NCBI GenBank assembly: GCA_053919585.1
Contig: CM132813.1
Length of the DNA stretch: 64,000 bases
DNA from: Euprymna scolopes
Lineage: Eukaryota
Direction: 5' to 3' (one strand)
Every line of letters starts with the position of its first letter. The first letter of the stretch is position 1. The notes under the pieces were generated by a model. That model saw nothing but the letters and a program-made list of their open reading frames with translations, was not told the origin of the DNA and did not search any database. A program made the translations under genes and the position numbers. Of the stretch, positions 1 to 64,000 are shown one piece after another.

Positions 1-393
1 CGGCGCTGCCATGGGTCTGTCACGTTGCGGTGACACGGCGCTGCCATGGGTCTGTCACGTTGCGGTGACACGGTGCTGACATGGGTCTGTCACGTTGCGG
101 TGACACGGCGCTGACATGGGTCTGTCACGTTGCGGTGACACGGCGCTGACATGGGTCTGTCACGTTGCGGTGACACGGCGCTGACATGGGTCTGTCACGT
201 TGCGGTGACACGGCGCTGACATGGGTCTGTCAGGCTGCGGTGACACGGCACTGCCATGGGTCTGTCAGGCTGCATTGACATGGCACTGCCATGGGTCTGT
301 CAGACTGTTGCCATGGGTCTGTCATGCTGCATTGACACGGCTCTATTATGGATCTGTTCCACTTGTTTGAAACAGTGTTGCTATTGGTCTGCC
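1..393. repeat. 35-bp GC-rich minisatellite (unit CGGCGCTGMCATGGGTCTGTCACGTTGCGGTGACA), truncated by the window start and decaying rightwards
   Basis: About 7 near-identical units at 1, 36, 71, 106, 141, 176 and 211, then progressively diverged units to ~393. The unit contains the hairpin TGTCAC-N6-GTGACA. Confidence 0.95.
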
Positions 394-839
394 ATCTTTT
401 AGTTTGATTTAAATAAAAATAATAGATATTCAGTTTGAGATTTTTTTTTTTTCTCTTAATTTGATAATTTTTTTTTAAATATATTTTATAGAGAGGACTT
501 GATTGCAAAAAAAAGCACTTAAACAAGACCTAAGTCTACTTTTTCGTTAATCTCTTTCTTTTTCATAAAAGCAAAATTAGCTTAATGACATTTCTTGTCG
601 AAACAGCAGACGCCCACATTGCCATTAATCCTCCAACTACACCCACGGATTAAAGAACAGAGTCGCAGACAATGCAGAGACATTTTTAAGTTGAAAGCAA
701 TAAGCCAATAGATTAGTCGTTTGTGGTAAACCAAAATATTTGGATTTGTCATCTTCTCATCTTTTGAAAATGTGCCTGTGTGCATTCTATGTATAAGCCA
801 TGATCATCATCTGGATTTGGAGTTGATTTGAATGCTCAC

Positions 840-869
840 CTTAGCGTCAATCATGTGGTCTCGGTCAAT
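840..869 (-). CDS. Candidate 30-nt internal exon of an unidentified host gene (IDRDHMIDAK, phase 0-0)
   Basis: Minus strand reads cctatttcaacag|ATTGACCGAGACCACATGATTGACGCTAAG|gtgagc. Only frame 0 is open; the sequence is not repeated in the window. Confidence 0.5.
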
Positions 870-1008
870 CTGTTGAAATAGGATTTTCCCTTCAAACAAA
901 ACCACAACCCAAGTTTAAAACAAGTAATTTTGTGATGCTACAAGTATTTAGTTTTTCTATCGCATGACAGTCACTTTAACTGAACAGACCTGCAAATAAA
1001 AACTAACA

Positions 1009-1049
1009 TATTCGGTTGGTGCAAGAATTATCTTTGCACCAACCTAATA
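1009..1049. mobile_element. Ultra-short mariner MITE (MADE1/Hsmar1-type TIR tips only)
   Basis: TA-TTCGGTTGGTGCAA...TTGCACCAACCTAA-TA; resembles the TTAGGTTGGTGCAAAAG mariner TIR; TA flanks. Confidence 0.8.
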
Positions 1050-1088
1050 TCTTCTAACACTAGCAATCCATCAGCTTAGGGCTTCAAA

Positions 1089-1581
1089 CAGGGCTCTACA
1101 GACATATTTATCTTTAGTTGACCTTTGACAAGTAAATATTTTCATTTACTAGCCAAATCGAAAAGTTACAAGCCAAATCCACATAATTCTTGGAATACAA
1201 TATCTTTTTCTGTGACAAGTACATACATCAACATTTTTCTGTATTTTTTTTTTTTTTCAATTAAGTGTAATTCTAAAGATGCAAATTTTATGTTGAGACT
1301 TGAAAGTATAAAATTTAAAATTTATTCAAATGGTTTTTAAACAACCTTTGTTAAAAACAAAAAGAGTATATTGTTCTATTAAACTTTTATTGTTTAAATT
1401 GACTTTGCTTGTTTAAAAAATAATAATAATGGTTGAAAAGGTATTATTTTACTAAGTAATGAGCTTTGGAAGTTTGTGAAAGAAACACAATTGCCTAAAG
1501 ATAATCATTTTATTATTTATAGCCACCATGTGGAAAAATTAATTGCAAATAGGACTGTTTCACTTGCAACATAAAACCCTG
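1089..1581 (+). mobile_element. ~490-bp non-autonomous hAT-type MITE (family A)
   Basis: CAGGGCTCTACA...CCCTG termini; five further copies in the window. Confidence 0.85.
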
Positions 1582-2844
1582 CCAAAAGTCCATCTGTCTC
1601 TGAGAACTGAAACTCAACCAAATCTCTTTGCTTTTCTGCTGGAATCTATATATATATTACTTAGACTAAACTGCATGTGAGATAATCAGATAATTATCTA
1701 TGGACATGAGAAACTGACTGATCCTAAGACACACCATCTGATATAAACATTACTTTTAGAAAATCTAACATGGATCATAATTGCGGTATGGAATCTTATA
1801 TATAAGAGGAAATTATTATTTAAAAAATGTCACCCACTTTTGAGGTAGTCTTTCTCCCCTTTGCTAAGTATTTCTCTCACTGCAGGCTCATCATCTGAAT
1901 GCATTGCAACTATGGCCCCCCCCCCACTAAACATGCAGCATTGCACACGTAAAGATTGAAAGAAAACCAGTCATTTAATTAAATAACAGTTTATTTTATA
2001 ATAACCAAGAAATACTGCAATCTACACTGGCATCATGTGGATAGAGTACTAACTAGACATCTTCAATGACTGAATATCCGCCCTTTGCCATCAGCCCTTC
2101 AACACTACCTAAGATGGTTTGGACATACAGCTAGACACCCAGAAGGAGAACTCATTCATGAGGTTCTGCTTTCCTTCTCTACCTGGTTGGTGCAAAAACA
2201 TATGAAGACCTGAGTGGCAACAATCAAAGTCAACCCAGCAGTACTATCAGGCCTGCAAATAGTTGGTCGTACGACCTATCTCAGAATTGGTGAAAGTGAG
2301 CTGCAATATTCAGAGACACTGTACTTGCTGAAGAGAAAGCTGGGACGGACACTGCTTCTGCACTTTCTAGATTTTCTTAGCTCCAGGGAAACTATTCAAC
2401 AATCTAGAGGTAGGGAGTACTGGGTCGGGTCTTCAGATTTTGGTGGAGACCCCCTCAGATCAAAATATGCACTAAACCTAGGTAAGAATCGAAAAAATTT
2501 TGAAAAAAAATCAAAATTCATCTGTTGGCACCATTTTTTAGATTTTTAGGCTCCGGGGGCCCAAAAACGCCCATTTACCCATCTTTGCAAAAGAAGGGAT
2601 AAGAAATAGCAGTTGAAACTTAGGTATTTTCACTTCTTTTGACTTGGTCAATGAATTAGGATAGGAATGACACAATGTATAGCTAAATTGAGTTTTATTT
2701 TAGCATATAAAAGTCATTTTTTAGTACAAAATCGGGATTTTAGCACAATTTTCACGGTGATTTACACCCTAGATGTCATTCATTTTGCGGAAAGAAATAC
2801 CCTTAATCGTCCAGTGTTCCAAATCTGGTAAATTTTACATAAGA

Positions 2845-2874
2845 ATGTTTCTTACAAAGCTTCATACAAAAATT
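2845..2874 (+). CDS. Candidate first exon of the transposon gene (MFLTKLHTKI), or a 5'UTR exon
   Basis: ATG at 2845, phase-0 donor GTAAGT at 2875, and acceptor ttatatttctctttcag ending at 3137 in frame with the long ORF. Confidence 0.45.
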
Positions 2875-3137
2875 GTAAGTGTTATTTAACTAGTTTCCCA
2901 AGGGGCTTGGGGACTAGTATTAGTAGAATCGAATGATTGATAACATTGCAGTGTTATCTGAGAAAGGAGTTGTTTTGTTTATTTGGTCAGTTCAAAATGA
3001 GACTCTGAAATGTAGAGTCTCCTTGCTACGTTATTTTTATCATAATCATAGCACACAGTTGAAATCTCCTTGGGTCCATTCATATTTTTATTTGGGTCCA
3101 TTTTGAATATCCTGACACAGTTATATTTCTCTTTCAG

Positions 3138-4625
3138 GATTGTATTGAAGAGTCAGCCGGTAGAATGAGTAGTGTTGAAGCAGTGGAGCAGGAGGAGAAA
3201 GTTAAACATCTATCTCTTTACAGAGAAAGACGTTTTACTAAACTGGGATATTCGTGCTCCTCGATCCTCGATGCATTGCCTTACATTCGTATGGTTCTTG
3301 ACGAGACTCATCTCAGCAACCAACATGTCGAGATCGTGAGGATGTTACTGGATAGTGAATTGCTACTGAGTCAGTTGAACTGTCTTTCATTGTTCACGTA
3401 CAAAGTCTCATTACCTCTCCTAAATCTTGTTGAGGTAGGAACGCAGGATGATCTGTGCAAAATTCTTCCAAAGTTGTTTGAGGATCTTTCAGTTGGAAAA
3501 CTGGACACCTTGGAAGCGTACACTGTTCAATACAGACATATAGATATTGAGGAACCGACATCTGAGTTGGAGATAAAACTTTTGAAAGATATGTGTGTAC
3601 ATGCATCCAAAACGATCGAACTTCAATGTGGTAGAGAGTACGGATTTGGGCAGTACAATGACATTCGTGCCTCGCAAATACACAAGTTGACCGTGGAAGA
3701 GCGAAAAGACCTGGAGAGCAACAATGTTATGTGTGAACGAGAACTTGGAGTATTCGATCATCGTGCTATTGTTTCGAAATGTAGGAATAACAAGTTCAAA
3801 GCAAAATCCTTGAGAAACGATATGGTCTTGCACAGTGTGTCATTGGATGGTGCATCAAAAATTTCGACAGCAATTGCAAAACTTTTGAACAAAAGAGAAG
3901 ACGAATGGAATGAAGAACAAAAGACTCTTCTCCGTCTAAAAGTTGAAGAGAAGATAAAGAAAGCGATGAACGCAAGCAATTACACTACTAAATTGCTCAT
4001 AAATTGTAAAAGTTGGCGTGGTCCGTGTGTTAGTTCTGAAGAATTGATGTCGGTGCTAAAAGATCATTCAGAATTACAAGGGAAGATTGTCATGACTGAG
4101 TTAGCATATTACAGAGACACCCACAAATCAGATGTAACTGCAAATCCTGAACTATTCAAACTCAACAAAATCACTCATGAAGAGCGACTTATGAATCTTT
4201 GCGCACTCCTGGATGGTTGCCCGGTATCCACAAGAATTCCTCTGCGCACTAATGATGATGCCCTAAAAGCCATCACTTGCATTCCACAAGTTGCAGAGGA
4301 AATGGTTGAGTTACCTTTAATCCTGAATGTGAATCAGATGTGTGTGGTGTTGTGGACAGTAAAGGGGGTGCCAACATGGTTTCTGGGGTACTGTACTAAA
4401 ATCCTAGACAACCAGAAATACGAAATTGAACATTTGGAGCGTGTTTATGAAAGGAAGAACTTAAAATGGAGGTACCCAAACCCAGATGATAAGCAAACTA
4501 TTGATGCAGATCAAATTGTCGAATGCGAAATCAATGGAGACTGGGATGTTCTTTCGGACCGAAACATGCAATTCACACTGCACAACCACAAAGAGATTGC
4601 AGCCAAGTTTGATGGATTATTGTAG
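3138..4625 (+). CDS. Transposase-like protein: C-terminal half of a hAT-like DDE fold, coiled coil, CKxWxGP domain and C-terminal Tudor/SH3-like barrel
   Basis: Uninterrupted ORF (ATG 3165; frame open from the acceptor at 3138) inside TIRs. ERRF resembles the hAT RW motif; SNNVMCERELG (E191) resembles the hAT SxxxERxFS catalytic-E motif; WFLGY...YEIEHL...WRYP...D...QI is a barrel-type pattern. CpG-rich relative to the flanks. Confidence 0.7.
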   Translation, partial: DCIEESAGRMSSVEAVEQEEKVKHLSLYRERRFTKLGYSCSSILDALPYIRMVLDETHLSNQHVEIVRMLLDSELLLSQLNCLSLFTYKVSLPLLNLVEVGTQDDLCKILPKLFEDLSVGKLDTLEAYTVQYRHIDIEEPTSELEIKLLKDMCVHASKTIELQCGREYGFGQYNDIRASQIHKLTVEERKDLESNNVMCERELGVFDHRAIVSKCRNNKFKAKSLRNDMVLHSVSLDGASKISTAIAKLLNKREDEWNEEQKTLLRLKVEEKIKKAMNASNYTTKLLINCKSWRGPCVSSEELMSVLKDHSELQGKIVMTELAYYRDTHKSDVTANPELFKLNKITHEERLMNLCALLDGCPVSTRIPLRTNDDALKAITCIPQVAEEMVELPLILNVNQMCVVLWTVKGVPTWFLGYCTKILDNQKYEIEHLERVYERKNLKWRYPNPDDKQTIDADQIVECEINGDWDVLSDRNMQFTLHNHKEIAAKFDGLL

Positions 4626-4692
4626 TGCTTGTAGTGTATATCTGAGTCACTTTTGTTAAGTCTGTTAAGCACTTGGAAATCATAAAAGGACG

Positions 4693-5165
4693 GGATTATG
4701 TCGATTTCGGCCTATTTTCAGCAATTTTAGGTCCAATTTGGCCAAATTCACCCCTAAAATTGCCCTTAAAGACCCCAAGACCTGTCAATAATCATGGTTT
4801 TCTGCCTTATATGTGTGTCTGAAGTCATTCATATCCGTTGGGAATGAACAAGGATCGATTAAGTGACTGAGAACAGGATTTTGGCAATTTCGTCCTATTT
4901 TTGGCAATTTTGGGTCAAAATTTGGTCTATTTCTCTTCAAAAAAGGCCCAAAAAGATCTGAGACCTGTATATAATCGTACTCCAATGTCTATTTTAGGTA
5001 TCTACAGCAATATATACCTTTATAAAGGTGGACGAGGATAATTTATGTGACCCAAGATGGTTTTTGTGATTTTTGCCTGTTTTTCGGCCAATTTATGGCC
5101 AATTTTGGCCATTTTTTGACCGAAATTGACCAAGAATACCACAAAACCTGTTTAAATACATGACC
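4693..5165 (+). repeat. Diverged subterminal tandem array, 183-bp period, ~2.6 units
   Basis: Anchors GG(A/T)TT at 4693, 4876, 5059 and ACCTGT at 4780, 4963, 5146, each exactly 183 bp apart. Confidence 0.85.
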
Positions 5166-5989
5166 CTGTGTCATTTGAAACTATTTATATTCATTAATGG
5201 GCATTGGAGATACACAAGAAGCAAAATTATGCCTTGAAATCACTCATATTGACATTTCGGACACATATTTCTTGAAAAACCAACCCCAGATCTAAAAAAT
5301 GCCGCCAACAGATGAAAAAATTTTTTTTTTATTTTGACCTAGATACACCTTATATTTTGATTTGAGGGGGTCCCCACCAGATTTTGAAGATGTGACCTTT
5401 TTTCGACCCAGTACTCCCTACCTCTACTCATAAGAGTATTTCTATTGTCCTGTTCATTTCTTGCTAACATTATTGCTGATAACTTTATGGGGTAAGTTGA
5501 TTTACTCTTTTTAAAAATATTGGACTTACCTACATACTATAAATATAGTTACATTTAAACACCAATATAGCGATTCCTGGTAGTTATGACTCCCAGAATC
5601 ATGACATGTACTTCTGTAATATACCTTAGCTAATCGACATAATATACATTTGTTAATTATATACCACTGTGTTTGCCTTGATTATTACCGGTCTGCAAAG
5701 CTACAACAGTTCGCATCAAAAAGTTAAAAATGCCATTCCCATTTGTCAGCAAAAAAATAGAACAATGTAACAGCAATACAAACAATGCCAACTAGAATTC
5801 TTAATTGTTCACATAAAAGAAATTATGCTTAATTGGTAAAAAAAAATCTAAAGTATTTGCCAATTCACTAACATCCTCTTTGCTATTGGGACCCAACCCA
5901 GCTGATCTATTAGCACTGTAATTACATAACTGCAAAGAGAGTGAAGTTCTTTAAGACTTGCATGAACACTGATTTGGATTTGAAATAGC

Positions 5990-6130
5990 ATGGTCTTTGG
6001 TCCATCGTGATGGCTTGAAACAGTGTTACAATTGGTTTGTCACATGGGCTTGAAACAGTGTTGTCATTGGTTTGTCAAGCTGGTTTGAAACAGCATTGTT
6101 ATTGGTTTGTAATGTTGGCTTTCAACAATG
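5990..6130. repeat. Degenerate AT-richer copies of the 35-bp minisatellite
   Basis: Three to four units like GCTTGAAACAGTGTTGTCATTGGTTTGTCAAGCTG; alignable to the decayed edge of the 1-393 array (TTTGAAACAGTGTTGCTATTGGTCTG). Confidence 0.75.
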
Positions 6131-6820
6131 AAATAAACGTGCAATTTTTATAGATATGTTCGTTTGGGGGGGGGGGGGAACAGCAAAAAGAATTTATCAA
6201 TTTAGTAAAATCCTCTTTGCTATTCCAATAGCACTCAGTCCGTGATTGTACTAATTCCTTCTTCAGCAGTAAAATTTAGCAGATTAATTCATTGTCCGAC
6301 AATACAGTAAGCATAGAAATGGGATAAAAATAAATTAAGCAACAGACAGTGCATAGGTGGTGTTGGTGGTGGAAGATATCAATCAATCAATCTGTCTAAT
6401 AATACAGATCAATGTCAACTTTTAACACCAACAAAAAAATAAAAAATAAATAAAAAGGTAATAAAGAAGTTTGCCCTCTCAGCAGTTTGCGCTTGCATAT
6501 AATAATATTGACAAGTGCAGACAGATAAAAACTAACTACCTGGTCAGGTGAAACTATTATTACTGTTGCCTCCAGATTCAACATACACAGGTGCTTACTG
6601 CAACTCCACCCAAAAGATTTGCATTCACGACAAAATGTCTATGCTAGAGTCGTTGCCCATTTGTTTACAAGTTAATCCACGCATGCTTTGACTTGTCACT
6701 AATATTAAAATAGTTTGTCTTGGAATTTTTGCAATGAGGATTGATTTGTCATTTTTTTTGGATCATTCTCACTACTGTTCTCATGTCACAGTGTCGTTGG
6801 ATGTAACGATGATGATGATG

Positions 6821-7305
6821 CAGGGCTCTACATTGCAAGTGAAACAGTCGCATTTGTGAGTGATTTTTCAAAGTGGCGACTAGAACTAATGACACGCTTA
6901 TCTTTTGGCGATTGCATTTCTTTCATTGACAATCTTCCAAAGCTTACAATCAAGTTAAAATATCTTTCCACCTTTTTTTTTAATAAAACAAAGTTAAATT
7001 ACTTAAACAATAAAAGTTTAATAGAACAATATACTCTTTTTTAAACGAAGACTGTTTAAAAAACATCTGAGGAAATTCAAATGTTTATACCTTCAAGTAT
7101 CAACATAAAATTTGTTGTATATTTAGAATTACACTTATTTAAAAAAATATACAGAAAAATCTTTATGATGTACATACTCGTCACAGAACGATGTCATATT
7201 CTAAAAATCATATGGGTTTGGCTAGTAACTTTTCTATTTGGCTAGTAAACGAAAATATTTAGTTGTCAAAGGTCAACTAAAGATAAATTCGTCTATACAG
7301 CCCTG
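6821..7305 (-). mobile_element. hAT-type MITE, family A
   Basis: CAGGGCTCTACA...TATACAGCCCTG; reverse complement of 1089-1581. Confidence 0.88.
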
Positions 7306-8602
7306 TGATGGCAGTGATGATGATGAAAAGAAAGAGCATTGTTAAGGAAGGTTTTTATATCAATTTAATACACACACCCTCTTATTTGTAGACATTGATA
7401 AAGAAAAAAACTGTTTTCTTTCATGATAATTTCTGTTGACATGAACGACCATTAAAAGGGAACACTAGCTGAAAACTGACATTCCAATATGAAGAAATCT
7501 AAAAAAAAAAAAATGTCAGAAACGGTGCCGCCATTTGACAAGTTCATCTGAATAGGCTAGCCCTGTTAAGAAAAAGCAGTTAACCAAATTCTGGGTAGTC
7601 AAAATTTAATAGGCCGGATATTATAAGTTTCCTTGTGATAAGGAAAAAGAAGATGGTGGAAACAAAATAAAGTGTCTATTAGTTATTGTCTGGGAGAAAA
7701 GATAACCCAATTATTAATTTTTTTACTCATACAAAATGGCACTTGGGAAAAAAAAAACCTTGGTTATGCAAATGACGGATGGGCCCTCCCATATGAGTGA
7801 TGGCAAAAGGTAGAGACCCAATGGAGGGTGAAAGCAATGAATCCTTCAGTCGGATGGAAGAAAAAAAATGATTTTTTTTTTTTTTTTTAGACCCTGAGAA
7901 TTTCAAAAACTGCCTGAGATTGTTTTTCTGAGGATTGTGAAATGGAATTCTGGGAATTGGGGGCAGGGTTAAGCCCACCTGATTTTCAAGATAATGAAAG
8001 GCAAAAAGAGCCTCAAGGACACACTGTCAACTGCCTTGGAGCTTTCACACCAGTCAGAGAGAAACCCTGACTTCAGTCTCACTCTATTTTAAGCTCCTCA
8101 ATCTACACTGGAGAGACAAGCATAACTTTATTAATGGAGATGGCCAGTCGCCAGAGCATTTGTATTTAGTCACAACTTATGAACGACCAGAGTTTTGTAA
8201 CTTTAAGTGAATAATTATTTTTTTGTTCATAAGAAAAATGACCACTGGTTTTTCTTTATTTGTTGATCGCTTGTCAAATTGAAGATGCAGTGGATTGCAG
8301 CTCTACCCTGACACCCAGACAGTGAAAACACACACCAAGTCGTTATGAGAAGAGAACTAGCACAAAGTTGAAGTGACACACAGCCAGCCAAAGTAAACGA
8401 CATTGCCATACAGACTCAGGGTTGTGCACGATTTGTGTGTTCCAAGCATCTGTGCGGTATTTTCCAGTAACCAGTGAGAGTCTGGTCACTTTTGAAGGGT
8501 TAACCACTAGACAGAGTTAAAAGTGTAGCCACTGGAACTTAGGGTTAGTGCACATTTTCTTGCCCATATTTATGACGAGGACCTACCGAGGGTGGTGTTA
8601 CA

Positions 8603-8974
8603 CTCATCTTGAGTGTTATTTTCAGTGTTTCAATCGATGTAAACTCAGACCTTCCTTAGATGTATCTAACTTTAGAATCTTATTGTCCCACTCAGGAATC
8701 TGCATGGAATCTTGAATGGAACCCTTTATTTAATCCATGGGAGTAGCATGCTCTTGTTCCAGTCATGATTGGGTAGAAGCCCTAAGTAATTCGCAATTGT
8801 ATTTTGAGTGTCATTTGCCCTGAGGATTTAACTTTTAACATCCAGAAGAGTAATTTCATCAAATATTTTATCCACTATGTCACGAGTTTGACAGAGATTA
8901 GAGTTTGACAAGATACACTTGAAAAAGGTCAGAGGTTACATCAACCGAAACGTTGCAAAAATAACACTTAAGAT
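8603..8974. mobile_element. Palindromic Penelope-derived short element (family P1) with degenerate hammerhead motifs in both arms
   Basis: Arms ~8603-8668 and ~8901-8974 are inverted; the right arm reads GATACAC-TTGAAAA-AGGTC...AACC-GAAACGTT; the core TTAATCCATGG...GTAGAAG recurs elsewhere in the window. Confidence 0.65.
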
Positions 8975-10245
8975 GTCTGATGAATCCAAGTAATACAAAT
9001 ATTAAAATATTAATTTTTCATACATGTGAAAACGTGATAATCTGTCCTTACCAATCACCAACTAGGAGTGGTAACAATTTGAGTGGCTAAGGCAGTACTA
9101 CCACATTCAGCAGCTTTCCTTTCTAAAATCCAACCTTTCCTCACCATGGTAGTATAAGAGCTATACAGTTTGAAAATCCGATTCCTAACTGAGCCATCCA
9201 TGGCAGACAGATTTGGCAACAAACGGTATTAGCCGTAACCCATTTAACAGGACTATATTTTTCCTTTGGCATCAAAGCCAACAGAATATAGGTCATTATT
9301 AAAATGTTTTTTCCCTACTGATTAAGGTATGTTGTTAGCCCTGTGCAGTCCTAGGAGGTCCACCCTCCCTTTTCTCTTTAGGAAGGGGTCCGTTTATTGC
9401 TAATCGTCTGAGGCACTTCTCCTGGAGAATGCCAATAGACATATTTTTGAGGCCAGAGTGCTCTTCCTCTAAGGCACCGACACTTTAATCCCACTTTCCA
9501 ACCCTCATGTCACATCATCTTAACATAGTGGGAGGGGGGAGGGTAAATATTGGCTATAATGGTAAGTATCCAAGAGGAGACAGTGTCAGGTTCTGATATT
9601 ATCACAGCATCTGCCTGTGGCAAGCAAAGATATGTCAGGCACAGAACTGCAAATCAATGAAATAACTTACTTTTATGCTGTTCCTTTGTGTGCTCTGTGC
9701 CAAAACTTCCCTGACCTTGCATACAACAGCTGAGCCTTGCTGCTCTCATTGTCATGGGTTAAAAACCTGCTATCTTGCAGGTTTAACAAATAGCTGTGAC
9801 TAAAGAGGAGGACTTCATGCAAAGAAGACAATCTTGAAGCACGAATTTTATGAACTTTCAGAAGTCCTACTCACTTAAGAACAATCACAGGACAGGGTAT
9901 AAAAACAACTGTGAAAAAAATTATCAGGATAGGGGTTGAACCGGCTCTAAATAAGTTCACCACACCCCGCCTGAAGGCAATTATCCTCATACCAATCAGC
10001 AGCAGAGTCTTTGTAACAACTCAGCTATTCCTGGTGCCAGAGATGAACACCAAAAAACTATGTATAAAAACGTTTGATCATCTTTGCAGATCCATAATGC
10101 CTTAGTGAAACATATTTACTTTCAGCTGTTGATGACATTATATGTTATCAGCGCTAACCACTTGATGCTAATTTATTGCTATGCTAAACTATAAAATACA
10201 CATCTTTATGAAAGATAATCAACAATATTTAATGTTTATTTTTTA

Positions 10246-10924
10246 CTAGTGTGGATGCCCGGCGTTGCCCGTGTGTTTGTTGGTGTAAAAGAAAAAGAAA
10301 AAAAAAGGTTTTGGTAGTTAGGTAGGCTCGAACCCAAACCCTTGACATAAAGGTGAAAAAGAAAGTGTGAAAAAAAAAACTGACATCTTACTGCTCAGCC
10401 ACGACAGGACAGAAACAGAAAAGCATATTAATTTAATGATTAAAAAGTTAAGTGACATGTACGTAAATTTAACGAGGTCAAACATGATGCAACTTAACTT
10501 TAGATGCAATCCAGTTTTCCCAAGATGTTGGGGAAAACCAGCTCCCCATAAAAAGGGGAGTGTCCAAATGAATAGCAATTGTCTGATATAAGGGGTTTCC
10601 CTCGCATTGATCAAAGTTGATTGCTTTTCTGGACCTTCTGGCACGAGTGACAAGGAGCTCCATTTGCTACGGATTCAGTTTCACTTTTTTATCCGGAAAA
10701 GTCAAACAAACATGCGTAAACCAAGAAATATTGCGAAAATAGCATGTAAAAGTCGGCCAAATAAAAGATACACACGACCTCGTTTCGTGAATCGTAGATA
10801 TTATAATCTAGGTAGGATAGAAAAAGTTCTAAGAAACAGTGACCTTCCCTGAGCGCCCCTCCCCAAAAAAGCCTTTGCCAGACATACACAACAAATACAC
10901 ACACACACTCTAACACACATTTTG

Positions 10925-10956
<32 letters not shown>
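10246..10956 (-). mobile_element. Non-autonomous Helitron
   Basis: CTAG end at 10246 with GC hairpin CCCGGCGTTGCCCG nearby; (CA)/(TA) microsatellite at the other end; interior shared with 42050-42420. Confidence 0.75.
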
Positions 10957-10958
<2 letters not shown>

Positions 10959-12789
10959 GGATGATGGCAGTCATCACTGATTTGAGATCATGGTCATTTC
11001 TACAAACTTATGTTATGTAGCATACGCGATTCATACATAATTTAATTTCATACATATGTTAACACCATTTCAGGTCAATTTACATTTTTATTCCTCTGAA
11101 CAATTGTGTGAGGAGCTCCAGTGCATTTCTTTGTCAGGGCAAGGTGGGACGATTACAAGATTGAAAGTTATGTCTTGTCCAACCATTTGTTTGACACTTA
11201 TGTGGTCGTATACGGGGCCCGTTTTGTAATCAAATACGACACATAATAACTGTACAAAATATATTTATTTATTCTGACTCCAATACAAAATAGTTTTATG
11301 TTTTGGTGTTTCTTTCTGGTTCTAAAATTAAGAGTTAAATGAATGTTCTTGGTGAAAGTGTTCCTTATGATATGTAATCATATCCAACTATTTGGTTTTT
11401 CCTGAAAGGAAAAATAGTATTTTGTGCGCGCATGGGTCTTGGAACTGATGACGTGTGTGAATTGTGGAATGTGTAGAGTGTACTTAGACAGTGTTACACT
11501 AAAGCGATGTAGATTTGTCAGTTCCACTTTCTTAACTGCCTGAACTTAGTTTTTTTTTTAACTTTTTATTTACTTTTTCCATTCAGGATCTTTGATTTGA
11601 TTGGTTAAAGGAAATTTCATCTATCATCTTCTTTGCATGTATTTTTGTTTTGGATGACTCACTAATTCTAATAAAATCAAGAGAAAGGAAGAAAAGACAG
11701 GAAAATAAAGAAAGGAGGAGGGGTTACAATCTGGTGAAACCAGGAAAAACATTACGTCTTTTTACAGTTATTATAGCCGTAGTAATGGTAAATGTAATAT
11801 TTCTTATATTCCACAGCCATACTTCAATCAAGGTAGCTATTTCATACTTTTCGTGAGTTTAGGTAGATTTGCTTAATGGGATATCAAACCTTTTTAGAAC
11901 ACTTAATATCCAAAAATATGTTGTATTCAGGCATATTTTTTTCATATTTTTTATTCTTTTGTCGGTTTACAAAAAAAAAAAAAAAAAAAAAAAGGTGAAG
12001 GATAATGAAGTAAGGTTTGGTTTTTCAAACAAACTGCTTGGTACTATAAAAAAAAAAAATAAATGAATATGCACCACCACCCCCATTAGATACAAAAAAT
12101 GATTTGTAGAAGTGGCAGTATTCATAATGAAAAAATTGCATATGTTCATCCACATTTCGTCTTTATAATTTCAAAGACTTTTTCAAGATGATTGATTTGA
12201 AGAATTAACATAGAAATTAAGATTGATTAAAGTCAAATAAATGCCAGACTAATTAAATTCATTTTAAATAAATTTTGCCAGACTGCTTGATTTAGTGCTC
12301 ATCAAAGTTTGACACAAAAAATGCAATGGCTTCTACAATTTATCTCCTTTAAATCAGAAAAATAGTACTAAATTAACATTAACTTAAATTTAGATCCAGG
12401 CTAAATACTTTTATGGCCCATTTCCGAGAAAACTTTATATTAAGAAAAGAAAAATCCATTTCACTTAAGACACACCACATTTTAAATTTTAATGTCTATG
12501 CTTAAAAAAAAAAAAAAAATTTAATTAATATTCTTTTGTCATAGACATATGTATTTCAACAATATTTTTCTTTAAATCAGTCATCCTGAGAAAGTCTATG
12601 AATTATAAAGACAAAATCTTGAACATATAAAACATTTCCATTTCTTTATTTTATTATTTTTATCACATTGGATCATTAATTCCATAACTATCATTCATTT
12701 ATAATAGAATAAAAATGAAAATAAGCCGAACAGATCCTTTTGGATAGAATAAGTAATAAACTTTGTTTATCTTGACAGAGTGTAACGTT

Positions 12790-13010
12790 AACTTTAGGTT
12801 TGGTTCTTACTCTTTATCAGACGTCTTGCAAAACTCACTTTTACAATGTAACATATTTCCCACCCCAACTACACTGATCCTGGCTAATTACCATTCATTT
12901 TTATCGCTATCATCTGATTTTCCTTTTGCCAATTAACGTCTTTCCGATGAGCTACAGATTTTACAAACACTCACACAAGCACACCTAACACTTCGTTTCC
13001 TGAGTTTTAC
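12790..13010 (+). mobile_element. Penelope-like 3' remnant
   Basis: Alignable to 30190-30600 (shared TCTTGCAAAACTCACT and downstream sequence). Confidence 0.4.
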
Positions 13011-13086
13011 CTTTTACTTTTTTTTTTTTTCACCCCAATACATTTCAAATCTTCATTTTATTTTTTCTGTGTTTGTTTATCTTTCA

Positions 13087-13120
<34 letters not shown>

Positions 13121-13329
13121 TAAATATCAAATGTAGCAGCAAGTCCTAGGAACATGTTTACCAAAAAGAACAGTTGGAAATAAGTCATACACCACCCATT
13201 ACGACTATGCAATTCCTACAGCTATGTAGCTAGAAAACAGCTATTAAACCTGACAGCGATATGGGACAAGAAGGAGAAAGAAGCAACCTTAGTAGAAGTT
13301 AGCGTCCGAATGATGTTGGCTTAAACAGA

Positions 13330-14270
13330 GCTGAAAGGAGAAAAGATAACGAAATACTAAGGTCTTATGTACAACATGTAAAGAACTAGAATCTTAAGAC
13401 CTCCAATTCCAGTAATTGTAAGAGCAATCAAACTCATGAAAAAGAATTTCAAAACTACCTGGCAAATATACCTGGTGAACCAATAGGCGTATCAGAATTT
13501 TTGTAGGAATTTTTGACACCCCTAGCACGAAACAGCGAATAAAATATAAAAAACTCGTAATTTCTCTTTTAAAAGTGGGTTGTTTATTTTCTTTATGGAT
13601 TATACTTCCAAAATAAACTATTAAAGTTGTTTTAAAAGTAATAGAAATATTTTTTTTTTTTTTTTTTTTAAACAGTAATGAATTTTACGAACTCAATATT
13701 TTTCAATTTTTAAACTTTAAAAATCTATAAAAAATTTTCTATTGATTTTATTTTTACGATATTTTCAGGGTCAATGTGAAATTTTATGCTCTTTCCAATA
13801 AACCGAATACAATATTTTAGACAAACTTTTTTTTTAAATTCACGCCCCCCCCCCCATTTTCAAGTGTCTATTAAAAAGTAAATAATTTACTCACCAAAGT
13901 TTTATATATCCCAAATTGAAGAGAAAAGGTCAATAAATAATATATTCAAATTAAAACAAAAAAAAAGTAGTGTTTTTTTTAGAAATTCACCTGAAAGTCC
14001 GAAGTTTAAAACCTTGTTTTAAAAAAAAAACACGTAGTTTTTTTTTGTTTTTTTTGTTTTGAACCTTGGTCTTTGCTCCTTTAATTGAAAAAAAAAAAAT
14101 TAGAGCTTGAATTACATTTTTCGAGGAGTTATAAACTTGAAAAGTCGAGGTGGAATTATTCACTATTTTTCACGAAATTTCTGACACACCTAGTGAACCA
14201 AGTGCAAGAAAGATGCAAACTATTGTACTTAAAGGGACGGTTAAAATCTTAAAAAGATCTTTTGGTTGTA
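13330..14270 (+). mobile_element. Degenerate 3' end of an R4/Dong-type (restriction-like endonuclease) LINE, interrupted by a MITE
   Basis: Encodes a decayed IPVIxGA...KKNFxNYLANIxGEP...QTIxLKGTVxIL motif; uninterrupted homolog at 27100-27330. Confidence 0.6.
13484..14192. mobile_element. 709-bp MITE with TAGG termini and a perfect 9-bp TSD
   Basis: TIR TAGGCGTATCAGAATTT / AAATTTCTGACACACCTA; GTGAACCAA duplicated at 13475-13483 and 14193-14201. Confidence 0.9.
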
Positions 14271-14579
14271 ATGTCTGAAATAACTGGTGAATAACTGACA
14301 TGCCCAGATAGAACATAAGGACTTTAAAAATTTGTGATGTTTAAAATCTAAGGAAAATATATCACTTTGAGGTGTCCATATCTTTAAATATTTTATCATG
14401 CAAAGTTACGGTTTGAAAATTAAAATATATCTTGTTTGTTTCGCTCAATAAATTGCTTTAGAATATGTACATGATAATATCTAAGGTGTAGTAAGCCTCA
14501 GGTCACCACTGTTTATCAAGATAGGTTTCATAATCTATCATTCTTGACACACTTTATAAACAATTCATTTTGTAATTAA

Positions 14580-14606
14580 TACGAGGGGTATTCCAACAGT
14601 AAAGTC

Positions 14607-14637
<31 letters not shown>

Positions 14638-15138
14638 AAAACTAAAGCGTTGAAGAGCTACGAAGACTGGAGTAGTACCATTAAAACGAGCAACCTTTTG
14701 TGCTCAAGAACTTATTTTCTACATAATCACCACCATTCTAATGCACGTTTGCCAGCAATGAATGGTTGCTCAGTCGTAAAAGTCCAGAGTGCACTTTGAC
14801 ACTTACATCTCCTGCCACTCTGAAATCAACAAACTCATTTCCTGTGCTGACATCAATTGTATCAGTTTTGTAAATGTTGAACAGACGCCGGTGAATGCTG
14901 ATCAGTTCGATTTTTTCTGCATGGAGGAATTCAATGATGCATCTTTGCTTCTGACGCATGTACATAACAGTAGTTGCTTTTTTAAAGTTTCACACAATCA
15001 ATATCTGCCACAGAGATAACATTTTCAAGTTATGAATGCATAAGTTCAGTCATCATAACAATGCAATTTGCAATCCTCTCTGATCCATTCAGGCGGAATA
15101 AAAAATAAGAAGCATTAGTTTTGGAACGTCCCAACATA
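14580..15138 (-). mobile_element. Internally deleted mariner element
   Basis: TA-CGAGGGG...CCCAACA-TA TIRs; N-terminal HTH (QRCIIEFLHAE...IHRRL...Y) fused to the mariner C-terminus (WQTCI-NGGDYVE). Confidence 0.85.
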
Positions 15139-17213
15139 TATGCATAGGTTATGTGTGTATGGTTCATGCAAAGCCTGCTTATGGTTACTTTCCCTTTTTC
15201 TTCTTGTAGTTTAACATTTCAGTCGATGTTCAATAGGTATGTATAGATTTCGCTTAGTTTACTGTTTGGACAGAAGTTACATTTCTAGTGCAAATTTGAA
15301 TGTGGGAGAACTTGTGTCGGATATCAGTCCAGAAGAATAGATTCGGATTGAGGTTTTTGTTTTATTGTACAACCATTTATATAAAGTTCAGCATGTTCTT
15401 TGTGTGTCATCGAAGCACATGGTCATATGACCGTATCCCACTTTTTTTTTTTTTTTTACTGAGTCCTTTCGCATTATTATTGTACTCCGCAAGATCTTTC
15501 AAGCTGTGCTGGTTGAGTAGTATAGGGCATTATCGGTAGTGCTACATTATAAAGTCCTCCTTCCCACATTCTCAAACAATGGAATCAGTTTTGTAGCCCC
15601 ATTTAGTCATAAACATCTTTTGATCAATCTATTCCTGTCCTCAAGCAGTTAAATATTTTCCACCGTAGCAAGGGTGTTTCTTAATCGAAAGAGAGGGCCT
15701 AGGAAGGCATGTTTATATATATTTACATGTACAGGATTCACACCTAAATTAATTAACCAATCATTATGAATTTTAAAAGACAGAGGGGATGGGAACCCAT
15801 TGTGAAAATTTAGATAGCTCCATATTTTTTGTGAACTTAGGTAATTATTAGACACCATTCCCCAAATTTCAATTTATTTAGAGTATTTTAAATACTAACA
15901 TGGGTGCAACTTTTCATTTGAAAATTTAAATATTTCAGAGTTTAATTACAATCGATTCATAGTAATTAGATATCAATTATAAAGCAAGATTTATGGAATT
16001 TAATTTTCTTTTGATTAAAATCAGGATTTGAGACACAAGGTTTAGTACAATATTTGGATTTTAATCTCTATTTCATAAAACAAACATAAAAGTGATACAA
16101 AACTGTTCTGTGCTGAAATTAATTTTACCCATCTTGGAACGGGTATTTTTTTCGTATTTCTAGAATAGTCATTAGATTAGTTCTTATCAAACTTACAGCC
16201 ACGATAGATGATCGAAATTGTTTCTTTCTAAAGAAAGGCATTTTAGAGCATTTTAAAATCATTTAATAGCATGCATAGAGGAGAATTACCAGATATCTCA
16301 GAGAATAAAAGCAACATGTATTTTTCACACAGAATTCTACTGATTTATTTTTGGTCCACAGTACAATGTTCTTATTTTGTTTCAAATAAAAAAAAAAAAA
16401 AACTTTGATTATCTTCCAAGGTAATTCCTTACTACACTCCCTCAAGATCACAAAAACACAATCTGAACTTATGATTGATTGAATAAAACTATACAGAAAA
16501 GCAAAGTCATCTAATCTGTCAAATTATGGTTTAACAGTAAAATGTAAGAACACATTTAAAATTTCTATCATTTTTTAATTATTAAAATTATTGCAATAAA
16601 AAAAAAAGTCAGAACTCCTCAACAATGCTGGAATTCATACCAACTCTTCTTAACCAAAAACCATAATTCACAACCCCAACTCTCAATGTCTATGCTCTCT
16701 ATCAGTCATCAAAAACTCTGCATGTCCTCTTCAATTTGTCCTTCTTACAGACATTCCACTCATATGCAAATTAATGCCATATGGTTATAAGGAATCAATC
16801 TACAATATTTTTTTCCTTTCCTTCTATTTCTTTCCCCAATCCCATCACCTGACAACCTAAACAGAGGCACTACCACTTGTGTGAGTAGTATCTTCTATTG
16901 CAGCATGTTGCCATGCTAATACTTTTGACAACTGGCAAGTGAGATGCCCTCCCAGTACCTTCTCTACAATTATTTATTCATATCATGGTTGTTATATTCA
17001 TGTTTTGGCAGATGTAAACTTCAATCTTCTTCAGGTAAATCTTTCCAAACTCTGAAACTTTGATGAAATTTAGAACTTTCTAAAGTTTGAAAAGCTGGAT
17101 GTGAAAAAGTCCAAAAAACTCCAAAAATAAATGATCAATCCTCATCTCCAAAAATCCTAAAACAAAACAAATATTTCAAAGATTTGCTAATCAATGATAT
17201 GGTAAAATCTTAC

Positions 17214-17292
17214 CTTAATAATTTCAGACTTTTGAGAAATAGTCTTGAATGATTCCCATGAAATACCAGGAATAAGTAGAAAAATCACTTAC
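17214..17292 (-). other. Candidate recursive splice site with a 79-nt cryptic exon
   Basis: Minus strand tttattttatttttcag|gtaagt at 17293/17292, second donor aag|gtaaga at 17214/17213; stops in all three frames. Confidence 0.35.
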
Positions 17293-17449
17293 CTGAAAAA
17301 TAAAATAAACATTGTACCATTAAGATAAAAACAGAATACAGTTTAAAAACACACACTAGAAAATTTTTAAGACAATGGATGAATTCAGAACAACTTGTAA
17401 AAGAATGAATTTATAAGGAAATTTTCTGTTAAGTTCACATATGTGCACG

Positions 17450-17780
17450 CAGTGTAATAATGAGGGTTGAGGATATGTGTTGCACGGAGAGAAACGATAT
17501 AAGATGATACAATGGATACGTAATCTGAGTTTTCAAGACAAGTTTAGTTCTGATGACTTCAGAAGATTAAATCTGGACAGTATAAGGGGATATGTGCAAA
17601 ACCAGAGACTTTGATGATATGGCCACAGAAAGAACGAATGAGAGTACTTGGATTAGTAGACAAAACAGTTGAAGCAGCCTAAATAATGACCTGGTCAGAG
17701 ATAGGTTAGTTTGGAAGTCAATTTTTAAAAGCTATCCTACCTATGCCAGCATGTAAAACAAAATGTTAAAATAATGACGA
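17450..17780 (+). mobile_element. RTE-clade LINE 3' fragment
   Basis: Decayed YGH and DL..DR.VWKS coding remnants and the tail GCCAGCATGTAAAACAAAATGTTAAA; related pieces at 18220-18540, 18900-19040, 32570-32690 and 54420-54740. Confidence 0.55.
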
Positions 17781-17832
17781 ATTACTGATTAAATTCAATT
17801 TAGATTATATATATATATATATATATATATAT

Positions 17833-18120
17833 GGGACATTATCACATTGACACACTGGTTCTCGTCAGATCACTGGTTAAGCAACATTGAGCCTGGTCAG
17901 TACTAAAATGGGTGACCATTTGGGAATTTCAGGTGCTGTATGCGCTCTCCGCTTATCTCAGCATTGTTTCTAGTCATCTAGCATTTCTCCTTGCCACTGG
18001 ACTCAAGCAGTGCTGATTCAGGAGAGGTATGTATAGAGATTGTGCAACCCTTGCCTCAGAATTACATGCACAGCTACCCTTACAAAGGGTATCCATTGTC
18101 TCTTAAAACTGAACGGCACT
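17833..18120 (+). mobile_element. 5S rRNA-derived SINE (SINE3), family 1
   Basis: Head ATCACATTGACACACTGGTTCTCGTCAGATCAC...GTTAAGCAACATTGAGCCTGGTCAGTACT...GGGTGACC...GGGAA...GGTGCTGTA is colinear with 5S rRNA; followed by a shared ~175-bp body. Confidence 0.85.
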
Positions 18121-18219
18121 ATTGTAGATTACATTTGCTTTTATCTTTCAATTGATCAATGGATAAAATGAGAAGTGTCTGGATTTTCCATAGGTCAAAC
18201 GTTTTGCTTTAATATTTCT

Positions 18220-18540
18220 CGTTTTGAAAAATCTTTTGTGAATACATATTTGTATAAACGTTGTAGGACACGAGACAAGTCATTGTTTTATGTATAGTAT
18301 AGGTAGATGTATGCGGAACTGAACACTTTGTTGTAAGAATGGACGAAAGTATTGGGATTGGGGCAGTTAAGGTAGCAGGAGTCGTTGGCAGGAGAAATTC
18401 GGAGAAAACATGGAAAAAATTATAAGGCTATATTTGAGAGATAGAAGGCTAAATAAAGACTTGATAAAGATAAGTTAGTCTAGAAGTCAATTTCTAAAAG
18501 CTGTCCAACACATGTCAGCATGTAAAACAAATGTTAAAGC
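18220..18540 (+). mobile_element. RTE-clade LINE 3' fragment
   Basis: Same tail as 17450-17780; GRRNSEKTW resembles RTE GRPRKTW. Confidence 0.55.
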
Positions 18541-18581
18541 AGCCATAGTGGTGAAAGAATGGAGAATGCTTGGGTTAAGAT

Positions 18582-18825
18582 GCCTCCGTTCAGTCTCAAA
18601 AGACAATGGATACCCTCTGTACAGCATGGGTTATGCATTCCCTAATCACACCTCTCCTGAATTAGCATTGCTTGAGTCCAGTGGCAAGGAGAAGTGCTAG
18701 ACGACTGGAACAATGCCGAGATAAGCAGAGAGCACATACAGCACCTGGAATTCCCAAATAGTCACCCATTTTAGTACTGAGCAGCCTCAACGATTCTTAA
18801 CTTTGATGATCTAATGGGAACCGTA
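18582..18825 (-). mobile_element. 5S-derived SINE, family 1
   Basis: Reverse complement of 17833-18120. Confidence 0.85.
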
Positions 18826-19540
18826 TATATGAATTGATGGTAAGAGACTTTCTACATTTTCGTATCTTTGTTTCAAATGTTTCCTCTCCATAATTTTTAT
18901 GCTTGGATTAGCAGATGTAGAACAGTTGAGATGGGAAGGTCACGGAAAACATGGGAGGAAATGATGAGTGGGTTTGAGAGAAGAAAACAAAAGGGATAAA
19001 TAAAGACCTGTCCAGAGATATGTTAGTTTGAAATCAATTTCAAACTTTAAACTCATGATAATAGTATTAAGTACTTCAGAAAAATAACATTTTAAATAAA
19101 CATTCATTTACTAAAACAATTTTTCTATGCTTATTATTCTTTTTTTTTTTTCCATTTAAAGTTTGAATGAGATTATCGATTTAAGCAGGAGATGTGTATT
19201 TCGGCACCGACAAATCAATAAAGATAAACACAAAACGATCATTTATTCCGAAAACATTTCAATTCTTCTGGCTTTCTTTATAAAATGATCAATTGATGGT
19301 AACAGACTTTCTACGTTTTCGCGTCTTTGTTTCAAATGTTTTTCATCATTTGTGTTCCAGCCAATAGATTGCCTTTTTTGTTATTATTCAATGAGTCATG
19401 ATGCAATTTATTAAAAGCTTACTCTGAATTGAAACACAAAAATAAAGCTCCAGCCATTGTTTGAAGACAACGCACATGCTTTATTACAAGCCTTTCCCTA
19501 TCGCAATGAAAGTATTTAGTTTTCATTTTAAACTGGAAAA

Positions 19541-19582
<42 letters not shown>

Positions 19583-20261
19583 ATATTACACATTTTTTGA
19601 AAACACGTTTAGGAAGCCAATTCAATGCAGATTTTTTTTTTTTAATAAAATTTTATTTAACTTGAAATATGTTTATACGCCAATACAACACAGAGATTTC
19701 TTTTTATAAAATAAAATGAATACTTAAATAATAGAAAATACAAAATTCAAAATTTAACAGTTTAGAAGCCAAACAAGTACAAAATTTAACGATCTTTAAA
19801 CGGTTAAATTTGGAAATTTGTATTCCAATATCAACGATGCTTACAGTGGATTTTCTATTATTTAACACATAAGCGCTTGACCGGCGCCTCATACTCTATT
19901 GTATTGAATTTAATTTTAATAAATAAATATGTTTATTTATTGAAAAAGATTCTGCACTTGTTTGGTATTTAAACCGTTAAATTTTTAATTTTGTATTCCA
20001 AATATTTGTTTAAAAATCGATTTTTCAACATTAGATGCCTTTCTCAGGATTTTTTTTTTTTCTCTTTTTTCGTCGCATGATGTTAAAACAAAGGAAATAG
20101 TACAAATATCCTGAATAAGGTATCTAACGTCGAAAAACTTTGATTGTAAACAAATGTTTATTTAAAAAAAAAAATCTGCGTTGTAGACTTATAAATATAT
20201 TTCAATTTTAAACAACGCTTATATCACAGCAACACTAACTAAAATTTTATTTGTTTGATAA

Positions 20262-20560
20262 TCAATTTTTCGGCGAGCATAGAGTCTTTGTCAGGATAAA
20301 AACAACCTTTTTCCCTTTTTCTGTGGCATGGTGTCACTAGAAAAGCAAGATTCGTGCAGTCTTCAGTGATATTTTAAACCAAGTTAGGACTGCATGCTCA
20401 CGCATGAAATGAACTATGTTTGTTTGTTTTGTTTTTGTTTTTATTACCGCACAGATCTTACTTTTCTAGTGACACCATGCCACGAAGAAAGAAAAAAGAA
20501 AAAAAAAAGCTATTTCTATCCTGATGAAGGCACTAATGCTTGCCGAAATTTTATTTTCAA
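20262..20560. mobile_element. Palindromic element (family P4) with a hammerhead motif
   Basis: Arms GTGGCATGGTGTCACTAGAAAAG / CTTTTCTAGTGACACCATGCCAC; right arm CTGATGA-A-GGCA-N8-TGCC-GAAATTT at 20521-20551. Confidence 0.7.
20517..20555 (+). ncRNA. Putative minimal type-I hammerhead ribozyme (Penelope-type)
   Basis: Intact CUGAUGA and GAAA boxes, 4-bp stem II, palindromic AAAUUU stem III; stem I decayed. Confidence 0.5.
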
Positions 20561-21992
20561 ACAATTTTTTTTTTTTAAATCTACATTGAATTAGCTTCCT
20601 AAACTTATATTTTCAATTTAAATTTAAATTACGTTTTATCAAGAAGAAAAAGAATCTTTATAATTTTTTTATGCAAGCATTATTGGCTACATATCGACTA
20701 AACCAAAAGGAATAAAAGCATTTATACTATAACACAGCTCTACCTTATAAGAGCTTTATTGGATTAACATCTAAGGAACAACAATCATATGTTTGTCCGC
20801 AAATACTTATGTTGTAAGATATTATCTATAAATAAATAGTAAAAACAAGTCAAGTACAGATCATCGAAACTTTTTTTTTTTTTCATTAAACCATTCCGCT
20901 AAGATTGAACTTTCTTTTTTTTTTCTTGAAGAACAGTCTATGTGGATTAATCTGCTTTTCGATATTAGTACATTCGAACAGTACTGCCCTGTTGAGGAGT
21001 ACTAATATCAACATAGGTTGTTCTAGTGTTTATATAATTTTATTAAAAATAAAGTTGTACACACGCAAGAAACCTAGAGAATCCATCTTAATAAATGTAA
21101 AATTCAGGTAAAAACTACGAATTTTGAGGCGCTTCTACACTATTAAAATGAAATTTTGTAATCGATAAATGGAGTTTTCAGAAAAAAAAAATGGTTTTCT
21201 ACTGATTTTTATTATCAATTCCAATCAATTATAATCGTAGCTTCCAAATTATGCAGTCGAAATTACCTGAATATTACTGAATTATTAAAAAAACTTTGTG
21301 TTAATTGAAAAATTGCGGCCATCTTGTTTAAATCGAAACAGAAAATTACCTCTCTTTTGACCTCTGTGTCTTATGATCGTTTTCAAATTTTATTTTTTAT
21401 TTTCTTCATTAAATAATTTTCTATCTTATCGATTTTCGTAATTTTTGGATATAATCATCTTATTTTAAGTGAGGAATACGTAGATACCATTGTCTTCATG
21501 TGAAATTCAGTTTTAGGATTTCCTAAATTTCGTCCTAATAGTGTAAAAAGCGCCAATTTTTGTTTTCAACAGATGCACCAATACTCCACACACACACTGC
21601 TAAGCAGGAGATGATCAGACAAGCACCAAGAAAATCAACTGGGTGTGGCCCGGTCGAAGGGGAGGGGGTGATAAGACATTTCACATGACAAATGGAGAGA
21701 AATATAATCACAGGTAAACAGTAGAGCAACTAACCTAGATTGAAAGCAGCAAACGTTGTTATTACAAAACATTGATTTCTTTGAAGGTAGTGAACTTGTA
21801 TATACAAACACACAAGAATACCTGTCCCAGGAATGGTAAAAATAGCCCCTCCTTCCTTCCCTGAACTAAACCTTATGTCTAGAACCTGCATTCCAATTTT
21901 TCTAAATCCATTACATGATTTTGATTATAAAATCATTAAAAAAAATCTCAACTTTAAAGCTTATGCTTTGGGGGTTTTAATATTATGGTGTT

Positions 21993-22270
21993 GATTCAGT
22001 TTAGAGAGACAATGGATACTTTTTGTAAGGGTGGGTATGCATATAATTGTGAAACTAGGGCTGCACAATCCCAACCTCACTTCTGACTTGCTGCTGCATG
22101 AATCTAGTGGCAAGGAGTTTAAAGCAACTGCAAACAATGCAAAGATAAACAGCAAACACATACGCACCTAATATTCCCAAATCATCACCCATTTGGTACT
22201 GACCAGGCTTAACGTTGCTTAACTTCAGTGACTTAATGGGAACCATTGTTTCAACATGATTATGCCGTAT
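21993..22270 (-). mobile_element. 5S-derived SINE, family 1
   Basis: Full 5S-like head (~22160-22270) plus the family body. Confidence 0.85.
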
Positions 22271-22719
22271 AGGAGGAGCCTTATAAGAAATTGAAATTCA
22301 TGTCTAATGAAAAAGGATCAAATTCCATGCAGATCTGAAATATTTGTGGTTGCGACCAAATTGTGCCTTCTAAAACTCCTTCAAAAATGCCAAAGAAACT
22401 GAAATTTGGAGAATATTAACTGATGGGTAATATCTGTAGTTAAAATGTCCAAAATCACATGAGAATTTTCACAAAGAAGATTACACCATCTTTTTACTCC
22501 CCTTTACATAAAACTAAATATAAACCACATTTGGATCTCTTTCGTCTGTTTAATCACCGTGATTTATCTGTAACTCATTTTTTGTCTATCACTCTTCCAC
22601 TCACATTATCTTGTTCAATCATGGCTCTTATTTTATACAGTTTCTATCAATGCTGCGTCCCTGACTGTTTATTAAAAGTCAAACATAATAAAGTGAAGCA
22701 ACATTGTAATAGCCCATTA

Positions 22720-23462
22720 TAAACAAAAAAAAATGAAGCATGTATGGTCCCCCATGAGTGCACAGTGAACAAGGCATAAAAAAAATGACTAAGTTCAGCA
22801 TCCCCATCTCTCTTCATTTAGCCCCAAAAGTCCCCACGGGACGTCAAATCTTGGTGAAAATGAACAAACGGTGCAATTTTAGGCCTTAACATATGTAAAT
22901 TTGAGTTCTGCACCATGCAAAAAAAGAAATGACTGTCCATCATTTGCCACCTCACCCCCATTTAGCCTCAAAAGTCCCCAAGGCCGTAACATATTTAAAT
23001 TTGAGTTCACCAACATGCAAAATTACCAAATTGACATACAAAGAAAATTTGGACAAATATGGTAAAATACCATATTTGTCCAAAAAATGGAGTGTTTTTA
23101 TTAGCCCTAAAAGAGTCCCTGAGGCATACCCAAAAGTTATCGCGAAGTATAGACAAGCAAAATTATATAGAAATCAGTTAGTTACAACTTTTCAGAAAGT
23201 TTTATAAAAATCCAAGGTATCACTTTTTTTTTAAAAAGCACAGAAGTTTCAATTTTAGCCATTTTAACCCGAAAGGCACCCTTAGGAGGAAACCAGAGTT
23301 TTCCTAGAAAATCCATTCTGTTAGATTTTTACTCATATCATGTTTAATGTTTGTGCAAAATTTCAAAAATTTCCAAGGCATAGTTATTGAGAAAAGTGCG
23401 GACAGATGAACGGACAAGGGTGAATTTACAGGTCCACCCTCCTTTTGTCAAGGGACCAAAAT
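22720..23462. mobile_element. Helentron/HINE-like non-autonomous element
   Basis: A-rich ends, internal repeats (TTTAGCCYCAAAAGTCCCCA), GGACAGA-type microsatellite remnant and terminal stem GGTCC...GGACC. Confidence 0.5.
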
Positions 23463-23856
23463 GAATGTCATCGAATGTAGTAATATTATTAAACCACTAA
23501 CTGTGAAAAGAAACAGAGAGGAATATATATATAGCGAGCAGAAAGAAACTAATTTTGGATTGTGTTTATTTTTCATATTTTTACTGACTTTGATAACTCA
23601 CTTTGTATTCAACTATTGCTCTCATGGATATTATTCTCACGATGTTTCAACAACTGTAATCTCCGACCTTCTTCTAAAAATAGCATCCAAAATGAAAACA
23701 ACAGTTTGAAAAATCCAATAACACAAATCCTCAACTCGAAAATTCTAAAACAATATTTTTTTTCTGGATTTAAATAATCTAATCAGAGTTCAATGGGAGA
23801 CCCAACAGACCTTATATTTTATATATATATTTCAGTTGGAATTACGTATGGATTAG

Positions 23857-24430
23857 AGTTTGAAAAGATACACCTGAAGAACATTGGCCGAAACATAAAA
23901 ACAACTAAACAAGATCAAAACACTGCATCTTGAATGCTATTTTTCACAACGTTTCAGTCGATGTCTTCAACTTCTTCAAGTATATTTTGTCAAACTCACA
24001 CATCTTTCTGTTGAACTTTAGAATCTGTACAATTTCAGATGGAGTCTTTTATTTAATCCATGGAGGTAGCATGCTCTCGTTCCATCAGCCATGACTGGGA
24101 GAAGTTCTAAGTTCATTTACAATTGTACTTTCACTCATAGCATAGTAGATAAAGTACTTTGTAAAATGTAGTCATAAATTATGCTCAGCGCTGGTGACAC
24201 TCAAAATATGATTGCGAATTACTTAGGATTTCTATCCAGTCGTGGCTGATGAAATGACAACATGTTAGCCTGTTGATTAAATAAACGGTGCAATTTGAAA
24301 TCCCATGCAGATTTGAGTTTGACAAAATGCATCTGAAGATAGTCAGAGAGTACATTGACCGAAACATTGTGAAAATAACATTTAAAATGAGAACAATAGT
24401 TCGAAGAATTAATCAATGCTCATCTCAAAA
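23857..24430. mobile_element. Cluster of family P1 palindromic Penelope-derived pieces
   Basis: Inverted arms and cores; hammerhead-like CTGAAGA-TA-GTCA-N10-TGAC-C-GAAACATTGTG at 24333-24371. Confidence 0.65.
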
Positions 24431-24606
24431 TTCAGAAACACAAGATAAAAACAGCAATTAGAATCATTAATCTCAAAAAATTCCGGAGCATAGCAGTTTT
24501 TATGTTTTCATTAAAATAAGAGATAAGTGATGATAATAATAATAAATGTATATATATAAATAATAATAGACAATAATGATGACGATAATGGTTAATGACG
24601 ACGATA

Positions 24607-24621
24607 ATTAATAATAATAAT

Positions 24622-24670
<49 letters not shown>
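24607..24670. repeat. (AAT)n microsatellite
   Basis: Direct inspection. Confidence 0.95.
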
Positions 24671-24671
<1 letters not shown>

Positions 24672-25263
24672 TGTAAACTGATGAGATGGATTCACATTCC
24701 ACGATTTCTTTTTGTTTTCTTTTTTAGTTATTTCAGAAATATTACCAAATATTCCAAGTAATGAAACTAAAATCAGAAATTAAAAACAATGCATTTCAGA
24801 ATATTGTTTTGTCTATGTGAAGGAGGATTTATTTATCTTTCTTTCTGTGTAGAAATATTTAGCTGATCTGTTAAAACAAAAAAGAATGATAATTATAAAG
24901 ATATTACATATTGCATTCAGAGTGAAGTAAATGTAAAATGAAGAACTACCAAACTCAAGTTATTTGTAAAAATATACACAATTGTGCTCAGTGTTATGAA
25001 AAGTAGACCTGTTGAATTATAATGCAACTCATTTGACCTAATAGTCTCTTAAGAGACTATTACCTTAGTACAACCTTTGTGTTAAAGCAATTTGCTCTGA
25101 ATACACATGTGTCCAAGGAAGAGACCTTCCTGAATGTAAGCAGAAAACATCTCCAAAGTTTGTTTTTTTAATTTATTTTTTGTTTATTTCATTTTACTTC
25201 AGTCGAAGTTCTAAGAAGTCAAGTGTCCCCTTCCTGAGGCTAACACTTGATTTCTATATGAAA

Positions 25264-26194
25264 CTAGCAGTTCACCCCGGCTTTGCTCGGGTCCTACATA
25301 CTATTCATAACTTTCCCTGCATGTGAATACACTATGTAAAATTTCAAATGTTTAGACCAAAATTTGTCTGAGTAATTTCGTAGAGACCGCAGAGGTAAAT
25401 TTTTTTTTTTTTTATTATACTTTAACCCCAATTTTGACTACATAACATTATTTGGGTCACAAATCAAAATACAAAGTTTTATCCAATTTCAAGTCTTTAG
25501 ACCCAAAATTGGTGGAGGAATTTGGTAGAATCTGCAAAGGTCAACTCTTTCAACTTTGACCTTTTGGAAGCCAAATCTTCGTCCCACCCCAAAAGAAAAA
25601 AAAATGATTAAAATGCTTGCCGCATGTCTCAATACCCGTCATGCATAAATTTCAAATGTTTAGACTCAAAATTGACTGAGTAGTTTGCTAGACACCACAA
25701 AGGTAAAATCTTTTGAACTTTGACCCCTTGGCAGCTAAAATTTTCAACCCAAACCGATTAGAAAGCTTGCCTATCTCTGAATACCCTTTATGTAAAATTT
25801 TAAATATTTAGACCAGAAATGGACGGAGTAATTTGGTAGAGACCGCAGGTCTAATTTTTTTTTTTTAACTTTGACCACTTAACATTTATTTTTGGGGGCT
25901 CAAATCAAATTAAAAAGTTTGATCCATGCCCAAGTAACCTACATTTAAAATTTCAAGTGTTTAGACCCAAAATTGTTGGGATTTGGTAGAGTTTTCAAAG
26001 GTCAAATCATTGAACTTTGACCCCTTGACAGCTATATTTCTGTTGGAAAACCGATTTAAAAGATTTTCCCAAATCTCAATACTCCTTAAGTCAAATCTCG
26101 AGTCTCTAGACCGAAAATTGACAGTTATTTGGTAGGGAAATGTACACAGACAGACACATAGACATTTTCACATATATATATATATATATATATA
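25264..26194 (-). mobile_element. Non-autonomous Helitron with an internal ~150-bp tandem array (6 units)
   Basis: CTAG plus hairpin CCCCGGCTTTGCTCGGG; anchor AATTTCAA...TTTAGAC at ~25340, 25485, 25648, 25796, 25949 and 26094; CAGA/TA microsatellite end. Confidence 0.8.
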
Positions 26195-26612
26195 CTAGCA
26201 TGGGGGCCCGGTGTTGCTTGGGTGTTTGGGGGTGTATGCTGAGAAAAAAAAAAAAAAACAGTCAATTTTTTTTTTAACTTTGACCCCTATTATGACCCCT
26301 TAAGATTTATTCTTTTGGGCTCAAATCAAGTTATTAAGTTAGATCCATGTCCAAGGAACCTATATCTAAAATTTCAAGTGTTTAGACCCAAAATTGTCGA
26401 AGGAGTTTGGTAGAGTTCTCAAAGGTCAAATCGTTGAACTTTGACCTCTTAACAGACAAATTTCTGGCCGAAAACCGATCATAGATTTTCCCAAATCTCA
26501 GTACACTGTATATCAAATTTCGAGTCTGTAGACTAAAAATTGACAGAGTTATTACATAGGGAAATGTACACAGACAGACACACAGACAAGTTCACTTTTA
26601 TAGATATATAGA
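26195..26612 (-). mobile_element. Second Helitron unit, head-to-tail with the previous one
   Basis: CTAG at 26195, hairpin CCCGGTGTTGCTTGGG, two 150-bp units, ACAGACAGACAC...TATAGAT end. Confidence 0.8.
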
Positions 26613-27099
26613 TAGATACATAGATATTTGAATATTCTATTAAAGCTTTCCTTTATCTCTCAAGCGTTGAGTTAGTAAGGAAATTAACATTAATTTTGCT
26701 TTCCATAATTGACCAGTTAATTAGCTTATAGTATATCTTCTTTGTGGTCTTTTGGTCTTAGCGGATTCCACAACAAAAGTTTATCTAGTCTGCTTAACTA
26801 CCATTCCTTGTACAAGGTGCACCATTCCTTGTACAAGCCAGCATGAATTACACATACTGAGTGGTCATATTTGAATTAGAAAGATTATATTATTTTGAAT
26901 ATTTGGTTGGGATTTAACTGTGAGGAAGCATGCTCATGCCAGATTGTTCTGACAACCCTCTGAGAGGAGAGACCTTACACACTTAAGGACAGTCTCTTGT
27001 AGGCATTCAAGTTCAAAGTTTTTTCACTTTTTTTTTTGTTTTTCTTTTCACTGGGGATGGGGCATCTTACCGGATGCTATACATTTAATCAAAATCTAT

Positions 27100-27330
27100 T
27101 AAATTCCAACCAAGGGATTTAAGATTCTAACTGTACCTTTAATGCAATTGTTTGTATCTTTCTTGCAGTTGGTTCACCGGATATATTTGCCAAATAGTTC
27201 TTGAAATTCTTTTTCAAGAGTTCATTTGCTCCTATAATTACTGGAATGATGGAGATCTTCCTAAAATTCCAGTTTCTTTTTATGTCATACATAAAACCTT
27301 GGTATTTTGTTGTTTTTTTCTCTCTCAGTT
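27100..27330 (-). mobile_element. R4/Dong-type LINE 3' remnant (empty-site paralog of the 13484 MITE insertion)
   Basis: IIPVIIGANELLKKNFKNYLANISGEPTARKIQTIALKGTVRIL on the minus strand; single GTGAACCAA. Confidence 0.65.
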
Positions 27331-27893
27331 CTGTTTAAACCAACATCATTGGGGACGCTAACTTCTACCAAGGTTGCTTCTTTTTACTGTCCCATATCAC
27401 TATGTCAGATTTAATTGTTTCATTTTCTAGGTACGTAACAAAAGAAATTGCATAGCCATAATGACATTTTACATGATTTTCTCATCCGACTAATAACTAT
27501 CACATCAACCCACAAAAGCTATGGCACTGTGGTAGTGGCATGCAGTTCTGATGATGATGATCAGGGCCAACTCCTTAATTGTATGACCCGAAGATTCAAG
27601 TAGTGGGAAAAATGAGAAAGTGGGATAGTTTTAAAATGATTTGATGTTCCAATCCTCAGTTTATCTTTCCAGGACGACCACCCTGTCAGCCCTCTTCTCT
27701 CTCTGCATGTAACTTCGCTGCAGTTTTCACTGGTTGGCATATCTGAATTGTCACAATACAAAATACTTCAACCCACCATGTGATTGACACACACAATTAC
27801 TACATGCCATACTGACACTTGGGTAACACGGTACGAGGACAACATTGGGTATTTACAAGGCTAACACTCAAGAGGCTCACTTGACAACAGACA

Positions 27894-27947
27894 TCACATG
27901 TCAGGGCTTGCCTCGATTTTCTCTCTCCTAATCTCAAATAATAACAC
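27894..27947 (-). CDS. Candidate terminal coding exon (VLLFEIRREKIEASPDM* in phase 0, or GVII* in phase 1)
   Basis: Acceptor cttattgtttcag at 27948-27960, followed by ~500 bp of non-repetitive UTR-like sequence. Confidence 0.3.
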   Translation of the reverse strand: MLLFEIRREKIEASPDM

Positions 27948-28191
27948 CTGAAACAATAAGATTTCTCCACGAACATCTGACCGATAGTAGGTTATTCTAA
28001 ATGTCTCTGGTCTGGTAATAATTCATGAACTTTCTTCAATTTACAAGTGCCTCACCATTACCACTATTTGAGGAAATGCGTTGAGCCTGCAAGTTATGGG
28101 GTGCAAATCAGGTGAAAGCTCCTAGCATTTATATATTGTTTAGAAATAGAAAAGTTTTATCAATTAACTATTATTTGTTGTTACTAGTTAC

Positions 28192-28241
28192 TATATTGAA
28201 TAAATTTTAACTTGTTAACAAGTTAAAATTTATTCAATATA
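28192..28241. repeat. Perfect 50-bp spacerless palindrome
   Basis: TATATTGAATAAATTTTAACTTGTT|AACAAGTTAAAATTTATTCAATATA. Confidence 0.97.
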
Positions 28242-28699
28242 TCTGTTTCCTTTTTTTAAATTTTTTTTAATCCCATATCAATTAACAATACGACACAAAT
28301 TTAAATAAAATGCAAACAAATATTTTGCTGCTCATCTCCCCACTTAGGATACCCCCTGTAAATATGGCCACTAATTAGTGTAGCAATATGCTATGCTTGG
28401 CAATGAAACAAAAAAAAAATCAGTAAAAGTATAGTCTATTTACTTGCCTCCGTATGAGATTAGATACAAGGTCAGTTTTTAAAGTGAAGAAAATCAAGCA
28501 TTCTGGATTGGGATAAAAATAAGAATTGCCTTAGTCTAGAAGGATCTCTCTTTCAGTGACCGAGGACAGAAAAGAAAGTTTAGTATAAATACTACACTTT
28601 GCTCCTAGCCAAAAGGCCAAGGAAAATTGTCTTTGCCAAAGTAAGATTTTTGTTCCCCACCAGATAGGACAGTATAGTACAATCCTCTTAGTTGGCAAG

Positions 28700-29087
28700 T
28701 TTGGTTGTTTTGTTTTATGGCATATCAACCCTTTTTGGATTATTTAATGCCAAATCTAGTTAATTTTTTTATAACTCAAGTTTTTTTTATATTTTTAAAC
28801 ATTCATTCATGGAGTTTGGTTTGATTGTTTTGTAGAAGAAAATTGTTTTCAACTTTGTAGAATCTGAGTTTTGCAAAGGGAAAGAAAGAAAACAATAGCA
28901 TCAATGTTTGATGCATTTTTGGTCAGGAAGCCAGTATTTATAGACTGTCTGTCTGGTAGCACCAGATGTCCTTACAGATATCACCATTCTGAGCAACAGG
29001 GAAGCTGGGAGCAATGATAGCTAAGGGGCAACTCTACATTCCTCAAATGGGGCCTCACAACTGGATGTCTTAAGCTTATACCCAAGA
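28700..29087 (-). mobile_element. Diverged copy of SINE family S
   Basis: Tail piece at 28700-28760 and head piece at 28978-29087 match 60472-60744; another decayed copy lies at ~29478-29705 (+). Confidence 0.55.
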
Positions 29088-29298
29088 TCTCTGGATAAAG
29101 GACGATGAAGATGAAAGTTAGATAGCTACAGTTAGATAGAATGTTAGATACTATAGAGAGAGAGAGTAGGGGGGGGATAAAAGTATAGAACCCTAAGACT
29201 TGAGAACAAATACATGTAAGCAACGTCATTCAATATTTAGGTTACAAGCTCTTTTAAAAGACACTGAAAATTGAAAAGCAAACTAAGCTCTTACTCAC

Positions 29299-29355
29299 CT
29301 CTTGCCCCAAGCATGACACAAAAGTGTTTCCAACACACTTGAGTAAGATGTTCAA
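29299..29355 (-). CDS. Candidate 57-nt internal exon (LNILLKCVGNTFVSCLGQE or xEHLTQVCWKHFCVMLGARx)
   Basis: gggtttatag|...GGGCAAGAG|gtgagt; strong donor, length 3n, not repeated in the window. Confidence 0.5.
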
Positions 29356-29870
29356 CTATAAACCCATCAACAAAGTCATTTGTTTTCTTTTTTTTCTCTC
29401 TATTTTTATTTATTTTTTAATTTTTTTTTTAAATTCTGCCTAATTGATTTCCCAACCTACCAGACTATTAAAGTCTCTGGTTATGCCAAAACTGCACCCA
29501 GTGAGGGACCCAATTTGAGAACTTTGGAAAGCGCCAAGTTATCCTTTAGTTACCACTTCTCTCAGGTCTACTGACCCTATCTATGGGTTAAATAGGAACT
29601 ACTGTTTACAGATTGACAAAACATCAATCATCTACAAAACGTACGTACGGTTTGGGTATAAAATGAGAAACGATAGTTAATATGCTATAAAACCCAACAA
29701 GTAACTAAGTTATTCACTTTACAAGTGGAGCATCGAAACAAAAAACAGTTCAGATAAAATAGTTCACGCCTGGATTTTCCGGAATCCAATTAAATCTTCT
29801 AAGTGAATAAATACAAAAGGTTTTTTTTCTCTTATTACCAACAAAATGACTCACTGTTACTTAAATCAAT

Positions 29871-30035
29871 NNNNNNNNNNNNNNNNNNNNNNNNNNNNNN
29901 NNNNNNNNNNNNNNNNNNNNNNNNNNNNNNNNNNNNNNNNNNNNNNNNNNNNNNNNNNNNNNNNNNNNNNNNNNNNNNNNNNNNNNNNNNNNNNNNNNNN
30001 NNNNNNNNNNNNNNNNNNNNNNNNNNNNNNNNNNN
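29871..30035. other. Assembly gap
   Basis: N run. Confidence 1.
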
Positions 30036-30350
30036 GAACCTCAAACACAGTAACTCCACGAATGTACTTGTCAAACACAGGAATATTTTTAATCACAATT
30101 TCGATCTAATAAACGGCACTTTCCTCAAAACTGGATATCTCTCTTATGCCGCAAGTTCATCAAAAGCACTCACATTCTCATCTAACGTTCACTTTAGTCT
30201 TGGTTTTTACTCCTGAACTCTATATCTTGCAAAACTCACTAAATGTAATATGGCCCACCATTGCACTATCAACCCTGGCAAAGTAATGCTTCTTTTTTTT
30301 TTAAATTAACGTTTTTATCTACGTTTTCCTTTTTTGTTGTTTTTCTTCCA
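30036..30350 (+). mobile_element. Penelope-like element remnant (end of GIY-YIG endonuclease region)
   Basis: NVLVKHRNIFNHNFD...GFY...LAKL resembles the PLE C-terminal ALxxH...HxFD motif. Confidence 0.5.
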
Positions 30351-30374
30351 ATATCTTTTCTCACACACTGCAGA

Positions 30375-30590
30375 TTTTCAAATAGTTACACACCTACCAA
30401 ACACATTTTCAAATAGTTACACACCTACCAAGCACATTTTCAAATAGTTACACACCTACCAAGCACATTTTCAAATAGTTACACACCTACCAAGCACATT
30501 TTCAAATAGTTACACACCTACCAAACATTTTCAAATAGTTACACACTTACCAAACACATTTTCAAATAGTTACACACCTACCAAACACAT
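30375..30590. repeat. 31-bp minisatellite, ~7 copies
   Basis: Unit TTTTCAAATAGTTACACACCTACCAARCACA. Confidence 0.95.
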
Positions 30591-31339
30591 TCACTTCTTG
30601 TTTCGTCGTTTTTCAATAAATTTCGAATTTTCACTTTATCTGAAAACATTCATTGATGTGATGAAATCAGACAATCTTACGATTTTTGTTTTGTTTTTAT
30701 TTTTTCATGTTTGTTTGGTCCATTCCATCCTTAGACATTTCATGAGATTACGTATTTTATTCTCACACTGTATATATAGAAGAAACCAAAATCTAAAACT
30801 ATTTGTATGCCTAATTTGCATAACTATTTTTAAACCGTTTATAATAAATTAATGTTTAGTGGCATACGTTTGTAATTTTATTATCCCATTTTCCTATATA
30901 TATGCAATAGTTTTGGCAATGTTAACAGTAATTAAAGTTATTTGATAAAAAAAGGTTTAAATTACCAAAATCTTTAAAATATTGTATGCATTTGTTTTCA
31001 AGTAAAATAATTTTAAAAACCATTGGTTGTTAAAATTACAATAGGTTAATAAGAAATCTATGCAATGTAAATACATTTACAAAGAAAATTTAGATTAATA
31101 GCCATTGTTTCTATTTATTTTAACTATTATAGCTCAGTCATCTTGAATATTGAAATCAATGAGAAATAATCACATCTTATCTGTAAAAAGGGAGAAAAAG
31201 GTACAAGAAAAAAAAACTGTTCATTTTTTTTATATAATCGGTTGCAATCAATGCAAGCTATATACAGAAATGTTCAAAGTTGATTTAGAATTAACAGTAT
31301 ATTTGTTGTCTGCTCCCTCGATTATACTAACATGCAGAA

Positions 31340-31545
31340 TTGTTTTAACGTTCTGTTCAAGTGTAAAAAGAAATTTTCGATAATCGCAAACGATTTCAAC
31401 TTCCAGAAGTCATTTTCAGGCGAATGATAAATTAAAACATTTCATTTAGTTTAATTCATCACTCATCTGAAGACAACTCATGGAAGTCGAAAACGTTTGC
31501 AACTATAGCGACATTTTTTACACTCAAACAGAACGTTCGAACATT
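31340..31545. mobile_element. Palindromic element (family P3) with hammerhead motifs in both arms
   Basis: AACGTTCTGTTCAAGTGTAAAAA / TTTTTACACTCAAACAGAACGTT; two-arm consensus CTGAAGA-T-GACTT-CTGG-AAGTC-GAAAACGTTTGC. Confidence 0.7.
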
Positions 31546-31638
31546 GACCCGCCAAATGAAAAAGATAGATCGCAAGAGAAACAAACAGAAATTATCCCTG
31601 CTGTTCAATGAAACATGCAAAAGAGAAAAAATGCTGCT

Positions 31639-31653
<15 letters not shown>

Positions 31654-31671
<18 letters not shown>

Positions 31672-32515
31672 TTACATTTTCACCCCAAACAAGGCAAATT
31701 GCCACTTTGGTGTAGGGGCTACTATCAGGGACAACAACTACTGGGGTACTATGTAGGGATTTGGGCAGCAAGGTGTCGGTTCACGTTACACTTGAACTTC
31801 TGCACGTTAGTACTGTTGGGGAAGCAGGGACCTGGAATGGAATTCCAGAGTCTTGCGGTTCTGGGGAAGAAACTATTGGAGTAAAAAGATCTTTTACATC
31901 TAGGGATCTCTACAGTGTGGGGGTGGGATCTAGTAGCCTGTCGGGTTTGTCGAGGGTGCTCGCGTCGTGGGGGCACAAGTGATTGCAGTTCGTCAGAGCA
32001 TTCACCACTAAAATACTTGTAGAAAAGGCAGAGGGATGCAACATTTCGTTGATGGGACAGAGGCTGAAGCTTAGATGCCAGTTCAGGGCCTATCAGGTTT
32101 GCGACTCTCTTTTGAACCTTGTCAAGGAGCGAGAGACTAGTAGCAGATGCACCAGCCCAGATGTGGCAGCAATACTCCATACATGGGCGAATGGTGGCCT
32201 TATAGAGGTACAGGATACTTTCGGGTGTTAGTAGTTTTCTAGCACAGTAGAGAGAGCCTACCTTTCTTGCAGCGGCCCTGGCAATGCCTTCAATGTAATT
32301 GTTCCAACTCATGTTTCCTGTGAACGTTAGGCCAAGGAGTTTGAAAGATGGACTCTCAGATAAAGAGTCGTTGGCCATTGCTATGGGTGGTAGAGAGGGT
32401 TTCTTGTAATTATTGAATGAAACTAGTTTAGTCTTGGCAGCATTGAACGCGACCAACCACTTTTGTCCCCATTCCACTACAGATTGGAGGTCTTCCTCTA
32501 GTGTTTCTGCCATTT

Positions 32516-32516
<1 letters not shown>
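31654..32516 (-). mobile_element. 5'-truncated young CR1/L2-group LINE with A-rich tail, inserted in (TA)n
   Basis: 254-codon open frame, short 3'UTR, poly(A) at ~31654-31670, (TA)n on both sides; same family as 47230-48911. Confidence 0.9.
31749..32513 (-). pseudogene. LINE ORF2 C-terminal fragment (end of RT domain and thumb)
   Basis: W...WLVAFNAAKTK, LLGLTF, LYKATIRPCMEYC, QPLSHQRNVASL, SFFPRTARLWN motifs; no upstream RT core. Confidence 0.88.
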
Positions 32517-32558
<42 letters not shown>

Positions 32559-32714
32559 CAGTTAAGATAGTAGGTAGTAGGTTCAATTGGCAGAGGAATG
32601 ACAAACCAAAAAACAGGAAGAAATGGCTTGAAAAAAAGAGGGATAAATAAAGGCCTGCCTACAGATAGATCAGTTTAAAAGTCAAGTTTTACGTCCGTTT
32701 CTGAATTTTTGAGA

Positions 32715-33140
32715 TGAGGATTGATTATTAAGGTTCTTTAGACTATTGTTCTAATTTTAAGTTATTTTCACAACGTTTCGACTGATGTATTTTTCAAGGT
32801 TCTTCAGGTGTATCTTGTCAAACTTTGGAATTATCCATGGCAGAGTGGAAAAAGTACTTGGTAAAAGTTAAACTCTTCTAGGTTGAAGATTTAATCCTCA
32901 GTGCAAGCAACACTCAAAATATAATTGCAAATTACTTAGGACTTCTACCCAGTCATGGCTGATAAAATGAGTTTGATACGCCCATAGATTAAAGAGTTCC
33001 GTTTGAAATCCTGTGCAGATTCCAAGAGTTCAACAGAAAGATTCCTAGATACATCTGAAGAAGGTTGGAACTTACAGCAACTGTAACATTGTGAGAATAA
33101 AACTCAAGATGAGAACAGTAGTCCAAAAAAATTCAAATAA
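32715..33140. mobile_element. Family P1 palindromic Penelope-derived element
   Basis: Left arm (minus) GATACAC-CTGAAGA...GAAACGTT-GTG; right arm GATACAT-CTGAAGA-AGGTTG...CAACT. Confidence 0.7.
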
Positions 33141-33226
33141 TATGAATCAATTTTTATTATTATTATTATGATCATCATGATCATAATAATAATAATAAAA
33201 ATTGATTCATATTATTTGAATTTTTT
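33126..33226. repeat. Perfect 101-bp palindrome (50-bp arms, 1-nt spacer)
   Basis: Arms 33126-33175 and 33177-33226 are exact reverse complements. Confidence 0.97.
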
Positions 33227-33674
33227 AGTTAATCATGTAAGTTGGAGTTCAGAGTGAAGTCCTATGCTTGAAAGAGCAGGTGAACATCTAGCAAATGTCA
33301 GAAGATGCAGAGAAAATAGGCTCAAGAAGAACTTACAAGTGACTGATAATTGACCTGGAAACTAAGTGTGCTCATCTTTCTGTTATTAGGAGCCACTGGC
33401 CAGTAAATTTGTTTGCCAAAATGAGAACAATTTTTCCAGTGTCAATCACTGGCATTAAAACTAAATTGTATAGCTATCAGCCTCAGAGGTACACCTGATG
33501 CGAAGAATAAATAATGAAGACAACCACAGCTACACTATATGATACGACTTCTTTGTTTCTTACAATCACAATCTGTCATCTGTTTTTGTTTTATGAAAGT
33601 ATTACCCGATGTTGACAGGCATATTTTCACACAGATTACCGCACCTTATTATTCTCATTATTGATCAGAATAAT

Positions 33675-33910
33675 AGACAGCATAATCACTTTGACATACT
33701 GGCCCTTGCTAGATGACCTAAGTTAAGCACTGTTCAGCCAGGACAGTACTAAAATGGGTGATCATTTAGCAATACCATATACTCTTTGCTTATCTCAACA
33801 TTGTTTCTCAGCTGTCCTGAACTTTTAATTACTGAAATTTAGCAGTGCCGACTAAGGAAAGGAGGTTAGGGATTGTACCGCCCTTGCTTCACAATTCCGC
33901 ATGCGGAATT
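33675..33910 (+). mobile_element. 5S-derived SINE, family 1 (older copy)
   Basis: AAGTTAAGCAC...AGTACTAAAATGGGTGA...GCTTATCTCAACATTGTTTC. Confidence 0.75.
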
Positions 33911-34034
33911 CATCATCGCTACATAATGATTGGATGGTCCTCGTTGTTTTGACGGACAAACATCCATTGATGTGAATGGTGAATAATCTTATTAATGGAG
34001 ATTTGGTATCTGCCTGTCTGAAGATGAACGCCAC

Positions 34035-34230
34035 TACAGTAGAATCCAAAATTTTATACAGTACATATTAAAAATTAGTAACAAAATACGGTATATAATA
34101 CACATTTATATAATCAAATAACATTATAAATTACATCGTAAGGCGGGGGCACATACCTTAACCAGGGGCCGGAAAAACATTGTATTCCACATCGTAATCT
34201 GAAAAAACCGTATCCCGGGATTCTATTGTA
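34035..34230. mobile_element. pogo/Tigger-type MITE
   Basis: TA-CAGTAGAATCC...GGATTCTATTG-TA. Confidence 0.7.
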
Positions 34231-35342
34231 TTATTATCTTTTAATCATCAATTCAGGGCTGAAATAATTCAATCATCAGTGCAGGCATTGAATGCTCTAT
34301 CTCCAGAAGTTCAAGTTTTACAACAGAATTTTATCAAGTACTGTATCCATACACCACAGGTCCTTGCGATTCAAAATTCAATGCAGATTCCCTAGTTCAA
34401 CAAGTATCATTAACATTGATTTAAAACATTCCTACATAGTTTTTACGTGAATTATGCCTTAAAAAAAAAAAATTAAAAAAAAAAAAAAGACATTTGTTGG
34501 AAGTTTGTGTATCCTAATTTTTAACAAATGCAGTGATATGATTGGTTATAGAAGCAAATTAGTAGTGTTGATCATAAAGTTTGTCTAACGAAATATATGA
34601 CTGGATATAATATGGAATCAATGAAATCGATTGGAATTCTTTTTTCATTATGTAAACAACACTGAAATTGAGAATCTGATCAACTTTTCTTTGCATGGAA
34701 AATGGTAGGTGCGAAGGGGACAAATGTGAAAATGAAAAGGGGAGGGTGTAATAAAAAAAATAGAATAAAAACATTTTTTAAGATGTGTCAATTTAATCTG
34801 TGCATTTAGTGATGAAAATACCATTTTAAACCGAGAGAATAACAAACGGACAAAGCCACTCTTAAGAGATGCTAGGACACTTAGAAAATTTTTTAAATTT
34901 TGGGAGGGAAAAAAAAACAAAAAGAAACCAAAGAATTTTCCACAAAAAGTAATTAGTCTAAGATTTTTATCTTGAATATTGATTTCAAAATGCACAAAGA
35001 ATACTTTGTCGTTGTAGTAGAAGCAATTTAAGCAAGCCAGACATCAAGGTCATGACCTCTGGATCTCAGATCAACCGGGAAGCAATTAAAAATAAATAAA
35101 AGATGAAAAGGCTATTTTTAGTAAAAAAAAAATTTTTTAAATTATATCTTCATGAAAAACAATGGATTTTGAAAATAAAAAAGAAAATTAAAGAAAAGCA
35201 GTTTCTGATTTTGTATAAACTAATGAGACTTTTTGGGTTTTTTTTTTGTTTTTACATAGGAGTTACCATTTATCAAGGCCAGAAGGTCACTTAAGGATAA
35301 AAGTTAATGCATGTACAGTTATGGAAATTGAGTAGAAATTGA

Positions 35343-36700
35343 CTATATAAGCAGATGGCTCAACAAGAATTTGTTTACATTGAAATTGAAGACAAATATT
35401 TTGTAGGGAGTCAGAAAGCAGGCTAGCAAAACAGAGTTCCACAGCTGGGCAATCCTAGGAAAGAAGCTTTGTTCGTGAAACTTATATTTAAATTTACGCA
35501 CAAAGAGTGGGGGAAATTGTTGATAGTGGTTGTAGTTAGGCGTGTGCTTTCTGTAAAAATTTGGTGTGGGAGGAACATAGATTGATGCTTTGACGAGCAC
35601 CTGCCATGAAAATAACAATAGAGCAGAGCCAGGCTCACGTCTCTCCTGAGGTTGCAGGAAGGAGAAAAGGGCATCACCTATCAGATTTTGAAGTTGATTT
35701 TGAACTCAGTCAAGGCAGAATAGGGTATTTTGAGCGGCTCCTCCCCAGATGTGACAACAGTACTCCATTTTAGGATGTATTTGGCTCTTGTACAGGTAGA
35801 GGATTGCATCAAGAGGGAGATACCTTCTGGAGGGATAGAATGACGCAACCATTTTCTCAGCGACTTTTGAAGCAGATTTGATGCAACTTTTCCATTTTAG
35901 GTCAGCTTGTCGGAGTAGGGTGCTTCTTTGAGACTAGAGCCATTCATATCAACTTGGGCAGGAGGGAATCAGTGGCATTAGTGATAAACATACAAGCTTG
36001 GTTTAGGATACGTTAAAATTAACCACCCACCTTTTGCGCCACTACACCACGTGCTCAAAGTTGGAGACCCAGAGATCTTGGTCATTGCTGACCTTTGAGG
36101 TCTTGCCATAGATGGTAGTGTCTTCTGTGTACATATTGATGAATGAACTTACATGGTTTGGGAGATCTTTGAAGAAAAGGAAGAGTGTTAGGCTCAGGAT
36201 TGCTCCCGGAGGCATGCCAGTATTGATACTTGGAGCTTCTGACTTCAGCCTATCAACAACTACTTGTATAAACCTATCGGAGAGAAAGGATTTGATGATT
36301 GAGAAGACAATTTGAGATATTCCATAGCTAGAAATCTTGTGACGTAAACCTTTATGCCAAACCTTATCAAATGCCTTTGATATGTCAAAAGCTATTGCTC
36401 TAGAGAGGAAACCATTGATAGATTCACTGATCGTATGTGAGATCACAGTCAGCACATCAGCTGTAGATCTTGCACCTGTGAATTTAATAGTTTTTGCTTT
36501 ATTGCCATTCAATATGCTGCAACACTTTGGTGATCATTTCATCAGTAAGAAGTGTGAGCCTGAATGAGCTTCACTCTCACTGGATCTTTGCCTCCTCAGA
36601 TTTTTATTTGTGGGATTATCAAACTAATCTCCAGAGTATTCCAGTACTGGAGAAGGTTATTAGAGCTGAAGTCGTTTGTATTTACGTGAGTTTGCAACAC
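35343..36700 (-). mobile_element. Degenerate CR1/L2-group LINE (RT pseudogene)
   Basis: AIAFDISKAFDKVWH, GMPPGAILS, YTEDTT (YADD) and SFFPRIAQLWN motifs, with frameshifts. Confidence 0.88.
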
Positions 36701-37908
36701 AGGTGCACATTTTGAGCATACCATTGGACGACAATGAAACAAAAACTGTTCTAGGTTCATGACTGGAACATAGTGAACAAATTAGGTATGATACTATCAA
36801 CACCCCCCCCACAAGAGTTAGGAAGTGAAAAAAAAAAAAAAAAAGGAAAAACTATAAAAATAGGAAAAAGTTGACCAAAAGACACAGCTATAGTAAGTGA
36901 ACTTAGTTGTTCACCAAAACACACAAAAGAAAGCTGAAATAGGATTGTTAATCAAGGTGTGGCAGGTGACTGAGACAAAAGATCAAACATACAGATCGAT
37001 ATATTTAGAGTTAGTTTATGAGTGGTAGTGAATTTTGCGACATTGAAGAATAGTTTCCAGTTTGGGACAATTAAACGCGGATTGTGGTTTGGAGCAGATC
37101 GATATGAGCTGACGTTAATTGATGTATACGGTTTCGATAGGTGGATTTTTAGTGCTTAGAGGTGATGGTGTCACACACGCATCCAGAGCCCAACCAATAT
37201 ATACAGAGCGTGTTTTTTATACTTGTGAACGCATGCTCACCTCTTCAGCGTGAGACAACAACACAGAACTGGCAGAAGAGAAGATGTATGAGAAGAGGAT
37301 CACGGAAGCAGAATTGGAATCAGCGATTGTTGTTGAGAGCCAGAGGAGCACGTTTTCACAAGGCATAGAATGACGTTTGTTTATAGCAAATGTGGCCAGA
37401 TTGCAAAAGAATTGTGAATTTTATTAGCAATCGCATGTAAGAGGGGGGGGGTACATCTTTAGTATGAATACCTGTGTTTGTCATGCTCTGCATGTATAAT
37501 ACAATTAAAGCTTATAAACTGTTTAACATGTTTATGTGTGTATGGGTTTCAATTACCACTAGAAATAGAAACCTTTAACAAATGCCATCTATATTTGTTA
37601 CATTTCCTAAACACTGCAATCAGTTTCAACTAAGCCAAAATTGAGATGAAGCCTTAAGTGCACATATGCTGATAGTGAAGCCTTTTAAGGGGCTACTTTC
37701 GTGTTTAGTCTCTTGGATCGTCATCCAAGGAAAATGCTGACCAGAAAAGTACTATGACCTCACCCTCCAACCAAAGAGACATACCAACTTTCATTATGTT
37801 GGTTATCAGAAAAACCAAGCTGGCAAGTGAAAAGCTAAGCTCTTCAAGAACCCAACAAGTAACAAAGAAATTACAAGGCTGGATGACAAATAGGCTACCC
37901 TTAATATG

Positions 37909-38479
37909 GGGCATTTCTTACTACAGAAAAGATGGAAAAAAAAATGGTTAAAAAACGTAACAAATGTTATTAAAGGCAACATAAGTTACTCTTATACTTA
38001 GCTGGATATGTTTTTAGGGTTTTAACTTATTTTAAAGAATCTATTCAATTCGAAAAACACTTGAGTGTTGCATGTTACGTGAGAACAAGAAAAAAATAAC
38101 CAATACAGAAGGGTTACGTTTTTGGAGTCTGGATAATCGCGCAAAAATAGAAAATCGAACAAAATAGTGGTAGAAACCCACCCAAATAATTTATCATGGT
38201 AATCTTTGAGTGGGTTTCTATCAGTATTTTGTTTAATTTTCTATTTTTGAACGATTATCCAGACTTCAAAGATGTGAGCATCAAATGTCTGCCATTTTTT
38301 TCTTGTTCTAATGTAATACTTAATATTACTTGTTTTCTGAACTGCATAAACGTTTTTAAGTAAAAACACAAAACTTATCCAGTTAGGTAGAAGTAATTTA
38401 TCTTACCTTTAATAAGATTTGTGTTATATATTTGGTTTTTGTCCACGTTTTCATTTTGTTTTCTATAGTAAAAATACCC
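37909..38479. mobile_element. ~570-bp foldback MITE (arms invert over nearly the whole length)
   Basis: GTCTGGATAATCG...AAAAATAGAAAAT...TAGAAACCCAC / GTGGGTTTCTA...ATTTTCTATTTTT...CGATTATCCAGAC; GGG...CCC ends. Confidence 0.8.
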
Positions 38480-39168
38480 TTAAAACGTTTTAATGCTAAC
38501 TAGTTGCATCTATTGTTCTAAATGAAGTTCGTCCGTCATTTTAGCATGCATGTTTTTAAAGTTATATTGAAAATAAAATTTTAGTATTTATTTTATTATT
38601 TAAATAATCATCTCAATAACTGTTAAATTAAAACAATGTATAGAAAAGAAACGCACACAGTAATTACAGAATCTTGATATAGAAAAGAGATTAAAAAAAA
38701 GCTCAATAAAAACTCGAATAATTTAAGTGAGATAAGTCATTTTCACATTATAATGATTTATTTCCCTGACATTAAGTTCTTATTTAAAACTGTCCCCATT
38801 TTAAAAATCTACCTATAATTGAAATAATTCCTCCCCCTACCAAAAAAAAAAAAAAAAAAAAAAAACACTGAACTTAAATTTAGACGTTCTAAAAATCATA
38901 CCAGCAAAGAAAAAGACAAAGTGGCTAGGCAAAATCAAATTTTGATTTGTTAGATTCAATGCTATTAATATTTAGATTTAAATTCTAAAATTTGACACTG
39001 TAACTTTATCACATCAGATTACGATACTTTCCTCTCCACCAACCCTGATCCTAATGATAATCTTTAAAATTTTATTCCGCAAAAATAAATTGGCATCACT
39101 GTTACAATAGGATTGATTTTTTTTTTTTTCCGGGATTCTAAATTTGTGAATAAAAAGGATGAACAGTT

Positions 39169-39207
<39 letters not shown>

Positions 39208-40164
39208 AATATTCGTATTAGTTTTACAAAAAAAGAAGGACAGAAAAACAATGTCAAACATTTGTTCAATTTTTGACAATAAACAAATGTGGAAAAAAAA
39301 AAATTGAAAATCGAATTCAGAATTATTTCGATGTTCCAGAGAAAAGTAATAGCATCTAGAACTTTCAAATATTTCAGACTAAAGCAGATATTTAAAATTG
39401 CATTTTCTATGTCGAACTTCAAAATCTGTACAGAATCATTTATTTAATCCACCGAGGTAGTTTGCTCTTGTTCTATCAGCCATAACCAGGTAGAAATCTT
39501 AATTTCATTCTTAGTATCGCCTGTACTAAGGATTGAAACTTCAACCTCCAGCATATTATAACTTAGTTATCACCTAACAATTATCCGTTGCACCACAGGT
39601 TCTTACTGATACTCCCCCATGTATAAAATAAAGAGTTCTGTCCGAAATTATGTACCGGTTCTCTAAGTTCAAATTAATATACTTGAAGGCGGTCAAGGGT
39701 TTTATAAGAATAGCATCAAAGAGAAAAGTCGTCCAAATAATACATATCAATTCTTGTCTAAAAAATTCCGAAATTTGGTACATTCATTATGCTGAGTGGA
39801 CGGGGGAGGGGGGCATAATATTAAAGATCCTAAAGGGGAATAAGTTACAAAAAAGTCGGAGGAGAGTACTGAAAAAACAAGTAGCAGATTAAAGTTGTAG
39901 TTAAACAAGAAGAAAAAAAAATCACACCAAGCAAGCCCATGTTAAAAATGATGCGCTGTCAAACGCATTCTTTACAACCAATCCTCTGCAACAGTGAATC
40001 GAGAACCCAAAAAATAATTCGGGTTTTACTGAGATTTTCTTTCTGGAAAAAAATGCTTGATCACTCATATTTCTTATTATCTTAATATGAAAATGAAACG
40101 TGATCTCTAAGTCTCACTAGATGTTACTCCTTGTGAAAAATATGAAAGAGCAAACAACAGCAGC

Positions 40165-41010
40165 TCAGCAAAAGAGAGAGAGAAGCAGGTAGAGCAAAAC
40201 ACAGAGAGAGGGAAAAGCAGGTAGAGCAAANNNNNNNNNNNNNNNNNNNNNNNNNNNNNNNNNNNNNNNNNNNNNNNNNNNNNNNNNNNNNNNNNNNNNN
40301 NNNNNNNNNNNNNNNNNNNNNNNNNNNNNNNNNNNNNNNNNNNNNNNNNNNNNNNNNNNNNNNNNNNNNNNNNNNNNNNNNNNNNNNNNNNNNNNNNNNN
40401 NNNNNNNNNNNNNNNNNNNNNNNNNNNNNNNNNNNNNNNNNNNNNNNNNNNNNNNNNNNNNNNNNNNNNNNNNNNNNNNNNNNNNNNNNNNNNNNNNNNN
40501 NNNNNNNNNNNNNNNNNNNNNNNNNNNNNNNNAGAGAGAGAGAGAAAAAAGCAGGTAGAGCAAAACAGAGAGAGAGAAAAAAGCAGGTAGAGCAAAACAG
40601 AGAGAGAGAGAGAAAAGCAGGTAGAGCAAAACAGAGAGAGAGAGACAGAGAAAAGCAGGTAGAGCAAAACAGAGAGAGAGAGACAGAGAAAAGCAGGTAG
40701 AGCAAAACAGAGAGAGAGAGAGAAAAGCAGGTAGAGCAAAACAGAGAGAGAGAGAGAAAAGCAGGTAGAGCAAAACAGAGAGAGAGAGAGAAAAGCAGGT
40801 AGAGCAAAACAGAGAGAGAGAGACAGAGAAAAGCAGGTAGAGCAAAACAGAGAGAGAGAGAGAAAAGCAGGTAGAGCAAAACAGAGAGAGAGAGAGAAAA
40901 GCAGGTAGAGCAAAACAGAGAGAGAGAGAGAAAAGCAGGTAGAGCAAAACAGAGAGAGAGAGAGAGAGAAAAGCAGGTAGACCAAAGCAGAGAGAGAGAA
41001 ACAGGTAGAG
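40165..41010. repeat. Compound minisatellite AAAAGCAGGTAGAGCAAAAC(AG)n, ~32-40-bp units, spanning gap 40231-40531
   Basis: Direct inspection; explains the low-complexity ORFs at 40107-41180. Confidence 0.95.
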
Positions 41011-41654
41011 TAAAGAAAGAGAGGATAAAAAATAAGGTGGTGAAAAAAATTAAGGAAATAAAAACATTTAGAATGTGAGAGAGAGAGAGAGAGCGAAGTG
41101 TGAGGGAGATTGTGCATATTGTCTAGTTTCATGTGATTAACAAAGGTTCGCTCACCACCAGGTAATTTTTTGTAGGTCAAAACTATCTGCTTTGTGATAT
41201 GTCATGGGAAAAAAATCCTAATACTAAAAACATGCAAGATGAAAAAAATAAATAAAATAAAATTCGTTTCACTCTGTTCAGGATATAGGATTACCTCGTC
41301 CTGCCGGTGATAAGCTTTATGAGAAAATGCAATATTCAACTGGCTTTGAATAGTTGTGTCATTAGCTGCAGCATGTGACGAATGGAAAATATTACGAATT
41401 ACATTTAAGAGTAAATATCTTAAAGATATATAGAAACAGTTTAAAAAAAAAAAATAACTTAATCAGATATGAGGAAGCGATAGAAGGAAGCATGTGATGT
41501 TTTTAAGCAGCAATGAAGCTTGTATATAATCAGATTGCAAATCAAAGAGTGAAAAGAATCGTTAGATTTTTATCTTGCAAGATGTGATCAAATCTTTCTC
41601 ACACCTCCTCAATAGTTCACATTGTGCAGTTACAGGAATTTATCTTATTTATTA

Positions 41655-42550
41655 ATAGCAGGGTGGGTGGGTTACCAGGCGTTGCCTGGGTATTTGTAGG
41701 TGCGTGTGTTGGGGAGGGGAGGGGGGTAAATCAAAACAAAAAGGAAACTTAACGATAGCGAATTAAAAAAAAAAAAAAAAAAGATGGCGGCTTGGTGGCA
41801 TGTGGGCTCGAACCCGGAGCCTTGAGGCCTATAGACTGAGCCTGAACACCTGCGCTACGACAACAATGTTAATGTAAGAGCGATTAAAGTGAGTCAAGTC
41901 GAGGAGGTTTGATTGACAGGTGGACGCTTAATGAGGTCATCGCGGGAGCGTTACGATGACGGGGCAGTTTTTTTGGTGTTTGTTTACTTTGTTTCACTGC
42001 GGGATCGTTTTTTCATTTACTGCGAGGGCAGATTGGGCTTCCCCAAGATGATGGGAGGGGGGAAACCAGCTCCCCACTGAAAGGGGATTGTCCAAATTGA
42101 ATAGCAATTGTCTGATATAAGGAAAAAACCGCATTGATCAAAGCTGATTGCTTTTGGATGTTCCGGTGATCGCATTGGGAATGATGCAACAACCTTCATA
42201 TAAGTTTCGCTTTTATTATACGAAAAAGGTGAATCTAAACACGCCAATCGAAAAATGTTGAATATTTAGCTTTTCAAAGTCAGGCAAATTAAATACACAC
42301 GCGACCCTCGTAACTTGTAGATATTATGATTTTGACGTGATATAAAAAGTTTTAAAAATGAGCGACGGCCTCGAGAAAACGCCGGAAAAAATCCTTTTGT
42401 GGACATACACAAAAAGCGAACATACATACACACATTAAATCTTCCTTCTCTCTACCTCTCTATCCATCTCGCTATTTCCCCCCCCCCCCACACTTTCTCC
42501 CTGCCCATTCCTCTGGTTTAACACACACAACTCTCCGTTATATAATAGAT
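41655..42550 (-). mobile_element. Non-autonomous Helitron with a tRNA-like segment
   Basis: Hairpin CCAGGCGTTGCCTGG, TATAATAGAT end, interior shared with 10530-10890; A/B boxes at ~41790-41860. Confidence 0.75.
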
Positions 42551-42759
42551 TCCTCAAGTAATGAGTTATAATGTTCTGCCAAATTGATACATAACACTGA
42601 AAAACAGACCCTGCTAAGAGTCAGATTTTTCCAGACACTGACCACCTTCAAGATGAAGTCATAAGCCAACAATTTTTTCAAGCATTGCAATTTTTTTTTT
42701 TTTCCAGCAGTTTTATTTATTTCTTATATTTTATAAAAACCGTCCCTGTCACATGATTA

Positions 42760-43040
42760 TATAATTCCTTTAATCTATCTATGCCTAAAGTTAAACGAAA
42801 ATTCCATGGGCAGAGCTTTTTTTTCTCATCTATGGAACACAATACTGCTGAGCTGCTTCCAAGCTGAGTATAACGTGGTCGTTTTTAAGTCTAACATAAA
42901 CAACTTGTTGATGAGTGGTCCTTTAAAATAAATGAACTCATCTAATTTTCACCATCACTCATCAGGGTTGTCTCACCTGACACCCATTAACTCTTATCCT
43001 TAAGTGGCCTCCAGGCCTTAATAAGTAGCGACTCTCTAGC
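42760..43040 (+). mobile_element. CR1/L2-group LINE 3' remnant
   Basis: KFHGQSFF...LWN...FKSNIN remnant, like 35343-35520. Confidence 0.55.
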
Positions 43041-43831
43041 ATATACAAAAATCATGTAAATTGTCAGTTTTACTTTATCTGTTCTCTCCTCACCTTATTA
43101 TCACCACAAAGGCCTATTCATATCACTGTAACGATGTCCAGAAAAGAATAATATCCCAAAATAAAATTACCATTTCTCTTTGAATTTTTAAGCCTATTTA
43201 CATGCTTTTTCAGGAGATTGTCAGCCGATTTTTACTCAAAAGTCTGCAACATCTCCATCCCAGTCTGGGATTCTTTTGTTCTTTTCTCAGACAATGTCCA
43301 TGTGCGAGGCTGATTAGAAAGTCAATAAAAGTAATATAAGACCCTGCTATTTTTTGTTTGTTTACACTTCGAAAGTCTGCTGTCCCACAAATTAATTTCA
43401 CAACAGAATGGAAGGGAAAAAAAAAAAAAAAAAAAAAGGGAAAAGAAAAAAAAAATGAAAAAAAAAAAAAAAAAGGAATGAAAGCATCTTTCTTCAAAGA
43501 AAGAATGGCTTTGTTCAAACGATACAACAGCAACCACCACAAACAGCATCGTTACCATCAGATTGGTATGGCAGTTATTTTTAAACTCATACTCAATTGC
43601 CGTGACACCATGGAGACATTAATGGCAGAGAATTCTATTCACATGCATCAGAGAATAATAGAAGAGATGATACAAAAAGAGGAAGGAATGGAGATATATG
43701 GATAGTCTGCTTAGTTCAAGCGATGGATGAGTAGTTTCCAAATCCAATGGTTCATTGTTTAGCAGAAATATATAATTGCTTCTTTTTAATATGACAGTCA
43801 TCTTCAATTGAAGGTATAAGTGCCGTCACAG

Positions 43832-43971
43832 AAATGATCGCAACGACAGTCGTCGTCGCAAATGATCGCAACGGCAGTCGGCGTCGCAAATGATCGCAAT
43901 GGCAGTCGGCGTCGCAAATGATCGCAACGGCAGTCGGCGGCGCAAATGATCGCAACGGCAGTCATCGTCAC
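43832..43971. repeat. 28-bp CpG-rich minisatellite, 5 copies
   Basis: Unit AAATGATCGCAACGGCAGTCGGCGTCGC. Confidence 0.95.
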
Positions 43972-44475
43972 AGTGACAATCATACTGGCAGCCATCGTTG
44001 ATGCAGCAATGATTATGAAAATACTTTGAGTAATTGGAGTCATGAACGTTCCCCAAGCAATTGAAAGTCAATTGTACTGACTAGTTTACGTACAGAGCAA
44101 ATTAAACAAATGAGAAGAGATCAATAATTCACGGTGAATGACTGGCAACATGATTCAAGTACACAATGGATGAAAATGAGAGGCTCAAATCAGAACAAGT
44201 TACTAAATACAATGCTTCAAATGTTCCAACAGATAATCTGTTTATCAAAACTAACATTGGGTAAAATACAACTAAAAAGAAGCACAGGTGATGTTGGCAG
44301 GGAGAAAAAAATTCTAGTGAAACCTATCCAAATGAACAGACACAATGACCTCTCACCTCTCACAGGTATTTTGCTAATTAAATAAAATCACCAAATAGAA
44401 CAGTTTTGCAAGTCCATTTAGGAAGATTCAATTAATTTGAAATTCAATCTTTTGGCATTAGGAAAGAAAACTAAT

Positions 44476-44537
<62 letters not shown>

Positions 44538-44886
44538 AGCAAGTAGTTAATAAAACATGTTAAAAAAACTTTGAAAAAGAGTTAAAATCATATTTAATTT
44601 TAAAAGAAAACACTAAATAAGTGGATAGTCTTTAATCTGCAGAGTTTCGAAGAAATACTTTCAATCTCATCAGAGGGTAGGATTTAGCCAAATGTGGGAT
44701 CGGATTTTGCTTGCAAAAGTATTTGATGAAACTACAAGTAAGTCATAGATCTTACTTGATAACAAAAAGTGAAGCAGAGGGAATAGGGTGAAGAAAAAAG
44801 TGATTTCATGTGAATGGATAGTCTGGTGAAGTGTAAAGTATCCAATGACGGTAAAATCCAAAAATGCAGAATCCAAGAAAGTTGGT

Positions 44887-44935
<49 letters not shown>

Positions 44936-44940
44936 TCAAT

Positions 44941-45427
44941 CAGAGTTCTACGGACAAATTTATCTTAAATTGACCTTTGACAAGTAAATATTTTTGTTAA
45001 CTAGCCAAATAGAAAACTTACTAGCCTAACTAATGTAATTTTTGGTATATGATATCTTCGTTCTGTAACGAGTACAAGATTTTTCTGTATTTTTAAAAAA
45101 AAATTTTAATGAGTGTAATTCTAAATATGCACCATATTTTATGCTGTGACTTGAAAGTATAAAATTGAATGTTTTTAAACAACCTCGTTATAAAAAAAAA
45201 AAAAAGTAAATATTATTCTATTAAACCTTTTATTCTGTAAATAATTTGACTTTACTCGTTTTATTAAAAAATAAAAGTTAAAAAGATATTTAGCAGCCAG
45301 TAATGAGCTTTTGAAGATTGTTGGTGAAAAAAAACACAATCGTCAAAAGATAAGCATTTTATTATTTCTTGTCATACAAAAGAATCACTTGAAAATGCAA
45401 CTGTTTCACTCACAAGGTAAAGTCCTG
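44941..45427 (+). mobile_element. hAT-type MITE, family A
   Basis: Colinear with 1089-1581. Confidence 0.85.
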
Positions 45428-45669
45428 TATACAAACTACGAATATTTATTCTAATTTTGGTCAAGATCCCTTACAAGATTTTGATTCTAATAAGATTTCA
45501 TAAAAATAAAAAAAACTATCTGAATTTTTACAAAAGGTTTCAATCACTTTTTGCTTCCTTTACATAAAACCAAGTTAAACTAAATATAGCTTAAATTACC
45601 GACTCAGAGACCTACTAGCAGTGTTCCAAAATTCATAATTAGCTTAGGAGTGAATCCTATATATATAGA

Positions 45670-45940
45670 TGGTTCATTGGTTGTTTTTGTTTTACGGCAT
45701 ATCAACCCTTTTCAGACTAATGCCGAATCCATTGATTTTGAAGAACAATTTTTTAATAGAATATATTTGTTTTTTCAAGTAGGTTTCTATTTAACTCATA
45801 GTTGGGACCCTAACAGGTACTACCACTCTGGATTAGAGTGGACCTGGGAGCAATGGCAATTAAAGGGTGGCTCCACACTCCCTAAAGCCCGCAAGCTGGG
45901 GCCTCCCCATCGGATATAGTTTATGGTCATATCCAGGACC
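45670..45940 (-). mobile_element. SINE family S with (AACC)n-type tail
   Basis: Close copy of 60472-60744; approximate TSD CCTATAYATA. Confidence 0.85.
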
Positions 45941-46455
45941 CCTATACATAACTTCATATATTGCTATGCATCTTTGTATCCTACTAAACCTTATGTCTTG
46001 AACCTTTGCTCAAATTTTGATCAAAATCCAATGATTTATATCTTTTTAATAAATTGGGTCTAGCCACAGCCAACCACAATGACGGTGAAAGCTTTATGCT
46101 GCACCATCGTCATGGAAATACCCTGCAAAAGCTAACCTGTTTCATCCTTTAATGAGAGACAACTGTGCTAATCATCAGCAAGAACTGAATTAGGTCAACA
46201 ACTCCAAAAGTCTCCACTACCACACGACTTAAAATAAATCGGAGAGAGGAAAGAGATAGAACGAAAAAACAAAAAGATACAAAGAGAACGATAGTTTGGA
46301 GCAAGAGAGGTTAGGCACAATGTATTGTCTCGCCAGAAAAATAAACCTCAACCAAAATATTTCATATTTATTTCCTGTGTGAATTTTAACATTTCTTTTA
46401 ACATGTTGACTTATGTCAACAACATATGCTGACATGGCAGTTTGCAATGGTGCAG

Positions 46456-47097
46456 CAGGGCTCTACAGACAAATTTATCTTTAGTTGACTTTTGACAACT
46501 AAAGAAATTTTTTAAATCATATTTCCCAGTTTAATTAAAGTTTTATTACATGTTTTTTTTTATTCAATTGTAAGGTTAAAGTACAGAATAGGTACAAAAC
46601 ACCCTCCCCATGTTAAGAATGGCTTTTTAAATAATAACGTTATTTCAGCACGGATCAATAAGTGCATGAGTACCGAAAAGTTACTAGCCAAACCTGCATG
46701 ACTTTTAGAATGACATTTTCGTTCTGTGACAAGTATGTGCATAAAGATTTTTATGTCTTTTTTAATAAGTGTAATTCTAAATATACAACAAATTTTATGT
46801 TGATACTTGAAGGTATAAAGATTCTCATTTTTTCAGATATTTTTTTTTTTCAAGAGTCTTCGTTAGAAAAAATAAAAAGTATATTGTTCTATTAAACTTT
46901 TATTTAAATAGTTAACTTTGTTCGTTTTATAAAAAAAAAAAAAAGTTGAGAAGATATTTTTCAAACAGTAGTGAGCCTTGGAAGATTGTCAGTGAGAGAA
47001 ACACAATCGCCAAAAGATAAGCGTTTCATTATTTCTAGTTGCCATTTTGAAAAATCACTCACAAATGCGACTGTTTCACTCGCAATGTAGAGTCCTG
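46456..47097 (+). mobile_element. hAT-type MITE, family A, with ~150 bp of extra internal sequence
   Basis: CAGGGCTCTACA...TGTAGAGTCCTG. Confidence 0.88.
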
Positions 47098-47229
47098 TGC
47101 TACACTAACGATATCTGTTGACAGCTTTTTGTTATCAAGGTTGCCAACATCATTGTAGACAATTTTTTTAGCTACTCCTACCTCTCTTGGACTTACTTGA
47201 ACAAATGGACACTATCAAACAATCATGAG

Positions 47230-48911
47230 GTTGCTTGCACGGGAACCGACTAGGCTAATCTGCTTGCCAGTCGGTTTGCCTCAAACTCTATATTGGACCC
47301 GGCACACCACTTCCTCCCCGACTTTCCTTTGCGGACAGATGTCACACTAGATGATTTGAAAATCACCCCTTTTCAGGTGCATGGTATCATAAAAAACCTT
47401 GACACATCAAAAGCATGTGGACCAGATCTCATCCCCGCTGTGTTAATAAAAAAATGCTCTGCAAACTTTACAATAAATGCCTTAATGAATCTTGCTTCCC
47501 CGACTGCTGGAAAACCACTTCTGTGGTAGCAGTCTTCAAGAATTCTGGTGAAAGAACTGACCCATTAAATTATCGCCCCATTAGCCTCACCCCACTTTTC
47601 GCCAAAATATTTGAGTCCTTAGTTAATCAAGCCCTAGTCCAACACCTAACAGCTGCTAAACTCCTGACCGACAATATGGATTCAGGCAAGCCCGTTTAAC
47701 AGCAGATATCTTAACTGTAGTCTCTGAATGTATATACTGTTCACTGAACAAAACAGGGGAAGGTAGAGCGGTAGCCCTTGATATATCTAAGGCTTTTGAC
47801 AGGGTATGACACGATGGTCTTTTAAGGAAAATTAGATCATATGGTATCACTGGAAGAATACACTGTAATTAAATCCTTAAGAGAAAAATCCAAGTTTTCC
47901 TCGACGGTCGTACATCTAAACAATATAATATAAATGCGGGAGTACCTCAGGAGTCTATCCTTGGACCTTTATTGTTCCTGATATTCATAAATGACCTCCC
48001 TGATAAAATTGTTTCAGAGATGGGTATATTTGCCGATGACAAACCCTCTATAACAGGCATGAGGAGAAAATATATGAACACATATCTAAGGAAATGGCAG
48101 AATCACTAGAGGATGAACTCCAATCTGTAGTGGAATGGGGACAAAAATGGATGGTCACATTCAATGCTGCCAAGACTAAGCTTGTTTCCTTCAATAACTA
48201 CAAGAAACCTTTTCTACCCCAATAGCAATGGCTAAGAATACACTGCCTGAAAGTACTTCCTTTAAACTCCTCGGCCTAACGTTTACAGGAAACATGAACT
48301 GAAATATATACATTGAGAGCATTGCCAAGGCTGCTGCAAAGAAGGTGGGCTCTCTCTACCGTGTTAGAAAATTAGTTACGCCTGGAAGTATCCTGTACCT
48401 CTATAAGGCCACAATTCGCCCATGTATGGACTATTGCTGTCACATTTGGGCTGCCTGTCTTTCACTCCTGGTCAGGGTTCAAAAGAGTCGCCAACCTGAT
48501 AGGTCCTGAACTGTCATCTAAGCTTCAGCCTCTGTCCCATCGACGAAATGTTGCATCCCTCTGCCTGTTCTACAAATACTTTAATGGTGAATGCTCTGAC
48601 AAACTGCAAGCACTTGTACCTCCTCGACATAATTACTCCCGACAAGCTACTAAGTCTCTATCCCTAGGTGTAAGAAGGCCTTTTACTCCAGTAGTTTCTT
48701 CCCCAAAACTGCAAGTCTTTGGAACTCCCTTCCAGGATACTGCTTTCCCAACTGTACTGATATGCAGAAATTCAAGTGTAATGTGAACAAACATCTTTCT
48801 ACTCGTCTCCCTTCATAATGCCCCCGCAAATTGTCCCCGATAGTAGGCCCTACTTCAAAGTGGCACTTGTCTTGTTTGGGGTGAAGATTGAAAAAAAAAA
48901 AAAAAAAAAAA
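47230..48911 (+). mobile_element. CR1/L2-group LINE, 5'-truncated, disrupted RT, poly(A) tail
   Basis: NYRPISL, ALDISKAFDRV, GVPQESILGPLLFLIFINDL and FADD motifs; stops and frameshifts; A-run at 48892-48911. Confidence 0.92.
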
Positions 48912-51146
48912 GATTGTATGTAAATCCTTTTGGTGAACAGTTTGAAGAGTTTTATTCCGTACTAGCAAATGTACTTGGTGTTGCCCGATATTAAATATAA
49001 CATTAAATTCCTTTAAAAAGAAAAAAAAAAATACTTGAGCCAAGGTCAAAACCAAAACCGAAAGACCATAATTCAAGTAAAATAACCATCAGACCAGCTT
49101 GCCACGGTCTTTGAAACGTTTTCAAACCTACTTATTCTTAACATAAAGGAAGCTGTCATGAGAACGATTCACACATGTGCAGTCGTGAAACAGTTGACAA
49201 ACAGATAAAAATCTTGTGACTTCCAAGTACCAATTTTTCAATCTTGACCTCTTAGCAGCCCTTTTTTCCCCCCAGATGAAACCAGATTAAAAAGTTTTAC
49301 ACATGTCCAAATACCCTATATACCAAATTTCAAGTCTGTAGATCAAAAGTTCGTAGAGATCTGCCCCCACATACACATTCTCACTTTTATAGATTTATGA
49401 GCCTTGTTTAGAATAAATTGGCAGAAAGTTTAATCTTCCTCTCCAGGGTTTCATCGACAACATTACTTCCTCGAGCATATATACAGTCTTGCAATTTCTA
49501 AGATCTAATAAGGGCTGTGTCTTTCCCAGTATATTTCCTTCTACAATTTCTTTGTTGTTGGAGGAATGGAAACAGTTTAGAAATAATTCAAACTTATTTT
49601 AACTCATTTTAGAAAAGAAAAAAAAATGGGTTTTTTGTAGAGTGGACTATTGCTCCAATATGATAAAATGAAACCTTTTCAATCCAGTCCTAAAAATGTT
49701 TCAATCTCTTTTCCTATATTTGGAACCCATTTTGTATGCCTACATGCAAGTGTCAGTCTATTTTCACTCATTTTTATTGTAGTATTGACATACTAATACT
49801 AAAATCTTAAAATTAAGGGAAAATGCATTTTTAGCATATAGTTTCAGCATTATGCAAATTTACAAAAATATCTTTGGTGGCTCCAACCACATTTCTAGAA
49901 AACAGTGTGGCAGTCAACATATTAATCCTTCATGAATAAACAATCATTACCAAATAATCTAAGAATACAAAAAAAAAGACCTGTATATTTATTCATTTTG
50001 ATAAAATATCTTGAAAGTTTTGCAATAGAGAAAAAAAAAGGTCAACAGAATAACCTTTAAGACAATTGCTTTCTTTTTTTTAATATGTTCTCAATATCAT
50101 GCAATGTAATACAGATAGCACAGCTAAATATAGCTTTTACACTGAAAACTTAGCCCAATAGTTCACAATTGGTGTGCCGTGGAATGATTACTTGTCTCCC
50201 GTGAAAATAGCTAGAAACCTTTCCATTTTGTTTAATAGACAATTAATATATCATGATGACTGCCGCTAAATTCAAAAAATGGTTTGTTTTGTTTTTTTTA
50301 ATTGAATTTCAGGAAACCAAACTTATCGTGCATACTAATTAATAAGCTTTTTTCATGGTTTATATTAGTGATGGGATGGAATGATTAACCAGAATATCAG
50401 TTTTTTAAAGTGTCTGGAATCGGTATCTGAGCTGAATAATTCAGACCCAATTTAGATATCAAAACGATATCATATATCGGATACAGGATATGTTGATTTA
50501 TGTGATTAAAAATTTTCTTGATATAATCATTTTTTTTTTTTTTTTTTTTAATTTTATTGCAAAACGACTTTATGAGTAGAAAATTTAAATTAAAATTTTA
50601 AAAAATAACTCAGTAGTGTGTTGCCATGTAAAAAAAAAAAAAAAAAAATGGTTGGGAACCACTAGCTAATCAGACAGAATCATGGGGGCGAGAAAATAAA
50701 CGGGGATGGTCAGTGAAATAAAGGCAGAATGAGAGAATAGGTGAGGAGGGGGGCATGATTTTATTTTTGTTTTGGTCAGAGGTGGGGAGGGGGTCCTTCT
50801 CACTTTGAAGATGCTTTTAAAGGCATTTTGTCAATTTTTTTATTTGAGGCACTTCAGATTTCAATTTCTAACTCCACGCATTCGCACTTCACATGCAGAT
50901 CCACTTGTTTCTTAAACTGCTGAAATTTAATCTTCAAGCCAAGAAATCAATAAAATATTGCTGACATTGGGATTTGGTGTTACCCGGATCAAGGAAGACA
51001 GGGGAAAAGACGGGAAGGTTAAAAAAGGGGGTAAGTGTTGCACAAAGGCAGACACGTTAATCCATTAGAGACTGAAAAAACAGGCAAACATAAAATTATG
51101 AAATTTCTGCTTAAATACACGCATAGAAAATTTGTGAGCAAATATA

Positions 51147-51380
51147 TATACAGCACAATCACGTTGACACACCGGTTCTCGACAGATCACCAAAGTTAAG
51201 CAACATTGAGCCTGGCCAGTACAAGACGGGTGACCATTTGCGAAGGCTAGGTGCTGCATGTATCTTTTGGAAGGTTGGGCATGGTGCCAGCAACCTCACC
51301 CTAAAAAAAAGAACTCCTCACAACAAATGCATCTACAAAGTTGTAGATGGCCTATGCCCCTCCTGGGGTTCAAGGATATA
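51147..51380 (+). mobile_element. 5S-derived SINE, family 2 (RTE-like body and tail)
   Basis: Best-preserved 5S head (ATCACGTTGACACACCGGTTCTCG...AAGTTAAGCAACATTGAGCCTGG...GGGTGACC), then GGTTGGGC...CAACCTCACCC and GGCCTATGCCCC...AAGGA instead of the family-1 body. Confidence 0.75.
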
Positions 51381-52329
51381 GAATATTGATAATTGTTGCA
51401 ATTGCAAAGTCAAATTTTCTTTTTCCAGCAAACTTTTAAGTCATGTTTTTTTTGTTTGTTTTTTTTTTCATTTCAGCCAACTTCTGAGCAGTATATATCT
51501 TTTTTTCCAGCCAACTTTCAAATTAGATTTATCCTCCCCAGAGGAGCTCTGAATCAGATTTTTTTTTCTTTCCAGACTAGTTCCAAATCAGATTTTTTTT
51601 CCCAGACTAGTTCCAAATCAGATGTTTTTTCCAGAAGAGTTCTGACCTGGATTTTTTTTTTTTTTTTGCCAACTAGAGAGTAGAATTTAAAACCTTTTTT
51701 TTATTTTACACAATCAGCCAATCCTAGAGTATTCAGCAATTTTTAGACAAGTTTAATTTTCTTTAAACTAACACTGAAATCAGCTTTTTGGTTAGGAGCA
51801 AAATGTAGTGTCTGTTCAGAAATTATACATCTTTTCTGTCCTCTATAAGTGAAGGAGGGATCTTCTAGACTAAGACAATTTTTATTTTGGTCTATCTAGA
51901 GTTTCTCTTTGCAACAAAGCACATTAAAAACTCACCATGAATCTAATTCTTTCCTCATGAGGAAGCAAGAAAATAGGAACTTTTTCTTTACATTATCATC
52001 ATCCAAATTGGTCTCGTAATGATACTTTGACTGCAAAACTGCCTGGGTTTTTTTTTTATCAGTTTTAGAAAACAATAAGAAAAGCAATGGACCAGTAGAC
52101 TGGGAACACGTTAACTTCCTTAGATGAAATAGCTAAAGCCATCCAACTTGTAAAAATTCGATTCTCAGTAATTTCTCTTGACTGCCAGGTTATATGATAA
52201 ACAAATATTTAGACTCACGAGGGCTAATATTAAACCGCTTTAATATCAATATCATAACAGCCAATACTAGAGCTTGATACCAATTTTATAATAATAGTTT
52301 TCGGTTTTCATGTTATATGGCAGTGAATA

Positions 52330-52786
52330 CAAGGCTTTTATGTTGCGAGTGAAACAGTCACATTTGCAAGTGATTTTTCCAAGTGGCGACTAGCAATAAA
52401 GTGCTTATCTTTTGGTGATTGTGTACACGCCCCTCCTCGAACAATCTTCCAAAATGCATTGTTGAATGAAAAATTTCTGTTCAAACCTTTTTTTTTTTTA
52501 TAAAACGAGCAAAGTCAAATTATTTAAACAATAAAAGGTTTAAAAGAATATATTCCATTTTTAATGAAGGTCATTTAAAAAACATCTGAAGAAATTCAAA
52601 GGTTTATACTTTGAAATTTCAACATAAAATTCCATGCATATTTAGAATTGCACTAATGTTTTTTAAATACAGAAAAATATGATGTAGTACTTGTCATGAA
52701 ACAAAAATGTCATATTCCAAAAATCATGAGCATTTGGCTAGTAACTTTTCCATTTGGCTATTAAATGAAAATATTTAGTTGTCAAG
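52330..52786 (-). mobile_element. hAT-type MITE, family A (one end truncated)
   Basis: Colinear with 6821-7305. Confidence 0.8.
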
Positions 52787-53018
52787 TAAATGCTTGGAAT
52801 GCTGGGCCCTCGCCGCCAACTAACCAGTCAATCATTAAAATTCCACCCATTCACTGTAGAGAAAAAAAATAAAATTGATATGCTATTAAACGGGAAGATT
52901 TTTTAAATAATGCAGAACATTTATTCAGTTCCATATTTTACCTCCCTTTCCATTTTCACTTGGAAAAATAGCTTTAACTTGGTAATATTTCAGACATATC
53001 TCCAGATGAATTACTTAC

Positions 53019-53069
53019 AACCATCGTATAAGGTATGCCACCAACTTTTTCGGATTCCAAAACTTTTGA
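53019..53069 (-). CDS. Candidate 51-nt internal exon (all three frames open)
   Basis: ccttattttaatgtttcag|TCAAAAG...GATGGTT|gtaagt; length 3n; not repeated in the window. Confidence 0.5.
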
Positions 53070-53195
53070 CTGAAACATTAAAATAAGGGGTCAATGTTAA
53101 GGGACTGTTAATTAGTATTATTTACATCATTGAAACTACTGATCTCATCTTTAATGTTATTTTTGTTTTGATTGATGTAGCCTCTGACACACACA

Positions 53196-53266
<71 letters not shown>

Positions 53267-54811
53267 GCAATTTATGCAGATTTCATATTTATTATTATAG
53301 AGCCAATTTCCTATTGATCCAATTTTTATTTTGATATTTTATCCAATATATAATAGTCATTTTGATATTGCATCCAAAAATTAAAAAGAAAAAAAATGAC
53401 TAGGGTACCATCAGCTAGAATTGAAACCAAAACATTTAGCTCTCCAGCATTATTCACTACCATATAAACTAACAGATTTAAAAACTTTAAAAATTAATAG
53501 TTTGATGTATATTTGCACATGTATAGTCAACGTTTAGTCAATTTATTATACCTGCCAAGTTCCAATTTTTTTTCTCAATTTTGACCCCTTAGCAGTTATT
53601 TTTACCAGATAGATCCAAATAACCCATATATCAAGTTACAAGTCTGTAGACCAAAAATTAAAAATAGCTTGGTAGAGGTCGTTCCTCAGACAGACAAGGT
53701 TACTTATATATAAAGATAGTAATAAGACTACACAGCTCAAACAATAGGTTTAAGTCTCCTAAAATCCATACTAGAATTGTCCACAAGGAATATAAGTGCC
53801 AATCTGTTGTAAGAAACAATCTTCATCCATGTGCGATACTAAGAATACAATCACGAATCACTTAAGACTTCTACCCGGTTTTGGCTGATGGGGCCAGAGC
53901 GAGTTATCCCCATGGATTAAATAAAGATTCCTGAGTTTGACACGATACACCTGAAGGGGTCACGTTATTTGAAAATAATACAAATTATCAATCCTCAACT
54001 CAAAAATTCCAAAAAATATTGTCTTTATTCTCCAAAGATTAAAAATCCAACCCCTAGCATTCATATGAGTTTGACTTGGTTGTATTCCAAAGGTTTCAAC
54101 TTTTGGACTCCGCAATGCTGTTCATGACATTTCATCCATTTTGTTCTCGCCTTCTCCAGATTCCTTTTGTTGAATGTAGAGATTTGTAAAGATGCTAGAA
54201 ATGATAGGTTTTTACTCAAGCTTTATGGAAACAGAAGTGGAAAATGCCTTTCAAAGTTAAAGATGAGAAGTCGGTTACGTGTCAGGATATGAAGTCATGG
54301 ACAGGAAGTAAAAAGCAAGACGTGTTGAAGAAAGAAAAGTTTTTCTTTGGCAGAGCAGTTGATTTGGTATAGATGTCATTTTCAAAGCTCTGTCGTTTGT
54401 CTGCTCCTCCAGAGATTGGGTGAGGAGACGCTTACGTATAAGTATGTTCATCATTAGATTAAATAAATTCAGTTCAAAATTCTATTCAGATTTCCTTTCC
54501 ATTCTTATTATTTCCTCCCATGTTTTCATTGGCCTTTCTTGCCAATTGACCTTGCTATCTCAACTGAACACCAAGAAACTAATCCCATTTATTTATTCTT
54601 ATAATGCGACCATACCATTCAACTCTCTTGTTCTGCACACATCTTTTTTTATCGTCCAGATTCAATATTCCTCTGAGGTCATAAGATCTAAGCCTGTCTT
54701 TAAGACTTACATTCATCATATCACTGTTACATCATGTTAGTTGGAAACAATGTTATAAAGGTTTTAGCAGGATTGTGGAGTAATAGGTTTTAGAAGTTGC
54801 ATGATGTTGCA

Positions 54812-55674
54812 TCTATATTATATTTCTCTTTGTCTGTCTGTTTGTCCACTTCACTTTTTCTTGGAAACTACTGGGCCAATCTAGCTGAAATTTTGTCTAG
54901 ACTTGTTATGATAAGGTGCAATATCATAATAGATATTTGATGCACAGTTAAAGATTAATCGGGATTAGTATTTAATGAGCACAAATTTAAACCTATTCAA
55001 CCATCAAGTTGGCATAAAGCACTCATTTTAAGTAAATGGGCTATAATTTTCTGTTTTAACAAGCTAAAAAGTCATAATATATTAATGTTCGGACAATTAA
55101 TCAAAATCTGAAAAAAAATCAGAAAATTTTGGGCTATTAGAATCTGAAAAATTGTGCTTAGTTTCCGATGTCAAAAACGATTGTTTTCCTTTTTAAACTT
55201 ATTCTATTGCTAGTACTAATAAAATGATAAATATTCATTGGTTTTGAACTACAAACAGAACTAATATCAACAGATCAAACTTCACACGTGTATTTTTACG
55301 TTTGTAAAAACATGCATGTATCATGTTTTTACAGAAATCCTGAAAAAAAAAAAAAAAAAAAAAACTATAGCTAAATATTTAGGGATTTTAAAAAAATCAG
55401 AATCAGTAATTGTATTGGAATCAGGAAAAATTTGTCCCATCACCAATATATAAAATCAGGCAACTTCAAATGTGTGAAGATGCTTTTGTTCTTTATTATT
55501 AATAGATTAGCATCAAGTAATTATTTTTTTTAATTCCTATTTTCCCAAGATAATTTTATTACAAAATTAAAGTCACCAAAATAAATTTCTTTTTCTTCAT
55601 AAACAAATCAGTAATATTTCTTTTTACATTTCTTTTTTTAACTCTCGGGCAACAACACCAGGTAGATAAATCTA
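54812..55674 (+). mobile_element. Non-autonomous Helitron (old)
   Basis: A|TCTATA...TGTCTGTCTG start; decayed CGGGCAAC hairpin near the end. Confidence 0.55.
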
Positions 55675-56116
55675 ATTTATAATATCATTTTCTTTAAAAA
55701 TAAATAAATAAAATCTAGATTAGTTTTAAAATTGACTTTATAACTTTCTGGCAAAGAGTCGGGGGGGGGGGCATCAAAAGAGCTATGCTCCATCTTCAAG
55801 AGAAGCAAATGTGAAATTACATTATTCCAATGTGTCAAGTTCTTTGAAGAATTTCTTAAAAGGCGAAATATTGATTTGCTGCCATGTACTTCAATGGGTT
55901 AACAGGTGCAAAAATTACGAGAAAAAATATAAAAAGAAACTTATTTAAAAAATAGATAAAAATAACAGCCTTGATTTATGGGAAGAGGTCGAAATTGAGC
56001 ATTCTAAGAATATGCAGGTTGAATGGCAAAAGAAAAAGGAAAAATTCGGGTAAAAAAAAAAAAAAAAGTTTTTTTAACCTGTCAACCAATTCACAAATAT
56101 TTTGTGATTTTCTTCA

Positions 56117-56665
56117 TCTATAAGATAAATCTCACCTGTCTGTTTAAATGCATGCATGTATGTATGTCTAAAACTTTCAACGGAGGCGACGGATTTGCAA
56201 GAGACTGGTATCGTTTTGAGGCTCGACCCTTTGGACGCCAAATATCCAAAAATTGGCCAAAAACATTAATTCCTTTATCCTCAACTGGACATTTTTCTAC
56301 AGGGAGAGGTCGCTTTTTTTGCTGATATTTTTGAAAGTCATCGCCTCTTTTCGATTGTCTAGCCTTAATTTAAACCTACGTCACTTCCGATTTGGCGATG
56401 GGCACAACAACAAATGCATCACTTTTTTTTTTTGCTTCCCACCCCACTTTCTTTTCCTCTTTCACGGTACGGGCTCGAGTCTGCTAACTACTCCTATTTT
56501 TTTTTTTTTTTTTTAGCTCAACCAACACCCTTACACTTCCACTTTCTCTTCCACCTTCGTGCCACGGGTTCAGGCCTGCCTATCTACTATAACTTTTTTT
56601 TTATTTTTGTTGCTTGCTCAACACACACCTCCAAACACTAGGGCAACGACGGGCACACAAGCTAG
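56117..56665 (+). mobile_element. Non-autonomous Helitron
   Basis: A|TCTATA start; GGGCAACGACGGG hairpin remnant; CTAG end at 56662-56665. Confidence 0.8.
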
Positions 56666-57150
56666 TCTATAATATAAATCTCAATTGTCTGTGTGTTTGT
56701 ATGTCCGCAAAAATCTTTTGTCATCCACATCAGACTGGGATGAATGTGATACAGTTTGAAAGAGCAATCTCTGAAAAATAATACCGAAAAATTAAAAAGT
56801 CGATTTCATGTAGAAATGTCGTTTTGCTTGGGGGGAGGGATCAGGTAAAATCTAGGTTTCGGCACTGCTTCTTAATCATACATGCACGAACGGTCAATTC
56901 ATTGTTTCATTTTAAAAAGCTAAATTTGCAACGTGATAACGTGTCGTTGTGGTCAATAATGTGCTCGCTTACAAACTTAACTTTTGTAAGTTCGCGTCCA
57001 CCACGTGGCATTTTTTTCTTTTTCTCTCTATCTTTTAAAATTCTGAACTTTCTTACATGCCCCCACTATGCAGCATTTTTTTTTATCTTTTATGGCACCA
57101 AAGTCACTTATTTATTTAAGCATATTTTACAACCAAGCAAAAGCAAGCGC
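56666..57150 (+). mobile_element. Head-to-tail second Helitron unit (3' end not found)
   Basis: Junction CTAG|TCTATAATATAAATCTC repeats the 5' end of the preceding unit. Confidence 0.6.
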
Positions 57151-57789
57151 CCCCCCCCCCCACGCCTCAATAGTCTCAGATAAAAATCAGAGTTAGAAAG
57201 CAAAACGTTTTGAAAGGAGTCAGAGTATATGTTAGGAGTTGATGTCGGAGTTTTTAATCTGCAAATAATCAACAGTCAAATCTTGGAAGACATTGAAATA
57301 AGGAATCAGAATCAAAGATTTTGAAATTATACAAGTCATACTCTGGGTTTATACCTTCCAAATCTGCAACCATAAGAATCCACCTTCCATCCTCATCCCA
57401 TCTTGAAGATTATCAAACTGTAATCTTTTCATTTTGAAGTATAACATTAAGATTTGAAATTTATGAGAGCTGAAACAGTAAGTCTGTTTTTTTTCTTTAA
57501 AAGAAATATTTATTTACCTTTAAAAATAAATATTTCTTTTTTTAGATTAAAAACGTGTATATCATTGTGGCTTTGTTAAATTTCCAATATTTAATATTCA
57601 TTTGATAACTATATTTCAAAAACAAAAAAAAACAAAAAAATGCCATCATATTTCTTAAATTATAACATTTCGAGGATGCAACCCGAGAAAGATTTATTTA
57701 TGAAAAATCAATTTTCTTTTTTAGTTATGGAGGAGGCCAACAATTTATAATTGTGTTTGTTCCTCCAGCATTCATAAACATTAACTATT

Positions 57790-58190
57790 ACAAAGCCACC
57801 ATTCACTCATGCATGGTGCATTGTTGCTACATTCGGGTGAGTGTACCAATCACTAACCTCACCTTCTTGGACAGCGTGCAAAGAAGAATTTGGAATCAAG
57901 CTTCAGCCCATGCCAAAATGTTGCATCTCTGTGCTTCTTTATACAAGTATTTCCATGAAATGCTTTCCAATGAACTTGTTGCACTTTTACCCCCTCAACA
58001 TAAATAACAATCGACAAACAGCAAAATTCCACCCCTTCACTCTAAACGTTCCTAGATGAAGATGTTCTACTATAACAGATTATTTTCTTGAACCATTTTC
58101 CTTTAGAATTCCCTCTATGCCCATTTCGCAGACGACATGCAGAAATCTAAATGTAATATGAAAAAAATCTTGCTTCCCAACCCTTTAACT
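57790..58190 (+). mobile_element. CR1/L2-group LINE 3' remnant
   Basis: YKATIHSCMVHCC, LDSVQRR and LYKYFH...SNEL motifs. Confidence 0.75.
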
Positions 58191-58731
58191 AGGTCGCCCT
58201 CTATAAATCTGGAGCATCACAATGAAAAAAACAATTATTCTTTGAATAAAAATTGAAAGATGCTGATCTTTGCACTATAATAAGTTTCCATTTTTATTTC
58301 TAGATATATATTTCATCTATTGGCTTAAGCGGATTAATAAAATAATGACAATAAAAGGATAATTCTTCAACAAATAAAAATTATGTGGTTATTATGCTAG
58401 ACAAAATTATATTCAGCTCATTTTTCAGATATTTGCCCCAAGGTGAACAGATTGAAATGATCTTACGCCATCATAATTAATCAAGTGTTTGGATTAAAAC
58501 GGTTCATAAATCCTAACAAAGAGGGAGAGAGTTATACTCATTTAGAAGTTAAGCATTTAATCTGCTCGTTTTCTTTTTCTTAAATTAACTATTATTTCAT
58601 GCTGAAAACAAAGAAGCTCTCTTGAATAAGTCGCCCCACTAACACCATCGTTCCCTTACGTTTCTTTGAAGATGGCTAAATATTCCTTGTTTCTAAGTTT
58701 TCCCATTTTAATATATTTTTTAATGATAGCC

Positions 58732-59221
58732 CAGGGCTCTACATTACGAGTGAAGCAGGCACATTTTCAAGTGATTTTTCAAAGTGGCGATTAGATTTAA
58801 TGAAATGCTTATCTTTTGGCGATTGCATTTCTTTCACTGACAACCCTCAAAGGCTCACTACTGAGTGAAAAATATCTTTTCAACTTTTTTATAATAAAAT
58901 GAACAAAGTTAAATTATTTAAACAATAAAAGTTTAATAGAACGAGATACTCTTTTTAAACAATGGGTGTTTAAAATAATAGCTGAAGAAATAAGAATGTT
59001 TATACCTTCAAGTATCAACATAAAATTTGTTGTATATTTAGAATTACACTTATTTAAAAAATCACAGAAAGATCTTTATGATGTACATACTCGTCACAGA
59101 ACGAAGATGTCATATTCTAAAAATCATGTAAGTTTGGTTAGTAATTATTCTACTTGACTAGTAAACGAAAATATTTAGTTATCAAAGGTCAACTAAATAT
59201 GAATCTGTCCATAGAACCCAG
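58732..59221 (-). mobile_element. hAT-type MITE, family A
   Basis: Colinear with 6821-7305. Confidence 0.88.
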
Positions 59222-59774
59222 TAGTAGCTCCAGACAATGCATGAAGCCACTTGATATAAGGAACTTAAAAAACAATAGATTGCATAATAGCGAAAATATA
59301 GAGCGAGGCAGAATCATTTCAAATCAATTTTTAACTCGTCATTCTTAAGCACACTAATGAAACCTGAAGTCAAAACATTAGCATAGAAGTGACGGACCAA
59401 GTACTCCATGTTGGAAATACAGGAAGGGACACACATTCATGTGCAACATGCACTTGAAGGTACCCTAACATTTAAGGAGTGCTGATATGGGTAGCTCCTT
59501 GAGAGGCTTCTCTAAGTTCAGTCCAGTATTATCACCCAGGAAAAGTGCTAACCAGACAACCTTGCTCTCTACCAAGAACGAACTACCTTCCTTATCCACA
59601 AGTTGTTAGATAAAGTAAACGTGAAAAAGATCCTGCCACCAGCATTCAATCCCCTTAGACTAAAAACACGTTAACCAAAAGGTAAACCCTTTAAGAGGAC
59701 AATAAGGAATGTTTACAATATATACATATATTTTTTTTTTTTGCAAACACATTAACAAATCGTAACCTCCATGG

Positions 59775-60064
59775 AGTCACAAAAAATAATGCATACCACC
59801 TGTAATGGTGGCTGCGCATGTAATTGTGAAGCAAAAGTTGCATAATTTCCAGCCACATCTCTCTGGTGTAAGCACTGCTTGATTCCAGTGGCAAAGAAAA
59901 GTCCAGGATGACTGGAAACAATAAAGAGATAAGCAGAGAGCACATAGAGCACTTGGTATTCCCAAATGGTCACCCATTTTAGTAACGACCAGGCTCAACA
60001 ATGCTGACAACAAATAACTTTGGTGATCTAATGTGATTCAGTGTATCGATGTGATTATACCATA
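59775..60064 (-). mobile_element. 5S-derived SINE, family 1
   Basis: Reverse-complement 5S head plus the family body. Confidence 0.8.
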
Positions 60065-60082
60065 CCTATTCACAAATCCATT

Positions 60083-60345
60083 CATTTATTGCAGACTTAT
60101 CCTCATCTTTTTTAGTTGTTGTTTCACAATGTTTCGGCCAACTATTCCTCTGGCCTTTGTCAGATGGTAACCGCGACTGGATAGGAACTCTGAATCTCGT
60201 AATTGCATTGTCAGCAATTACTGCCTGCCACAGTTGTCGTCTCAGGTCACCGTTACCACCTGACGAAAGCAAGAGGAATAGTTGTTTCAGGACCTTTTGG
60301 CCAACAACTAACAGATGAGGATAATAGTCCGCAATAAATTAATAA
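60083..60345. mobile_element. Palindromic element (family P2) with hammerhead motifs in both arms
   Basis: Inverted arms; left arm (minus) CTGACAA-A-GGCCA-N10-TGGCC-GAAACATTGTG; right arm keeps CTGACGA at 60260. Confidence 0.72.
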
Positions 60346-60471
60346 ATAATACTCATCTCAATAATGAATTCCAATTAAATAATCTATTGACAAATGTTTA
60401 AAAATTCTATGAAAAAATAGTCAAATTGTCAGATTTTCAAATTATTTTGAACAGGGACTTTTCATAAAGGG

Positions 60472-60744
60472 TTGGTTGGTTGTTTTTGTTTCACGGCATA
60501 TCAACCCTTTTCAGGTTATTTAATGCCGAATCCAAAGATTTTGAAGAAAAATGTTTTAATAGAATATGTTTGTTGTTTTCAAGTCGGCTTCTATTTAACC
60601 CATAGTTGGGACCCTAACAGGTACTACCACTCCGGGTCAGAGTGGACCTGGGAGCAATGGCAATTAAAGGGTGACTCCACACTCTCCAAAGCCCGCAAGC
60701 TGGGGCCTCACCACTGGATATAGTTTAAGGTCATATCCAGGACC
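60472..60744 (-). mobile_element. SINE family S with a perfect 14-bp TSD
   Basis: CTTTTCATAAAGGG at 60458-60471 and 60745-60758; (AACC)n tail. Confidence 0.9.
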
Positions 60745-61808
60745 CTTTTCATAAAGGGAAATTATATAGATAAAATTCATGATGATACTAAACAGAGCGC
60801 ATAATTGATTGATCAGTTACCAATTGTGAATCTATCAAAAACAAAAACAAAAAGAGCATAAAGTTTTTGTGGTAGGGAAAAACACGACTCCGATATTTAT
60901 GCAACAAAGCAATTCGCTAAATGACCGATGGCATGTTGCAGTGGTAATATACAACCGCTGAAAGCAGTTGACATATCCAGCAGCCATCCATATTTACTAA
61001 CAGAATAATCTGCATCATGCAATTAGGCATAATAATGTAATTGAGGGTTATTCAAGCTAATGAAAATACAAGCAAAATTAAACCAACTAAAGTGACAAGC
61101 CTGAAGGAATTCTCTGCCAAGAGTCCGTGACTATTTCACTTATTTAAAAAACATTTGACATTAAATTGACATTGGATTTTATTTATTTTTAATTCAGAGT
61201 GCCCCTTTTTTGGAAACTGGATTTTCCCTACATTCAAAACACACAAACATCAAGTTATATATGGCAGGTAGGCGACAAGGCAGTGCTCCATGTAATGGTG
61301 TACCAGCAGCCTGCTGCAAAATGCCTTTCTGAACCTGCATGTCAAGCACATGTTTGCTGCACTGAACGGTGCCATCTGAAGTGTGTCCAACACAGTTGCG
61401 CCTCATGGATCACCTAAAACACTTTGTAGCTGAGGCTGGTTCAATCCTAATGAGCAAAATTTATACGCGTACCCGAGTTCTGTTAATGACGATGATATAT
61501 AACCTATGTAAGATTGGTAAAAAAATTTCAAAAATAAGAGCGCAATATTCATGCATCACAGAAAAGCAAAAAAACATTGATAGGTTCGGTTTCAAATACA
61601 AACAAAAGGGCTAATATCTGATAAACTTTGTTGAACTCTTCAGCTTGTTACATACAGCATGCAAGACACCATTTCTGGAAAGATATAAACAGAGGCTGAA
61701 AAGAGTGAAACAGAGGGCCAATATCTGGTTACCTATGTTTGGATTTGAAACTGACGGTACCAATGTTTTATTTTTTTTAATCTTCTGTAACAAATACAAA
61801 TGTACATA

Positions 61809-61867
61809 TATTAGGTTGGTGCAGATATATATATAAGTCAAAAAAACATTTTTGCACCAACCTTATA
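61809..61867. mobile_element. Ultra-short mariner MITE (MADE1-type)
   Basis: TA-TTAGGTTGGTGCA...TGCACCAACCTTA-TA. Confidence 0.8.
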
Positions 61868-63570
61868 TGAAACATTTTCTTGTACAAGATCTACTTCTAA
61901 ACTAATGAATCGATTAAAGATCTTGGAACACAGTAAGTGTAAGGAATATGCGCTATATGCAGGGTACAAACTTTGTGAAAATTCAGATACTTCAGATTTG
62001 CATGAAATTTTAATAGGTATTAGACATGAATTAATAAATATTCTCCAAATTTCAGTTTGTTTTTAATATTTTAAAGAATTTTTAGGAGGCAGAACATGAA
62101 TACAATCTCCCATTAAAACATTTTTTTTGTTTTCAGATTTGCATTAAATTTAACCCATAGTCATCAGACAGCAATTAAGCAAGATTTCTTTAATTTTAAT
62201 TTCTTAAGATCCTTTAAGTTAAAGCTAAAATTTTAGACATTTTCCAGAATAAAAATCATGTAATGGATTTTTAATCAAAATTGGAATAAAGATTTTAGAA
62301 ATAAGGTTTAGTATTATTATTATATTTGTGTAATAAAGCGCATATGAGCGCATGTGAAAATATTAGCAGTCGTTTGAGCACTGCACAAGTTTGCGCCAAA
62401 AGAAAGAAAAATAGGAGAGAAAAATACACCACTTGGTGAGGAGCAGAAAGAAAAAACGCTACAGGTGGACATGTGACCACATGGTAGTGGGGAGAGATTT
62501 TGAAGCTGGTGTACAGACAGCAGGGTGTTGTTAATCTTATGGCAGAGGAAACAAACAGAAAAAACAAGAAGCAAGCATTGTTTGGAAAGTAATTGTAATA
62601 AATGTCTTTTGCTAAAACAGAAAAAGCCGAACCGGATTTATTTTTGTTTGTTCCTTTTCAACGGTACCAGATAGCAGCGTTGGGGTCTGAAAGGTTTGAA
62701 CTGTAACAAACACAGCAACGGCAGTGGACCTTTATGGTGATTGAATGCAAATTGATTCCTATAAAAGCTAAGCAAATGGCTCTAATTGATTTCACCTAAA
62801 AGCAAGTTTCACAGGAAAGTGTAAACTCAAAATATTTCCCAACCAATAAAAATCGTTTCAAGCCCCAAAAGGTAACAAGTCTATGTAAAAATGGTAAGCC
62901 AGAAACTCTTATAAAACAAACAGCTAAAAGCTAGAGAGATAGGCAAACAGAAAAATACTCTTACCCACTAACGTGCACTAACAAAAACAAGGTAAACCAA
63001 CGCACATACATACAAAGCCATGCTGCCAAATACTCGCATTTGCACACACATTATGAACATTTTGATTATTTACTGAACTTTCTTTGCTAAACACGTGTTT
63101 TGTACTATAAACATTTTCATGATTGACAGTAATTTTCATATTCTTATATCTTGTATAAAAATGTCCTGTTATAAAATTTTGTATTCTCAATTTTTTCATT
63201 AACAAAACTAAGGTCTCATTTTATTTTTATATACGTGTATATCAGTTTTATTCCTTCGTTAAAACATAACATTTATACCTAAATTTAATTTGCGTATTAA
63301 TGTTATGCCTTAGTGAAAGAAATTAAATATCTGTGTGGTTCTTGGCAATACCATGACCTATGTAAAGATGACCCTTGCACTAAAGTCACATAACCTGATG
63401 TCACAGAAGTTCTTCCATTGTGTAAAATTGCAGAAGAAAATTAAAAATAACTATTTTCTTTTCCTAAAGACAAGGAATTATCTTCAATTTAAACACGTGC
63501 AATTAAAAGAATTTTTGCCGGGCAAATACAGTAAGGTAAAAGATATTTATGTTCTAAAATTTGTTTATGA

Positions 63571-64000
63571 TTAGCAGTTCAGTCCAGCTTTGTTCGGGTC
63601 CTATGTACTGTTCATCACTTTATGTGCATATGTATATATATATTAAAAAGTTTGACTTGTGTCCAGGTAACCTACATCTAAAATTTCCAGTGTTTAGACC
63701 CAAAATCGGCTAAGGAGTTTGGTAGAGTCTGCAAAGGTGAACTTTTTCAACTTTGACCTCTTGGCAGCCAAAATTTCGCCCAAAAACTGATTAAAAAGCT
63801 TGCTGCATGTCTGAATATCCATTATGTAAAATTTCAAATGTTTAGACCCAAAATTTGCTGAATAGTTTGCTAGACACCACAAAGGTCAAATCTTTTGAAC
63901 TTTGACTCCTTGGTAGCCAAATTTTCGTCCAAAAACCGATTAAAAAGTTTGCCTTGTGTCTGATTACATTTTATGTAAAATTTTAAATGTTTAGACCAAA
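63571..64000 (-). mobile_element. Helitron with ~149-bp internal array (same family as 25264-26194), runs off the window
   Basis: TAGCAGTTCAGTCCAGCTTTGTTCGGGTCC end; unit anchors at ~63681, 63830 and 63979. Confidence 0.8.

What the first reader, a model, noticed from the sequence alone, without database searches (positions are those of the whole stretch)
2405..5426. Young TIR transposon that fits no standard superfamily signature and carries an unusual spliced transposase-like gene with a Tudor-like tail
Seen: 23-bp perfect and ~140-bp imperfect TIRs starting TAGAGG; an uninterrupted CpG-rich frame of 495 codons; no 4-9-bp TSD (flanks CAACAATC and CTCATAAG allow only TA, or 3-bp ATC/CTC with one mismatch). 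Knowledge: hAT elements usually give 8-bp TSDs and have RW and SxxxERxFS motifs; Academ has TAG termini with 3-4-bp TSDs; Spy elements leave no TSD. Inference: ERRF (aa 21-24) and SNNVMCERELG (E191) mark the second half of a hAT-like DDE fold. It is followed by a coiled coil, a CKSWRGP...ELAYYRDTH domain (from aa 281) and a Tudor/SH3-like barrel (~aa 387-465) that could read chromatin. This may be a poorly described DNA-transposon lineage.
Basis: partly seen in the sequence, partly recalled or inferred. Interest (0 to 1): 0.75.

Follow-up and report, generated by a model that had tools for sequence, protein, structure and literature searches.

The report
Deletion copy of hAT-like transposon
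This is a crippled, internally deleted copy of a young cut-and-paste transposon whose full-length enzyme folds like the hAT transposase Hermes but makes 7-bp target duplications and carries an unusual Tudor/chromo-barrel-like tail; the copy is ordinary, while the widespread, unnamed family it belongs to is moderately interesting.

Summary
The sequence features are real: 23-bp perfect TIRs (TAGAGG...), about 140 bp of imperfect inverted ends, and a 486-codon ATG-to-stop ORF.

(1) The gene is not spliced. The window copy is an in-frame internal-deletion derivative (about 1.65 kb lost) of a 4,685-bp element. That element's single intron-less ORF encodes 1,036 aa, and the window ORF is the first 4-5 codons joined through a few junction codons to the C-terminal ~479 aa.

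(2) The family does make TSDs: 7 bp in 20 of 20 other copies examined (19 perfect), with a hAT-like nT...An target preference. Only the window copy lacks one, and this remains unexplained.

Its AlphaFold model matches Hermes best (Z 15.1, 342 residues; next fold Z 10). The C-terminal barrel matches Tudor/chromo-barrel domains (Z 6-8, rmsd 1.3-1.9 Å).

The family has about 60 copies here at ~1% divergence, with one intact full-length ORF found. Relatives form 4,273 clusters in public data (molluscs, a copepod), with no Pfam domain and no informative name.

It is best filed as a divergent hAT-like lineage. Repbase and Dfam could not be checked.

The parts
2405..5426 (+). Whole element: a 3,022-bp non-autonomous 'class A' internal-deletion copy of a 4,685-bp hAT-like TIR transposon
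   Evidence: blastn against the full-length copy L031:2970-7654: element 13-780 matches full 20-793 and element 780-3022 matches full 2441-4685, at about 97.5% identity.
2405..2427 (+). 5' terminal inverted repeat, 23 bp perfect, starting TAGAGG; imperfect inverted similarity continues to about 2543
   Evidence: The genome holds 118 such ends at up to 2 mismatches, 96 of them perfect.
5404..5426 (-). 3' terminal inverted repeat, 23 bp perfect; imperfect inverted similarity starts at about 5290
3165..4625 (+). Truncated transposase ORF of 486 aa: the authentic ATG plus 4-5 codons, a few junction codons, then the C-terminal ~479 aa of the 1,036-aa protein. It lacks catalytic D375 and D453.
   Evidence: The offset is 550 residues (window residue n = full-length residue n + 550).
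3177..3184 (+). Class-A deletion junction, in frame, shared by all class-A copies
   Evidence: The same junction is present in WIN, L014, L016, L018 and L023. DNA contigs of run X11 branch at 3177 and 3184 into the full-length sequence (table 7). About 16 copies in the genome carry this junction.
3735..3737 (+). Codon for E191, which is the invariant third catalytic residue E741 (motif NNxxxER)
   Evidence: Invariant in alignment A1. It sits on helix 738-750 of the model, after the alpha-helical insertion domain.
3861..4010 (+). Long single helix (full-length 783-832), the first part of a C-terminal extension that Hermes lacks
   Evidence: Models. The Hermes alignment ends at model residue 778, which corresponds to Hermes residue 609.
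4035..4277 (+). Small helical module (CKSWxGP...YYRxTH; full-length ~831-921) with no fold assignment
   Evidence: Conserved C831, K832, W834, G836, P837, E862, Y866 and H870. Helices. No structural match was obtained for it.
4314..4580 (+). Royal-family (Tudor/chromo-barrel-like) beta-barrel, full-length ~934-1022, with invariant W955, W985 and W1010
   Evidence: PHF1 Tudor Z 8.2, rmsd 1.8 Å, 55 of 56 residues. PHF19, MTF2, MRG15, MRG701 and TDRD3 at Z 6.2-6.8. Foldseek probability 0.9-1.0 for Tudor domains, but E 0.1-0.5.
4705..5132 (+). Three degenerate direct repeats of about 183 bp in the 3' subterminal region, carrying TTTTGGCCAA-like motifs; candidate subterminal transposase-binding repeats
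   Evidence: The binding role is an inference.

Best explanation
Window 2405-5426 is a non-autonomous, internally deleted copy of a young cut-and-paste (class II, TIR) transposon. The autonomous form is 4,685 bp. It encodes, in one intron-less ORF, a 1,036-aa DDE transposase built like the hAT enzyme Hermes: an RNase-H-like core holding D375 and D453, a CxxH motif, an all-alpha insertion domain, and then E741.

It differs from Hermes in three ways. There is no BED zinc finger. The Pfam hAT dimerisation domain does not match. A ~258-aa C-terminal extension follows the catalytic domain and ends in a Tudor/chromo-barrel-like domain.

Inferred mechanism, by analogy with Hermes: the transposase binds the TAGAGG-type TIRs, excises the element, and inserts it at staggered cuts 7 bp apart in nTnnnAn-like targets. 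That gives 7-bp duplications.

Shown: one deletion removed about 1.65 kb (codons ~6-556) in frame. The resulting 'class A' derivative was then copied to about 16 sites. It cannot catalyse its own movement because it lacks two of the three catalytic residues, so the mobilisation must have occurred in trans. The deletion probably arose by abortive gap repair after excision (inferred).

The 486-aa product is most likely a decaying by-product. Why this particular copy has no TSD is not explained.
For: - **Ends:** TIRs confirmed.
- **Copy number and age:** 118 TIR ends, so about 60 copies, with 96 ends perfect. Pairwise divergence is 0.9-1.3%.
- **TSD:** 7 bp in 20 of 20 other copies, 19 of them perfect. 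T at TSD position 2 in 13 of 20 (never G or C) and A at position 6 in 14 of 20. A sister family at 37% aa identity (L032) also has a TAGAGG terminus and a 7-bp TSD.
- **Full-length element:** L031 with a 1,036-aa ORF.
- **Deletion classes:** at least 4 recurrent classes. The class-A junction is identical in all 5 copies checked and is in frame. Class B shows 5-nt microhomology, CAAAC.
- **Central segment:** an exhaustive search finds only 2 copies that keep it, and only one of those has an intact ORF.
- **Catalytic residues:** D375, D453, C480xxH483 and E741 are invariant in 22 homologues at 33-56% identity.
- **Structure:** AF2 model with pLDDT 74.7 and RNase-H topology. The top 11 Foldseek hits are all Hermes, probability 1.0. 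VIA: Hermes Z 15.1, rmsd 4.6 Å, 342 residues, model 264-778 aligned to Hermes 120-609, against Z 10.0 for ISCth4 and Z 9.4 or lower for integrases.
- **Reads:** DNA contigs branch at the junction into the full-length sequence. Contigs from RNA libraries are collinear across 3146.
- **Selection:** private substitutions in class-A ORFs are 45 non-synonymous to 10 synonymous (dN/dS ~1.2), and 2 of 5 copies have stops.
Against: - No sequence-level link to hAT was obtained. Pfam PF05699, zf-BED and every other family are silent for all 22 members even at E <= 1. PDB sequence and profile searches are empty at E <= 10.
- The TSD is 7 bp, not the canonical 8.
- The Hermes match rests on a predicted model (pLDDT 74.7, rmsd 4.6 Å).
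- Kolobok and Dada transposases have no solved structure for comparison.
- The window copy itself shows no TSD.
- The only intact full-length copy has a 7-bp duplication inside its 5' TIR and an imperfect TSD, so current activity is unproven.
- Transposition, hairpin chemistry and trans-mobilisation are inferred, not shown.
Confidence: 0.85

Rival explanations
1. The family is not a hAT at all. It would be a separate superfamily-level lineage within the C/DxxH group (hAT, P, Kolobok, MuDR, Dada) that merely shares the Hermes-type architecture.
For: - No Pfam hAT dimerisation domain or BED match in 22 members, although the same Pfam model finds at least 150 classical hAT copies in this very genome.
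- No PDB sequence or profile hit to Hermes.
- A 7-bp TSD.
- A 1,036-aa protein with an extra ~258-aa C-terminal module and a zinc-free N-terminus.
- A large family of its own: 4,273 clusters.
Against: - Hermes stands 5 Z units above the next fold and aligns through the insertion domain to its own C-terminus.
- The TAGAG terminus, the CxxH motif, the D-78-D-288-E spacing (Hermes is 68 and 324, from my own knowledge of the Hermes literature) and the nT...An target preference are all hAT traits.
- TSDs of 5, 6 and 7 bp are already accepted within hAT (PMC12730594).
- Dada is excluded by its defining features (PMC3706591).
Confidence: 0.2
2. The truncated 486-aa protein is maintained as a functional regulator. 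It would be a dominant-negative or titrating inhibitor like the P-element KP repressor, acting through its retained oligomerisation helix and its chromatin-reader-like tail.
For: - The deletion is in frame and keeps the authentic ATG.
- 8 of the 13 near-full-length matches to the window ORF (97-98% identity, 12 of them deletion copies) have no stop codon.
- The class-A form is present in contigs from oligo-dT RNA libraries.
Against: - Private changes are neutral: dN/dS ~1.2, 45 non-synonymous to 10 synonymous, and 2 of 5 sampled copies have stops.
- At ~1% divergence, intact frames are expected by chance.
- Other deletion classes (B, C, D) amplified equally well.
- The RNA-library contigs cover the non-coding TIRs at similar depth, so DNA carry-over or read-through cannot be excluded.
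- The one raw poly-A run gave 1 read in 9.2 million.
Confidence: 0.1
3. One reading: a TIR element of an unplaced superfamily that leaves no TSD (Spy-like) or only TA or 3 bp (Academ-like), and that carries a spliced transposase-like gene.
For: This copy has no TSD, and a polypyrimidine-AG sits about 20 bp upstream of the ATG.
Against: - 20 of 20 other copies have 7-bp TSDs.
- The full-length ORF is intron-less and continuous.
- RNA-library contigs are collinear across the supposed acceptor.
- The fold is Hermes-like, not PIF/Harbinger-like or Academ-like.
Confidence: 0.03
4. The C-terminal coiled-coil, helical and Tudor-like part is a captured host gene fragment carried by a non-autonomous element (transduplication).
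For: This was my initial guess, because Pfam was silent and the ORF seemed unrelated to transposases.
Against: The module is contiguous with the DDE domain in one ORF in all 22 aligned homologues at 33-56% identity, and it has invariant residues of its own. It is also present in the sister family L032.
Confidence: 0.02

Closest known systems
hAT superfamily; structural reference Hermes transposase (PDB 6DWZ, 4D1Q, 2BW3)
   Same: - RNase-H-like DDE core interrupted by a large all-alpha insertion domain.
- CxxH motif after the second D.
- Glutamate in an ER-containing motif near the end of the catalytic domain.
- Short TIRs starting YAGAG.
- Palindromic target preference, with T at the second and A at the penultimate TSD position.
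- Internal-deletion derivatives mobilised in trans.
- Structure: Z 15.1 over 342 residues.
   Different: - 7-bp rather than 8-bp TSD.
- No BED zinc finger: there are no conserved Cys or His in residues 1-330.
- No Pfam PF05699 match.
- Conserved RRF where hATs have the RW motif. This equivalence is my inference and was not aligned residue by residue.
- 1,036 aa rather than about 600-700 aa.
- An extra C-terminal long helix, helical module and Royal-family barrel.
[quoted passage not shown]
   Same: They show that TSD length varies (5, 6 or 7 bp) inside hAT. hAT7 has the same 7-bp TSD.
   Different: Fungal hAT7 transposases are recognisably hAT by sequence and cluster with Ac and Tam3. The family here is from animals, is not detectable by hAT profiles, and has a different domain make-up. 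No direct comparison was possible.
Dada superfamily (Kojima & Jurka 2013, PMC3706591; PMC8869645)
   Same: 6-7-bp TSDs, a C/DxxH-group DDE transposase, a long protein, and occurrence in molluscs and arthropods.
   Different: Dada has no TIRs, DxxH rather than CxxH, N-terminal CCCC and C-terminal CCHC zinc fingers, introns, D-68-D-176-E spacing, and strict insertion into snRNA or tRNA genes. None of these holds here.
Chromoviral and retroviral integrases (C-terminal chromodomain or SH3-like domain after a DDE core)
   Same: A small beta-barrel of the SH3/Royal type follows a DDE catalytic domain. In chromoviruses such a domain is known to steer integration by reading histone marks (my own knowledge).
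   Different: Those are retroelement integrases without an insertion domain. Here the barrel is on a cut-and-paste hAT-like transposase, and its ligand is unknown.
P-element KP-type and Ac/Ds-type internal-deletion derivatives
   Same: Non-autonomous copies arise by internal deletion, with microhomology at the junctions, and amplify using the transposase supplied in trans. Some encode truncated proteins.
   Different: No evidence here that the truncated protein has any regulatory role (dN/dS ~1.2).

Membership tests
hAT superfamily | [quoted passage not shown] | tested here: met
   Invariant D375, D453 and E741. The model shows beta1-3/alpha/beta4/alpha/beta5 at 370-479, an alpha-helical insertion at ~505-730, and E741 on helix 738-750. 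Hermes Z 15.1 over 342 residues.
hAT superfamily | C/DxxH motif shortly after the second D | tested here: met
   C480 and H483 are invariant in 22 sequences. This motif is shared with P, Kolobok, MuDR and Dada (PMC8869645), so it is not specific to hAT.
hAT superfamily | C-terminal hAT dimerisation domain (Pfam PF05699, Dimer_Tnp_hAT) | tested here: not met
   No hit at E <= 1 in any of 22 members, while the same model finds at least 150 copies in this genome. Structurally, the segment up to residue 778 does align with the Hermes C-terminus.
hAT superfamily | N-terminal BED zinc finger | tested here: not met
   No Pfam zf-BED hit. There are no invariant or nearly invariant Cys or His in residues 1-330 of A1.
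hAT superfamily | 8-bp TSD with consensus nTnnnnAn | tested here: not met
   The TSD is 7 bp in 20 of 20 copies. The preference is T at position 2 (13 of 20) and A at position 6 (14 of 20), the analogous pattern one base shorter. hAT5, hAT6 and hAT7 show that this feature is not absolute (PMC12730594).
hAT superfamily | Short TIRs (about 10-25 bp) beginning YARNG | tested here: met
   23-bp perfect TIR starting TAGAGG. The sister family starts TAGAGGGC. The YARNG consensus is from my own knowledge.
hAT superfamily | Significant sequence or profile similarity to established hAT transposases | tested here: not met
   phmmer and hmmsearch against PDB (which includes Hermes) are empty at E <= 10. 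HHpred-type profile-profile comparison and Repbase/Dfam were not available.
Dada superfamily | No TIRs; DxxH; CCCC and CCHC zinc fingers; insertion into multicopy small-RNA genes | tested here: not met
   23-bp TIRs, CxxH, no conserved zinc-finger residues, and varied AT-rich targets, compared with PMC3706591.
Royal family (Tudor / chromo-barrel / PWWP) domains | Five-stranded SH3-like barrel superimposable on known Tudor or chromo-barrel domains | tested here: met
   PHF1 Z 8.2, rmsd 1.8 Å, 55 of 56 residues; PHF20 Z 8.1, rmsd 1.5 Å. About 40 of the 50 best matches to the isolated module are Royal-family or BAH reader domains, at Z 5.2-6.8. The Z values are modest.
Royal family (Tudor / chromo-barrel / PWWP) domains | Aromatic cage that binds methyl-lysine or methyl-arginine | not testable with these tools
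No Pfam Tudor or chromo hit.

The most novel reading that the evidence does not exclude
The family is a so-far-unnamed, metazoan-wide lineage of Hermes-fold transposons, of new hAT subgroup or sister-superfamily rank. Its transposase has swapped the BED finger for a helical N-terminus and gained a C-terminal methyl-mark reader (Royal-family barrel with three invariant tryptophans) that tethers integration to particular chromatin. That would be the cut-and-paste counterpart of chromoviral integrase targeting, with one natural copy that may still be active.
Probability: 0.13. Interest if true: 0.75.

Novelty: new variant of a known kind. Interest (0 to 1): 0.45.

Why it matters
For this window, the practical result is annotation. 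The 486-aa ORF should be masked as a transposon remnant and not called as a host gene. Public gene models already mis-fuse pieces of this family into cyclin A, ABCA and other genes.

For transposon biology, the family is a large group (4,273 clusters at 50% identity) that Pfam, PDB sequence searches and source annotations all miss. It shows that the Hermes-type architecture tolerates a 7-bp stagger, loss of the BED finger, and addition of a chromatin-reader-like domain. If the barrel really reads histone marks, it would be a natural example of a DNA transposase with built-in chromatin targeting, which matters for understanding insertion-site choice.

A family at ~1% divergence with an intact 1,036-aa ORF also offers a natural enzyme to test.

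Tried and rejected
1. **Captured host gene.** Rejected: the C-terminal module is contiguous with the DDE domain in all homologues.
2. **The 6.5-kb copy (L018) as the autonomous element.** Rejected: it is a class-A copy with a nested LINE.
3. **Dada superfamily (6-7-bp TSD).** Rejected feature by feature.
4. **hATx and hATm.** They have 8-bp TSDs plus BED and hATC domains.
5. **Sequence bridges to hAT.** Pfam on every member, PDB phmmer and profile searches, and the exhaustive profile search (its top 150 are all family members) gave no bridge.
6. **A classical hAT from held sequence for hhalign.** None is present in the window or the fetched loci.
7. **Explaining the missing TSD.** No empty-site paralogue and no reciprocal recombination partner.
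8. **Lineage-wide TSD test on a third family (L034).** The termini were ambiguous.
9. **Expression.** Contigs from RNA libraries cover the TIRs as deeply as the ORF, and the raw poly-A run has 1 read, so this is inconclusive.
11. **Protein atlas.** It returned only unnamed mollusc and nematode clusters.
12. **Spliced model.** None was built or searched, because the ORF is a single exon.

Full report
**1. The observation**

The stretch 2405-5426 is bounded by perfect 23-bp inverted repeats, TAGAGGTAGGGAGTACTGGGTCG (none of 100 shuffles gives two matches). Weaker inverted similarity continues inward to about 2543 on the left and from about 5290 on the right. The ORF at 3165-4625 gives 486 aa from ATG to stop. 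Its CpG observed/expected ratio is 0.71, against 0.52 for the whole window. The flanks AACAATC and CTCATAA do not form a TSD.

**2. The family**

The 5' end recurs at 97-100% identity throughout the 5.9-Gb genome. A pattern census finds 118 TIR ends at up to 2 mismatches, 96 of them perfect, which means about 60 copies.

I fetched 20 other complete copies. Every one is flanked by a 7-bp direct duplication, 19 perfect and one with a single mismatch. Oriented on the element, the target shows T at TSD position 2 in 13 of 20 (never G or C), A at position 6 in 14 of 20, and G at position 7 in 11 of 20. This is the hAT-type 'T second, A penultimate' preference, one base shorter than the Hermes pattern summarised in PMC8721813. 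The absence of a TSD is therefore peculiar to the window copy and is not a family trait.

Pairwise substitution divergence among copies is 0.9-1.3%, and 0.5-0.7% to the majority sequence. The family is very young.

**3. What the window copy is**

A protein search of the genome with the 486-aa ORF showed one 97%-identical match inside a 1,072-codon open frame, plus paralogous families at 26-38% identity in frames of up to 1,055 codons.

The 97% locus, L031, holds a 4,685-bp element (L031:2970-7654) with the same TIRs and one uninterrupted 1,036-aa ORF. The window element aligns to it in two blocks: element 13-780 with full 20-793, and element 780-3022 with full 2441-4685. About 1.65 kb is missing.

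The junction keeps the authentic ATG and the first 4-5 codons. It joins them in frame, through a few junction codons, to the sequence ...EREEKVKH.... The identical junction is present in all five class-A copies inspected. This points to a single deletion event that was then amplified; about 16 copies in the genome carry it.

Other recurrent deletion classes exist:
- class B, missing 2248-3733, with 5-nt microhomology (CAAAC) at the junction;
- class C, missing 2063-3753;
- class D, missing 1442-3477;
- several singletons.

This is the classic pattern of non-autonomous derivatives of a cut-and-paste element. An exhaustive search (37 of 37 candidates scored) for the central segment that is absent from both class A and class B finds only two copies that have it: L031, and one on C11 whose frame is broken.

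Reads agree. DNA contigs of run X11 branch exactly at 3177 and 3184 into the full-length sequence. The gene is therefore not spliced, and I built no joined or spliced model.

The 6.5-kb copy L018 is a class-A copy with a nested LINE.

**4. What the protein is**

Pfam is silent for the window ORF, for the full-length protein, for the sister-family protein, and for all 22 aligned members, even at E <= 1. PDB sequence and profile searches give nothing at E <= 10.

The word search found 36 unnamed homologues of about 1,000-1,060 aa at 32-55% identity. The exhaustive profile search found 4,273 representative clusters at E <= 0.001 and 648 at E <= 1e-30.

Host clues are a *Caligus rogercresseyi* (copepod) protein in one cluster, mollusc and nematode clusters in the atlas, and 'mollusc metagenome' RNA runs that hold the element. 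Some public gene models wrongly fuse pieces of the family into cyclin A, ABCA, BCKDK and PTB-domain genes.

Alignment A1 shows these invariant residues:
- D375, in HYDTTSR;
- D453, in MTDSxxKN;
- C480 and H483;
- E741, in NNxxxER;
- R572, R573 and F574, within the ERRFxKLG motif.

The AlphaFold2 model (pLDDT 74.7) places D375 on beta1 and D453 after beta4 of an RNase-H-like core (370-479). An all-alpha insertion follows at about 505-730, and E741 lies on the next helix.
- Foldseek's top 11 PDB hits are all Hermes (E ~1e-4, probability 1.0). RAG1, ISCth4 and Transib come far behind.
- VIA-align gives Hermes 6DWZ_A Z 15.1, rmsd 4.6 Å, 342 aligned residues, model 264-778 aligned to Hermes 120-609. 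ISCth4 scores Z 10.0 and retroviral integrases Z 9.4 or lower.

**5. The C-terminal extension**

The Hermes alignment ends at model residue 778. The remaining ~258 residues have no counterpart in Hermes. They comprise a long helix (783-832), a small helical module with the conserved CKSWxGP...YYRxTH residues (~831-921), and a beta-barrel (~934-1022).

In the whole-protein search the barrel matches the PHF1 Tudor domain (Z 8.2, rmsd 1.8 Å, 55 of 56 residues) as well as PHF20 and SGF29.

I also folded the module alone from the window's own sequence (pLDDT 82.8). About 40 of its best 50 matches among 48,161 PDB representatives are Royal-family or BAH reader domains:
- MRG701 and MRG15 chromo-barrels, Z 6.8 and 6.4;
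- PWWP, Z 6.6;
- PHF19 Tudor, Z 6.4, rmsd 1.9 Å;
- MTF2, rmsd 1.3 Å;
- TDRD3, SMN, SAWADEE and BAH.

Foldseek gives probability 0.9-1.0 for Tudor domains, but E values of only 0.1-0.5.

The fold call is therefore reasonable but not strong (Z below 8 for the isolated module). Function is not shown. W955, W985 and W1010 are invariant and could form an aromatic cage, but I could not test the geometry. The helical module has no assigned fold.

**6. Comparison with known groups**

- **hAT features met:** DDE on an RNase-H fold with an alpha-helical insertion, CxxH, a TAGAG terminus, and the target preference.
- **hAT features not met:** 8-bp TSD, BED finger, Pfam hATC, and any sequence or profile similarity. 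The PF05699 model does find at least 150 classical hAT copies in this same genome, so the miss is real divergence and not a failure of the tool.
- **TSD length:** it is not decisive. hAT5, hAT6 and, since 2025, the fungal hAT7 group are accepted within hAT (PMC12730594).
- **Dada:** it also makes 6-7-bp TSDs and occurs in molluscs and arthropods. It is excluded because it has no TIRs, DxxH, CCCC and CCHC zinc fingers, introns, and small-RNA gene targets (PMC3706591, PMC8869645).
- **hATx and hATm:** 8-bp TSDs with BED and hATC domains (PMC8721813).

A sister family in this genome (L032, 37% aa identity, 5,188 bp) shares the TAGAGG terminus and the 7-bp TSD, so these traits belong to the lineage. 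A third family (L034) was ambiguous.

I therefore call it a divergent hAT-like lineage that works like a hAT. Formal membership is left open because several defining features fail. Repbase, Dfam and HHpred were not available, so I cannot exclude that curated repeat libraries already hold it.

**7. The truncated product and activity**

The window ORF lacks D375 and D453, so it cannot catalyse transposition.

Private substitutions in five class-A ORFs plus the corresponding part of L031 are 45 non-synonymous to 10 synonymous (dN/dS ~1.2). Two of the five class-A ORFs carry stops. This is neutral decay, so a KP-like regulator role is not supported, although the sample is too small to exclude it.

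Expression is unresolved. Contigs from RNA libraries cover the whole element, including the TIRs, and one raw poly-A run has a single read in 9.2 million.

The only intact full-length ORF found (L031) sits in an element with a 7-bp tandem duplication inside its 5' TIR and an imperfect TSD.

**8. What remains unexplained**

The missing TSD of the window copy is not explained. I found no empty-site paralogue. I also found no reciprocal partner ends that an inversion or translocation between two copies would leave (the second search recovered L018's unrelated site, which serves as a positive control). Remaining possibilities are a deletion between two direct copies, loss of flanking DNA, aberrant transposition, or an assembly error.

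- The window's 467 N positions lie outside the feature and were left alone.

**10. Verdict**

The copy in the window is an ordinary dead transposon derivative. The family behind it is a young, low-copy member of a large, unannotated hAT-like lineage with a 7-bp TSD and a Royal-family-like C-terminal domain. I rate it a new variant of a known kind, of moderate interest.

Noticed in passing
L031:2970-7654 (G000:C31:47173969-47178653): This is the only copy found with an intact 1,036-aa ORF. It has a 7-bp tandem duplication (GTACTGG twice) inside its 5' TIR and an imperfect TSD (ATAGTTG against TAGTTAG). In the shared C-terminal half it differs from the class-A majority by 14 non-synonymous and 0 synonymous changes.
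   Followed up: partly
L018:~3860-6890: A LINE with a 1,010-aa ORF (RVT_1 plus Exo_endo_phos) is nested in a class-A copy downstream of its ORF. This accounts for the 6.47-kb length of that copy.
   Followed up: yes
L032:4058-9245 and L034:2549-7182: These are paralogous families of the same lineage. L032 (37% aa identity) has inverted similarity reaching at least 480 bp inward, TAGAGGGC termini and a 7-bp TSD. L034 (~30% identity) has ~250-bp TIRs at 96% identity, a different terminus (AAGTGATTTT) and no clear TSD.
   Followed up: partly
window 2405-5426, public runs X1-X16: Runs labelled with at least six coded organisms (A-F), plus 'mollusc metagenome' and 'invertebrate metagenome' RNA libraries, hold 65-80% of the element's 31-mers. 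This means near-identical copies under several organism labels. They could be sibling species or horizontal transfer, and this was not resolved.
   Followed up: no
window 4705-5132: Three degenerate direct repeats of about 183 bp (starting at 4705, 4888 and 5071) with TTTTGGCCAA-like short motifs lie in the 3' subterminal region. They may be subterminal transposase-binding repeats.
   Followed up: partly
window 2105-2404 and 5427-5726: Both flanks of the element are old dispersed repeats of different families. The left flank has hits at 67-84% identity. The right flank belongs to a family with more than 1,500 candidate copies at ~75% identity. The element therefore sits in repeat-rich DNA.
   Followed up: no
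proteins P0090, P0104, P0095, P0163 (public gene models): Pieces of this transposase family are fused into predicted cyclin A, ABCA-type transporter, BCKDK-like kinase and PTB-domain proteins. These are most likely annotation chimeras from intronic insertions.
   Followed up: partly
G000 genome-wide: Classical hAT elements (Pfam PF05699) are abundant in the same genome: at least 150 scored matches from 3,569 candidates, several in open frames of 600-690 aa.
   Followed up: no
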